Origin: Fibrobacterales bacterium | GTDB lineage: Bacteria; Fibrobacterota; Fibrobacteria; Fibrobacterales; JAOPTW01 | NCBI GenBank assembly: GCA_051532055.1 | Contig: JAOPTX010000014.1 | Span: forward strand, 1 to 56,788 | Direction: 5' to 3' | Length of the DNA stretch: 56,788 nt | In this document: positions 1 to 56,788 of the stretch, one piece after another | Numbering within the stretch: position 1 is the first letter of the stretch | Layout of the letters: each line of letters starts with the position of its first letter | Program-made: the position numbers and the translations under genes | Notes under the pieces: generated by a model | Told to the model about the DNA's origin: nothing | Seen by the model: the letters and a program-made list of their open reading frames with translations, nothing else | Databases searched by the model: none

Positions 1-760
<760 letters not shown>

Positions 761-821
761 TATCCGACATTGCAGTAGGGGGAACATTGCGGTAACATTC
801 TATCGTAACAACAGCACAAAC

Positions 822-854
822 AAAAAGGCCCGCTCTTGTGAGGAGCGGGCCTTT
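822..854 (-). terminator. Intrinsic terminator ending the nifA operon
   Basis: AAAGGCCCGCTC-7 nt-GAGCGGGCCTTT stem, followed by a T-rich tract on the minus strand. Confidence 0.85.
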
Positions 855-907
855 GTAATAAAGTATACGAGCGTGACATACTAGGAGTTCAGTTGTTTTA
901 GATACCG

Positions 908-1213
908 TTACTTACTCAAAACTATTTCAACCTCTTCTGGATTTTCTTGTGCTGACAAGGTATAGGTACCACACACCTCTATGGTCATTTCACGTGCCAC
1001 TGACTCTATCAGAAGAAGACCTTCATATTTACTCGCAGCCTTTGGTTCACAATCTTCATTAAAATAAATATTGATTGTTTTTTCAGATTCGATATTAAAC
1101 TGAATCAGAAATATGTTTTTTTCAACAAATACCAGATCTTCATAGTTGTACTCAAGGCCAAGCCCTACCGCTTCAACTATCTCTTTTACAATTCCTAATG
1201 GAAACATTTTCAT
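908..1213 (-). CDS. Small acidic hypothetical protein in the nifA operon
   Basis: ORF 908..1243. Start moved to ATG 1213 (MKMFPLG), which has an AGGAGAAGGA SD and removes the overlap with the upstream gene. Confidence 0.75.
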   Translation of the reverse strand: MKMFPLGIVKEIVEAVGLGLEYNYEDLVFVEKNIFLIQFNIESEKTINIYFNEDCEPKAASKYEGLLLIESVAREMTIEVCGTYTLSAQENPEEVEIVLSK

Positions 1214-1232
1214 ATTCCTTCTCCTTTCTGTA

Positions 1233-2147
1233 TTAACTTCCACATGATGACGACACTAACGAACTATCATATTCAAAAAAACTTAATTCAAATTCATCTG
1301 AGTAATTAAATCTACACGCCTCAGTGACTGGCGTTTTAACAATGACACCCTCATCATCAAACCTTAACTCTAAAGGTAAAATATCTATCCCTGTGGGTCC
1401 GCACGCTGAAGGTGCCGCTATTGGACTTAATACAAGCTCTGTACCATTTTTACGAGTTACCGTAATTTTTGCTGAATCCGTTTTTAGACCAATCACATTT
1501 CCACTACTATTAAATTGTAATGAGTGTCTATCTGCCGCCATTCCGTTTGGTTTTGGATCCCATGCTTGAATATAGCCAACTGGAGTTTCAACAACACTGG
1601 GCAACAACGGTTCGCACGAATACATTAATCCATTTTTATAAAATGAAACACCCCCCTGAACCTCCATGGCACCTATGGGGGTTGTAATTGAGGCCTTTTC
1701 ACCAGGCCAAAATTGAATACTTTGTAATTCTCCCGTTTCAAAAAAATGTGCAGAGATAATTTTAGCAGTAACCCCACCAATACTTATTGGTTCTGCGAGT
1801 CCGCATTCGTCCTCCTCTGTCCAATACGCTCCTATCTTACCATTGAGTGGAAAGAATTTTTTCAACGCCCCATTTTTATAAAAGGTAACCAACTCTGCAG
1901 AGTATTCTCCAATGGGTGTTGTTATCACAGTGGTATCCATTAAAGGAATTGACCGCACTGTTCCATCCTCAAACATTCGGACGGGTGTCTGTTTTTTTCT
2001 ACTAAAGTCCTCGGTATAATGTATTGGAACAAGAGTTCCTACAGATGTTTCAATAGGTAAGGCCTCATATACCATAACAGTATCATATACGTCACTGATA
2101 TCTTTTTTTGCCGGATACCCAGTATTTATTTCAAATACACTCTTCAT
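1233..2147 (-). CDS. Hypothetical beta-hairpin repeat protein (TP[IV]G...FYxxG repeats), nif-associated
   Basis: 304 aa, strong GGAGGA SD. Internal repeats TTPIG...VTFYKNG / TTPIG...VSFYKNG / ETPVG resemble MORN-variant repeats. Confidence 0.8.
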   Translation of the reverse strand: MKSVFEINTGYPAKKDISDVYDTVMVYEALPIETSVGTLVPIHYTEDFSRKKQTPVRMFEDGTVRSIPLMDTTVITTPIGEYSAELVTFYKNGALKKFFPLNGKIGAYWTEEDECGLAEPISIGGVTAKIISAHFFETGELQSIQFWPGEKASITTPIGAMEVQGGVSFYKNGLMYSCEPLLPSVVETPVGYIQAWDPKPNGMAADRHSLQFNSSGNVIGLKTDSAKITVTRKNGTELVLSPIAAPSACGPTGIDILPLELRFDDEGVIVKTPVTEACRFNYSDEFELSFFEYDSSLVSSSCGS

Positions 2148-2169
2148 CTCTCATCCTCCTGTAACTCAA

Positions 2170-3744
2170 CTACATACTTTTATAGACATTAGGAGCAATG
2201 GAATATTTTCTGACCCTTGTTCCTATCATTCTCTCAGTTATTCCTAATGCATCTGCTGCTCGGGTCATATTCCCCTTGGACATTTTCAGAGCATCTTCTA
2301 TCAATTCCTGCTCTATTTTTGCAATTGTCTCATCGAGAGTGCCATGTGATTTAATATTTTTCAATCGTGGCGTCTGCAGTGTTGGGGGTAAATGATATGA
2401 ATAGATCACCTCTTTATCACACAGAATAGCCGCACGTTCAATTACGTTCTGTAACTCACGAACATTACCCGGCCAATGGTAACTCATAAGCATATCGATA
2501 GCCGAAGAAGAGATACGTTTAATTCTTTTATCATTCTCATTATTAAATTTTTCAATAAACGTATCAGTGAGCATAGTGATGTCACTTTTACGCTCTTTGA
2601 GTGACGGCACATGAATAGGAAATACATTGAGACGATAAAAGAGGTCTTCTCTAAAGGCTCCACTCTTCATAGCCTCTTCGAGATTGCGATTAGTCGCACA
2701 GACAATACGTACATCTATATCTATCGGTTCTGCATCACCCACTCGCTCAATTTTGCGCTCCTGTATAATCCTGAGTAACTTCACTTGAATTGAAAGTGGT
2801 AGGTCACCAATCTCATCAAGAAAAATAGTCCCTCTATTGGCGAGTTCAAAACGTCCAACTCGTTCATTTACCGCTCCTGTATACGCTCCTTTTACATGAC
2901 CAAACAGCTCAGTCTCAATGAGGTTTTCTGGAAGCGCGGCACAATTGACTTTTATAAAAGGGCCATCAATCCGTTTTGACCCAAAGTGAATTGCATTTGC
3001 CACAAGCTCTTTTCCAACACCGTTCTCTCCACGTATCAGTACCGTTGCATTTGAGACCGCAACCAACTCTATTTGTCTATAGACCTCGCGCATCGCTTTG
3101 GACTTACCATAAATATTTTTAGGCTCATACTGTTTTTGCAAATGACTATTGAGCCTCTCATTCTCTTGCTTTAACTGTTCAAGACGCTCCGACTCTTCTT
3201 GCTTTGCCTGAAGCGCAAAAGATATCATAGACCCTACTGCAGTGAGCAGTCTCACATATTCATTAAAAGGAATGTTTGTCGCGTACCGAGTATCAACACT
3301 CAATGCCCCAAGCACCTCATCATCTTTTTTAATAGGTACACAGATAAAGCCGATGTCCTCTTTGCTATATCCATCACGTGCTCTCGTCTTATCAAGAAAG
3401 GCCGGTTCTTCAGATATACGAGGAACGACTATCGACTCACCCGTTTCTATAGCGCGTCCAATAACACCCTCACCGATTTTGTACCGTCCTCTACGGATTT
3501 CATCTTCAGTGAGACCGCACGCGTCTTCGATAAAAATCTCTTCACATTCACGATTTAGTATAGTAACCGTACCACGGGCAGATTCCATGTGAGTAAGAAG
3601 TATATGTAATATTTTTTCTACATCACGAGACCGATTGAGCTCTTCTGCAATCTCCTCCAACACGAACAGCTCATTCGACTCACACCGTTGTCTATTGGGG
3701 CACTTATTATTTCTTCTCTGCTCTTTTACATTATTCACAATCAT
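2170..3744 (-). CDS. nifA: GAF-AAA+-HTH sigma54-dependent activator, NifA/AnfA-like
   Basis: N-terminal GAF (GEGVIG...FICVPI), Walker A GENGVGKE, ETELFGHVKGAYTGA, Walker B FLDEIG, WPGNVRELQN and a Fis-type HTH. Lies upstream of nifH, which carries a UAS and sigma54 box. Confidence 0.85.
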   Translation of the reverse strand: MIVNNVKEQRRNNKCPNRQRCESNELFVLEEIAEELNRSRDVEKILHILLTHMESARGTVTILNRECEEIFIEDACGLTEDEIRRGRYKIGEGVIGRAIETGESIVVPRISEEPAFLDKTRARDGYSKEDIGFICVPIKKDDEVLGALSVDTRYATNIPFNEYVRLLTAVGSMISFALQAKQEESERLEQLKQENERLNSHLQKQYEPKNIYGKSKAMREVYRQIELVAVSNATVLIRGENGVGKELVANAIHFGSKRIDGPFIKVNCAALPENLIETELFGHVKGAYTGAVNERVGRFELANRGTIFLDEIGDLPLSIQVKLLRIIQERKIERVGDAEPIDIDVRIVCATNRNLEEAMKSGAFREDLFYRLNVFPIHVPSLKERKSDITMLTDTFIEKFNNENDKRIKRISSSAIDMLMSYHWPGNVRELQNVIERAAILCDKEVIYSYHLPPTLQTPRLKNIKSHGTLDETIAKIEQELIEDALKMSKGNMTRAADALGITERMIGTRVRKYSIAPNVYKSM

Positions 3745-3796
3745 TTTCTATTTCCTGAAACATAAAAGACGCGTCTAGCTCCAGCCATACCGAGAG

Positions 3797-3835
3797 TCAG
3801 CTCACTCTCTTCAGCGCTTTACGTATATGTACCAT
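3797..3835 (-). CDS. Possible 12-aa leader peptide (uORF) MVHIRKALKRVS in the nifA leader
   Basis: AAGGA SD 7 nt before the ATG. The TGA stop overlaps the loop of a GAGAGT/ACTCTC hairpin. Confidence 0.25.
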   Translation of the reverse strand: MVHIRKALKRVS

Positions 3836-3858
3836 CAAAGTTTCCTTACTAGTCTACA

Positions 3859-3874
3859 AGCAAGAATCATTCCA
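3859..3874 (-). promoter_or_regulatory. sigma54 -24/-12 promoter of nifA
   Basis: Minus strand TGGAATGATTCTTGCT: GG-N10-GC with TTGCT, 115 bp upstream of the nifA start. Confidence 0.6.
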
Positions 3875-3980
3875 TATTTATTATTTAGGAAAAGGGCTAT
3901 TTTTGGACATTAAAAAGCAACTACACCACGCTACCAGATTACAGAAATGTAAAATAAACTCAATTATCTACATTCTGGTA

Positions 3981-6521
3981 TTATTTAAAATGTATGAGAT
4001 AGTTGCCTTGAGCAAGAAGACCAGCATTAAATGTCATATTTTGACCGGCAACCACACCTTGAGAAAGGTGCTTTACTCCATGAATATTGTAGACTTCACA
4101 AATTGTTGCACCACTCGGTACGGTAACTTGAGCCTGTTCCCCTTGAAACTGTAAGAGTGTCGCCTGAGTATTATCACTACGAAAAAAGTCTGCGAGCTCA
4201 CTCGTATAGCCATCGACACCTATCTCTTGTTGTGGTGGAAGCCATATACGTTCACCTGAATCGTAGTGGACCATATCCCAGATTCCTCTACCAAAAGTTG
4301 CAAAGCGAACGGACCCTATGCCTTCGAGATACTCAACATTCCAATAGACCTGGTCTGGGCCACCCATATTAAACCAGCTATCAAGAGTATCGACATAGAG
4401 ATATGCACCCACCTCTGTTGCGGCATACAGACGATGACCATCATCAGAATACTCAAGATCATGTACTAGTGTTTCTGGTAAGCCATTATTTAATTTCTTA
4501 AATGTTTTCCCACCATCTTTTGAGATATACACCGGCGCATTCGAATACCCACTCCCCCCAATCACCACAATCGAAGCATCTTCAGGATGCGTGGTAATGG
4601 TAGCCCCATAAAAATATTCCGGTTTTGGTCCTGAAAAATCATTGGTGAGATTCCAATCTTCACCACCATTTTCACTCCAAAAGAACCGTCCAGTATTAGT
4701 CAATACATACCGGTGGTCACTCTCTTTTGCGGAGGAACCCATTGCTGAAATATTTTCATCACTTCCCTCACCAAAATTAAAAGGGACACGCTCATAGGTA
4801 AAACTCGGGTTTTCAAAGGTGAGGTGATACAGAAAGGCGCCTTTGCTATGAGATGTTCCCCCACCCACAAAGACCGCCTGTGGATTGTCCGGATCAGCCA
4901 TAAGAGGAGGCATCCAGAGATGATTACTCATATCAGCATTTTCATATTCCCAAATATAGAACCGCTTATCGTTAGGCAGATTAGGGTAGCAAAGTACAAA
5001 GCCCGGATAACTCATCCAAAGGGTTTGCCCACCATTTGAAGAAACGAGATGCCCATAATCTCCAGAGTAATCCTGTTCCAACGAGAGCAAGGGCCGTGTA
5101 TCATTAGAGATGCGCTGCACCCCTTGATCTTGTGAACCGGCAACAATGGTAGACCAATTTTTTCGGTTAGTGTAGGTACCATAATACTGTGAATTACGGA
5201 GTCCATTTAGGGAGATATTAATAACTGTTTTAAATGAATCATATGAAACATAGATTCCACCATCAGTAGAGACCATAAACATCTCTTCACCCGTTGGAGT
5301 AATAACACTCTCGAGAGCAGGTATATCAGCATGCAGCCTATACCGAGTGTTAGAATAATAATCTTCCCAATTATTAAGACGCTTAAAATCCTTTTGAGAA
5401 GTACTATTTTTAAAAAGGCGCACTCCGCCAATGTAAATATCTTCTGGTTGTAACTTTGAAACAAAAAATGAGTTTTGGGTAAATGGCTTGTCATCCTTTA
5501 CAAAACCAACAGAACTCCAACTCTCCCCTCTATCTCTACTACGATAAACTTCGGTATTATCACCCTTAAAGTGTGCCACATAGAGATACTCACCGCGGCC
5601 CGTAAGATATGTTTGATCCATCTCATGCCATCGATATTCATTGGTGACCTTTGCAACTGCTTCAAAAGGCCCATCATCAGGTTGATACATAAGGTCTGTA
5701 CCACGAACAATATAGATTCCGTCATTGTCTGAACTATGAATATCATAGAGAGCCGCTTTTTCTGGGGCGGTATATACCCGTGTAAAGCTTTCACCATCAT
5801 CATCCGAACGATAGAGTGATGCAAGTTCACCCCAATAAAATTCTTCAGCATAGTCCCACTCTTTAACGAGTAGAAATATCACCCCATCATCACGTCGCAA
5901 TGCCTTGCGAGCACTCCCCCATTTCTGAGCATTCTCTAATCCCGGTGATGATTCCCATGTTTTTCCATCATCGTCGCTATACAAAGCGAGGGCTGGTGAG
6001 CCCTGTACTACAAAGAGCCGCTTTTCTTCGTCTTTATAAAACACCCTCAAGTAACGAATATCATTAATACGGTATTCGTTATTCAAACAGGTCCAGCTAC
6101 TTCCGTCTAATCCACCTTTCCAAATGTTTCCGCCGCCTGAGCCAGCGTAAATAGTCTTGTCCACAGGGTCATAGGTAGACATTTTTATTCGTCCTGTTTG
6201 ATTATCACTCCCTCGCTCTATCCAATCACCTTCGAGCTCTTTGGGTAGGCCACTTCTCCCAGTTTTAAATAATATTTTTTTGGTTTCATAAGAAGAACGA
6301 CGCGTATCAATATCATGCTGGTTCCACTCAAAATCAGGAGCCGTTCGATGCATCTGTTTGATCCATTGTTTTCTATCTCGCTTAAACTGTTTCTTTTTTT
6401 CACCCTTAAGTACCCGTTCGGTTGGCGCGGCATAGGTCAGAGGTTGTTCAACAACAAACGTGTTCAATACATATAAGCCTATTCCAAAAGCTAGTAAGAG
6501 AGAGAGTGCTGTTTTTTTCAT
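3981..6521 (-). CDS. Secreted BNR/Asp-box (VPS10/sialidase-like) beta-propeller protein with short C-terminal sorting-like domain
   Basis: Multiple SxDxGxxW/F boxes (SDDDGKTW, SDDDGESF, SRDRGESW, SENGGEDW, SKDGGKTF) and ATFGRGIW. Signal peptide from MKKTALS (6521). Tail VYNIHG...LAQGNYLI. Confidence 0.8.
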   Translation of the reverse strand: MKKTALSLLLAFGIGLYVLNTFVVEQPLTYAAPTERVLKGEKKKQFKRDRKQWIKQMHRTAPDFEWNQHDIDTRRSSYETKKILFKTGRSGLPKELEGDWIERGSDNQTGRIKMSTYDPVDKTIYAGSGGGNIWKGGLDGSSWTCLNNEYRINDIRYLRVFYKDEEKRLFVVQGSPALALYSDDDGKTWESSPGLENAQKWGSARKALRRDDGVIFLLVKEWDYAEEFYWGELASLYRSDDDGESFTRVYTAPEKAALYDIHSSDNDGIYIVRGTDLMYQPDDGPFEAVAKVTNEYRWHEMDQTYLTGRGEYLYVAHFKGDNTEVYRSRDRGESWSSVGFVKDDKPFTQNSFFVSKLQPEDIYIGGVRLFKNSTSQKDFKRLNNWEDYYSNTRYRLHADIPALESVITPTGEEMFMVSTDGGIYVSYDSFKTVINISLNGLRNSQYYGTYTNRKNWSTIVAGSQDQGVQRISNDTRPLLSLEQDYSGDYGHLVSSNGGQTLWMSYPGFVLCYPNLPNDKRFYIWEYENADMSNHLWMPPLMADPDNPQAVFVGGGTSHSKGAFLYHLTFENPSFTYERVPFNFGEGSDENISAMGSSAKESDHRYVLTNTGRFFWSENGGEDWNLTNDFSGPKPEYFYGATITTHPEDASIVVIGGSGYSNAPVYISKDGGKTFKKLNNGLPETLVHDLEYSDDGHRLYAATEVGAYLYVDTLDSWFNMGGPDQVYWNVEYLEGIGSVRFATFGRGIWDMVHYDSGERIWLPPQQEIGVDGYTSELADFFRSDNTQATLLQFQGEQAQVTVPSGATICEVYNIHGVKHLSQGVVAGQNMTFNAGLLAQGNYLIHFK

Positions 6522-6727
6522 GGTCCATCCTAAGGTACTCTGATTCGCCTCCCTATTATCTTGAAAAACAGGTAAAAGGACCATAAAATTCTGGATTTAG
6601 GTTGGCATTCGATAAGTAATCTCAAAGGTGTTCTATTTGATTTGAGGTATTAGGGAAACCTCAGCAACTACACCTCAAAAGGATCAAAAATGGACGACTT
6701 TGTTCCAGCTTGAAACGCATAGCAAAT

Positions 6728-6760
6728 TGAAAGAGGCGCGTAACGACCGCGCCTCTTTCA
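6728..6760 (-). terminator. Hairpin/terminator after the hydrogenase-MCP gene
   Basis: TGAAAGAGGCGCG-7 nt-CGCGCCTCTTTCA perfect 13-bp stem. Confidence 0.75.
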
Positions 6761-6776
6761 GAACAAATATTACCAT

Positions 6777-8711
6777 TTAATCCGAATGTATATTATGTAT
6801 ACGAGTATTGATATTCGTAAAAGATTCTGATAACGTATCCATATATTTATTCAACTCCTCTGAAGACAACGTCTGTTCATTCAATGAATCAGCGATAGTT
6901 GTTTGATATTGTTGGAGTTTGTTCAATACATCGGTAATTTCTTTAAGTGCATCAACAGTACTTTTTACATTTCCTTGCATTTCTTCAACATGCTCTTTAA
7001 TATGTATTGTTGCATCTCCCGTTTCTTTGGAAAGCTGCTTAACCTCCGTAGCAACTACAGCAAACCCTTTACCAGCATCACCTGCAGAAGCGGCTTCAAT
7101 AGTTGCATTCAAAGCCAATAGAGAAAGCATATCTGCAGTATCAGTGATCATCCCCACGATAGTAGATATTTTATCTCCTGATTGTTCGAGCTGTTTAATA
7201 ACTGTTATAGTATTTCCAGCAAGAACAGCACCAGTATCAGACAACTCCTTTGAATCATTCGTACTTTTTGAAATCTCAAATATTGTTGAAGAAAGTTCAT
7301 TCATTGTCGACTTAATAGTCTCTACACTCTGAGTAACATCATTTGAAGAGTCCTTAATAGAAGTGATATCACTTAAATCCATTGACCTCGAATTAATCTC
7401 ATCAATTAAACTATTTGATTCATCTAATATGTGATGATGACAATTCTCTTTTTTATTGAGTCCATTATGTATAGCGGTCGCCATACTTTCACATGCCCCA
7501 TACCCACACGAGTTACAATTATAAATATCCTTTTCAGTAGTTTTACCCATAGTAGCATATATTACTTCTCTCTCTCGTGAATCAGGTACAACAACATTAT
7601 TATTGCTACTCTTATCAATATATTTTCGAGAATATAATCCTGGCTTCCAATGGGCATCAATTATTTTTTTAATTTCTTTCTGCCTTTTTTCATCACCTTT
7701 CTTTCCTTTTTTAAAGTAATGACTTTGCATCTCTTTATTTCGTTTTTCAACGTGATATTCTATTGTATCAGGAGATTCTAATGCGTTCCCCGTACCAGGC
7801 CCTCCATTACATCCTAAATCACAATTAAGACAATCTATGAGAAGGGGTTGATGCCCTTTAGATATAACTCCATTGAGCGTTGCTAAATAGTCATAAATCA
7901 CTTCAGGGCCTTCAATCTTCCGTGCAACACTATCAATATCTTTATTCCATCGTTGTGCTGTACGAAGTAATCCACCAGGTGTGGAAAATAATACACCCCT
8001 CTCTGCGAGCGGACTGGTGTATTCTACTTTAGAAAAATCTGAGCATTTTTTATTGTGCTCGTCCATGTAATCTTTTAACGCTTTCATAGTGACATTATAG
8101 TCACCTAAGGTGTCATTAAACTCGCGCTTTTTTGCGACACACGGAGACACAATTAAAACCTTATGATATTTATATTCAGGGTAATACTCTTTAATCTGTT
8201 TAATTGTGTGGAGCATTGGGCTATCAGCAGGTGCTAGATATTCAATAAGTTCAGGATGGTAAATTTCTATAAACGAAACGAGAGAGGGACACGGCTGAGC
8301 TATAACTGTTTTAGGATTATTTTTTTCTACATGATCTAAATATGATTTAACGGTAAGCTCTGCACCGAAACTAACATCAAAATAACCGTCAACACCAAGT
8401 GATTTTAAATAGCCATTAAATTGCAGATATTCATCAGGAAACACCGCTGCAATTGCCGGCGCAATAACCGCAACAATCTTTTCTCCTTTTTTTACTGCTT
8501 TTAAAAACTCATCAAGGTCATCAATGGGTAAACGCGCCTCTTGACTACAGTGTTTCACACATTGGCCACATCCAAGGCACATATTATCATTTAGTGAAAC
8601 ACTATCCCCTGAACCATCATTACAAAATTTGACCGGACATACTGCTATACAAGTATGACAGTTATTACAATTATCTGAATCTACCGAAACGACCTTTGAA
8701 AGGCTATACAT
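6777..8711 (-). CDS. Putative sensory [FeFe]-hydrogenase (group C-like) fused to a methyl-accepting chemotaxis domain
   Basis: Two ferredoxin motifs (CNNCHTCIAVCP, CLGCGQCVKHC); H-cluster motifs AQPCPS, SPCVAKKRE, DCLNCDLGCNGGPG; extra FeS motif CNSCGYGAC...C; MCP core [24 protein letters not shown]. No TM segment. Confidence 0.85.
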   Translation of the reverse strand: MYSLSKVVSVDSDNCNNCHTCIAVCPVKFCNDGSGDSVSLNDNMCLGCGQCVKHCSQEARLPIDDLDEFLKAVKKGEKIVAVIAPAIAAVFPDEYLQFNGYLKSLGVDGYFDVSFGAELTVKSYLDHVEKNNPKTVIAQPCPSLVSFIEIYHPELIEYLAPADSPMLHTIKQIKEYYPEYKYHKVLIVSPCVAKKREFNDTLGDYNVTMKALKDYMDEHNKKCSDFSKVEYTSPLAERGVLFSTPGGLLRTAQRWNKDIDSVARKIEGPEVIYDYLATLNGVISKGHQPLLIDCLNCDLGCNGGPGTGNALESPDTIEYHVEKRNKEMQSHYFKKGKKGDEKRQKEIKKIIDAHWKPGLYSRKYIDKSSNNNVVVPDSREREVIYATMGKTTEKDIYNCNSCGYGACESMATAIHNGLNKKENCHHHILDESNSLIDEINSRSMDLSDITSIKDSSNDVTQSVETIKSTMNELSSTIFEISKSTNDSKELSDTGAVLAGNTITVIKQLEQSGDKISTIVGMITDTADMLSLLALNATIEAASAGDAGKGFAVVATEVKQLSKETGDATIHIKEHVEEMQGNVKSTVDALKEITDVLNKLQQYQTTIADSLNEQTLSSEELNKYMDTLSESFTNINTRIHNIHSD

Positions 8712-8948
8712 ATATGTACCTCATCTAAAATTATGCTGTGATTTATTGATTACGCTAGTACATTCATTATATGGTTTATTGTTTTTAAAATCAATAGCTA
8801 AGTCTATAATTTGGACCCTGGCTTATTAAATACCGAACACCAATGTTCACCGTTATTGTCAACATTGACTTCCCTATAAATTGATTCATTTGATACAGAA
8901 CCAACTGCAAACCTCAGAAACCATTCTCTGATATTTTAAGTGTTCTCA

Positions 8949-9803
8949 TTAAAATTTTAATAAAATTCCACTATCGAGGCGAATCTCTTTTCGCGTTCCT
9001 GCACAATTTGAATTCTTTCTTTGATCGCACCCTTTCAATACTCTGTTCGGATTTCTACCAGTATTATCGATGTAATCAATAGAAAAGTAGTACGGACTTT
9101 TTTCCAGACGATCCCGGAAGCGTTGTGGGATAATGAGAAAACCAATGACCCAAGCACGATTTACAAGAGCAAAAATAGTTGCTTTTGATGACGGCTCATT
9201 AATCACCCCTGCCATGATAGGGAGGTCCAATAACCCCACCAAAGCAGCGGTACTATATGACCGCACTGGATGAATTGAATATGCAGACCCATAAACAACA
9301 CCAAGACCTGGATTCAGCATTGTTAACGCTACCCCAAGTGCAACGTTTTTTGACCCAAGAGATTCTTTGTATTTTTTTTCTCCCCGGGCCAAATAGGCCT
9401 CCTGATCTACTACATCATTGACCACATAACTAAATAGGTTTCTAAAAGTACCAGAGTTCTTAATATCAGTATCGCCATAAAACCGGTCTCCACTTGTTGT
9501 AAGTACCAAGCTTGAGTCTTTCTCTTCAACGTTGAGAGTGAGCTCTGTGATAGACTCACCAATAAGAGCCCCATAATCCTTTCTAAACACATATTCATTG
9601 GAGTCGGTCCGAATTAGGTCGAATTCTATAAGGTCTGCAGCCTTTATGAGAGAGGAATCAAGCGATGCACGAGGAGTACGAACTTCCATGCGTTGTACCA
9701 CCACCGGCACATTACTGCTGCATGAGATTAAAGCAAAGAGCAAACACCCTATAAACAACGGAACTAAAATATTTTTAAGCTCACTGAACTCGATACAATA
9801 CAT
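8949..9803 (-). CDS. Hypothetical lipoprotein/membrane protein
   Basis: 284 aa, lipobox-like LISC, C-terminal hydrophobic segments; start uncertain. Confidence 0.6.
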   Translation of the reverse strand: MYCIEFSELKNILVPLFIGCLLFALISCSSNVPVVVQRMEVRTPRASLDSSLIKAADLIEFDLIRTDSNEYVFRKDYGALIGESITELTLNVEEKDSSLVLTTSGDRFYGDTDIKNSGTFRNLFSYVVNDVVDQEAYLARGEKKYKESLGSKNVALGVALTMLNPGLGVVYGSAYSIHPVRSYSTAALVGLLDLPIMAGVINEPSSKATIFALVNRAWVIGFLIIPQRFRDRLEKSPYYFSIDYIDNTGRNPNRVLKGCDQRKNSNCAGTRKEIRLDSGILLKF

Positions 9804-10605
9804 TGGTACTATCTCCCTTCCATGGAGCTATTTTTGGTTTTAAATCACTCGATCCACCAAAATGAAAATTGTGACTCACCTCGGCAAACAAACGAATGCT
9901 GTTTTCACTGAGCAATTGGTTGTACCCAATGCTATAGGTCGTTACACTCTGAACCGCACCTTTGTTATACTCTTGTTCTCCATAAGTAATACTGTTGTAG
10001 CTCATCACAACTTCTGCATTCCAATATGCCCCGATCCATTCACCTCCACCAAAGGGAATAAATTGACCACCATCTGTTAACTCTGAGTAGTCAGTTTGCC
10101 GATATGAAGCCCCCTTTATCATTATCTTATCAGAATAGAAGTAGGTCATTGAAAAACCACCCATGACAGTCATATCTTTTTGGGTCGACGTATACATCTC
10201 ATCTTCATCTCTTTCTTCTTTTTCGATTGCAGTCCCTGCACCCACTACTAGAAATGGAGTAATAGATACTGCACGTGGAATATATGCAGATGCAAATAAT
10301 AAAAAATTGCCGTTTGAAGACCTCATGCCCCCACCAAAATTGTTACCTAAATAGGCCAAGCCTAAAAAAGGAGCTACTCGAGTACCAGCAATGTGAATGC
10401 CAGAGCCATCTTCACTCTTTACCGGTGTAGGAGTTGTTGTACGGACCCCAGCATTAAATGCCCATACGCCTGTTTCAGAAGAAGGATCAACAAATAGAGT
10501 AGCGCTATCGGTAGCAGGTGGGGCGTACGAACAAGCTATCAGTATAGAGAGCACGCCTATATAGAGTAATTGAGTCATAACGATAATGGGTAAAGATCTC
10601 ATCAC
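9781..10605 (-). CDS. Hypothetical lipoprotein, possible outer-membrane beta-barrel
   Basis: Lipobox LIAC; alternating hydrophobic/aromatic beta-strand pattern. Confidence 0.6.
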   Translation of the reverse strand: MMRSLPIIVMTQLLYIGVLSILIACSYAPPATDSATLFVDPSSETGVWAFNAGVRTTTPTPVKSEDGSGIHIAGTRVAPFLGLAYLGNNFGGGMRSSNGNFLLFASAYIPRAVSITPFLVVGAGTAIEKEERDEDEMYTSTQKDMTVMGGFSMTYFYSDKIMIKGASYRQTDYSELTDGGQFIPFGGGEWIGAYWNAEVVMSYNSITYGEQEYNKGAVQSVTTYSIGYNQLLSENSIRLFAEVSHNFHFGGSSDLKPKIAPWKGDSTNVLYRVQ

Positions 10606-10718
10606 CCATTAATATAACTATACTACTGCAATTTTGTATTTATAGGTCGATCATTTTTTTGCTATACACTCGTTGTTTATTGCACCTCATAAGTATTAAA
10701 TCACTTATCATGCTTCCT

Positions 10719-12449
10719 CTACAACGAATTAAGAAATGCATCAGTATCAGAAATACGTTTTTCCACATAAGACTTAAATCCTGATACACCCGTTGAAAAC
10801 GATGTTGTCGACGCAAGTAATGTATATCCTAGTTGTTCGGCATCGGCACCAGTCACAAACGGTGCTATCATCGATTCTAATTCAGTAATACGAGAAAGTA
10901 TATCACTGGTATAGGCCGTCTCTCTAAAGTCAGTTATAAAACCCGTATACACATCATAATAGTCTGGATCACCCAACAGATACGGTATCAAAGGCCAACT
11001 TTCATTTTGATCACTGTGATCAAAAGTCCCCGCTGATGCGGCGCCACGCCCGCCGGTAGTAAATGCCTCATTATTATCCCAAGGAATCCAGGTAAGAGTA
11101 TTACTTTCAGGATCATTATATAAGTAGTAGTTATGTGTCATGGCTCCATAAGTATCCCAGTTATTAAGGACGGTATTGTGTGCCAACCATCTCAGAAATG
11201 CTGGCACATTCAATACACTTTCAAGGTGCGATTTCCATGTACTAAGATCTGATGTTCTCGAAGAGCTGTGTAATACAGAATACAGAGTTTCAACATCACT
11301 CCAATCAGCCTCTTCCTCATTAGTCTTTTTCTCAAAATGTTCAGTGGTATAACTCCCCTCAGCAAATGAGGCTCCATCACCATCGGGTTTATAACAGTTA
11401 CCCGATTTTGATCCGAACCAATCCTTGAGGAACGTATCGTCTACTACTTCTATACCCGTATACAGACCAAAATACTTTGCTCCTTCGCCATAATCAATAT
11501 AGACTCGATAGAAAGCTGCCCTCGGGGAAGGGGTACCACCCTGCTGAAAAAGCTCGCCCGCTACTTTCTCATGCATCATCGAGTCATCTTTATAATTACT
11601 GCCAAGTGAGAGTTTTTTAAACCCATAAAACCGTTGATTCTTCACTTCTGGATACTCGCTTTCAAATTCATCAAAATCTAGTTTCAGAGGTATTTTATAG
11701 GACCCGCTTTTCCATGCCCCAGACAGCGTAGAATTTCCTTTAAAGCGAATTCCTACATAATTCCATTCAAGCCCATCAAAAGCAACCGTTGAAGGAACGA
11801 ATATTGGATCCTCATCAGAAAAACCACCCCCTCCACCACCCGGACCACCAAATCCTCCACTTCCTCCAAATGCACCATAGAGCGCGGTCATGTCATCCAT
11901 CATAGCATCCCAGTTTTCTGCAGTAATGGTTACATCAATTCGGTTGACTTCCTCTTGTGGAAAAACCACTTCATAATTGGGAGTACCTGACTTCTCGTGA
12001 GTTTCAGCTGTCCAGCCATCGGGCCGATCTATTTCTTCCTGTTCATTTGAATTAGAGCTTTGCTCATTTGAACTCGTTACCCGCTGTACTGAACTATTTC
12101 CCTCTTCCTGAGAGCTCATAGTGGTCGATGGAGCAAATTCAACATTTGATGAATGCGCACTTTCCATTTGCGAACTCGATATAGCTCCTGGACTATGGGC
12201 CCTTGAGCCTCCTATACTTGACCCAACCATACCGTAACTACTCCTTGATTGTTCTTCATTTGCCATGCTTGCATTACTCGACATGGCCTCAGCTGTCAAA
12301 GAGTCTATATCTGAGCTACTTTCACCTTTTCCAATAGGAGCCATATCACTTGAAAGAGCATCGGTAGATGGTGTATTCACTCTTGTACAGCCAATTATAA
12401 AAGTAACACCTATGAATAGACTGTAATAAAAAGCTTTTGAATATCTCAT
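10719..12449 (-). CDS. CotH kinase family lipoprotein with Ser-rich linker
   Basis: VGIRFKGNST, KIPLKLDF, GLYTGIE, NNWDTY...HNYYLY, IPWDNN; lipobox IIGC; Gly-rich insert. Confidence 0.9.
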   Translation of the reverse strand: MRYSKAFYYSLFIGVTFIIGCTRVNTPSTDALSSDMAPIGKGESSSDIDSLTAEAMSSNASMANEEQSRSSYGMVGSSIGGSRAHSPGAISSSQMESAHSSNVEFAPSTTMSSQEEGNSSVQRVTSSNEQSSNSNEQEEIDRPDGWTAETHEKSGTPNYEVVFPQEEVNRIDVTITAENWDAMMDDMTALYGAFGGSGGFGGPGGGGGGFSDEDPIFVPSTVAFDGLEWNYVGIRFKGNSTLSGAWKSGSYKIPLKLDFDEFESEYPEVKNQRFYGFKKLSLGSNYKDDSMMHEKVAGELFQQGGTPSPRAAFYRVYIDYGEGAKYFGLYTGIEVVDDTFLKDWFGSKSGNCYKPDGDGASFAEGSYTTEHFEKKTNEEEADWSDVETLYSVLHSSSRTSDLSTWKSHLESVLNVPAFLRWLAHNTVLNNWDTYGAMTHNYYLYNDPESNTLTWIPWDNNEAFTTGGRGAASAGTFDHSDQNESWPLIPYLLGDPDYYDVYTGFITDFRETAYTSDILSRITELESMIAPFVTGADAEQLGYTLLASTTSFSTGVSGFKSYVEKRISDTDAFLNSL

Positions 12450-12856
12450 AATAATCTCATTTATAAGGCAGCTTACCAGTACATAATACTTTAATTAGCA
12501 GTCACCAGTTTATGTAGTGTAAATATACCCACAAATTTGTGCCAATTTTTGGCATCTATGCTCTTTGCGCTCTCTGTTAGAGAGCAGTATCGCCTGATTC
12601 TCAATTTCACTTACCAATGACACTCACAGAGACTCCAAATGTTAAAATGCCTACTATAAGATGAGAACAAATGAGAACAGATTGCAACAAAGAGCACCGA
12701 CACTTCACCCGTTCACTCCAAGTATCAGGTCCAAAATTTCTATATTGACCCAATACAACACACACTAAAATCACATCGTAATATACACAGCGCCATTTAC
12801 TTATTCTCATAAGGCGCTCACCTCTTTGCCTAGTGATATTACGATTTGGGGATCAT

Positions 12857-15800
12857 ATGCTTATACTTACACAGAAACGGTATGTTACTCTATGTTTCAT
12901 GGTTCTTATTGTTAATCTGACTTCTACGTATGCAAATGAAAATCTGTTTCAACTGAAAGACACCCTCGACAGCTATACCCTTTCATTCACCTTACCTCCT
13001 TTTTCTATTGAAACCATCAATGATGAAATAACTCAGTATAATAGAATAAAAGCTCCTGGATTATTTCCTGGGGGTGAATCAGGTCGCCCTCAACTCCCTA
13101 TGACCTCCTTCAACCTGCAGATTCCCACACCACAGTTGTTGGAGCCCCCAAAGGCATCGGTAACAAAAACATATACCAGAAAAATATTCCTTACTCATCA
13201 TCTCTTACCCAACCAAAAACCTTTACTGACAAACGATACTCATACACAGTCCTCACTATTTTTTGATAGTGTATACTACTCAACAACCTCCCCTTTTCAA
13301 AGCTCTCAATTAGTCTCCTTTTCAGATCCTTATTCAGCGGTAGGCACTCATGGCATTACTGCATTTATTCACCCCTTCAGTTATGATCCTCACAATAAAT
13401 GCTTAACGGTAGTTGATAGTTTTTCGGTCTCCATTTCAAACCTCGAAAAAAGAGCCCCTCAAAGAAGCCCATCTCATTTAGCACAACCCCTCAAAAGCCT
13501 CTATCTCAACACTCTCCACTCTCCAAAATCAGAGTTTGAATCATTCGGCATTGCCCCCATTCAAGAAGCACCGACATCCGAAAGTAATTACCTCATTATC
13601 ACCCCACTCAAATATCTTGACACCCTCATGAGATTCGTGGACTACAAAGACTCTACAGGATATACAATCACATGGGCAACAACCGAGGCAATTGGACAGA
13701 GTACCGGAGAAATTAAAACCTTTATCCAAGCTCAATATGACACTCCTTCCACACGTCCAATCTATTTACTCTTGGTAGGTGATGCTGATGATATTCCCGC
13801 CTGGTTCAATCCCACCACTGATGACACCCCCGAGACCGACCTTTACTACAGTACTCTAGAAGGAACCGATAGTTTACCCGACCTTTTTATGGGTAGGTTT
13901 GCAATATCTAACACCACTGAATTAAGCAATCTCATTGAAAAAACAATTTTTATGGATCAACACCTTTCTACAATACCCAAAAAAACATCCTTCGTCGCCA
14001 CCTTTGACAAGCAAATGAATTATATGACAGGCAACGTTAACTATGTTGACGTTGAAAACACCCATAATGAGGTAATAGATAATATTATTCCCCCTGATTA
14101 TCAGAGTAATAAACGGTACATTCGAGAGGGGGCTCGAGGAGCTGATTTAATAAATGACATTAACTCAGGAATTGCAATCGCCCTCTATTCAGGTCATGGA
14201 AGTCCAACCTACTTAAGTGATAATGCCTTTGTTTTAAATAACAATAATGTAAGAAGTGCGAGCAACACAACAAGTTATCCTCTCATACTTTCTCTTGCAT
14301 GTAATGCAGCAAAATTTACCGAAACTCTCTCCCTCGCAGAGATGTGGATTCGCGGCGAATGGGGAGCAAGTGCATTTTTTGGGGCATCAGCCCCTTCATA
14401 TTTTGGATATGACGACACCTTTGAGAAACAGTTATTTACCAATTTGTTTAGTGATCAATCACAAAATAGAATAGGAATTTTTACTACACTCGGAAAAATA
14501 AATTTTTACACTACTACACCACAATTAAAGGTAAGACAACGATATCTTGAAATCTACAACACCTTTGGTGATCCCTCCTTAGCAGTGACGCAAAACCAGA
14601 GTAACACCATTCATTATTATGCAACATACATATCTGGTGATGACCATGGAAACAAAAACGGCATTCTCAACCCTGGCGACACTGCAGATGTTTCTATCTC
14701 ACTAAAAAACTTAAGCCTTTATGACCAAAGTAATGTATATGCAAGGATGAGCACCACCACACCGGGAATTAATATACTTACCGACACTTCCCACTTTGCA
14801 CATCTGGCTAATGGATCTATAACGGAGTCCGACACTCCTTTTACTATTTCTGTTCTGAATACTGTGCTCACACCATCTGAAATTCAGTTTGAACTCTATC
14901 TGACCGATAGTATTTCATTTAACGACACCCTTACCTTTACCACCACTGTTTACGCTTCTTCAACTATACAAGGAACAATATATGCCCAAGGAGACCAAGC
15001 ACCCCTCACCAATTGGACCGTTTACTTTTCAGGACCAACATCAGGTACAACACAAACTAACAACTTAGGAAAGTATACGATTCATGCCATTAATGGCGAA
15101 TACGAGATCCAAGTACTGAACGACCAGCATTACTCAAGTGACACAAAATCAGTGACTATCCCCTTGGGGACCCCCACTGAAACAAACGGTATTGATATCT
15201 ATGTACAGAAAGCTCAACTAACACCTTCACACGCTGCAATAGTTACCACCGTGAGCCCCCATTCAATTCTCACTATCCCCACTACCATAACAAATACAGG
15301 TGAAAACCCTCTTTCCCTCTCCCTTTCTAAAAATGACAACGTATTTCCATCAGAAAGAGTTTGCACAAAAGAGGCCGACAATTACTGTGCAATTGAGTCA
15401 CAATCTTCATTTATTTGGAATGATATAAAAAGGTATGGAACGGTACTGACCTCCCTTGAAGACTGTATCTCCTGTGATACACTCATCCCTCTTCCCTTTA
15501 CCTTTAGATTCTATGACAACTACTATGATTCAGTTTACGTTATGCCATCGGGCCTCATATCATTCTCACCTTTCCAAAAATACTACACCTCCACAATTTG
15601 TGATTTCTCAGCCCAAACGGCAGGAACCGTACAAAATGTCATTGCCCCATTCTTTGCGCCAATCATCGACCACCACACTGGAGCGCCCGGCATCTACTAT
15701 TACAGTGATACAACTCAATTTGTAATACAATATGATAGTGTCTCGATAGATGGAGATCCCACCGCAACCTACACATTTCAATCGATACTGTTCCCTAATG

Positions 15801-17065
15801 GTATTATTGAGTACCGATATAAAGAAATTGCCGGGCCAACAAATAGAGCATCCATTGGTATACAAAACAGCGATTACACACAAGGTCTCTCTATTGGATA
15901 CGAAGAGGCTTCTTTGCCAACAAACAATAGTTCTTTTACAATATACCCTCCTCAGCAATTGTTACAATTTAGGAACCTCGATACAACCCTTTCAGTATTT
16001 GACTCCTATACCCTCACAACTCCTATCACTCCACTTCACTTCCCCTCAAATATTCAGACTGATACCCTCTACATAACCCATAATGACCCAGAACAAGAGA
16101 ATCCTCTTCCTTTACCCTTTTCCGTTTTAATAATTCCTGACATAATCACACTCTCTCAATCATCATTAAAATTCAACCCTATTCAAGTTACAGAATTTTC
16201 AGAATTGGCGAACACTATTGTTAATAGCTACTCAGAAGAGATCGAAATTAGTTCAATACACTCGGATAATCCGTTGTTTTACGTTACCCATACCGGATCT
16301 CAATTACTTATCCCTCAGGGCGCGTCCCCATTTTCTGTGACATTCAATCCAGTGACAGAGGGCTACTTCTCAACAGTAATTACAATCACCGCAACTATAG
16401 TGTCATCAGGTATTCCTCTTTACTATACACTTACTGCATATGGATATGGTGTCGAAAATCGAGACATCGTACCGTCGCCAAGTGCAGTGTCCTTTGTTTC
16501 GACAGAGGCTGGCCATTCTGTAACAAACAATTTGAGCCTCTACAACCCTGGATCAGCAAACCTTACTATTGACTCCTTAGTACTGAGTAACAATCAATTT
16601 TCTGCAACAACCCAATCATATACTATTTCATCTCAGTCAGCATTACTCTTAGATGTCTCGTTTTCCCCTTCAACTTCTGGAGTATTTAAAGATACCCTTA
16701 CTGTTTATGGCGAGTGGAACAATCCTATCAAAATCCCATTGTCAGCCACAGGATATAGTAAACCACTCATTCAAATGAGCTTAGATACAATTACTGTTAC
16801 TCTGACCTCAGGGCCTCAAACTGAAGCATTCACAATAACCAATAGTCAAGGCGACATATTATCCTATGATATCTTTGACCTATTCTTACCTTCTTGGATG
16901 ACACTCAATGGCACCAATGGACAACTGAGGTCAAATGAAAGTGATAGAATTGATATTACTATCAATCCACTCCTTGTCCCATTAACTACTACTATTGACT
17001 CTCTTCAAATATACAGTAATTCTAACGAAGACTTTACACCAGTTTATTTGAAGTTCATTCGATAA
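12857..17065 (+). CDS. C25 (gingipain-like) cysteine peptidase with propeptide and multiple Ig-like / choice-of-anchor D-like domains
   Basis: Propeptide (GRPQLP), YLIIT, YLLLVGD, TDLYY, PDLFMGRF, catalytic LYSGHGS and LSLACN, YNTFGDPS. Start moved to ATG 12857 after a GGGGA SD. Confidence 0.9.
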   Translation: MLILTQKRYVTLCFMVLIVNLTSTYANENLFQLKDTLDSYTLSFTLPPFSIETINDEITQYNRIKAPGLFPGGESGRPQLPMTSFNLQIPTPQLLEPPKASVTKTYTRKIFLTHHLLPNQKPLLTNDTHTQSSLFFDSVYYSTTSPFQSSQLVSFSDPYSAVGTHGITAFIHPFSYDPHNKCLTVVDSFSVSISNLEKRAPQRSPSHLAQPLKSLYLNTLHSPKSEFESFGIAPIQEAPTSESNYLIITPLKYLDTLMRFVDYKDSTGYTITWATTEAIGQSTGEIKTFIQAQYDTPSTRPIYLLLVGDADDIPAWFNPTTDDTPETDLYYSTLEGTDSLPDLFMGRFAISNTTELSNLIEKTIFMDQHLSTIPKKTSFVATFDKQMNYMTGNVNYVDVENTHNEVIDNIIPPDYQSNKRYIREGARGADLINDINSGIAIALYSGHGSPTYLSDNAFVLNNNNVRSASNTTSYPLILSLACNAAKFTETLSLAEMWIRGEWGASAFFGASAPSYFGYDDTFEKQLFTNLFSDQSQNRIGIFTTLGKINFYTTTPQLKVRQRYLEIYNTFGDPSLAVTQNQSNTIHYYATYISGDDHGNKNGILNPGDTADVSISLKNLSLYDQSNVYARMSTTTPGINILTDTSHFAHLANGSITESDTPFTISVLNTVLTPSEIQFELYLTDSISFNDTLTFTTTVYASSTIQGTIYAQGDQAPLTNWTVYFSGPTSGTTQTNNLGKYTIHAINGEYEIQVLNDQHYSSDTKSVTIPLGTPTETNGIDIYVQKAQLTPSHAAIVTTVSPHSILTIPTTITNTGENPLSLSLSKNDNVFPSERVCTKEADNYCAIESQSSFIWNDIKRYGTVLTSLEDCISCDTLIPLPFTFRFYDNYYDSVYVMPSGLISFSPFQKYYTSTICDFSAQTAGTVQNVIAPFFAPIIDHHTGAPGIYYYSDTTQFVIQYDSVSIDGDPTATYTFQSILFPNGIIEYRYKEIAGPTNRASIGIQNSDYTQGLSIGYEEASLPTNNSSFTIYPPQQLLQFRNLDTTLSVFDSYTLTTPITPLHFPSNIQTDTLYITHNDPEQENPLPLPFSVLIIPDIITLSQSSLKFNPIQVTEFSELANTIVNSYSEEIEISSIHSDNPLFYVTHTGSQLLIPQGASPFSVTFNPVTEGYFSTVITITATIVSSGIPLYYTLTAYGYGVENRDIVPSPSAVSFVSTEAGHSVTNNLSLYNPGSANLTIDSLVLSNNQFSATTQSYTISSQSALLLDVSFSPSTSGVFKDTLTVYGEWNNPIKIPLSATGYSKPLIQMSLDTITVTLTSGPQTEAFTITNSQGDILSYDIFDLFLPSWMTLNGTNGQLRSNESDRIDITINPLLVPLTTTIDSLQIYSNSNEDFTPVYLKFIR

Positions 17066-17242
17066 CACCTGAGTGTAAATTAAGGTTGTGAGAAGAAGAG
17101 TCAATCTACGCATGATTGGGTATGTGATCCATCACCTGTCCCCAACAAACTCACTGACATGGTACATTCTCTAAGGCATATCCTCCATTACAGAATATTA
17201 CATTGAAAAGTACTGATCACCACATTATTTAATATTGAACAC

Positions 17243-17278
17243 AAGTAAACACCCCTATACATATAGGGGTGTTTACTT
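17243..17278. terminator. Long perfect inverted repeat between convergent genes
   Basis: AAGTAAACACCCCTATA-CA-TATAGGGGTGTTTACTT. Confidence 0.75.
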
Positions 17279-17297
17279 ATTTAATTGAGTAGTATCA

Positions 17298-17342
17298 GAA
17301 CAACTATACCCTTAGTATTAGCTACAAGAGGTATAATTGTTC
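17298..17342. terminator. Second, imperfect hairpin between convergent genes
   Basis: GAACAACTATACCCTT...AAGAGGTATAATTGTTC. Confidence 0.55.
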
Positions 17343-17353
17343 CATATCAGATA

Positions 17354-20300
17354 TTATCTCCACTCTATCGCGAGTAAGTTATCTACACGAACCCAAACGA
17401 TAGTTCCACCATTATTCTGGATGTAGTATGAACCATCAAGATTAGGCACACTCGAATTTTCGATAGTGAACATTGGGTTTTCTTCAGTAAAATTATGGAC
17501 CAATTCATCATGATAGTTATCAATAGGCACTCCACCAATATTTATAGAAAACTCGATTAATCGAGCAGCACCATTTTGTTCTATCCAATGGATATTAAAG
17601 CGCTCACCTCTATTAAAATCAGGTGTAATAACACCAGGCTCTGCATGAACATATGGCGCTTTATTAGGGAAATACCCATAAGCCAATGGTGAAGCATTAA
17701 ACATATCGAATTGCTCTCTCTGTCCACTCTGCTCAATTTCTTCACATTTGCCGACTGAAATATTTTTAACAACAGTACTTGATGAACCGCCTTCCTCAAT
17801 AACAACGTCTTGAGGGGCATTAGTTGTCCATTTAATCATAAACGTATTATCTGTACGGACCCAATACACTGTATTATCTGCCATTCTTAAGTAGTAGCGG
17901 CCTGCAAGATTATCTACTGCAGATTCTGAAATGGTAAACTCAGGATATTCAGTATTAAAATCGTAACTCAATCTCCCTTGATTTTTAAACCGCTCTAGAG
18001 CTGTTCCAAATTTTGATGGATTAAGATTCATCATGAACTGAACAACATAGCTATTATTTGAAATGTACTCAAAAGCAAATCGTGCATCACCATTTGATGT
18101 AAAGTTCGGAGCAATTGATGGGTCACCGCTGTGAACCACTTGAGGCCATAATCCTGATTTGAATTGGTAGCCAGTAACTGCACCGGGGTAGGGTGTGATA
18201 TAGTCATCTACAAAATTAGGCCCGACAACTACTGAACCAGTGCCATCTTCATCTAATTTTTCACCAACTGAAAGTGCATATACACCCATAGTGTTTTTGG
18301 TACTTCCAATTTCAACCACAAGTCCGTTTCTTACAAGTTCTTTTGGAATACTGAGGAGTGCATATCCATTATCAGCACAATCATAGTTTTTGTTAAATTC
18401 AGCTATAACGGTATTTCCATCCCACACACGGAGCACAAGGTCGATATTGTCAGATTTATGAGCAACTCGCACCATCATATCTTGAGATTCATCTACATTC
18501 GAAATCTCAAACCAATCAGTATCATCACCATCGATTTTTCCTGGAGTGATAATATTAGAAGCAGTAATCGATCTTGGATAATTCCCAATCTGATCATCAG
18601 CCACTACATTTTGAACCGTAAATGCTGTTTCAACTGAACGTGAGAAATTATAATTGAGAAAGCTTGAAGAACCATAAGGTCCGGCTATTCCAGAATTTTT
18701 AGAGAACACAGTCACTGTATACAAACCATCCATAGTATAATCGTTAAACTCATAAGAATAAACGCCATCTTGAGACATAAAATCCCCCATATATCCTTGG
18801 TCATTTAATGGGACAACAATCTCATTTCCATTAGGATCCACAACACGGGCCATCATATTTAAATTGGTCATATTTGAACTCGAAAAGAGCGCAGAGGTAA
18901 TTAACACAGGTTCTGGGTAGGTGTAGACCTCATGACCCGCAAGAGCTACTTGTACTGATGTTTTTAATAGTGCCGCAGGAGCAATAGCAACAGGGGTAAA
19001 GCTTGAAAAGACTGTTCGTGCTGTTTGTACAGTACCATCAATGTCTGCTGTATTCGTTGCGTATTTAATAGTGAGGGCAGCATCTGAACAACCCGAGATA
19101 TGAACAGACCACACTTTACTAAACTGAGCAGTAGCCACCTTACTTTTTTTAATATAATATCTGCTGGTATAATCAAATTCAGCCGTAGCAGCAGTATGTG
19201 TTATTTCATCAGCAGTAAAAACAAATTCCGTTGATGTATTATCAAACACTTGAGTTGTCGTTAACTCAGCTTGACATTTATTACTCACTTCCAGAAGCAA
19301 ATATTGAAAACTTTTAATTCTTGTTGGGAAAGTAAACGTAGCATTTCCCGAAACATCAAACTCAATATCTTTTTTTATAATTTGAATTTGAGCAGCCGCA
19401 TCATAAACCTGATTATAGAAATTTGTCATCTCAGCATCTTCTACCACGTCAGTACTAATGGTTGACACACCTTTTGATGCTGTTGACATTCTCTCCAGGT
19501 TTGCGACTGGAGCTCCAGTTCCATATGCTATCGTATGAAGGGGGATATCATTGTCATCATACTTTGTAGCTACATCAGTCTCACTATCATTAGGAATAGT
19601 TCCAGGATCGATATTTCCATAACAACCTGGGTTACTGGCAAATTCAGGCATATAATGATCACCATCTGATAATAGCACTGTATATTTAAAAGGAACCTCA
19701 GGATACTGTACAACGGCACTATAGGTATTTATTGAATCTACAGCCTCGATTGCAGCACCATATAGGTTAGTACAGAGTTCTGAATTAATAGTCTGTATTC
19801 CAGCATTAACTGTAGTTTTAGTAGTAGCATCATCGATTCGAGTTATGGTTACCACTTCATCAACGTCTGTATCAAAAGCTATCACTCCAATATGCGCTCG
19901 AGCATCTTCAGGCAGTGTATTTACGAATTTCTGTGCAGCATTTTTAGCATTCTCTAATTTTGTTGTACCCATAGATCCTGACTTATCAATCACCAATTCC
20001 GCTACAATCGCATTTGATCTCCACTCAATAGATAAAGCATCTGACCAAGCAGTAGAACCATTAGTAACAACCTTCATATGAGTAAATGATCCGTAGGTAT
20101 CTGTTGATACTGGAGCATAATTCTTTAAAGTAGGCCAAACAACCACTGGAATTTCTAGACCAATTGGAAAGTTATCCGTATGATCTAATAGCGTCTTGAG
20201 TGTACTCCATGAATTTTTTTTGTATACTCTACCCTGTGCATTCTCTTTTTTAAGACCGGTTCCTTCAAAATTCAAATATTCAAACTTGGTTATATTGCCA

Positions 20301-20875
20301 GAAGCATCGAGTGCTTTAAGAGGGTCAGAGGTTATTGAAAGAGCAATTTCAAAATCATTAAGGAGTGGTTCCCAATCAGCACCTCGTGTATTTATTGATG
20401 CCCGTTGACTCAAAATACTATAGGCATATTTAGCCCATTCGCTTGCAAGAATCAGTCCTAATTTTTTTGCGGTAACAACATCGGTTAATTCAATTGTTAC
20501 TTGATTAAATAAAGTCGTATCCCCCAATAGAATTTTCTTCGAGTTATCACCCCAACCACCTACATGACTGAATGCAGATTGGTTGGAACTCCATAATATA
20601 GAAGAGTGAGTTTGTGAATACCCCGATTGAAACACGCGAACTTTACCAATTATATGGGCACCATTCGTCATTTCATAGACAGCCTGTGCCCAAGTTTCAA
20701 GTGTCACTTCTAATAATGCTTTTTTTGCATCCGTTGGCTTATCATGAAGAGAGACCGCAACATCAAATTTGATCGTTCCATCACCGAGCATTTCGGTAGA
20801 ATTCCATGTGGTCTCAATTCCACTGTATACTGCTGATACTATTACGAAGAATGTAATAATTATATTTTTTAACAT
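17354..20875 (-). CDS. Secreted CLCA-like / VWA / choice-of-anchor X-like protein with duplicated C-terminal domain
   Basis: Signal peptide; CLCA-like N-terminus (YEMTNG..IGKVRVF; ASEWAKY at the HEXXH position); VWA MIDAS VIDKSGSM...LLSDG; LNDQG..GD...DGVYS; two ~130-aa repeats at the C-terminus. Confidence 0.8.
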   Translation of the reverse strand: MLKNIIITFFVIVSAVYSGIETTWNSTEMLGDGTIKFDVAVSLHDKPTDAKKALLEVTLETWAQAVYEMTNGAHIIGKVRVFQSGYSQTHSSILWSSNQSAFSHVGGWGDNSKKILLGDTTLFNQVTIELTDVVTAKKLGLILASEWAKYAYSILSQRASINTRGADWEPLLNDFEIALSITSDPLKALDASGNITKFEYLNFEGTGLKKENAQGRVYKKNSWSTLKTLLDHTDNFPIGLEIPVVVWPTLKNYAPVSTDTYGSFTHMKVVTNGSTAWSDALSIEWRSNAIVAELVIDKSGSMGTTKLENAKNAAQKFVNTLPEDARAHIGVIAFDTDVDEVVTITRIDDATTKTTVNAGIQTINSELCTNLYGAAIEAVDSINTYSAVVQYPEVPFKYTVLLSDGDHYMPEFASNPGCYGNIDPGTIPNDSETDVATKYDDNDIPLHTIAYGTGAPVANLERMSTASKGVSTISTDVVEDAEMTNFYNQVYDAAAQIQIIKKDIEFDVSGNATFTFPTRIKSFQYLLLEVSNKCQAELTTTQVFDNTSTEFVFTADEITHTAATAEFDYTSRYYIKKSKVATAQFSKVWSVHISGCSDAALTIKYATNTADIDGTVQTARTVFSSFTPVAIAPAALLKTSVQVALAGHEVYTYPEPVLITSALFSSSNMTNLNMMARVVDPNGNEIVVPLNDQGYMGDFMSQDGVYSYEFNDYTMDGLYTVTVFSKNSGIAGPYGSSSFLNYNFSRSVETAFTVQNVVADDQIGNYPRSITASNIITPGKIDGDDTDWFEISNVDESQDMMVRVAHKSDNIDLVLRVWDGNTVIAEFNKNYDCADNGYALLSIPKELVRNGLVVEIGSTKNTMGVYALSVGEKLDEDGTGSVVVGPNFVDDYITPYPGAVTGYQFKSGLWPQVVHSGDPSIAPNFTSNGDARFAFEYISNNSYVVQFMMNLNPSKFGTALERFKNQGRLSYDFNTEYPEFTISESAVDNLAGRYYLRMADNTVYWVRTDNTFMIKWTTNAPQDVVIEEGGSSSTVVKNISVGKCEEIEQSGQREQFDMFNASPLAYGYFPNKAPYVHAEPGVITPDFNRGERFNIHWIEQNGAARLIEFSINIGGVPIDNYHDELVHNFTEENPMFTIENSSVPNLDGSYYIQNNGGTIVWVRVDNLLAIEWR

Positions 20876-20927
20876 ATGTTTTCCTTTTAGTTTGTTGTTA
20901 ATAAGGGTTAGTTAGGATTATAAACTA

Positions 20928-23798
20928 CTAAGGGGTATTGAATAAACATCTCAAGCTCAAGGCATACACTCCTTCTGCTGCCATATTTGATACATCTGCG
21001 GTTTGGATTCCTTCCGTTTTACCTGAATTAAACGTTCTAATTTTTGTAGCCGCGTTGTCCCAAAAGGCAGAAAAATTAGTTGCATCAAAAAAGCCAATTT
21101 CATGAGATTTTCCCATGCTATAAAAACCTAATCCAGCAGGTAATACATTAAATTCTGAACTATTGGTACCAATAGAATCAGTAGAACTCACATGCCAAAG
21201 AGATTGACTTTTCATACCTTTGGCCACGCCTATGCCTCGTACTTCATAGTCACCCTTCTGGAGATCAGTAGGAGACATACCGAGGGTCGCTTCAAGCTGT
21301 TTCCATTCACCATCTGAAGGTACTTTCCACCCATCAGGACATACACCACCCTGGAGTATAGCGGGAGTATCATATAACCGACCATACGTATTACAATCCG
21401 AACAATAAGACCCCGTTTGTGATGTATAATTAAGATTCTCAGTCATCCACAGCTGACGATCATATTTTTTCCACGAATAGCTTTGATCATATACACCACC
21501 ATGATGAGCCCTAAAGATACCCGTATCGGCATCTTCGAGTACTGCGGTTAATGTCAGACCAGAATTCTGGGTAATCCCTGTAATAACTGATGTGCTTGTC
21601 GTATAGCTATTTAATGTGACACCTGATACATTCCACGATATAAATTTATAGCCTGGCGCTGGTTCATATAAGAGATCTATTGAATTACCTAAGTCAAAAC
21701 TTATTTCATCACCTTCGTACAGAGCGCCATTTATATAGAACTTCCCATTACCCCCAATCGAATCCAATGCTATAAGATTGTTATTCTCTAAGAATTCTGC
21801 TTTTATCTCCCAATATGAGGCTTGAGAAATTGAGGTAACCTTTGTTGTTGCAGATTTATTACTCGTAAGAGTAACATTCGCCGGCACCCAATGAGAAAAC
21901 TTCCATCCAACATTTGCCGTTGCGATAACTTCTTTTTCTGCCCCCATAGTGTAGTTATCATGATTATCTGTAAAGGCAACCGTTCCTCTCGCTGAATTGA
22001 ACATAGAAGTGATAGCATAAGTATTGGCTACATATTCTGCCTCTAATAAATGTGTTCCTTGTGTTTCATCAAGAGCAACTATTTGTGCGACAACTGCATC
22101 GGAATCCTCAACAGTTACGTTGGTCATATTCCATTTATCAAAACTCCAACCAAAAAGAGTGTCAACAACTATTGATACAGTATCACCATAGATATATCGG
22201 TAACTACCTGGTGTCACTCCCCCGTCAATCTTAATTTGACCATGAGTAGATTGGACTCCAATATCAAAAGCATTCGGTGTAAAAACAGCGGTTAATTCAC
22301 CACCACTTCCAAATACTACAGTATTCAATTTCACTGTCTCACCTTTGGCAAGCTCCACACCAGTTGGGACAATCCACCTACTCCACGTATACGCAGCTGT
22401 ATTTGTTTCATTCGCAATTATAGTAACATCATCTCCATGCTCTACTTCAAATTCATCGCCATCATTCTTAATATCTGACCCAACGATAACCTCTCCAACT
22501 CCTGAGATTTTCACCACAACATCATATTTTTCAACCAAGAAATGCGCGAATATTTTTGCCGATGGCTTTAACAGCTTTACGGTAACGGTTGCCTCATTCA
22601 CGTTTGTAACAAACACTACCTCATCTGCTGAATTTGCCGTCCAATCCTTAAAACTATATCCAGTTTTGGGGAGTGCAGTCAATGTGACTTCGCTAAAAAC
22701 ATCAATATCATTTGCATACTTATTATCTTTTATTTCGCCCCCACTCAGTGGAGAACATTCTGCTATAAGTTGCCCGATTTGTCTGACTGCTGAACTGGAA
22801 GTTTGAGAACTACTCCCTCCACCGGTCATCACCGAACTCACTCCCACTTGGCCACTACTTAATAATGCAGTAGCTGAGCTCATAGCAACATTGGAACTCC
22901 TTATAACAGAATTGCCTGAACTAGAACCGTGCACTTGACCAGCTGCTGATGAGGTCGACGTGCTCGATGAAAGCCCCTGCTGATCTTCACCCTTTTCACT
23001 TACAACGCTACTGACCGTCGAGTTATCCGATATCTTGCTACTAGAAGATAGGAATGGATTCTCTTTTGTTTCAGGAGGCGTAACTGCAATTATTGCCTTT
23101 TCAGCAACCTCTACAATTACAGTATCTTTTCTAATATGAAACCCATCATGCAATTCCACTACTGCACTATATGACCCTTTAGTAGAATAGATACATGCTT
23201 TGTTTGCAGGGTCAATATGAACCAATTCAGGCTCTTCATTGAGGGTGCACGATAAATAGAGACTAAAGCGAATATCATCGTCCCGGTACACCGTATTAAA
23301 GCGAACGGGCTGTTCTATTCCTACCGTTGTATCTGCTCTCGTAAAATAGAGCTGAGGAGGTCTATTGGGAGACAAGCCATTAATAACAACAATACTATCA
23401 CTCGTTACATTTTTCTCTATATAAAGAGAATCTTTTTGTTGTGCCAAATACCCACTTGCTCCGTAGAGTTTATACGAAACAACAACATAAGATCCTGCCC
23501 CTTTTGTAACATCTAACGAAAACAGAGAGTCAATGGATGTTTCGAGATTGGTCGAATCAATGAATATATCAGTGTCCGTAGATACCTGAATGCTATAACC
23601 GGTTACCTTTTCTGGCACTACCGTTAAGTCTATATGGTATTCTACAGGACCACTTACAACATCTGAATCATTGGTAATGATAGCCTCGCCGCTCGTACTT
23701 GTTTCGTCAAAAACACAGTGGAACACCATAAGTGATAGTAGCAACACAGAAATACTTCTCATAAAGTTCAGCAAATAATTATTAACTTTAAAATGCAT
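20928..23798 (-). CDS. Large probable lipoprotein: Ig/PKD-like region, Ser linker, InlB B-like repeats, C-terminal FISUMP domain
   Basis: Repeats GYSFKDW / GWSFDKW / GWKFSHW / GYKFISW; FISUMP motifs WMTENLNY, YGRLY, CPDGWKVPS..EW, FNVLPAG, LSLRC. Confidence 0.85.
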   Translation of the reverse strand: MHFKVNNYLLNFMRSISVLLLSLMVFHCVFDETSTSGEAIITNDSDVVSGPVEYHIDLTVVPEKVTGYSIQVSTDTDIFIDSTNLETSIDSLFSLDVTKGAGSYVVVSYKLYGASGYLAQQKDSLYIEKNVTSDSIVVINGLSPNRPPQLYFTRADTTVGIEQPVRFNTVYRDDDIRFSLYLSCTLNEEPELVHIDPANKACIYSTKGSYSAVVELHDGFHIRKDTVIVEVAEKAIIAVTPPETKENPFLSSSSKISDNSTVSSVVSEKGEDQQGLSSSTSTSSAAGQVHGSSSGNSVIRSSNVAMSSATALLSSGQVGVSSVMTGGGSSSQTSSSAVRQIGQLIAECSPLSGGEIKDNKYANDIDVFSEVTLTALPKTGYSFKDWTANSADEVVFVTNVNEATVTVKLLKPSAKIFAHFLVEKYDVVVKISGVGEVIVGSDIKNDGDEFEVEHGDDVTIIANETNTAAYTWSRWIVPTGVELAKGETVKLNTVVFGSGGELTAVFTPNAFDIGVQSTHGQIKIDGGVTPGSYRYIYGDTVSIVVDTLFGWSFDKWNMTNVTVEDSDAVVAQIVALDETQGTHLLEAEYVANTYAITSMFNSARGTVAFTDNHDNYTMGAEKEVIATANVGWKFSHWVPANVTLTSNKSATTKVTSISQASYWEIKAEFLENNNLIALDSIGGNGKFYINGALYEGDEISFDLGNSIDLLYEPAPGYKFISWNVSGVTLNSYTTSTSVITGITQNSGLTLTAVLEDADTGIFRAHHGGVYDQSYSWKKYDRQLWMTENLNYTSQTGSYCSDCNTYGRLYDTPAILQGGVCPDGWKVPSDGEWKQLEATLGMSPTDLQKGDYEVRGIGVAKGMKSQSLWHVSSTDSIGTNSSEFNVLPAGLGFYSMGKSHEIGFFDATNFSAFWDNAATKIRTFNSGKTEGIQTADVSNMAAEGVYALSLRCLFNTP

Positions 23799-24652
23799 TA
23801 TAATCCCTTCCTATTTTGTAATACAGAGTCAAGCACAATAGAATCGGGCAATACAGCCTTCAATGAAGATCTATTATAATCTGAATACCGTAACATTCCA
23901 TCGTAAAAACGTTCAACAAATACTGAATCGACATTGATCGACTCTGGGATGTTTTTATTTACCCCATTAAAACTCTGTAACTGTGTCTGCCAAAGAAACA
24001 TACAATTCATAACCTCGTTTAATACTGAATCTATTTCATCATTAACAAGATGTATCGCACTCTCAGTTAATACTTTATAGTACTCATCTGACTTAAAATC
24101 ATCACACATTCTTTGAGCGATAAATCCTTTAAAGAATGTTTTCTTGGCATCGAGATCACCATCGACATTTTCAATTTCTTTTGAAATTTCCACTGCTTTT
24201 TTATTAACCATTGAGTATGATGTCTTAATTACATTACTTGTAAAATCAAACGATTTCGATTTTGATATGATAATCAAGTTATTACTATAGCATCTATAGA
24301 CCACCGTTATATGGTCATTCTTTTGAGCCTCAATGGGTATAACGACACTACTTACATAAATAAATGCTTTATTTTCCATATACTCAGTTTCGTTTATTGC
24401 ACTCACTTTTCTTGACCCAAAAGAATTCCCATCAATACGTGCCACATATACTAACGTATCAATTTGAACGTCTTGAATAACAACTGCAACAACGATACTA
24501 TCAATCACAAGATCAGTGTTTTTTTCAATTGACAACACATAGTTTCTTGAAGTATCCTCTCGGTCATTGACGTTACAACTGCTAATACCTATCACTAAAT
24601 AGACACTTAAAAGTACTGAAAGAGAGAAAGTTCGAAATATCATATAATCCAA
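23798..24652 (-). CDS. Hypothetical lipoprotein
   Basis: Lipobox ISSC; TAATG overlap with the downstream gene indicates translational coupling. Confidence 0.7.
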   Translation of the reverse strand: MDYMIFRTFSLSVLLSVYLVIGISSCNVNDREDTSRNYVLSIEKNTDLVIDSIVVAVVIQDVQIDTLVYVARIDGNSFGSRKVSAINETEYMENKAFIYVSSVVIPIEAQKNDHITVVYRCYSNNLIIISKSKSFDFTSNVIKTSYSMVNKKAVEISKEIENVDGDLDAKKTFFKGFIAQRMCDDFKSDEYYKVLTESAIHLVNDEIDSVLNEVMNCMFLWQTQLQSFNGVNKNIPESINVDSVFVERFYDGMLRYSDYNRSSLKAVLPDSIVLDSVLQNRKGL

Positions 24653-24657
24653 ATTGG

Positions 24658-26157
24658 TTAATCCTTAAAGTCAAATACGCAGCGAATACTCAAGCTGTAA
24701 TATTTTTTAGTTACATCACGTCTTATACCAATACCTTGTGGCCCAATGTATCGATAATAGCTGAGTACATCGGTGCTTTCAGAAGCGGTCCAAAAAAAAG
24801 CCCCTTGAGAAACAAATGAAGAGATCTTTGTTGTTATTGGTGGGTACCCAACCTTCATTCCTGCGGGAAGAGCAGAGAACTGATACTCATTAGTCCCCTT
24901 TAATGCACCCCATTCTGGGGTTAGGGCAATTATTTTATTCGCGATTATTGCACCCCCTCTATATCCAATACTTTTAACAAGGGAATCAGGTACTCCTATG
25001 GATCGTTCGAGATGTATCCATTCTTCATCAGTAGCGATATGCCAACTTGTAGGACACACATTAATCTCTGTATTCCATTTATACAATCTACCCATCGATT
25101 GACATTTCGTGTCACTTGAATCAGGGCATACCGACTCCAGCTCAATAGATTCATAACTCAAATTTTCAGATAGCCATGTTGTGCCATCAATTTCTACCCA
25201 ATCGTATTCGTGATTATCACGAGAGTCAATTATAAATCCCGTCGTCACTATTACAGTTGATGATGATGACTCCATAGGTATTGATGATGATGACTCGGCA
25301 ACTCCAACACTTGAAATTGTAGATGAATGAACGAATGAGCTACTACTAACCCTATTTGGTATACTACTCAGAAGAGTCGAGGAGAACACAACTGATTCGG
25401 AACTTGATTCGTTACTATTTTGTGAATCAATTGAAACATTGTCAAAGCTACTCTGAGAACTTAATGTTTGTTCACTAGAAATAATCTCACTTGAACTGAG
25501 CTCTACCTTTTCTACAACTGTAATGACACTATCAATAGTCGCATGTATCGCGTCCCGTACCATAAACTCTATTTTATGTATCCCTGCTTCATCCGGAACA
25601 TACACTACCTGATATTCATCTGTAGCGTTGGTCCATTTCCCTGTCTCAGTATAGTCCCACACAAAGCCAACGGCATCATCATCCTTCCAAATAACCGGTA
25701 TGGCTATTTTTTGTCCTACAATACCATAGACACTATCTGCTACGATTATAGTAGGCACCATATTCGGTATGGGTGAATAATATACTTCAGTAGTATCGTC
25801 TACGTTATCCTTAACCATAACAGTATCAATTTGACTTGCAAGGTGGGCATTACTCCCAAAAATTTGATACTGAAATACAATAGTCTTTAACAGATATTTT
25901 GAAAGATCAATATCAACATGCTCCTGAAATCCTTGTTGTATGGTAACCGTATCAGTACCCACAATAGTTTCATCAACCAATATTGTGTATGCTACAGAAT
26001 CAATGTTCTTTTTTAGTGAGGTAAAAGGTATACGAAACACTACTGATGAATCAGTTGTTGCGTTAAGCGAATGGCTCGATTCACTACATGAAAGGAGTAC
26101 TACTACAAGAAATAAAAACGATGTAAACTTAATTACATTAGTTGTGTGTGTTGTCAC
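24658..26157 (-). CDS. FISUMP-domain lipoprotein with Ser-rich linker
   Basis: Lipobox LLSC; DSRDNHEY..V.I...WLSENL, GRLYKW, CPTSWH, FSALPAG, FWTAS, LSIRCV. Confidence 0.88.
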   Translation of the reverse strand: MTTHTTNVIKFTSFLFLVVVLLSCSESSHSLNATTDSSVVFRIPFTSLKKNIDSVAYTILVDETIVGTDTVTIQQGFQEHVDIDLSKYLLKTIVFQYQIFGSNAHLASQIDTVMVKDNVDDTTEVYYSPIPNMVPTIIVADSVYGIVGQKIAIPVIWKDDDAVGFVWDYTETGKWTNATDEYQVVYVPDEAGIHKIEFMVRDAIHATIDSVITVVEKVELSSSEIISSEQTLSSQSSFDNVSIDSQNSNESSSESVVFSSTLLSSIPNRVSSSSFVHSSTISSVGVAESSSSIPMESSSSTVIVTTGFIIDSRDNHEYDWVEIDGTTWLSENLSYESIELESVCPDSSDTKCQSMGRLYKWNTEINVCPTSWHIATDEEWIHLERSIGVPDSLVKSIGYRGGAIIANKIIALTPEWGALKGTNEYQFSALPAGMKVGYPPITTKISSFVSQGAFFWTASESTDVLSYYRYIGPQGIGIRRDVTKKYYSLSIRCVFDFKD

Positions 26158-26254
26158 GACGTTACCCCCCCAGGTATTTATATGTCGCAGTGCTGCCCAA
26201 CAATAACAATTACATTTGTATTTTAAATGCAGAAGAATGTAAATACTTTTTTAA

Positions 26255-26270
26255 TGTGACCCCTGTCACT
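26255..26270. promoter_or_regulatory. CRP/FNR-family-like binding site
   Basis: aaTGTGA-CCCCTG-TCACTtt: 9/10 match to TGTGA-N6-TCACA with AT-rich flanks, ~100 bp upstream of the FISUMP operon. Confidence 0.45.
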
Positions 26271-26875
26271 TTTTTAGTTTAGCTAATTGATGTTCACTAA
26301 TAGTTCATCGAATTATTTCAGCACCTATATGTAAAATATCGGTTACACTCATCGAGTGCCACTTTATGTAGATCAACTCTAGGTACTATGAATAATAGGA
26401 TACAGGAGCACACCTCAAATACTATCGATTAATTTATAAAACTCACCATGCATTTCTGTTCACAAACTGTTCAGGTTTATCAAATCAATTTTATTACTCA
26501 ACACCAAAAGTTCGAATAGCTTTTTAATATTTTTGACCGTAATTTAAAATCTCTCGACATAGTCAATTTCTACCGTAACCATATTCCATGTTTACTCGGA
26601 TTTTCAAAACTACCATAGCTCAGAATTACTCTAGAGGCAAGGAGCACCACTCACTTCATTACTTAAGACTCTGTTGTAATGCGGTTTCCGAATTTTTCCT
26701 TTCGCAACAATTGAACAACTGCATAAAAGAACTAAAGGAGGAATGTACTGAAATTATAACTATTACGTCGGACCGAGTAGAATTATCGTCTTTTTAACCA
26801 TTTTATTCATTAAAATTTACTTTCACCGTTAATGAATCATATACTAAAGTGATCTTTAAAATAGTATGGTTCACA

Positions 26876-28807
26876 ATGTTTAAAAATAAAAAGCTCAGCA
26901 CAAAATTATGGAGCCTAGTAGGGATAGCCTTAATAGTAATATCCATTACCGTTAGTTTTTCCGTGTATTCTACCTTTGATACGCAAACTACCATTTCCAA
27001 TATGGAAAAAGACGGAGCAGTTATTAATATTGCTGGTGCTCAAAGAATGTTGACCCAAAAAATATCCAAACAAGTTGAATGGGTAAACAATGGGAAACTT
27101 GAACACCTTGATGGACTTAAAAAAGACATTGATCGATTTGATGAAGTTATCAACGGTCTATTACAGGGCAACAATGAACTGCACCTTATTGCATCGCCCA
27201 ACGAAAATATTCGCATCGAATTAAAAAAGGTTGAATCCCAGTGGCTGACCTTTAAGGGTCACGTAAGCGACTTAATCCTAAGCTCAACTGAAGTTGGTCA
27301 GGCAATTGAGTATATAATTAACAATAATGTTTTACTTTTTAATATGGCCAACGATGCAGTAATGACTCTCGGTAAAAACAAAGAAAACCCTGGAACCATC
27401 GCTTTAGCAGGAAGGCTCAGAGCACTTTCACAACGAACCACTAAGGCGGCAAGCCTTCTTAATAGTGGCGATAAAAAATCTCTGGACGAGCTTATTAAGT
27501 TCTCCACTATGTATGAATCTCTTCTGCTTGCTCTATTAAATGGTTCAAGTGACATTACCCAAGTTACTGATCCGGAAGGCCGTATAAAACTCGATATCCT
27601 GAGAAAGAAACAAATACCGTTCATGCAAGCACTGAGAATAATAGAGACCAAGGCTCCTAATAAAAATATTGCCCTTGATTACATCCGTGAAAATAACATT
27701 GCACTCCTTAAACAAATGAATCTCTCAGTTGGAGCTTGGGCTGATTACTCACAAGGTAATATAGTCTCTCTCGTAAACTCACTCAAGCAAAGCCTTTTAC
27801 TTCAGATCATTATTGCTTTTGTGGGGGGCATTGGATTTAGCCTTCTTGCATTTTTAATAATTAAATCAACAACCCTATCACTCAATAATATTATTGAAAA
27901 TCTTCAAAGTGGTTCACTTGAGGTATCTTCCGCTTCATCAGAAATTGCACGGTCAAGTCAAAACCTTGCAGATAGTGCATCAACCCAGGCCTCTGGTATA
28001 GAAGAAATATCTGCGAGTCTTACTGAAACCTCTTCTATGACAGAACAAAATGCTAAAACATCAAAAGACGCAAGTTCCCTTTCTATTGAAACGAAAAACA
28101 TTACCAATACCGGCCTGGAAGCAATGAAGCATATGACTCAAGCCGTAACGGATATAAAAGTTTCAAGTGATGAAACAGCAAAAATTGTGAAAACAATTAA
28201 TGAGATAGCATTTCAGACCAACCTTCTTGCACTGAATGCTGCAGTTGAAGCAGCCCGAGCCGGAGATGCTGGCAAAGGTTTTGCCGTTGTTGCCGAAGAG
28301 GTTCGCAATCTTGCCCAGAGAAGTGCACAGGCCGCCAATGACACCACCGAGCTTATTGAACAGTCAATTGAACGAGCTGACCAAGGTGTACTCGCTTCTA
28401 AAAAAGTACAGGACATCTTAGAACGTACTGCTCAATCTGTTGAAAAAATCAATACACTGATTGCCGATGTTTCTTCTGCAAGTAACGAACAGTCACAAGG
28501 TATACAGCAAATTCATGACGGTATGTCTTCTATGGAAACCTCTATTCAGTCCAATGCAGCCACAGCAGAACAATCAGCAAGTGCAAGTGAGGAACTCTCT
28601 GCTCAAGCTGAGGTTTTAAATAGTATGGTTGTTGAATTAACCCATGTTGTTAAAGGTGCTTCTCAGTCGAATCCGATGTTACCTCAGTATGAGTCTGAAA
28701 TACATCAAGTCCACAAGCTCCCTCCTCCTATGCCAACACAAAAGATAACCAGAGCACATAAACATAATGAAATCGACATTAATGACGAAAAATTTATGGA
28801 TTTTTAA
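26876..28807 (+). CDS. Methyl-accepting chemotaxis protein with two tandem PilJ/NarX-like sensor domains
   Basis: Two TMs; P-box-like [13 protein letters not shown] and [16 protein letters not shown] core [21 protein letters not shown]-terminal pentapeptide-like KFMDF. Confidence 0.9.
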
Positions 28808-29143
28808 AAATCCCTAGCAAATCGAACGTAAAAAAAGATTTTAAATCAACACTGGCAGAGACAATTGGTCCTAAATGGTTAGAAACCTAACTGCATAGAT
28901 TCAATGAGGTCTGAATGGAATACTTCTGGGGCATAAATCAGAATTCAAATTTCTGTCCAATCAATTCTTTAACTACGCCCCCTTACCCACCTTACTCTTC
29001 TTCCATACTAGTAAAATAGCATTTTGAATTATATGTAAATTCACCTATTGGTATGATAGAATCAAGATCAACACTACCTAAAGCACGCCCTATTATCTAT
29101 TATTTGTCAACATACCACAAGGGACAATCACGAGGATACATCA

Positions 29144-30502
29144 ATGAAACAAATAAAAGGCGCCATGCTGGTTTTAATCACATGGTCAATTACAGGCTGC
29201 TTTGGAACAGCAACCAATAATAATAACGGATCGGAAAATCATTCATCGAGCTCAATTATGAGTTCAGCCGAAAGTTCATACACCCCAAATTCATCAAATT
29301 ATGAGTCTTCATCAGAATCATCAAGCGAAAGCTCTAGTATCGAGGAGTCTTCTTCAAATGAAGAGAGCTCAATGACTGAAGGACTCTCAACACCTGAAAC
29401 GTCATCAGCCAATCCTGAAAGCTCACACGAGTCTTCTTCGAGCGTCGCTGAGTCTTCATCTTCTATTTCATCTTCAATGCTCTCTTCCTCATCATCCTCA
29501 TCTTCTTTTGTGATATCATCATCATCAGAACCAGAAATTCTGTATGGACCAGTAGGAAGCCCAGTGGCAAAATTCGGCTTCTTAAAGTCGAGTGGAAAAA
29601 CTATCACGAGTGTTAAAACAGGCGAAGCTATTCAACTCATTGGAATGAGCATGTTTTGGAGCCAATGGACTGAACAAGACAACGGAGGATCACCCTCATT
29701 TTACACTACAGAGGTGGTAAACTGGCTGGTAAGCGATTGGAAAATCGACATTATACGTGCCGCCATTGGAATACATGACGACCAAGCAGCCGGAGCTGAT
29801 TATCGCGCCGATCCTGAAAAGCACTGGGGTTACCTTGAAACGATTGTGAACGCAGCCATTGACAATGGTATCTATGTAATAATTGATTGGCACTCACATA
29901 CAGCACATCATCAGACTAATGATGCTAAGGCGTTCTTTAAAAAGGCTGCTGAAACATGGGGGGATTCACCCAACATTATCTATGAAGTATATAATGAACC
30001 AGAGCAAGTTGGCTGGGGTGAAATCAAAGAGTACATGAATGAAACCATTGCAGAAATCAGAAAATACGATACACAAAATCATATAGCAGTTGGAAATCCA
30101 ATGTGGTCTTCATATCCTGGCGATCCTGCTGGGGACCCTCCTACTGACCCAAGTGACAACATTTCGTACACCATGCACTTTTATGCGCAAGCGCACAAGG
30201 GCGAATATAGAGATAGGGCTGACATAGCACTCAATGCAAACAAACCAGTCTTTGCTACCGAATGGGGTTCAAGCGGACCGGTTGAACAAACCTATGTTGA
30301 TGTAGCAAGTACAAATGAGTGGCTTGATTACATGAAGACGAATAAAATTAGTTGGTGTAACTGGTCGATCTATGACAAAGCCGAAGCGAACTCATCACTT
30401 AACCCTGGCGCAAACACAGCTGGCGGTTGGGGCGATGGAGAACTTACTGAATCAGGTAAACTTCTGAGAAATTATATTAGAGAGAACAACAACTGGGACT
30501 AA
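29144..30502 (+). CDS. GH5 (subfamily 2-like) endoglucanase lipoprotein with Ser-rich linker
   Basis: Lipobox ITGC; GMSMFWSQW, YVIIDWHSH, YEVYNEP (acid/base), HFYA, FATEWG (nucleophile), SWCNWS. Confidence 0.93.
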   Translation: MKQIKGAMLVLITWSITGCFGTATNNNNGSENHSSSSIMSSAESSYTPNSSNYESSSESSSESSSIEESSSNEESSMTEGLSTPETSSANPESSHESSSSVAESSSSISSSMLSSSSSSSSFVISSSSEPEILYGPVGSPVAKFGFLKSSGKTITSVKTGEAIQLIGMSMFWSQWTEQDNGGSPSFYTTEVVNWLVSDWKIDIIRAAIGIHDDQAAGADYRADPEKHWGYLETIVNAAIDNGIYVIIDWHSHTAHHQTNDAKAFFKKAAETWGDSPNIIYEVYNEPEQVGWGEIKEYMNETIAEIRKYDTQNHIAVGNPMWSSYPGDPAGDPPTDPSDNISYTMHFYAQAHKGEYRDRADIALNANKPVFATEWGSSGPVEQTYVDVASTNEWLDYMKTNKISWCNWSIYDKAEANSSLNPGANTAGGWGDGELTESGKLLRNYIRENNNWD

Positions 30503-30542
30503 GGTCCTCAAGGTTTATTACAAACTCATTATTTAGATAATT

Positions 30543-30579
30543 TACAGAGTTCTTTCCATCCGTTGGAAAGAACTCTGTA
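30543..30579. terminator. Perfect 16-bp hairpin between convergent genes
   Basis: TACAGAGTTCTTTCCA-TCCGT-TGGAAAGAACTCTGTA. Confidence 0.75.
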
Positions 30580-30741
30580 GTTCACAGAAATTATACGAAA
30601 CATAAAACACAACCTCTCCATGCAACATACGTCAGTATCTTAATTTGAAAAGTTTAATCCAGATCATTTTGAAAAGGAAACCAACTTCTTATTTAAAACC
30701 CCGAACAATCTAATAATTTGATCTTCTTAACAAACAAATAA

Positions 30742-31779
30742 TTACTCAACAATCATCCGATCCCAACAATCAAAACCAAGATCCAACATCAGCTCTTTCG
30801 TAACATCAACAAACACAACAGCAGTAGTATCAGCTTCAGTTATCACTCTACCGTTAGAATAAAAAACCCCATTCTCTTCGGTACAACAGTTCTTCACATA
30901 TTCATAATCAAATTCAAGTAAATCAAATGAATACTTTTGAGCATCAACGCCAGCATCCAATTCATTGGATGTTCTTTTTTCAAAGGTAAAACCAAAAGCA
31001 TTGCCATAGCCAATATAGCTTTCTGGTGCTGATCCCTCACCATATTCAACAGCGATATAATAGGTACCGTCTATTGATTCAGAAACTGTTTTTACCCCTA
31101 CTGACTCCGACGGGATATCGTATCCAGGCAAAAGGGTACAGTGATTCACCAATGGCAACATATCTACATCTCCATTAAACCGAGCCTCCATACCGTCATA
31201 CACAATCGTTGTTGAGCTATCACTATCGCGTGTAAGATGTATCTCTGGTGAATGTACTATTGATTGACTTGGAGGAAGTTCAGGAAAGAGAACGGAATAA
31301 ATACCATCCCCTTCACTAGCTAAGGACACATCATAAAAATAGGCCCCGCTCACAGATCCATCATTCACCTTAATGCGTTTTTCTCGAAGGGAATAAAAAC
31401 CAAGAGACTCAACAACATACTGATTATTACCCGGTGTCAATGATATATGTCGATAGAGGGACCCCATCGAATTGTCCATAGTCATAATATCATAATCCCC
31501 ATAGGGGAGATTCTCAAAGGTAAAGTCACCCGCACTATCTATAGTTGTTGTAGCAAACTTCTCTTGAGGTGTATCTACTTCATACAACCAAAGCTCTAAA
31601 CCGGTCCTAGCTTTTACACTTTTAAAGGCGATAGGTGATAGTACTTCTGCTACAGGATTATCAATAGAAGTACTGCCACTAATACGTCCACTTCCATCAA
31701 TATCTTCTGAAGCAATACTACACCCTATCACAATCAAGGACCACAAAGGAACAAGTACTCGTATGCCAAGACGAATCAC
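30742..31779 (-). CDS. Lipoprotein with N-terminal carboxypeptidase-regulatory-like (Cna-B/transthyretin-like) domain
   Basis: Lipobox VIGC; TTTIDSAGDFTFENLPYGDYDI; 4-nt GTGA overlap with the TIGR02147 gene. Confidence 0.75.
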   Translation of the reverse strand: MIRLGIRVLVPLWSLIVIGCSIASEDIDGSGRISGSTSIDNPVAEVLSPIAFKSVKARTGLELWLYEVDTPQEKFATTTIDSAGDFTFENLPYGDYDIMTMDNSMGSLYRHISLTPGNNQYVVESLGFYSLREKRIKVNDGSVSGAYFYDVSLASEGDGIYSVLFPELPPSQSIVHSPEIHLTRDSDSSTTIVYDGMEARFNGDVDMLPLVNHCTLLPGYDIPSESVGVKTVSESIDGTYYIAVEYGEGSAPESYIGYGNAFGFTFEKRTSNELDAGVDAQKYSFDLLEFDYEYVKNCCTEENGVFYSNGRVITEADTTAVVFVDVTKELMLDLGFDCWDRMIVE

Positions 31780-32621
31780 ACAGACCCCTTCTGTTTTTCA
31801 ACTGAGTTCGCCAAAGGAAAATACTGCATATTACACTGACACACGGTTTCAATTACCTCAGTACGATTCAGAATAGTGTCAATTTTTTCACGGCACTCCT
31901 TAAGGGCCGCATCAATTTCTCGATAAGACTCGTGAGAAACACCAGCTGTTATCGTCACAATATACCGTTCATCAGGTGTGAATGCGTGGAGCGCTCGCTC
32001 CCCCATCCCAATCATCTTTTTAATATGATTACTCACCGCCTGGCTCACATGATTATTATCCGTACGGAGTCGACAGTTCGTTTGACGATAGGTTCCTTCT
32101 TCTCCGTTTTCCTCTATCAAGTGCAGCTTTAATAATAATTTTACCGAACTCTGTACATCTCTCACAGAAATAGGAGGAGAGAGCATCTTACCCAGTTTAT
32201 GAAAATCTCCTGAAAAACCCTCACTACACAACATCTCCCGTATGACCGGATGATACCACTGACTAAAGTAGTTATAGGTATCTAACTCCAAGGTGAATAC
32301 ATCGGGATTTATGAGTTGCTCAATAGATCGCATTATGGTATCGATCTCTTTTTCATCTTTAATGTGCTTGAGCTGAACGAGAAGCTTAAAATAGCGCTCT
32401 TCACTCTCTTTTTGAGTGACCAATGGGGCTATTTTACCATACGAACCTACTGAAAGAGTTTTTTTACCAGTAAACACCTTGTGGACATACCCTTTAGAAC
32501 TTATTCCCGCTTTTTGGGCAAGTCGTTGATAGGATATTCGACGATCACTCGTTTTGGCATCTTTTATCCAATCGGATAAAAAGGTTTGATAATCCAGATA
32601 ATTAAAAATCGATACTCTCAT
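31776..32621 (-). CDS. TIGR02147 / DUF4423 family protein (N-terminal HTH)
   Basis: IFNYLDYQTFL...SYQRLAQKAGISSKGY...G.K.LS; YFSQWYHPVIRE; LLLKLHLIE; ER...T.GVS; C-terminal QCNMQYFPL; 281 aa. Confidence 0.88.
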   Translation of the reverse strand: MRVSIFNYLDYQTFLSDWIKDAKTSDRRISYQRLAQKAGISSKGYVHKVFTGKKTLSVGSYGKIAPLVTQKESEERYFKLLVQLKHIKDEKEIDTIMRSIEQLINPDVFTLELDTYNYFSQWYHPVIREMLCSEGFSGDFHKLGKMLSPPISVRDVQSSVKLLLKLHLIEENGEEGTYRQTNCRLRTDNNHVSQAVSNHIKKMIGMGERALHAFTPDERYIVTITAGVSHESYREIDAALKECREKIDTILNRTEVIETVCQCNMQYFPLANSVEKQKGSV

Positions 32622-32659
32622 ACCAAAAAGTTAGCAATCAGGTCAATAAGAATAAATGG

Positions 32660-32745
32660 TGGTATACAAATATCACCAATTAAACCCTATTTTATGCCTT
32701 TATTGGTATACGAATTGCCCAAAATTTTTAAATATTGGTATACGA
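32660..32745. promoter_or_regulatory. Three direct copies of a TGGTATAC motif upstream of the TIGR02147 gene
   Basis: TGGTATACAA at 32660; TATTGGTATACGA at 32701 and at 32733. Confidence 0.7.
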
Positions 32746-32760
32746 CTTTACATTCCATCT

Positions 32761-32785
32761 AAAAAAGGGGCACACCAAGTACCCC
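32761..32785 (-). terminator. Intrinsic terminator after the DUF6345-like/partner operon
   Basis: Minus strand GGGGTAC-TTGGT-GTGCCCC-TTTTTT. Confidence 0.7.
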
Positions 32786-32808
32786 CTATTCTGTATATTT
32801 TTCGCCCT

Positions 32809-33771
32809 TTACCTCTTTAGTCGAGCCCTAATATCATAGTGCTTTACTCTACTTTTCTTCCCATCTTTTCGCTGAGCTCGAGCAGGGAGTTGTACATGAT
32901 AGGAATAACTGGGCTCAAGGGAGGTCGTTCCATCATAATTATTTTTAACAGGAAGCCAACTAAGCGCTATCCCTTCTACCTTACTATTAGCCACTTGCTC
33001 TATATCTGACCCAAGATCTTCAGTCAACACCCCCTGAAGCTCTAACAAACCCTCATTAAGAGTTTTTAATTGATAGTGACCTGTGGAAGAAAACTGAGGC
33101 CACCGTACCTTTATCTCTTCAAGTTCACCATATTTATTAAACCAAACTTCGACAAATGAAAGGTTGAGCCGCACTATTCCCCCATTATGTACTCTCCGAA
33201 AACGCACTCCATACCGTATAATTTCTTCCTTCTCTACTGAAAGCTGCGAGCCATCAATAGGGAGCTCAGACACGGTTTCTTGTGCAAGAGTTTCAAACTC
33301 CAGTTCTCCAGCTAAAGCCACAAGCTGTGTATTGAGTATTTTTTGTGCATCCTTTTGAGCTTTTTTAGAATTGTAGGATTTGACACGGTTTTTTCTTTTT
33401 TGTTTTGGTAAAAAGCGAAACATTTTTGAGCGAGCATCATAATCAACATGTAGAGCTCGATATTTTACTCCTTGTGCGAGTAGACGCGTCATTGACGCTT
33501 TATTAAGAGGATATTCTGCACGATAGCCCGAAACCACGCTACCCCTCCACGAAGTAACACTCGGTGCTTTTGATTTCCCCTTTCCGAATGCCTGATAGCT
33601 ACTTGTGGCACGTTGAGTATAAGACTGCACTTCCTGGCCTGTTTTCAAACCTGAACGAAACTGCTCCCCTCCCTTTTTATAAAAATTGACAACAAATGCC
33701 TCACTCTCTGGAGACAATTGCTGAGCTGAAAGAGAAATAATAACGGTCAATAAAAGAATTAATAATTTCAT
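32809..33771 (-). CDS. Secreted basic protein with FTP/PepSY (YcdB/YcdC-like) propeptide-type fold
   Basis: Signal peptide; YGVRFRRVHNG..V....VEVWFNKYGEL....W and IALSW...LEPSYSY resemble propeptide-like partner domains; Lys/Arg-rich. Confidence 0.6.
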   Translation of the reverse strand: MKLLILLLTVIISLSAQQLSPESEAFVVNFYKKGGEQFRSGLKTGQEVQSYTQRATSSYQAFGKGKSKAPSVTSWRGSVVSGYRAEYPLNKASMTRLLAQGVKYRALHVDYDARSKMFRFLPKQKRKNRVKSYNSKKAQKDAQKILNTQLVALAGELEFETLAQETVSELPIDGSQLSVEKEEIIRYGVRFRRVHNGGIVRLNLSFVEVWFNKYGELEEIKVRWPQFSSTGHYQLKTLNEGLLELQGVLTEDLGSDIEQVANSKVEGIALSWLPVKNNYDGTTSLEPSYSYHVQLPARAQRKDGKKSRVKHYDIRARLKR

Positions 33772-33782
33772 AGCAATACTCC

Positions 33783-34613
33783 TTAATAAGTTGGGGTTCC
33801 ATAAACCACTGTGTTCCGCGCAATAAACTGACGTGCAGCTCCCACAGCTCTACCATTGTATACATTTGCGAACGTCTCTTCTGCTCCATTAAAAGGCACA
33901 CCATCTGCTGTCCCCTTTACATAAACCACTTTAATCTCTTGTGACAACCCGATATCTTGATACAGCTCAGAATAGATGGCTGATTTGTAGGCCTCCCACA
34001 TAGTCTTCCCTTGAACTATCCATTGATAACTCCACTCATCCCATTTTTCGTATGAATAATTGCCATTTTTATAGCCACTCTGCACAGAAGAACTATACCC
34101 AAAGATTGCGTGTAATCCATCAAACACCGGAAGCAAGTTATTCAACGTATACCGGAGAGAATATGACGCATCATAAAAAAGCCATTTAGTATAACTGCCC
34201 CCATATTCCTTATCAGTTGGAGCGACTATCCCCCCATCATAACAGATAGGACCAAGAGCAAGCTTACCCCCATCATATGATCCATTAGGATCGATTTTAT
34301 TGTGACCAGAAAAAAACACAAACTCTGAATTATTTGATGTCGTCCCGGTCATAAAGCTTTTAGTGACCGCCGCATCTTTATACTTATGGGTCGATTGATT
34401 GCTTCTTACCGATACTCCCGCAGCAGATGCACGGGTCTTTAAGTTATCAACAAATGCATCGGCATTTTCGTGGCTATATGGCAAAGAAAGATGCCCAACT
34501 TGCCGATACGATTCTACGGAAAAAGAGGTGATCCAAGCGTACTGAAGAGTACCCCATCCTCCAGCACAAATAATAGTGGTAAAACTCAATACCAGAAACA
34601 ATATTTTCATCAT
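33783..34613 (-). CDS. Secreted DUF6345-like (clan CD caspase-fold) protein, catalytic Cys replaced by Ser
   Basis: Signal peptide; FVFFSGH, G...KWLFYDAS, FDGLHAIFGY, W..G.T.WEAY pattern recognised as DUF6345-like. Confidence 0.7.
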   Translation of the reverse strand: MMKILFLVLSFTTIICAGGWGTLQYAWITSFSVESYRQVGHLSLPYSHENADAFVDNLKTRASAAGVSVRSNQSTHKYKDAAVTKSFMTGTTSNNSEFVFFSGHNKIDPNGSYDGGKLALGPICYDGGIVAPTDKEYGGSYTKWLFYDASYSLRYTLNNLLPVFDGLHAIFGYSSSVQSGYKNGNYSYEKWDEWSYQWIVQGKTMWEAYKSAIYSELYQDIGLSQEIKVVYVKGTADGVPFNGAEETFANVYNGRAVGAARQFIARNTVVYGTPTY

Positions 34614-34788
34614 ACTATGGTCCTTTTTGAAGGTGAATTGACTGATTTAAAACTTGACCCTCTCTCAAGTTCTGGCCAAAAGTATAGTCATTACTCTTTT
34701 ATATTACAGATCAATTAGAAGGAAACGAATATTCGCTTAAAAATTAATTTTTTACTAACTAATGGGTCAGCCCCCTCTAAACACCAAC

Positions 34789-34898
34789 TCGTATGACAAT
34801 TTGGTATACGAATATTTAACACATAGTTTTTATAAGCGTTAGTATCAGTATAATTATATGTCAATAAGAACGCATCAAAAATTATCATTTGGTATACA
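34789..34898. promoter_or_regulatory. TTGGTATAC motif copies upstream of the DUF6345-like operon
   Basis: Imperfect 23-bp palindrome TCGTATGACAATTTGGTATACGA (34789-34811) and TTTGGTATACA (34888-34898). Confidence 0.7.
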
Positions 34899-34943
34899 CT
34901 ACCATACATAGCACTGCTTAAACTTTACTATTCAGAATGGGAC

Positions 34944-34973
34944 AAAAAAAACTCATTTACAATAAATGAGTTT
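34944..34973 (-). terminator. Terminator after the solute-binding protein gene
   Basis: AAACTCATTTA-CAA-TAAATGAGTTT with a T tract on the minus strand; AT-rich, weak. Confidence 0.55.
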
Positions 34974-35034
34974 AATAGATATCTCTCAAAAAAGTAATAG
35001 TTCCACAAATCTCTTTCCAGATTTGCCAAATCCT

Positions 35035-36015
35035 CTATTTAAGTAACTTGCGTGTAAATCCTTTAAACTTTTCTTTATATGAGGCCGCTTCAATAAAGTC
35101 GATATACATGATACTTAAATCATCTACAAGGGGAAGATAGTCAGGGCGATCGACACTTCCTCTCAATGGAATCAGTGCTCCGTTACCATACGCAAGAGAC
35201 GATTCTGTCTCATCCGTGAGTAGGTAGTCTATAAATGAAACCCCATTGTCTCTATTAGGCGCATCGGCAATGAGAGCAACCGTGTGAGGAATTAAAATGG
35301 TCCCCATCCCTTTATCAGGGAAGATCACATCGAGTGCACTATTCTTTTGCATTGCCCTATGGGCATCACTCATGTCAGTTATACCGACTGGTACGGTACC
35401 CGCAGCAACAAGGTCACCCACGCTATTACCCTTTTGTGTAAATACAAATTTAGTCTCGAGCATTGTTTCGAGCAACTGCTCAGTTTTACGTTTTCCAATC
35501 ACAGCACAGAGGCCAGTCATATGCAACAAGCTATTGCCCGAAATGGGTTTTTCAACAGCAACCTTACCCAACCATATATCTCCAGTAAGCTCATACACAG
35601 ACCGAGGAACAAGTGATTCATCAACTAAGCTTTTATTAAAAAGAATGACACGAGATTGGGCACTAAAAGCCGTCCAATAGCCAAGACTATCTTTATACTG
35701 TTCGGGATATTCATTAAATGATTGAGATTTATAGGACTCAAGAACCCCTTCAATTCTAAGGTCGATTGTCCCTGCAACTGATGCATTCCAAAAGATATCC
35801 GCCTTACCCTCTCCCTTTTCGGCAAGTAGTTTATCATGAATATCATCTGCCCCATATTGAGGCTGTACAACAATTCCTGTTTTTTCGGTAAATGTATTAA
35901 AGAGTGGTTCAGCTACTGCCTTATCTACAGTGGTATAGACAACTACTTCACCTGCGCTACACCCAATAAAAAGGGCAATACAACATACTAATCCGGTAAC
36001 AATCAACTTTCTCAT
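35035..36015 (-). CDS. ABC transporter substrate-binding lipoprotein, Fe3+/AfuA-FbpA-like
   Basis: Lipobox FIGC; VVVYT...FTEKTGI.V, ADIFW, LESYKS, D..GYW, IFPD.G.GT...P..VAL, FIDYLL. Confidence 0.85.
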   Translation of the reverse strand: MRKLIVTGLVCCIALFIGCSAGEVVVYTTVDKAVAEPLFNTFTEKTGIVVQPQYGADDIHDKLLAEKGEGKADIFWNASVAGTIDLRIEGVLESYKSQSFNEYPEQYKDSLGYWTAFSAQSRVILFNKSLVDESLVPRSVYELTGDIWLGKVAVEKPISGNSLLHMTGLCAVIGKRKTEQLLETMLETKFVFTQKGNSVGDLVAAGTVPVGITDMSDAHRAMQKNSALDVIFPDKGMGTILIPHTVALIADAPNRDNGVSFIDYLLTDETESSLAYGNGALIPLRGSVDRPDYLPLVDDLSIMYIDFIEAASYKEKFKGFTRKLLK

Positions 36016-36165
36016 AAGAATTCCTTAGTAATAAACAATTCCCCAAATATTACCCCCAACTCCCAGAGTGAGTAAATATTCATAAATTTTTAGATTCAGT
36101 AAAGCAGAATTAGTCCTTCTGAGGCTCATTAGTGTATAATTAACAGTATTTTACTTAAATTAGAC

Positions 36166-36831
36166 TTATTTTAGGTTTTCAACGACGTCTAAATCAATGG
36201 ACTCCGGCATACCATCCAAAACAGAATCTAAATCTCGAATGATATTTTCTTTACGCCGTACAGTATCATTAAAAAAGCCAACCACATATTCATCAACAGC
36301 AATGAGCATCATAAATAGAAGACCGAGAGCACCCATATACTTCAATTCTATTGAAACTAATGCACTATTTGCCACAACGAGAAGAAGAGCCCCTAGTACT
36401 CCGATAGCACCTATTCCTTTTAACAGCATTTTACTTCCCACTTTGGGTTTCAAATCACTAATGACCATCAGGACAAAATCTCTAGAATAGCACCCATTAC
36501 TCTTGAGCCACAAACTCATTTGAAGTAACCGGTATCTATGATAGTTCGTTGCATTTTTTAAAAGTGGTGCATCACATTCAAGACCAGTGCGACCTTCCGC
36601 TTCTTTTTTAAGGTACATGTTGAGCAACACTATTTGAGTTAGGGCAATGGGCCCCAATAACAACAAACTCACGAGAGTACTCCCGCCCAGCGCAATAAAA
36701 ACCAACCAAAGAAGAGGAAGGGGTACACTCAATGCGTAACACCAACAACCCTTCCCCGCCGAAAACTCTATGGTTCGATAGTAATCATATACCTTCTCAG
36801 AATGTTCGTATCTCATATATCTCCTCATCAT
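36166..36831 (-). CDS. Hypothetical membrane protein (about 4 TM)
   Basis: 221 aa with two pairs of hydrophobic segments. Confidence 0.6.
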   Translation of the reverse strand: MMRRYMRYEHSEKVYDYYRTIEFSAGKGCWCYALSVPLPLLWLVFIALGGSTLVSLLLLGPIALTQIVLLNMYLKKEAEGRTGLECDAPLLKNATNYHRYRLLQMSLWLKSNGCYSRDFVLMVISDLKPKVGSKMLLKGIGAIGVLGALLLVVANSALVSIELKYMGALGLLFMMLIAVDEYVVGFFNDTVRRKENIIRDLDSVLDGMPESIDLDVVENLK

Positions 36832-37128
36832 CTATACGTCTCTAAATAGAATGGTAATCAATGATTCTCACTCTCTGTATCCCTTATTCAAAAGGGGGCA
36901 CATTTCCGTAGACTACTATAGGAATTCGTATACTCACCTAAACGCAACCATTAAAACAAAAAACACAAGTGCTCTCTATACCAAATCCATTCTTACCAAA
37001 AGAAACAATTTAGACCCTCAATTCTCTCTGATTTTTAGCAAGTTTAATACTAAGCAACAACACAACATGTATTCTGACACCACTCCCGCACAAGAGTGGA
37101 CTCTGTTAGATGCACTCGAGGGACACCA

Positions 37129-38799
37129 ATGATTTTAAAACCACACTGTATAGCCCGAGCTCTATCTGTACTGCTCGTTACCATTTTACCCAGCACTCTG
37201 TTTGCACAAGAAACTGAAGCTCCAAAAGATTGGCGTGCAGGAGAAATCCAATCTGTCGAAGAATTCGAATATGGAAAATTCAGCTCACGCATTTACTGCT
37301 CTAACCTTTCTGGAACCATCTCTACTTTTTTCCTCTTTGCTAATTTGGGTTGGTCAGATGAAGATAACTGGCAAGAGATCGATTTCGAAATGTTTGGTCG
37401 CGATGGAGCCTACGAGTGGCAAACCAATGTAATCTATCAGAGTAATCCTACCGCAAATAATACTATGAACGAAAAACATCAACACACCGCCTTTAGTGTC
37501 GGCGAAGGGTGGCACACTTTTACTATCGAATGGTCACCCGAAAAAATCCTTTGGTTGATCGATGATGATGAATATTATCGTTTTGAAGATGGTGGTGCCC
37601 TCGGCATTATTAATGGTCCCCTCAAAATGATGTTTAATCTCTGGACTCATAAAGATGGATGGGGCGGTACTTTAGATGATGGTGGACTTCCCGCATATCA
37701 GTTTATGGATTGGGTTTCTTATTACCCTCATACCGGCGGACACACTTTTGCCGATGAACCAACCTTTTTTGATGACTTTAAGGACCTCGACAACTGGTCA
37801 GTATCAACCCATTCATGGGAAGAGAACCGTGCAACCTTTGATACAAATAATGTTGGTATTATCAATGAAGATATTGCCGTTCTTGCCCTCTCGTACAAAA
37901 CGGGAACCGGCATTAGCCCGTTTCATCCGGCAAAACTTTCGGAAGACACCACATATTCTATTTCAACTCATAATGAATCAGATTGTATTACCCTATCTCA
38001 GGAAGAGACTATTGTTCTTGAACCGTGTGCAAATAGCAAAGCGCAAATATGGCACTTTACCTATGCTCGTGAAGGGTATCACTACTTGACCCATGCACTT
38101 TCCGGAAAGACCCTCGGAGTCGATGGTTCGGTTGTAACCCTCTCGGATATTCAAGGAGATGACCAACAGTTCCGCGTTATTTGGATAAAAGGCTCAGATA
38201 ATCATCACTTCTTCCCTAAAGGCTCTATCATTGACGAAACAGAAATCAGACTCGCTCGTGATGGCAGTGAACTCACCATCGGAAGTGATGATGCTCAGTC
38301 ACTCTTTGTAATCAAACCGGCAGCGTTACCCATAGAATCATCGGCAGAGTCATCTGATGCAGTATCATCGTTTGAGTCGTCATCAAATCCAGGGATAAGT
38401 TCTTTGTCATCAGCCCCAGGAGATCCAACGAACACATCATCAAGCAGCGAGGAGAACCCAGAGGGTAGTGACACCGATGAGGAGTCATCTGAAGAAATTG
38501 ATGAGGAGTTGGATACTAGAGAGTCGAGTCAACTGAGTGATGAGAGCAGTATCGAAGAACGGGCTCCTCTTCTTTCGGCAAACAACCTCCCCATCTCAAT
38601 AGTACAGAGTTCAGGTGCAGTGACTATTTTTAATGACAACGTTATTATTGAGCTTTTCACCCTCCAAGGGACTGTACTCAATTCAGTAAAAGGCCCTAAC
38701 TCGGTCAATTATTCAGGTCTTGAAGCAGGGGTTTATATAATAAGTATGACACATAGAGAAAGCACAAAAAACACCTTCACTGCACTTCAGATTCACTAA
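37129..38799 (+). CDS. GH16 beta-1,3-1,4-glucanase (circularly permuted, Fibrobacter-type) + ricin-B-like module + acidic/Ser linker + C-terminal sorting-like domain
   Basis: WQEIDFE catalytic motif, YGKF, WHTFTIEWSP, MFNLW; QIW / QQF ricin-like motifs; tail LFTLQG...GLEAGVYII. Start ATG 37129 after GAGGG. Confidence 0.9.
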   Translation: MILKPHCIARALSVLLVTILPSTLFAQETEAPKDWRAGEIQSVEEFEYGKFSSRIYCSNLSGTISTFFLFANLGWSDEDNWQEIDFEMFGRDGAYEWQTNVIYQSNPTANNTMNEKHQHTAFSVGEGWHTFTIEWSPEKILWLIDDDEYYRFEDGGALGIINGPLKMMFNLWTHKDGWGGTLDDGGLPAYQFMDWVSYYPHTGGHTFADEPTFFDDFKDLDNWSVSTHSWEENRATFDTNNVGIINEDIAVLALSYKTGTGISPFHPAKLSEDTTYSISTHNESDCITLSQEETIVLEPCANSKAQIWHFTYAREGYHYLTHALSGKTLGVDGSVVTLSDIQGDDQQFRVIWIKGSDNHHFFPKGSIIDETEIRLARDGSELTIGSDDAQSLFVIKPAALPIESSAESSDAVSSFESSSNPGISSLSSAPGDPTNTSSSSEENPEGSDTDEESSEEIDEELDTRESSQLSDESSIEERAPLLSANNLPISIVQSSGAVTIFNDNVIIELFTLQGTVLNSVKGPNSVNYSGLEAGVYIISMTHRESTKNTFTALQIH

Positions 38800-38884
38800 A
38801 TCTCAATAGTACTATCATGGGTACCATAAGATCCCTGTACAAATCCTCTTTTGATTACATTTCAATGGAGGGTTTTAGCTATTC

Positions 38885-39166
38885 CTACTGATGTTCCCTA
38901 ACAGTATGACACAGATCCATGACAGCGCTCTTCAACTCAAATAAGAGCTCGCTATACACTTTATAATGAGAATTATATTCTGTTTCACTGATAGAATCGA
39001 TATTAATATCTTGAATGAGGGTATAGCAAAGGAGCCGTTCTTGATTGCAGCCTTTACACCCTTCCGAGTCGGTACACATATTTTGAAGCGTGTAGAATAC
39101 CTCTTTAAAATCCTCGTAGTGGAGCTGAATCTCGTTACTCATATCTTCAATAGGCACGTTTGTCAT
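38885..39166 (-). CDS. Small hypothetical protein with Cys cluster
   Basis: 93 aa; CTDSEGCKGCNQERLLC. Confidence 0.5.
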   Translation of the reverse strand: MTNVPIEDMSNEIQLHYEDFKEVFYTLQNMCTDSEGCKGCNQERLLCYTLIQDINIDSISETEYNSHYKVYSELLFELKSAVMDLCHTVREHQ

Positions 39167-39404
39167 TCAATAATATAATAAGATATTAAAAGTCAGCGTT
39201 CTCAAAAGGAATTCTATAAGAGATACATACAATATCAAGTCTCTGTATTTTAATAGATTTCATAGTATTTATCATCAATTACTACCACTGAAAAACGACT
39301 TCCAACGTATCAAATTCTAAAACTCCCCTATACCTATCAATTACTTATGGAATTATCTCATAAAAATTAAGATACTCTATTAACTGACCGTAGCTTGTGA
39401 ACTC

Positions 39405-41246
39405 ATGGCAAAACAAAAACCCCTCTCTTTTAAATGGCTCATTGCAGCAGGCTTTATAGGAAATATCTTTCTCATTATAGGATTTTCCAATCTCATGAGT
39501 ATCAAATCATTATCCCCCTACCACATCGTAACCATAGGGACCTCTATAATTATTGGTTTCGGTATAATAGGTTCTGTACTCTATAACATACATCAACTAA
39601 TACATCGATCTGGCGGCACTCAATTACAACTTGAAGAGCAGGTAGAAATTGCACAACAACTCTATAATAAGCTCGAAGATTCAAATGCTATTAAATCAGA
39701 AGTTGTTTCAAATTTAAGTCATGAGCTACGAACACCATTAAATGGTATTCTGGGAATGAATGAGATACTCTTATCCCATGACCTTAATGAAGAACAAACC
39801 GAAATAGCAACTACTGTTCAAAATTGCGGTAAAGCTCTCGTTCATCTTATTGATGATCTACTTGACCTCTCCTCGCTACAGCAGGGTTCTCTGGTAACTC
39901 AAGAAATCCCCTTTGATCTTCAATCACTTATTTCTGAGACGATAGAAGCCCACAGTCAACCTGCGCTAGAGAAGAATCTCGTCCTCAACTACACCATTGA
40001 TGAAAAAGTTCCCATCTATCTAAAGGGTGACCCTGCTCGAATACGACAGGTCTTTGGCTATTTAATCAGTAATGCAATTAAGTTTACCCCGAGTGGAACC
40101 ATCACCATTGAAGTATTAGCTATACTCCATGAAAAAAATAGGGCTCTCTTACGGTTGGCAGTGAGAGACACTGGGATAGGAATTCTCAAATCCCAACTCG
40201 GAAAGCTTTTCGAACCATTTACCCAAGGTGATGGCTCCCATATACGAAAATATGGCGGCACAGGAATCGGGTTAACTCTTGCGAAACAAATTGTCGACAT
40301 TTTAGAAGGTGAAATCGGGTGTGACTCTATCATTGATAAAGGCTCTTATTTCTGGTTTGACACGTTATTCAAAATACAAAAAGAGAAACCGGTCCAACAA
40401 CTCACTGGTGGTACATTAAAGGACGTACCTATTCTCATTGTTGATGATAATGAACTCAACATTAGAATACTTCGAAAACAACTTGAACATCACGAAATGG
40501 TTATCACTGCAGCCAGCGATGGCGCTGAAGCACTCCATATGATATACTCGCATTATGAGGCAGGAGCTCCATTTAAGTTGGTTATTTCTGACATGATCAT
40601 GCCAGGAATGGGTGGTATGGAGCTCGGACAAGCTCTCCGTACCAAGGAACAGTTTAACGACCTGCAACTCTTACTTCTCACCTCGCATGCACTCAAAGGT
40701 GATGCTCAATTAGCAGAGGAAAGTGGATTCAATGCCTATTTAACCAAGCCCGCCAAAGAACATATCCTTACTGATATTCTCACCCGTATGATGTCGAGTA
40801 CGCCCAGTACTCATCTTATTACTCAGCACAGCATTCGTGAAGAAAAGCACATTTTCCATAATTGCAGCGCTAAAGTTCTCGTAGTAGAGGACGAACTCAC
40901 CAATCAGATTATAACTCAATCACTTCTTAATACAATGGGAATAGTCAATGTTATCATTGCTGAAAATGGTAAGGTTGCCCTTGATGTTTTAAAAGGGGAA
41001 CCGATAGACTTTGTCTTTATGGATATTCAGATGCCCGAGATGGATGGTGTCACCGCGACTAAAATCATTCGATCACCAAGTTCACCTGCATTAAATCCTC
41101 AAGTACCCATATATGCTCTTACTACGCATAGTGAGAAAGAAGAAATTAAAAAATACCTCAAGGCAGGAATGAATGGCCATCTTATGAAGCCAATTAATCT
41201 GGCTAAATTTGGTGAGGCTATGGTTAAGTGGCTTCCTGATCAATAA
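39405..41246 (+). CDS. Hybrid sensor histidine kinase with two receiver domains
   Basis: Two TMs; H-box SHELRTPLNGI; SNAIKFT; DTGIGI; GGTGIGL; receivers ISDMIMP and FMDIQMP. Confidence 0.93.
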   Translation: MAKQKPLSFKWLIAAGFIGNIFLIIGFSNLMSIKSLSPYHIVTIGTSIIIGFGIIGSVLYNIHQLIHRSGGTQLQLEEQVEIAQQLYNKLEDSNAIKSEVVSNLSHELRTPLNGILGMNEILLSHDLNEEQTEIATTVQNCGKALVHLIDDLLDLSSLQQGSLVTQEIPFDLQSLISETIEAHSQPALEKNLVLNYTIDEKVPIYLKGDPARIRQVFGYLISNAIKFTPSGTITIEVLAILHEKNRALLRLAVRDTGIGILKSQLGKLFEPFTQGDGSHIRKYGGTGIGLTLAKQIVDILEGEIGCDSIIDKGSYFWFDTLFKIQKEKPVQQLTGGTLKDVPILIVDDNELNIRILRKQLEHHEMVITAASDGAEALHMIYSHYEAGAPFKLVISDMIMPGMGGMELGQALRTKEQFNDLQLLLLTSHALKGDAQLAEESGFNAYLTKPAKEHILTDILTRMMSSTPSTHLITQHSIREEKHIFHNCSAKVLVVEDELTNQIITQSLLNTMGIVNVIIAENGKVALDVLKGEPIDFVFMDIQMPEMDGVTATKIIRSPSSPALNPQVPIYALTTHSEKEEIKKYLKAGMNGHLMKPINLAKFGEAMVKWLPDQ

Positions 41247-41275
41247 TGTCGTTTTAGAATAGTAATCTACGCAAC

Positions 41276-41302
41276 GAAAGCTGATACTTTGTACCAGCTT
41301 TC
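41276..41302. terminator. Hairpin between convergent genes
   Basis: GAAAGCTGATAC-TTT-GTACCAGCTTTC. Confidence 0.55.
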
Positions 41303-41368
41303 AAAAAAATATCATCGATATATCATCTAACCATTTCAGTCACTATCAAATAAGCCTCTATATCAAAA

Positions 41369-42988
41369 TTAGATAATGGGTAATGACCAATGTGGGCTAG
41401 TTACTTGTGCCTGTTCAATACACTTATCAGTATTCATATCATCTACTAAATTATTTCTTTTTCTTACCTCTTCAGTGCATACCGGCCGAACATCATCCCA
41501 AGCGCATCTATTAGCCAAAAAGATATATTCACTTTCATATATGTCAGTATAGTGTCTTTGGCAATTATCATCAAATTCAGGCATAGTAAATCGCATTTCA
41601 TCCATCACACAATGAGCGCCATAGTGATAAATTGCACTATCTTTTTCAGCCCAACTAGAAGAGTTATCCAACTGAATATCTAAAAGCGTATTACACTCTA
41701 CCGAAAGCGAATCACGAAGTTTTGAAACTTCTGGTCGTGTATCATATCTACAACCCCCTGACCTATCATCATAATAGTTCATAAATTTACATCCCGTAGA
41801 TGGGTCGACTACCTGACATATCCGCTTCTCCTGAAAATCAAGTTGCCCATCACCTGATGTGTCACAAGAGCCAAATATACCCAGAAGACCACATGATTTT
41901 CGTTCGTGAGGGGCCAGAAGGTCATCTAAATTATAATCACACTCATGAAAATTATTCTCATCATATACACAGTTATACTTCTCTTCTAATGTTGTTACAC
42001 CATCATTATCATCATCACAGTATTCTGGATACAGACCGTCTTCACTTTCAACATAAATAATCGTCGAATCATTAGGCGTAAAACGCTTAAATGAAGGCGA
42101 TCGTGATGGACAGAGTTGCGCTATCTCATTCTCATACTGCGCCAACGGAGCCATATACGTAGAACATTGAGAGGTAACATATAAACACTCATCCTCATAC
42201 TCCCGGAACATTTTTTCTAAATAAAATTCAGCATCACTCGTGATAGAATCACAGATATACTCTGTATCAATAACTTCCACATACATAGGTAAAGCGCCCT
42301 CTATAGAATCTAACTGTACTTGATTCGCAGGGCACTCATTTTTAAAATAATCAATTTCTGCAAGTATCGGTTGCTCCCGAGCGATACATTCTTCACTTTC
42401 ATTTTGAAAGCAAGTGTTACTCCAATTCGTTGACTCGAATTCAATAGAAGCGGTAATCTCATCAAAAAACAAAATACAAAAATTGTTTATATGCACATCT
42501 ATTTCGAGCTGATCAACAGTCTCAGGAGTACATTGCTTGACTAATTCAATATAAGGTTGTGCCCTGTTAGCCACATCTGCAGCAATAGCCATACTATCAC
42601 AATAGGAGCCATGCCCAATAGTATCAAGAACAGGTACTCCTGTTGAATCAACCTTTTCAGTAGCGCTATCAACAGGTACAGTTGTAGTATCAACCACAAG
42701 TACATCCGTGCTGCTACTGACAGTTGAACTCTCTCCCGTCACCACTGAGGAACTTGATACAGCACCTACAGAGCTCAACATTTTGGAATCACTCGATACA
42801 GGAGTTCCCCCTGCATCACCCACAAGCGAATCCTGTATAGCAAGACTATCATTCACACCAAGTGAATCTGCGACATCTATAGGTGGGGTTATATCGTCTG
42901 TACCTGCTGTTGTGTCATTTTCTGAATTGAATAGATCACATCCAACAAATAGTAGGGCGAATAGTATTAGGGAATAAAGAATATTCAT
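41369..42988 (-). CDS. Acidic Cys-rich lipoprotein with three Cys-flanked EF-hand-like loops
   Basis: Lipobox FVGC; 24 further Cys; three C-Dx[DNS]xDxxxxxxE-xxx-C units. Confidence 0.8.
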   Translation of the reverse strand: MNILYSLILFALLFVGCDLFNSENDTTAGTDDITPPIDVADSLGVNDSLAIQDSLVGDAGGTPVSSDSKMLSSVGAVSSSSVVTGESSTVSSSTDVLVVDTTTVPVDSATEKVDSTGVPVLDTIGHGSYCDSMAIAADVANRAQPYIELVKQCTPETVDQLEIDVHINNFCILFFDEITASIEFESTNWSNTCFQNESEECIAREQPILAEIDYFKNECPANQVQLDSIEGALPMYVEVIDTEYICDSITSDAEFYLEKMFREYEDECLYVTSQCSTYMAPLAQYENEIAQLCPSRSPSFKRFTPNDSTIIYVESEDGLYPEYCDDDNDGVTTLEEKYNCVYDENNFHECDYNLDDLLAPHERKSCGLLGIFGSCDTSGDGQLDFQEKRICQVVDPSTGCKFMNYYDDRSGGCRYDTRPEVSKLRDSLSVECNTLLDIQLDNSSSWAEKDSAIYHYGAHCVMDEMRFTMPEFDDNCQRHYTDIYESEYIFLANRCAWDDVRPVCTEEVRKRNNLVDDMNTDKCIEQAQVTSPHWSLPII

Positions 42989-43112
42989 TATCTACCTCGT
43001 ATGTATAGGGGATACAAAAGGTACTTTATTTAACAACATTTCACATGTTTACCCTAGGTAAGCAGCCCCAAAAGCCAATGAAAGGGTAATTGGGTGTTAA
43101 AAAACAGTGGTG

Positions 43113-45305
43113 CTAACTTTTTGCATAAAGATATTTTTCAAGAACAACCATCAACTCATCAAAGTCAATAGGTTTAGAGATGTAATCATTCACCCCCATC
43201 TCCTCAGCCTGCTGTTTATGTTCAGAAGGTCCTTGAGCAGACATTGCCACAACAGGGAGCCTCTTAAGGTTCGGGTCTTCACGCAATTCAGCAATCATCT
43301 GTAAGCCACTCATAAAAGGGAGTTGAATATCAATAAGTGCAATATTTGGATGATGCTCATGAATCTTGTGGACTGCATCAGTAGCAGTACGTGCAACAAC
43401 TATCTTATAGTTGTAATCTTCAAAAAAGTTTTTAAGCATTGAGAGATTCATTTCATTCTCATCTACAATAAGAATAGTTGCATCAACAGAGAACACCTTT
43501 TGTACTTCTGCAAAAGGGAAATCTGGTTCAAAGATTACCGTATCTTTATACGGAATAATCACTGTAAATTCGGTACGTTGATCTCTTGATGTCAAAAATA
43601 TATTACCACCAAGGAGCTCTACTAAATTTTTGGTAATTGCAAGACCAAGCCCTGTTCCCTTGATCGTATTCCCTCGACCCCTATTTACTCTTTCAAAAGG
43701 ATTAAAAATAATAGACCGTTTTTCTTCAGGAATCTCTACACCATGATTGACAATTTTAATACCCAAAGTGCTATCACTCTCTTGCATAACACTAAAATCA
43801 ATTTTGCTCCCATCAGGAGTATACTTAATAGCGTTAGTGATCAGATTAATGAGAATCTGATTGATTTTTCCTTTGTCAGATTTAATACTCATTGGGAGAT
43901 CTGGGTCGATGTGTGCCTCAAATTCAATTCTATTTTTAAGGGCCTGCGGTTTATAGATTGCCACTAGATTTGAAAAGAATTCTTTAATGACAAAATCCCT
44001 TTCAATAACCATTGCTCTGCCGCTCTCAATTTTCGAAAGATCCAGAACATCATTGATCAACAGATTTAAGTTTTTTCCATTCGCATTAATATTCTCTATA
44101 AATTTATATTCTTCATCACCGAGAACAGTCCCGCGACCTCTCTTAATCAAGATTTGACTAAAACCTATTATCGAATTAAGGGGGGTTCGAATCTCCTGAC
44201 TCATATTGGAAAGAAAACTTGTTTGAGCACGACCTGCAACATCAGTATCATCTTTTGCTTTCTTTAATTTGTCTGAGTGATCATCCATTTTATCTTCTAT
44301 AGACTTCATATAATAAAAGAAGATGATAAAAATAATGGTAGAAATTACAACTGCTAATACCGTGAGGAGGTCTCGATAGAAGCTCCCTTGAGAGATTGCC
44401 TCAGAAATGGGGGCTCTATAACTGAGGGTGATAGGCTCAGGAAGGTGGGTATACATTGTTACAACACCAATAGAGCGACTCAGTCCAGAATGCTTCGTCT
44501 CAACAACTATGGGTTCTTTTGAGGGAGTATACTCTGAATGTAACATCACGAGATATTCATCTTTAGTAAGATGCGTCAGCCCATTGACCTCATTTAATGC
44601 AATGTACTGTTCCCATGCGACATTAAATTGATCACTCCCTTTCGAAATCACATCAGTACTGTCTAAACTATTGAAGTCAATGTTCAATTGAGAAATAGAG
44701 AGGTGAACCGCTTGTGTCAAACCTACAACGACATCACTTAATTGACGCCCAATCTCAACGTACCCAATACAAGTCCCTTCGTAATACCAGGGGACCACAA
44801 CACGTAACGAGAGTCCCCCTTTATCAGTGTGAACCACCCCTTCGGACAATCCATTTGTCTGTTGCGCTTTTGCAAGAACGGTATTATTGGTTCCATGATA
44901 AAAAACCATTGTATCTTCAATTCCTGCCAAGAGATGATCAGTACGATAGAGCGCTAAATAATTCAACGACCGCTCCACAAATAGGTTGCGATACTCTTCT
45001 CGTAGGACCTCTTCAAGCTCCAGTCGAATCCTCGAATCATTTTCTTGACTCTCAGAAATCAAACGAGCAACATATTTAAGACGGCCTGTTTTGGGTAGTA
45101 TATACCCCAAATTTGAAAGTTGTTCAACAGAGTTTTCAATATTTTTTTGGGTAAGAGAATGCGCACGTTCTATTGCTACAGTAGATTGTTCTTCAAAAAG
45201 AGCATGGGTTAAATAGCCAAAAGTAAAGAGAATCACTAAAATAAGGCCCAAAACTGTTGAAACAACAGGAATAAATACAGATTTTAAGAGTCTTTGATTT
45301 GGCAT
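43113..45305 (-). CDS. Hybrid histidine-kinase-like protein (Cache-like sensor, receiver) lacking the phospho-acceptor His
   Basis: H-box FLSNMSQEIRTPLNSI; NLITNAIKYT; degenerate G1 VNHGVEI; GTGLGL; receiver LIDIQLP. Confidence 0.88.
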   Translation of the reverse strand: MPNQRLLKSVFIPVVSTVLGLILVILFTFGYLTHALFEEQSTVAIERAHSLTQKNIENSVEQLSNLGYILPKTGRLKYVARLISESQENDSRIRLELEEVLREEYRNLFVERSLNYLALYRTDHLLAGIEDTMVFYHGTNNTVLAKAQQTNGLSEGVVHTDKGGLSLRVVVPWYYEGTCIGYVEIGRQLSDVVVGLTQAVHLSISQLNIDFNSLDSTDVISKGSDQFNVAWEQYIALNEVNGLTHLTKDEYLVMLHSEYTPSKEPIVVETKHSGLSRSIGVVTMYTHLPEPITLSYRAPISEAISQGSFYRDLLTVLAVVISTIIFIIFFYYMKSIEDKMDDHSDKLKKAKDDTDVAGRAQTSFLSNMSQEIRTPLNSIIGFSQILIKRGRGTVLGDEEYKFIENINANGKNLNLLINDVLDLSKIESGRAMVIERDFVIKEFFSNLVAIYKPQALKNRIEFEAHIDPDLPMSIKSDKGKINQILINLITNAIKYTPDGSKIDFSVMQESDSTLGIKIVNHGVEIPEEKRSIIFNPFERVNRGRGNTIKGTGLGLAITKNLVELLGGNIFLTSRDQRTEFTVIIPYKDTVIFEPDFPFAEVQKVFSVDATILIVDENEMNLSMLKNFFEDYNYKIVVARTATDAVHKIHEHHPNIALIDIQLPFMSGLQMIAELREDPNLKRLPVVAMSAQGPSEHKQQAEEMGVNDYISKPIDFDELMVVLEKYLYAKS

Positions 45306-45352
45306 AAATACAGAAGGATAAATTGGAAGATCACAGAGTAAAAATTAGCAAT

Positions 45353-45380
45353 AAAAAAGGGAAGCTCAACAGCTCCCCTT
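45353..45380 (-). terminator. Intrinsic terminator
   Basis: Minus strand AAGGGGAGCT-GTTG-AGCTTCCCTT-TTTT. Confidence 0.75.
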
Positions 45381-45415
45381 AATATTTCAGACATTATTTG
45401 TAGATCAGTATACGA

Positions 45416-46843
45416 CTATTTTTTGACTAATTTACCCAATGTTACTTTCACAACGTCGTTGTCACGATTCTGATCAACAGTAGGTCCATTCTCAATGGTA
45501 ATTACTGTATCGGTGAGCTTGAGGCCAAGCTCTGGAAAGTCATTGAGAAGTTTTCTTAATTTCTCAATTGCAACAGGGCCTGCAGCCCAAACCCATTTTG
45601 CCGTCTCATCACCATAAATCATAGTCCCTGGGAACAAGCTTATCATAGTATAGAACGCTTTAACAGCATGTTTCGCTGTAGCAGTATTCTTGGTTCTCTG
45701 GGCATCTTTCATAAGGGCTTCGCCAATAAAATAGAGCTTATTACCTGACTCTTCGCCTTCAGCGGCAAAACCATAGTAATCAAGAGTCGATGAACCGTAG
45801 TACATCCCTTTCCAGTGCCCAATAAGCCAACCTGCTGCATTAAGCTCATTATATTGCGGGTTATTTTTCACGGCAGTCTCATTTGGATACAGCCCCTCAC
45901 CTTGAGCTTTTGCTAAGCCTTTGGCATCTTTCAGTGTATAACTAAAAGCCCCGGTACCTTTGATATTTTTGAGTGTTCCATATTTTGCAAAGTCAATAAC
46001 AAATTTTGCACCTGGATCAGCAATAGTTATTGGTTTATTAACCAGTGCCATATCACGAGAGTGTTTATCGCGCTCGTCTACAAAAACACCATTCACAATT
46101 GGTTTTCCCACAAGTTCGCCTATGAGCTCACCTGGATCACAGGTTACTTCATCATTACTTGGGTCACTATCTTGGGTATAGAGCATCTCGATAGTTGCAC
46201 CGGTATATTCAAGTCCCAATTCAGGGTATTTAGCAATCAATTCTTCAAGAGCGTCAGCAGAAACTTTAGCTGGTGACCACCACCACCCTTTAGGGTCCCA
46301 TTCCATATCAGTAAAATGAAACACTACATGAGCGTAGTAGGTTTTAATGGCATGTAAAATATGGCCTGCATCACGAAGTGCATTCCCCATATTCATCATA
46401 CGGGTACCCATACTGTATGAGTTTTTTTGCCACTGAAAGTATGGTATTGCTTTATTTGATTGTGAGTTTGAAGACCACGGTACTTCGGTTGTTCCTGTTC
46501 CTAGAACGATTTTCCCCTCTTTAAGAAGCTTTTGATAGACTGGCTCTTGGTCGACGGCTGACATATTAGGCCAAATACCGGTACCTGACGCTGCCATGAG
46601 TCCTTTTTTGTCAGTGATTTCAAAATAGTAGTCTTTGGTACCAACATTCTTAAATGCACCATACTTAGAGTAATCTATGAGTACTTCAGACCCTGGATAT
46701 TTGATTGTAAACTGTGGAGCTGAAAGACCATAATCGCCATTTCTAAAGCTCGATCCACCTTTCGCTGCACTACCACCACATCCTGTCATTGACAGAATAG
46801 TTGCTGTCCCCGCCACTGCGAGTGCAATAATCATTTTTTTCAT
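45416..46843 (-). CDS. Lipoprotein made of two tandem ~200-aa homologous domains, each with a TPR-like helical core
   Basis: Start MKKMII (46843, GGAGA SD), lipobox MTGC. Repeat pairs: PGSEVLIDYSKYG...GL.AA.G.GIWPN / PGAKFVIDFAKYG...GL.KA.GEGLYPN; HAIKTYY / HAVKAFY; YPELGL / FPELGL; NDEV / NDVV. Confidence 0.8.
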   Translation of the reverse strand: MKKMIIALAVAGTATILSMTGCGGSAAKGGSSFRNGDYGLSAPQFTIKYPGSEVLIDYSKYGAFKNVGTKDYYFEITDKKGLMAASGTGIWPNMSAVDQEPVYQKLLKEGKIVLGTGTTEVPWSSNSQSNKAIPYFQWQKNSYSMGTRMMNMGNALRDAGHILHAIKTYYAHVVFHFTDMEWDPKGWWWSPAKVSADALEELIAKYPELGLEYTGATIEMLYTQDSDPSNDEVTCDPGELIGELVGKPIVNGVFVDERDKHSRDMALVNKPITIADPGAKFVIDFAKYGTLKNIKGTGAFSYTLKDAKGLAKAQGEGLYPNETAVKNNPQYNELNAAGWLIGHWKGMYYGSSTLDYYGFAAEGEESGNKLYFIGEALMKDAQRTKNTATAKHAVKAFYTMISLFPGTMIYGDETAKWVWAAGPVAIEKLRKLLNDFPELGLKLTDTVITIENGPTVDQNRDNDVVKVTLGKLVKK

Positions 46844-47232
46844 TATATCTCCACTGTTATCATGTATCAATTGTTCAAAAAATATTGTGCGGGAGTTGAC
46901 CAGCAGGATACCCCCATATGCTACCAATCAAAACCGCGCAAAAATCTCTGTGTCCTAGAAATATGCATTTTTCGGTCAAGGGTGTGTTAAAAACAACAAG
47001 AAATCACCCCCTCAAATTTCTCGATAGTGTTCATAACTGTTTATAAAAATGAGAGCAATAGCTTAAATTTCGACGTAAATAGCACTCCCCACGATTTCTT
47101 ATCTTCAAAATACATGAACATACTAACAAATAATTAGTCTACCATTTTCACTCAGCTCAAATAAGTTACAGAAAATAAACCTGACAAAAATTATTGAATA
47201 TATATTATCAACAAATCTATAAGGTATCTCTC

Positions 47233-49164
47233 ATGAATCGCCTCGTATATATCGCGTTACTCCTTCTTTGCCCATTGTCATTTAGTGCACCAAATGACAA
47301 TGTTTATAAAAACAACCTTACCGTAGTGCTCGGAGATACCAAACAGGCATTTATTACAAATAAAATTAATGACAGTCTACAAGTAGAACACTTGGTTTCG
47401 GGATTTGAGAAACTTCGGGTTTCAGGCATTCGCATCCCTATATTTGGTGAAGGACTTACCCCAAACAAAGAAATGTTTGACTATTTTTATACTCTTGCGG
47501 TAAGTCGAGGCTTTACCATATTTGCCAATCCCGCAGAATTTGATGGGGGGAAAAGAATTGCTAACGGCCTGCTCGATGCAAAAGGGGAATCAGTCCTTGA
47601 TAACCCAGCAAAGACCACTGTTTTAATTGAACGCATAATAAGTTTTGCACAGGAATATCCCAGTACCTGGATTGCCCCCTTAAATGAAGATGGTGCTCCG
47701 GGTATGACTTGGTCCATCAATCAATTCAATACCATCTTTGAAAGCCTTGATGGCTCGCTCAATGGTGCTCAGTTAATTGGCCCCTGCCAATGGGGGCTCC
47801 CCGCAGGAATAGCAACCCTACAGAATACTTCTGTAATCGATCACATAACTGTTGCTACTAGTCACAACCTTGGATTTAACCATGGTAAATGGCCAGAATT
47901 TATCGCACTCGCAAAGGCAAAAGGACTTCCGGTGTGGGACTCAGAAGTAAATTTTTATGATAAGAATGGCACAGGAACACGATTAGAAGCAGCTATTGAT
48001 GCTGGAGTTGATGGTTTGGTTCTCTATAATTCTTGGAATCTTATTAATAAAACAGATGGTTCTCTGAATAATGCAGCCACCTCGTGGCTTAATCTCTACT
48101 TTGACCACAACACAAGTAAAGCACCGGTATTTATTACTCCCCATGACACTATTACGTCAGGTGACACCCTGTCACTTGTAAGCCTTTTTGACACAGTCTC
48201 CACCTCTACCCTCCCTATTACTTGGCATTCCAGCGACACTAAAATTGTAGCAATAGACTCAGAAGGAACTGCACGAGGAGACAGTTCTGGGACAGCACAG
48301 ATCACCGTATATTTCAGTGAAAGTGGTGATTCTACAACAATTTCATTAACCGTTCTCAAGGCTGAACCGCTTTCAATTGCCGTTCAAAAAGATATCCACC
48401 TCTGTCCAACAGGGGAAAATAGCTCAAAAACAATCATTGCCACTCCCCAAGACGGAAATCCACCTTACACCATATCCTGGAATGATGAAACAGAAGGTGA
48501 ATCTATGACCGTTACATCATCTGACACATCTGAATTTCGAGTAACCGTTATCGATGCACGGGGAAACAGTACCCAAGAAACAATTGATGTACATCGTAAT
48601 ACAATGCCTGACATAACAATAACCACCGATAATCCGACGTGTACATCACCAGGAACGGTCCATTTTAAGACGCTGACCGACACACCATTCATTAATTTAG
48701 CCTACAGTATTGATAACGGCGTATCATATAAGGCCACTATTTCACCACCTCAGAAGGAAGTATCCTATGTCCTCTCAACGGGAAATTATACCCTAAGAGG
48801 CCAGTGGACTTCTCCCTACAACCTCATCTGTTCATCAATACTCGATACTATTTCAATACTTGAACCAGAAAACTGTTCTCCAGGTGACACCCCGGAAAGT
48901 TCTGAGAGCAGTGAAGAAACCGTAGGTCTAGAACATTTAAATAATACCGTTACTATCCACCCCATAGACAACAATCACCTTTCAATCGTGGTTCAACATC
49001 AAGCTATAGTAACGATCTATGATATTTTGGGTAATATCGTACTTAAGACTCCCCTTTCGGCTGGAACACATACGCTGATTGCCCCTATTAAGGGACTCAA
49101 TTTAGTACAGGTGTCATCCAAGAAGCATCGCTTTACAAAAAAAATACTGTTACCAAATCTATGA
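47233..49164 (+). CDS. Putative clan GH-A-like glycoside hydrolase + Ig-like (Big_2/SprB-like) domains + C-terminal sorting-like domain
   Basis: Signal peptide; GIRIPIF, WIAPLNED, LIGP, SH, PVWDSE motif series typical of a TIM barrel; ITWHSSDTKIV; GNPPYTISW; tail IYDILG...FTKKI. Confidence 0.65.
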   Translation: MNRLVYIALLLLCPLSFSAPNDNVYKNNLTVVLGDTKQAFITNKINDSLQVEHLVSGFEKLRVSGIRIPIFGEGLTPNKEMFDYFYTLAVSRGFTIFANPAEFDGGKRIANGLLDAKGESVLDNPAKTTVLIERIISFAQEYPSTWIAPLNEDGAPGMTWSINQFNTIFESLDGSLNGAQLIGPCQWGLPAGIATLQNTSVIDHITVATSHNLGFNHGKWPEFIALAKAKGLPVWDSEVNFYDKNGTGTRLEAAIDAGVDGLVLYNSWNLINKTDGSLNNAATSWLNLYFDHNTSKAPVFITPHDTITSGDTLSLVSLFDTVSTSTLPITWHSSDTKIVAIDSEGTARGDSSGTAQITVYFSESGDSTTISLTVLKAEPLSIAVQKDIHLCPTGENSSKTIIATPQDGNPPYTISWNDETEGESMTVTSSDTSEFRVTVIDARGNSTQETIDVHRNTMPDITITTDNPTCTSPGTVHFKTLTDTPFINLAYSIDNGVSYKATISPPQKEVSYVLSTGNYTLRGQWTSPYNLICSSILDTISILEPENCSPGDTPESSESSEETVGLEHLNNTVTIHPIDNNHLSIVVQHQAIVTIYDILGNIVLKTPLSAGTHTLIAPIKGLNLVQVSSKKHRFTKKILLPNL

Positions 49165-49367
49165 CCGCTGTATACTCTTTTAGGCAAAAGTCGTTTCTAC
49201 ATCTATAAAATCAAATAATTCATATGTACGTTAAACCATTACACATAATCCTTTAGCGAGGCCTTATTCCAACATTATAACTTTCACCTACTCCTAAGAA
49301 TAAGCTCCGCATCTCCTTAATCATTTATTACTTTAATGATCCGTTCAAGTAAGCATCAAAAGGCACC

Positions 49368-50243
49368 ATGAAACAGTCTATCGAATTTTATTCTGACTCA
49401 CACCTCCTTAAAGGCACCCTCTACACCCCCAATGATGTAAACCCAGAAAGTCCACTCCCTCTCATCCTTCTTTGTCATGGCTTTGCAGGAGTTAAAGAAT
49501 TACTTCTTCCTAATTTTGCTGAACGGTTTGCAAAAAATGGGTTTGCCGCCGTAACGTTTGACTACCGTGGTTTTGGTGAAAGCGAAGGAACTCGAAGTAG
49601 AATCATTCCTCAAGAACAGATCTCGGACATTAGAAATGCCCTCACCTATCTCGAAACCAGACCCGAAATTAATGAAAAACGAATGGGAGTCTGGGGTACC
49701 TCTCTCGGTGGCGCTCATTCACTCGTAGCTGCAGCGACCGACACTCGCATAAAAAGTGTGGCAGTTCAAATCACCTTTGGTGATGGTATGCGTAACAATA
49801 CCGGTCACATGGATGCACCAGCAATTGAGAAATTAAACGCATCGCTCAACAAAGCGTGGAATGCTGAAGTTACTAAAAACAAGGTGATGGGCCTGCCCTT
49901 AAAACGAGTATTAAGCGATGAACAATCAAAACAATTTTATGTCGATTATGCAGAGGACTTCCCCGAAGCACTCGGTGTCAAAGTCCCTTTTACCACGACA
50001 CGCTATATAAATGAATACTCTCCTGAATCATACTTCTCGACCCTCACCGCTCCAACACTTGTTATTGGTGCTACGAATGACATCGTTAACAAGCCATCCG
50101 AATCAGAAGAAATTTTCAATAAACTACAGGTTGATGAAAAGAAGCTCATTATGCAGGATGCCACACATTACGATATTTATGTTGGTAACAATTTTGAATC
50201 GGTATCTACAGCTCAACTTGAGTGGTTTCAGAAATACCTCTAA
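49368..50243 (+). CDS. Alpha/beta-fold hydrolase
   Basis: HGFAG, FDYRGFGESEG, nucleophile elbow GTSLGG, Asp (ND) and His (THY) near the C-terminus. Confidence 0.9.
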   Translation: MKQSIEFYSDSHLLKGTLYTPNDVNPESPLPLILLCHGFAGVKELLLPNFAERFAKNGFAAVTFDYRGFGESEGTRSRIIPQEQISDIRNALTYLETRPEINEKRMGVWGTSLGGAHSLVAAATDTRIKSVAVQITFGDGMRNNTGHMDAPAIEKLNASLNKAWNAEVTKNKVMGLPLKRVLSDEQSKQFYVDYAEDFPEALGVKVPFTTTRYINEYSPESYFSTLTAPTLVIGATNDIVNKPSESEEIFNKLQVDEKKLIMQDATHYDIYVGNNFESVSTAQLEWFQKYL

Positions 50244-50260
50244 CGATACACTTACATATC

Positions 50261-50297
50261 AAAAGGGCTCTCCATGGGTACCATGAAGAGCCCTTTT
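50261..50297. terminator. Bidirectional intrinsic terminator
   Basis: AAAAGGGCTCTCCATGG-GTA-CCATGAAGAGCCCTTTT between convergent genes. Confidence 0.85.
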
Positions 50298-50315
50298 AAT
50301 TAGAGTACACACTTT

Positions 50316-53300
50316 TTAGCGAACAACACCAACTGACATAGAGCCCCAAGTCATAGTCCCCGCTTTAGACCCCGATTCACCGGCACCATCGTCAGAATCA
50401 CTTTCAGTAAGGCCCCAACGACGAACCCATTTTAATTGTGACTTGGTAACATAGAGCCCTGTCGCAACAGGTCTACCACTTTCACTCATGGGAACCCCTT
50501 GTTCATTCAACGCCCATTCCACGTGAATTCTCACAGTATCATCGAGAAGGTAGAGCATCTCTGTTGTCAAAGTAAATGAATGCTGCACTCTATTTACATA
50601 CTGACCAGTATAATCATAGATATACATCTCGTGAGTAATATCATATTCATACACATCTCCCAGTGCTAGTTTCAGTTCAAAAGTGAGCCCCTCAGGCTCA
50701 GGCACCTCGGTATGGTACTCAATTTCATCAACTGAACCTAATACGCCAGCTCCCTCAGTCATCTTAAAGTATTCATTTTCCTTTTTACCCGGCTCAACAG
50801 CAAGTACTCTAAACTGCACCTGCTCTTCACTTACATCATTTTTATACTCGGCATCAATTGATACCTCCCCCAGATCAATTATTGATTGCAATGGAAAAAG
50901 AGAGGCATTAATTTCGTCCGAAGCATTACGCTCCTCTTGAGTCATACTACTTTGTACTTCAGCAGCGCTACTTTCTCGCTCCTTAATCTCTTCACTCGAA
51001 GAGAACCCCTCTTCTGGCTCCGGTAATTCACTAAAAAAGATCGCCTGCTCCCATACATCATCATCATCTTCTTGGTCAACATACCGAGCATAGATTGTAT
51101 CACCTTCCATGAATGATATTTCGTTACTTCCCGTCCGATACGCCTTTTTGTCAATGGCTTCAATTTCATCGCTTATAAACACTTCTCCCGACTGTTCAAG
51201 TTTCACTATCACCGTATCTTTTCGAATTGGATTATAGAGCATTACTTCAACAGAACCTAACCCTAAATTGTCCCTATCGTCGATCACAATTTGAAATTCA
51301 ATTTCATTCGGTTGCATTGGTGATTGTACTGGATTTCCATCATCATCTTGTACCTTAAGTACTGCCTGAGTTCTATCACCTTTTGAAAATTCAACAAAGA
51401 AACTTTTATTAGAAAAAGCACACCCTCCATTACTTTTACAAGGCTCGCATTCTGGGTCAGGGCCTGCAAAAATAGTTATATCAACCATATTTCCACCAAT
51501 CCCCATACGTGCAGGAATATCAAACTCCCACACATCACTCTCCACATCATATCGAGCAACCTCTGAAATATTTTCAACCTCTTCACCGTTAACCCAAATA
51601 TCTGTAACAAAACCGCCCTCGGTAATAGTAGCTGTCCCGGTAACCATTATGATCGATGAAGGATTATCTATTGCAACGTACGTACCATTCGGTACATCAA
51701 AAGGGTCATCAAGAGTCACTTCAATTTCATAGTGAGCCCGTTTAGTCTCCATCTCTTTTTGTGAAGGAGAAAAGCCCCAAATATATTCATCTTTACGATA
51801 AACGGTAATATAGGGGTTTGTTTCAAATGTCCAAAATTTTGTATCCTGATCTTCTTTGTCGCTTTCAACAATACCTTCAAAATCGACTGGATCACCATTT
51901 GCTCGAGAATGCGATCTATAACTCCAATCAGACCCTCCAAAAATATGATTAGGCGATTCATAAATTAAATCAGAATAAGGATGATAGGGTGATCGAGCTC
52001 TAAATGCCACATCCATTCTCATACGAGCCCCACTCGCCATATAGGTATCACCAAGGGGTATCGGCATATACCAATCCCATTCATCAGTATCAGGGTTATA
52101 GGTATCTGCTATTTTTTTCAAATGAGTAAACTGTACAAGGGAGTCACTATCACTACACCAACCATCACCTCTCGGATATCCATTACTACTATAAGGAATA
52201 CATTCATCAACTGCGAGTCCAAACTGATACTCTCCCTCTTTCGGAAGCTCCATATCATCTCGAGCCGGCTCAATGAGAAACTCTTCTTCCGTACCAGTCA
52301 TGTAGATACGCAACTCAAGAGAATCGTATGTTTTAGTATCTTGGTTAATTAAATTAACACTCAGAAATTGAAGTCCATTTTTAGCATAAATGAGTGACCG
52401 AAGGTCAAAGTCAACATGCTCAACCGGAGTGGTAAACTTAAGTGGCTCGCCCTCTTCATTGACCGACACAACCTGACCTTCTGATTCTACCGCAAAATAA
52501 TAGGTAGTCTGTTCAGTAAGTCCACCGATTTTAATACGATGAAACCGTGTCGGGATCCCAGCGAGATCTCCACTAAGGGAGTTATCCATATCATCATACT
52601 CTCGCTGATCTTCATCCCAATAGATACTACTTTCATATTTACCATTGGGCGTAAACCACATGATTTCTGCACTGTCAGCGGTAATATTACAAACACGAAT
52701 GGTGCGAATCTCTGCTGAGCCTGCCGGAGCAGCATTTGTAGTAAACTCAAAGGGAACTTCCTCTTTTGGGTCTTTCCACTGTATAGAGAAATTTCCACTT
52801 CTAATATTATATGACTTCACGGAGAAATAATAGGTGGTCGAATTATCTAAATCCTTCACTTCAAAAAGGTGCTCAACACCTGCACTATCCGAAACAACAA
52901 CCTGATTGAGATCATTTTCTGAGGTTCCAAACAGTATCTCTGATTTACCATACTTTGTTTGCTTTACTCGAATGATGGCCCTATCATGACCAACATACTC
53001 TATTTGTACCGTACTTTCTGGTGCCCCATTGAGATCTTCATCAACCGCCAGACCAAGAGTTGGTACTAAAATCGCTGTAGTTCCATCAAGACACACTTCT
53101 GAATATTTATATTCATGGAGCTTTTCTATGTAATCCGTTGATACTCTTGGGTCTCTCCCACCTTGGAGAGCTCCAACCGGCGGGCGATACGGGTAAAATG
53201 CACCCGGTAAATTTTTACCTTCAAAATTAGCAGCACGATGATGCGGGTGATTAAAATTCTTATCACCTACCCCATAAATCATCGAAATATCCCAAGGATT

Positions 53301-55106
53301 AATACCGAGCATATAATCGATCTGGTGAATTACAAGGTCTTTAATTGCACTACTATTCCCATCAAATGTACCACTGGGTAACGCAACGCCTTCGAGATCT
53401 TTTGCCACATCATAGTACACAAACAGCTCAGTAATATTGCCCGCCTGATACCTATTCCACACCCACTCCATTTGTGTCATCATCATATACCACACTGGCT
53501 CATACTTAACATACGATGGATTACCAGGAAATTTAGATTTAGAAGCAACTTCAATTTGCTCTGACCCTTCTGAGATACTTTCGATATTTGCAACAATAGA
53601 ATAGACCACTTTTTCTACGAGTTCCAACCGAGTATCGGAATCAATACCATATTCTGATGCTAGATCATCCGTTTGTAAAATCAATTTATAGAAAGCATAG
53701 AGTACGTATATTTCGGTACTCCCCCAGCTCGTATTAGTGCCACCATGACGTAAGGTTTCATTATTGTAGCCAAACCACCCCCCTTCAAAACAGCCTTTAT
53801 CAAGAAACTCACAGTCCCATGTTTTATTGAGGTCAGTATAGATCATATCATTGAGATACTTTTTTTCTCCCGTCGCCCAAAAAAGAGCAAGGGCCCCAAA
53901 TGCCATATCATCAACAAATGAGCTTTCTCCACCATAAGCACTTGAACCACCCAAGTTTTTATCAGCATCATCTTTTTGACTTTTTGCCTGTTCATAAAGC
54001 TCTGCAGCTATTTTCACTGCTTTTGCACTTTCAGTCTGATCTATATTTTGATAGAGCTTTGAGAAAAACCCAAGACTTGCTGAAAAGCGCCCGAGTACCG
54101 TTGAGTAATTTTCCTCGGTTCTCCCTGGCCTATCGGGACCACCACGATCATACTCCATGAAATCCTGATACTGTGGCTGCCCCCACCAACTGTGATCTTT
54201 GCCAAATTCTCCTATAGAGAGAACCATATTGGGAATATCCCCATTCGCATTATCATACGCACTAAACACATAATCAACTCCATGCTTCAGTTCATAGAGA
54301 ATATCGCCAATCCCATCAGTAGTAAGAGTATTATTGTGATTTCGACCATAGTGATCAGTATCTCTCTCCTGAAATACTGCAGCCGACATACCCAAAACTG
54401 CCGCGGTATGACTCTGAGTAATACCTTCTTTTAAATGATCGCCACAATCATACCACCCTCCAACTGTCGGGTCTTGCATATGGGCAGGAGGGTGAAACCA
54501 ACTTTCACTATTGCCACTCCGCTGAACACCATAAAACTTTAACAGCGCATCTTTAATCATTGTATAGGTTTTGGATGAAATAATAAAATCTGCGGACTGT
54601 ACTCCATCTACCTCAATAACATAAGGCACCTCTTCGGTAAGTCCATCGGGTATACTCCCTACTGAAAGTTTTTTTGAGGGAAAATCACCAGCCATAGTGT
54701 AGCGAATTTGATCTTCTTCCTCTGGTGCTTGTGCACTCCAATAGCCCGTTATATCAATTGATGCACCACCAGTGAATGAAGTAGATTCCAGATCCCCACT
54801 CCCCTCTACAGAACCCGTCTTTTTATTAATCACCTTAAAAGTAGAGGCACTTCCAAAATAATAGAAGGTTTTGATATCCTGAGGCCTATATCCGGCCTGA
54901 TTTACTCGAATTGGGTTAATAGTAATATTAAGTGAATCCCGAACAATTTGATCTACAGTGTCAGCTATGGGTATCGCAATAGGTTCATAGGGAACAGGTT
55001 GTTCTTGAGCACCGGTCATGGATGTTACAATAAAAAGCAAACAAAAAATCAGAACCTTATAAAATACAATATTCTCATGATTCTTTTGACAAATAGCGTA
55101 AAGCAT
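50316..55106 (-). CDS. Large multidomain GH9 cellulase (Ig-like + GH9 + FN3-like + uncharacterised C-terminal domains)
   Basis: IRVNQAGY, GGWYDCGDHLKE, LGINPW..S.IYGVG, HPHHRAA, YSEVCLD; FN3-like LDNSTTYYF and LTEQTTYYF. ATG 55106 follows GAGGG. Confidence 0.92.
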   Translation of the reverse strand: MLYAICQKNHENIVFYKVLIFCLLFIVTSMTGAQEQPVPYEPIAIPIADTVDQIVRDSLNITINPIRVNQAGYRPQDIKTFYYFGSASTFKVINKKTGSVEGSGDLESTSFTGGASIDITGYWSAQAPEEEDQIRYTMAGDFPSKKLSVGSIPDGLTEEVPYVIEVDGVQSADFIISSKTYTMIKDALLKFYGVQRSGNSESWFHPPAHMQDPTVGGWYDCGDHLKEGITQSHTAAVLGMSAAVFQERDTDHYGRNHNNTLTTDGIGDILYELKHGVDYVFSAYDNANGDIPNMVLSIGEFGKDHSWWGQPQYQDFMEYDRGGPDRPGRTEENYSTVLGRFSASLGFFSKLYQNIDQTESAKAVKIAAELYEQAKSQKDDADKNLGGSSAYGGESSFVDDMAFGALALFWATGEKKYLNDMIYTDLNKTWDCEFLDKGCFEGGWFGYNNETLRHGGTNTSWGSTEIYVLYAFYKLILQTDDLASEYGIDSDTRLELVEKVVYSIVANIESISEGSEQIEVASKSKFPGNPSYVKYEPVWYMMMTQMEWVWNRYQAGNITELFVYYDVAKDLEGVALPSGTFDGNSSAIKDLVIHQIDYMLGINPWDISMIYGVGDKNFNHPHHRAANFEGKNLPGAFYPYRPPVGALQGGRDPRVSTDYIEKLHEYKYSEVCLDGTTAILVPTLGLAVDEDLNGAPESTVQIEYVGHDRAIIRVKQTKYGKSEILFGTSENDLNQVVVSDSAGVEHLFEVKDLDNSTTYYFSVKSYNIRSGNFSIQWKDPKEEVPFEFTTNAAPAGSAEIRTIRVCNITADSAEIMWFTPNGKYESSIYWDEDQREYDDMDNSLSGDLAGIPTRFHRIKIGGLTEQTTYYFAVESEGQVVSVNEEGEPLKFTTPVEHVDFDLRSLIYAKNGLQFLSVNLINQDTKTYDSLELRIYMTGTEEEFLIEPARDDMELPKEGEYQFGLAVDECIPYSSNGYPRGDGWCSDSDSLVQFTHLKKIADTYNPDTDEWDWYMPIPLGDTYMASGARMRMDVAFRARSPYHPYSDLIYESPNHIFGGSDWSYRSHSRANGDPVDFEGIVESDKEDQDTKFWTFETNPYITVYRKDEYIWGFSPSQKEMETKRAHYEIEVTLDDPFDVPNGTYVAIDNPSSIIMVTGTATITEGGFVTDIWVNGEEVENISEVARYDVESDVWEFDIPARMGIGGNMVDITIFAGPDPECEPCKSNGGCAFSNKSFFVEFSKGDRTQAVLKVQDDDGNPVQSPMQPNEIEFQIVIDDRDNLGLGSVEVMLYNPIRKDTVIVKLEQSGEVFISDEIEAIDKKAYRTGSNEISFMEGDTIYARYVDQEDDDDVWEQAIFFSELPEPEEGFSSSEEIKERESSAAEVQSSMTQEERNASDEINASLFPLQSIIDLGEVSIDAEYKNDVSEEQVQFRVLAVEPGKKENEYFKMTEGAGVLGSVDEIEYHTEVPEPEGLTFELKLALGDVYEYDITHEMYIYDYTGQYVNRVQHSFTLTTEMLYLLDDTVRIHVEWALNEQGVPMSESGRPVATGLYVTKSQLKWVRRWGLTESDSDDGAGESGSKAGTMTWGSMSVGVVR

Positions 55107-55342
55107 CAATTACCCTCGTTATGTTATAGACAAATATTTAACACTAAAAAAAGCTACCACTCATAAAAAAACAATACGGACCCTCGACCGAATTGTAGTA
55201 CTAGCCCCTTCATCTTGCGTCGTAAGACACCTTAAATATATGCTATTTACGCGCATTACAAAGTCAAATATAGGTTTTACAATGTCATAATAATCATTTT
55301 ACACAGATGTTGACATTCGGGCGCATTTGTTGACAAATAATT

Positions 55343-55367
55343 AAAAAAAGGCACCCATAGGGCACCT
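55343..55367 (-). terminator. Intrinsic terminator after the MCP gene
   Basis: Minus strand AGGTGCCC-TAT-GGGTGCCT-TTTTTT (two G-U pairs). Confidence 0.6.
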
Positions 55368-55397
55368 CTCAATCGTTATTCATGTAATACTACGAAT

Positions 55398-56788
55398 CTA
55401 CACTTTAAATTTCCCAACCGAGGTCTTCAATTCATTAGCAATAGCAGAGAGCTCAACGACATGTTTCTCACTATCACCCATTTTGGCGCTAATATTAGAT
55501 GTCGATTCCGAAAATTCGGCAATTGTTGTTGATATTTCTGTAAGTCCCGAGGCCGACTCCTGAATAGAGCTCGACACTTCAGCACTGGCTAAATTAACCG
55601 AATTAACGTTGTTTGAAATTTCATTAATGGTTGCAGACTGTTCTTCAACCGCACTTACAATGGTTTGCGATATAGAATTAACCTCTTCAATAATTCCAGT
55701 TATCTCGCCTATCGCCGTTACCGACTTACCAGTATTTTCACGCATACTTGCTATTTGACTCCCAATTTGATCAATAGCAAGAGCAGTCTGCCGCGCCAAC
55801 TCTTTCACTTCACTTGCCACAACAGCAAATCCTTTACCGGCATCACCAGCAGATGCCGCTTCAATTGTTGCATTAAGCGCAAGTAAATTCGTTTGATCTG
55901 CAATATCTTTAATGACATCAAGCACTTTCCCGATCTCTGAAGCCGATACTTCAAGTTCTTTCATAATATTATTGGTACTTACAGACTGCTGATTAGCATT
56001 TTGTGCAATTTCAGATTCCAACTGACAATTTCGTGATATCTCATTGGATGTCGCACTCATCTCTTCAATTGAAGCCGCAACACTCGCAACTGAGGTACTC
56101 ATCTCTTCGGTACTCGCAGCAATATTCGTCATATTTGATGATGCCTGAGAAGACGCAGAAGCAATAGTCTCAGTCTGATTTTTCATTAAATCGGTAAGCT
56201 CTTTTACTTCTTGCAATGTTTCCGATAGTACAATCGACTTATCGGCAGTAGAAGCTGAATGTTTTGAGATATCCAGCAATAGGTTCTTTAAATTCGTCAC
56301 CATATTAAAAAAGGAGTTTGCCAAAGTCCCCGTGGTAGACTGCACTATTTTGCTAAAAGAGACGCTTAAATTACCATCGGCAACATCTTGAGCAACCCCT
56401 CTCAGTTCTGCTGGCTCTTCTCCCAATTGTCCCATTAATTTTCTTATGAGTACTAGAACAATTATTATACCCACAAACACCGCAAAACCACTCCCAAATG
56501 AAGCAACACCATGAGCAAAACTTGCTGTCGCTTCATTTTCGGCTATACGCACTTCCATAAGCTTTTGTTCTATACCAGCAATAGTATCGAGGACCATACG
56601 CAGGTTATCCATCATATCCTTACCCGACCGCGATCCTGCAGGAGGCGATTCACCAGTAATCGTTTTGCCAGCGATAACATTTGCCAGCGCTATTGGTTCA
56701 AGCTCCCCTGCATCGACCTTACGTTTTAGATCAATCTCGAACTGCCCCGCACTTTCAAGCCATCGTTCTTTAAGGGCTTTAACATTCA
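55398..56788 (-). CDS. Methyl-accepting chemotaxis protein with CHASE3-like sensor; 5' end outside the window
   Basis: The frame stays open upstream of 56615 to the window edge ([11 protein letters not shown]...[15 protein letters not shown]3-like GKxxMDxxR). TM, HAMP-like LGEEP, and [20 protein letters not shown] follow. Confidence 0.9.

Follow-up and report, generated by a model that had tools for sequence, protein, structure and literature searches.

Lambda cI-type autoregulators, such as lambda cI, 434, P22 c2 and C.AhdI, act at several operator copies placed before their own genes. The operators are adjacent palindromes of 14-18 bp; lambda cI has OR2 among its operators, and its PRM mRNA is leaderless. 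GntR-family regulators recognize sites with a t-GT-n-AC-a pattern, and the sites of UxuR/ExuR-type members are near-palindromes. Some ECF promoters have a -10 element that resembles CGTATA. The clan CD cysteine peptidases (CHAT, C11 clostripain-like peptidases, metacaspases) share a caspase/hemoglobinase fold and a His-Cys catalytic dyad. The TIGR02147/DUF4423 proteins are one of the largest paralogous families in the Fibrobacterales. In a full-text literature search, the family ('Fsuc_second') was found in a proteome table (PMC12546842), and beyond that table mention the search returned no paper on its function.

The window analyzed here is a 56,788-nt stretch of DNA from a Fibrobacterales bacterium (GCA_051532055.1, contig JAOPTX010000014.1). 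Its own genome, termed G000, comprises 5.17 Mb (5,173,524 nt), and one congeneric genome, G001, was available for comparison. Two minus-strand units with a terminator between them make up the locus, a gene layout already described in the initial annotation. The features are:

30742..31779, minus strand: gene for a 345-aa lipoprotein, with a GTG start
31776..32621, minus strand: gene for a 281-aa TIGR02147/DUF4423 protein (profile matches and structure model)
32628..32636, minus strand: TGCTAACTT, an extended -10-like element that ends 6 nt before the regulator ATG; TGTTAAGTT in G001
32660..32668, minus strand: box A, TGTATACCA in gene orientation; it starts 47 nt ahead of the regulator ATG, and its centre is at about 43 nt
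32704..32712, minus strand: box B, CGTATACCA, starting at -91 of the regulator gene
32736..32744, minus strand: box C, CGTATACCA, starting at -123 of the regulator gene
32765..32787, minus strand: intrinsic terminator of the upstream DUF6345-like/320-aa operon, kept in G001
32809..33771, minus strand: gene for a secreted 320-aa protein that belongs to no known family and is paired with the DUF6345-like protein
33783..34613, minus strand: gene for a 276-aa secreted DUF6345-like protein with a caspase fold
34681..34686, minus strand: TATACT, a -10-like hexamer lying 68-73 nt before the ATG of the DUF6345-like gene
34802..34810, minus strand: box D, CGTATACCA, about 190 nt ahead of the ATG of the DUF6345-like gene
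34890..34898, minus strand: box E, TGTATACCA, about 280 nt ahead of the ATG of the DUF6345-like gene

The regulator stop codon and the lipoprotein GTG start overlap by 4 nt, in keeping with the translational coupling that had been proposed. The TIGR02147 protein is the sole DNA-binding protein of this four-gene module, and the four genes stay together in G001, where the flanking genes differ.

The repeated box reads YGTATACCA in gene orientation (TGGTATACR on the plus strand) and occurs in five copies, all in one orientation, within the two intergenic regions. Three lie upstream of the TIGR02147 gene and two upstream of the DUF6345-like gene, as first reported, at spacings of 44, 32 and 88 nt. 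The core TGGTATAC is found seven times in the window, always on the plus strand (15856, 25357, 32660, 32704, 32736, 34802 and 34890); the first two are its only other occurrences there, which agrees with the earlier count. Shuffled versions of the window hold a mean of 1.61 copies, and seven were reached in one of 100 shuffles. The whole genome (5.17 Mb) contains 251 copies of the core versus a Markov expectation of 263, and three or more within 300 nt are found at this locus alone. The full word YGTATACCA has 93 genomic copies. DNA with no ORF of at least 110 aa holds 18 of these; five belong to this locus, and the other 13 are singles at about the chance level. For the two spacers (608 nt together) the expectation is about 0.011 (93 x 608/5,173,524) versus the five observed. 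A longer word, TTGGTATACGA, is indeed shared between the spacers (exact at 32703, 32735 and 34801), and similarity among the copies ends at the 12-13 nt box, with unrelated flanks.

G001 retains all five boxes; its regulator shares 93% identity and its locus DNA about 76%. Because the spacer before the regulator gene is 87% identical along its whole length, little can be read from the conservation of boxes A, B and C; boxes D and E alone stand in diverged DNA. In the DUF6345 spacer of G001 the flanks have diverged, and GTATACCA persists at the places of both boxes. The boxes of other TIGR02147 paralogs are likewise kept in G001. The other elements that the initial annotation had pointed out fared less well in this comparison: the other sequence common to both spacers, GTCAATAAGAA, does occur at 32642 and 34860, but G001 has not retained it, and an inverted degenerate copy, said to form a 23-bp palindrome near 34801, is absent from G001 as well.

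The regulator matches the NCBIfam profile TIGR02147 over its full length (residues 3-272; 219.8 bits versus a cut-off of 50, E 4.4e-65) and the Pfam profile DUF4423 (PF14394; 90.4 bits versus a curated cut-off of 30, 1.4e-25). Its AF2 model (pLDDT 91.2) comprises an XRE-type HTH of five helices (residues ~8-91), a probable MarR/ArsR-like winged helix (~105-212) and a C-terminal part (~197-274) that is predicted to dimerize. By Foldseek the HTH resembles C.AhdI, HigA and SinR over about 70 residues (probability 0.96-0.98, with E-values of just 0.3-0.5), and VIA-align places residues 8-91 with 3pxp, HigA, DdrO, P22 c2 and lambda cI (Z 6.5-8.2); Pfam HTH_3 gave no match at E <= 0.01. Residues ~105-212 align to many wHTH proteins (VIA-align Z 6.3-7.7, a range the tool calls common), those of the MarR/ArsR type at Z of about 7, and no sequence family matches this part. 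The homodimer prediction scored 0.72 (best of three controls, 0.00), and across runs at least 93% of the contacts agree, with a partner pLDDT of at least 81. Of 30 proteins solved as pairs, 20 reached the dimer mark, as did one of 23 solved as single chains; these counts hold only roughly, because our own alignment was used. An RRNPP-type peptide sensor (AimR, PlcR, Rgg) was considered and rejected: the AimR match to the HTH is sub-threshold (23 bits versus 70), and the model has a winged helix and a dimerizing part without a helical repeat (TPR-like) array.

Like the lambda cI-type autoregulators, then, this protein has an N-terminal fold matching C.AhdI, P22 c2, lambda cI and HigA, a predicted dimer, and several copies of a putative operator before its own gene. 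Box A, centred about 43 nt before the regulator ATG, would have the near -42 position of the lambda cI/PRM layout if the mRNA is leaderless; the RNA contigs examined lie outside this stretch. In contrast to those systems, a probable winged helix and a different predicted dimerization part follow the HTH, and the boxes are 9-12 nt long, in one orientation and 32-88 nt apart rather than adjacent palindromes. The locus also lacks a phage or restriction-modification context, the regulator gene is coupled in translation to a lipoprotein gene, and the genome holds 50 paralogs.

The lipoprotein has a signal peptide, MIRLGIRVLVPLWSLIVIGC, that matches the lipobox pattern (VIGC; by pattern match), followed by a tag-like segment, ISGSTSIDNPVAE, and a weak CarboxypepD_reg-like beta-sandwich (PF13620, 3.7e-6, below the cut-off). 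Its G001 ortholog is 55% identical. A role as sensor had been suggested for it; however, a lipoprotein gene follows 38 of 47 TIGR02147 paralogs in G000, so the pairing is a family-wide cassette, and nothing points to sensing.

The DUF6345-like protein matches PF19872 (28.5 bits versus 26.9, 1.3e-6). Its model, of middling confidence (pLDDT 77), has the fold of clan CD: Foldseek against the PDB returned SAVED-CHAT 8tl0 (E 8.6e-6, probability 1.00) and, at probabilities of 0.9-0.99, the C11 peptidases 6n9j/6nag, metacaspase 7qp1 and caspases. In an 18-sequence alignment, GHG and DAC motifs are seen in distant members of the family. The protein described here keeps the catalytic His, whereas the Cys position is Ser (FYDASYS); the G001 ortholog has Arg and Ser at these positions, and the copies of the C30 type, introduced below, have Leu with either Ala or Pro. 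An active protease of the clan CD kind, with its His-Cys dyad, is therefore not supported, and with the family's catalytic Cys replaced by Ser the protein is probably a pseudo-peptidase. The proposed secreted caspase-fold/propeptide pair finds support as to the fold, but not as to the propeptide, as the 320-aa partner matched no family in profile searches. The partner has a 34% identical paralog in C30, and similar partners adjoin DUF6345-like genes elsewhere; outside this genus, DUF6345-like genes do not adjoin TIGR02147 genes.

The TIGR02147 family has 50 paralogs in G000 and 4-49 matches in each of 40 relatives searched, and a TIGR02147/DUF4423 library search returned 5430 representative sequences. 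Local repeats, the property suggested for checking in the other paralogs, are indeed present: in the 200 nt preceding the gene, direct repeats of at least 10 nt occur at 9 of 36 paralogs versus 61 of 1456 control ORFs (4.2%; p = 2e-5), an enrichment of about 6-fold. Two shorter words were counted as well: TTCGTA in 11 of 45 paralog upstream regions versus 83 of 1611 controls, and ATGTAAA in 14 of 45 versus 173 of 1611. Pairs of YGTA plus five identical nucleotides, a statistic framed after the data had been inspected, occur at 5 of 45 paralogs in G000 and 6 of 27 in a second genome (G039), and none of 200 shuffles reaches either; a third genome set (G029, G002 and G004) has none at 23 paralogs.

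A paralogous four-gene module, C30, lies elsewhere in the same genome (identities: regulator 51%, DUF6345-like protein 58%, partner 34%, lipoprotein 31%). Its box differs: CGTAGCCTAA occurs twice, at -121/-90, versus CGTATACCA at -123/-91 here. Genome-wide, CGTAGCCTAA has nine exact copies and one 1-mismatch copy, which form five pairs with 31-nt spacing, unrelated spacers and no further occurrences. Two pairs flank the C30 paralog's own operon, and the box is likewise found ahead of a gene for a LuxR-type regulator and of three other loci. The presence of this box at five promoters suggests that TIGR02147 regulators can act away from home. Before the DUF6345-like gene of C30 there is no exact box, just two 2-mismatch copies further upstream. 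To judge from the two boxes and their regulators, C30 and this locus would amount to a natural specificity swap.

We put at about 65% the probability that the local TIGR02147 protein has the five YGTATACCA boxes as its operator; it would then be an autoregulated dimeric regulator with a private operator. The initial annotation had named the same protein, and its interpretation is partly supported: by comparison, the word is locus-specific and conserved, and an operator of the local protein fits it best. Three features are newly proposed here for the TIGR02147 family: an operator, a dimer and two domains of DNA-binding type. A symmetric dimer suits the near-palindrome TTSGTATACSAA and suits the asymmetric CGTAGCCTAA box less well.

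The boxes might instead be bound by a regulator encoded elsewhere, either a GntR/FadR/UxuR-type dimer or another TIGR02147 paralog, with the local gene a mere target. The TGGTATACCA-like core is a near-palindrome with the GT..AC form of GntR sites, TGGTATAC(C/G)A resembles t-GT-n-AC-a, and the winged helix of the regulator could itself read such a site; yet the regulator has no GntR-family domain, the C30 box lacks the pattern, and PF00392 (GntR) had no match in G000 (94.4% complete), while the control search succeeded in 12 of 14 genomes. The GntR-family alternative raised in the initial annotation is weakened by this result. With 50 paralogs in the genome and the C30 box at five promoters, one of the non-local paralogs might be what binds, but the boxes move with the four-gene module in G001 despite its different flanking genes, and the closest paralog has its own box in the same positions. 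A binder from elsewhere is on balance unlikely.

That the word is a promoter element, either an ECF-type -10 or a sigma-54 -24/-12 site on the plus strand, is very unlikely. The CGTATA in the boxes, the plus-strand sequence TGGTATACGAATTGC at box B (similar to TGGCAC-N5-TTGC) and the enrichment of TGTAAA-type words upstream of TIGR02147 paralogs would fit such elements; however, TTGC follows box B only and is not kept in G001, boxes C, B, A and E are not preceded at 16-17 nt by an AAC-type -35, a sigma-70-type scan gave nothing at the boxes, and it would be strange for three to five promoters to stand in tandem at 32-88 nt, a pair of them 190-280 nt away from the gene. We give still less credence to a chance or neutral repeat from local duplication, without function. 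Direct repeats of this length do precede 4.2% of control ORFs, but here the similarity is confined to the box, five copies in a single orientation stand against about 0.01 expected, the repeat is kept in diverged G001 DNA, and C30, with a box of its own, has the same layout.

Under the preferred reading, in which the local protein binds the boxes, the TIGR02147 protein would form a homodimer through its C-terminal part, with an XRE-type HTH and a winged helix in each subunit, and dimers would occupy boxes C, B and A before the regulator's own gene. Because these boxes are 32 and 44 nt apart, about three and four helical turns, the dimers would lie on one DNA face, and cooperative binding is possible. 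No Shine-Dalgarno sequence is seen before the regulator ATG, which comes right after TGCTAACTT; the regulator mRNA may thus be leaderless, with box A abutting the -35 region. Box A would then act beside the -35 region like the cI site OR2 at PRM, and the regulator would set the level of its own bicistron, that is, of itself and the translationally coupled lipoprotein. As to sign, our guess is that box A serves positive autoregulation and that the distal boxes help cooperativity or looping.

Via boxes D and E, the regulator would also influence the operon of the secreted caspase-fold pseudo-peptidase and its 320-aa partner. The putative promoter of this operon is TATACT, conserved in all four module copies (as TATAAT in one of them). 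Boxes D and E are about 120 and 210 nt upstream of it, which is far for a simple activator or repressor. Since C30 has no exact box at this position, and DUF6345-like and TIGR02147 genes are apart outside this genus, co-regulation of the DUF6345 operon is the weakest link of the proposal.

More broadly, and as a doubtful extension, the TIGR02147 proteins may form a large family of dimeric regulators with two heads (an XRE HTH and a winged helix), each with a private, fast-evolving operator and translationally coupled to one surface lipoprotein; some 50 such switches in this genome, cross-wired via shared boxes, would form an undescribed network that chooses which surface lipoproteins and secreted proteins are displayed. 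A well-delimited site of 9-12 nt, a protein to try on it and a twin module whose site differs are all at hand, so that a binding or specificity-swap experiment is feasible. If the proposal is true, the locus and its C30 twin are a natural swap from which the recognition code could be read, and DUF6345, a family of secreted caspase-fold proteins, has come under a TIGR02147-type regulator in a form that is catalytically dead. It would also show how the many lipoprotein cassettes of these polymer-degrading bacteria are controlled.

The repeated boxes upstream of the TIGR02147/DUF4423 gene would be the operator of that gene's own, autoregulating product (probability about 0.65), a reading that is well supported by comparison of related loci and that agrees with the regulatory role suggested in the initial annotation. 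The region is made up of four minus-strand genes in two units, listed here in the direction of the genes:

33783-34613, minus strand: DUF6345-like protein, 276 aa, signal peptide
32809-33771, minus strand: 320-aa partner protein, signal peptide, no family
32787-32765, minus strand: intrinsic terminator
31776-32621, minus strand: TIGR02147/DUF4423 regulator, 281 aa
30742-31779, minus strand: lipoprotein, 345 aa; its GTG start shares 4 nt with the regulator stop

A GH5 cellulase gene (29144-30502, plus strand) flanks the module and is convergent with the lipoprotein gene; on the other side lies a solute-binding-protein gene (35035-36015, minus strand) with its own terminator at 34949-34973. In G001, a genome of the same genus, all four module genes are still together and the flanking genes differ, neither the GH5 nor the solute-binding-protein flank being kept. 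Metatranscriptome contigs, from the sample out of which this DNA may come, overlap each of the four genes in part and also 34772-34970, at low depth, with DNA carry-over possible and with neither ends nor strand; 32145-32784 and 34528-34771 are uncovered, and the contigs carry no weight here. The contig over 34772-34970, also of low depth and possibly carry-over, spans the spacer in which boxes D and E lie and covers some of the terminator of the upstream gene. An Rfam scan of 30400-35200 gave no match at E <= 1.

The word TGGTATAC has seven copies in the window where 1.61 are expected, and 1 of 100 shuffles reaches that number. The repetition noticed in the initial annotation is real: five of the seven copies lie in the two spacers, all on the plus strand, at 32660, 32704 and 32736 (boxes A, B and C, upstream of the regulator gene) and at 34802 and 34890 (boxes D and E, upstream of the DUF6345-like gene). 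In gene direction the box reads YGTATACCA, and the spacings are 44, 32 and 88 nt. Across the 5.17-Mb genome TGGTATAC shows no excess (251 copies against an expectation of 263), and nowhere else in it do at least three copies fall within 300 nt. YGTATACCA has 93 copies genome-wide, 18 of them in DNA without an ORF of at least 110 aa (12.7% of the genome). Five of these 18 are at the module; the other 13 are single copies at about chance level, so that YGTATACCA is no common upstream element and the concern that it might precede many unrelated genes is not borne out.

An ortholog of the regulator (93% identical protein) was found only in G001 among the 40 relatives searched. A homologous-protein search returned just two relatives each for the regulator and the DUF6345-like protein, a scan of genome contigs for further orthologs returned G001 only, and a metagenome scan returned none; conservation thus rests on one congener. 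The G001 locus is about 76% identical in DNA and has all five boxes, at spacings of 43, 32 and 93 nt. Ahead of the regulator gene the spacer keeps 87% identity over its full length, and the conservation of boxes within it therefore says little. Ahead of the DUF6345-like gene the spacer has mostly diverged, yet GTATACCA is kept at both places. Two further elements of the initial annotation did not survive this comparison: GTCAATAAGAA (TTGAC on the gene strand) is shared by both spacers and not retained in G001, and the 23-bp palindrome at box D is absent there. Both were dropped; GTCAATAAGAA moreover falls at -25 to -20 from the ATG, which is no -35 position. Sigma-54 and ECF promoter readings were also rejected, as they fit single boxes only and are unconserved.

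No Shine-Dalgarno sequence precedes the regulator ATG. Instead, TGCTAACTT (32636-32628) lies there, its hexamer ending 6 nt before the ATG, and G001 has TGTTAAGTT at this place. If TGCTAACTT is an extended -10 element, the regulator mRNA would be leaderless and box A would be centred near -43. Lambda cI bound at OR2 lies near -43 relative to the leaderless PRM transcript, the same position that box A would hold.

The predicted structure of the regulator, built from a 120-sequence alignment, is confident (pLDDT 91.2). Residues 8-91 match XRE-type helix-turn-helix domains (C.AhdI, HigA, SinR, P22 c2, lambda cI and DdrO; Foldseek probability 0.96-0.98, Z 6.5-8.2), and residues ~105-212 match winged helices of the MarR/ArsR/HxlR type at Z ~7, a level that the tool rates as common. 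A homodimer is predicted through residues ~197-274 (score 0.72 against 0.00 for the best control), with contact agreement between runs of at least 93% and partner pLDDT of at least 81; among proteins of solved structure, 20 of 30 pairs and 1 of 23 single chains attain the dimer mark, rough counts given that our own alignment was used. Entropy across 47 paralogs does not separate which of the two candidate DNA-reading helices sets specificity.

The module encodes no other DNA-binding protein. A GntR-type binder, offered as an alternative in the initial annotation, is unlikely and has been weakened: a PF00392 search found no match in the 94%-complete source genome, whereas the control search matched 12 of 14 genomes. 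Binding of the boxes by another TIGR02147 paralog is possible. Autoregulation by the module's own protein is the reading to which a second module in the same genome also speaks. On contig C30 the same four genes occur in the same order, with identities of 51% (regulator), 58% (DUF6345-like), 34% (partner) and 31% (lipoprotein). Copies of CGTAGCCTA begin at -121 and -90 upstream of the C30 regulator, those of CGTATACCA at -123 and -91 upstream of the window regulator. The layout is shared, and the boxes that precede the two related regulators are themselves related but distinct, the kind of co-variation between regulator and box that the initial annotation had proposed to test.

Genome-wide, CGTAGCCTAA has nine exact copies and one copy with a single mismatch, which occur only as five direct-repeat pairs, each spaced 31 nt and with unrelated spacers:

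C30:41493-41534 and 43630-43671 (994-1034 and 3131-3171 of the module locus L044): beside the C30 paralog
C31:57995-58036; C39:16699-16740; C42:53193-53234: remaining pairs

The two pairs on C30 flank the paralog's own operon, one of them preceding a LuxR/GerE-type gene; the five thus precede the TIGR02147 paralog, the LuxR/GerE-type gene and three other loci. This set looks like a small regulon of the C30 paralog.

Upstream of the DUF6345-like gene, all four module copies have in common a TATACT/TATAAT hexamer at 68-73 nt from the ATG, along with an A/T-rich block around -140. Boxes D and E are roughly 120 and 210 nt further upstream than the hexamer, far for direct polymerase contact, no exact box precedes the C30-type DUF6345-like gene, and at 12 further loci of the order the DUF6345-like gene is not next to a TIGR02147 gene. 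For these reasons box-mediated control of the DUF6345 operon, the least secure step, is plausible in this module alone. The leader of this operon has a conserved hairpin, but its folding is no better than that of shuffles (z = -0.29).

The gene pair had been described as a caspase-fold effector with its propeptide. The model of the DUF6345-like protein (pLDDT 77, pTM 0.81) matches SAVED-CHAT (E 8.6e-6), C11 peptidases, metacaspases and caspases, and the predicted fold is that of a caspase; the catalytic residues do not fit, Ser replacing Cys. In an 18-sequence alignment the distant members of the DUF6345-like family have GHG and DAC motifs, which are lost in the window copy (33783-34613) and in three other module copies (L043 4967-5797; L044 4145-5053; L045 4190-5020). 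The His/Cys positions are His/Ser in the window, Arg/Ser in the G001 ortholog and Leu with Ala or Pro in C30-type copies. Loss by such different ways suggests a pseudo-enzyme lineage, and in this genus the protein is probably without peptidase activity. The partner belongs to no recognisable family and has no named relative in the ESM Atlas, which leaves the term propeptide unsupported.

The source genome (5.2 Mb, 94% complete) has an unusual regulator repertoire, with zero PF00392 genes detected against 50 TIGR02147 paralogs. Its 50 DUF4423 matches include 47 that are parsable; C22, C58:9227 and C47:92234, without a parsable start, were left out. A lipoprotein-like ORF of at least 200 aa begins between -44 and +15 nt relative to the paralog stop in 38 of the 47, and the stop and start overlap by 4 nt in 16. 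All 38 ORFs have a hydrophobic stretch at the N-terminus whose last residue is Cys (the strict lipobox pattern in 22) and a common GG.TE..N.IAG-like segment. The pairing recurs at 11 of 14 parsed loci in the distant relative G039. From these counts the lipoprotein is the family's regular partner and no peculiarity of this locus, and its proposed role as a sensor finds no support. In the 38 ORFs (e.g., 30742-31779) the post-lipobox segment is followed by a CarboxypepD_reg-like beta-sandwich; the segment may act as a tag for sorting or surface export.

Local repeats, which the initial annotation proposed to seek at other paralogs, are enriched. Within 200 nt upstream, direct repeats of at least 10 nt occur at 9 of 36 paralogs and 61 of 1456 control ORFs (p = 2e-5), and repeats of at least 11 nt at 7 of 36 and 28 of 1456; the 36 are those of the 47 that remained once genes whose upstream DNA was short or had <150 nt outside ORFs were omitted. 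The most enriched words, TTCGTA (11/45 against 83/1611) and AATTCGT (8/45 against 34/1611), survived correction only narrowly and overlap the left part of the window box. Paired YGTA words with the next five bases in common are seen at 5 of 45 paralogs in the source genome (mean of shuffles 0.65) and at 6 of 27 in G039 (0.23; 27 of 30 loci parsed), either count reached by 0 of 200 shuffles, and at 0 of 23 in G029, G002 and G004 (23 of 30 parsed); this statistic was framed after the data had been seen, and its replication is mixed. Three further paralogs have boxes that G001 retains (GTGCAC in four copies; TGTACACCAATTAA together with TCACCAAATTG; TTGTACACT). Several unrelated paralogs have the word AATGTAAA(T/G)TCGTA upstream (e.g., C36, C57 and window 32745-32758), and ATGTAAA is enriched (14/45 against 173/1611); this would be a second shared element. 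A single inverse-orientation CGTATACCA at C106:3101, upstream of another TIGR02147 paralog and beside the TTGTACTCA repeats proper to that paralog, may reflect cross-talk or have arisen by chance.

No functional study of TIGR02147, DUF4423, PF14394, Fsuc_second, DUF6345 or PF19872 was found by full-text searches; DUF4423 is named once, in a Bdellovibrio proteome table (PMC12546842). Relative to what is in print, the regulator would be a variant of the XRE-type local autoregulators, set apart by its unusual two-domain build and its lipoprotein partner.
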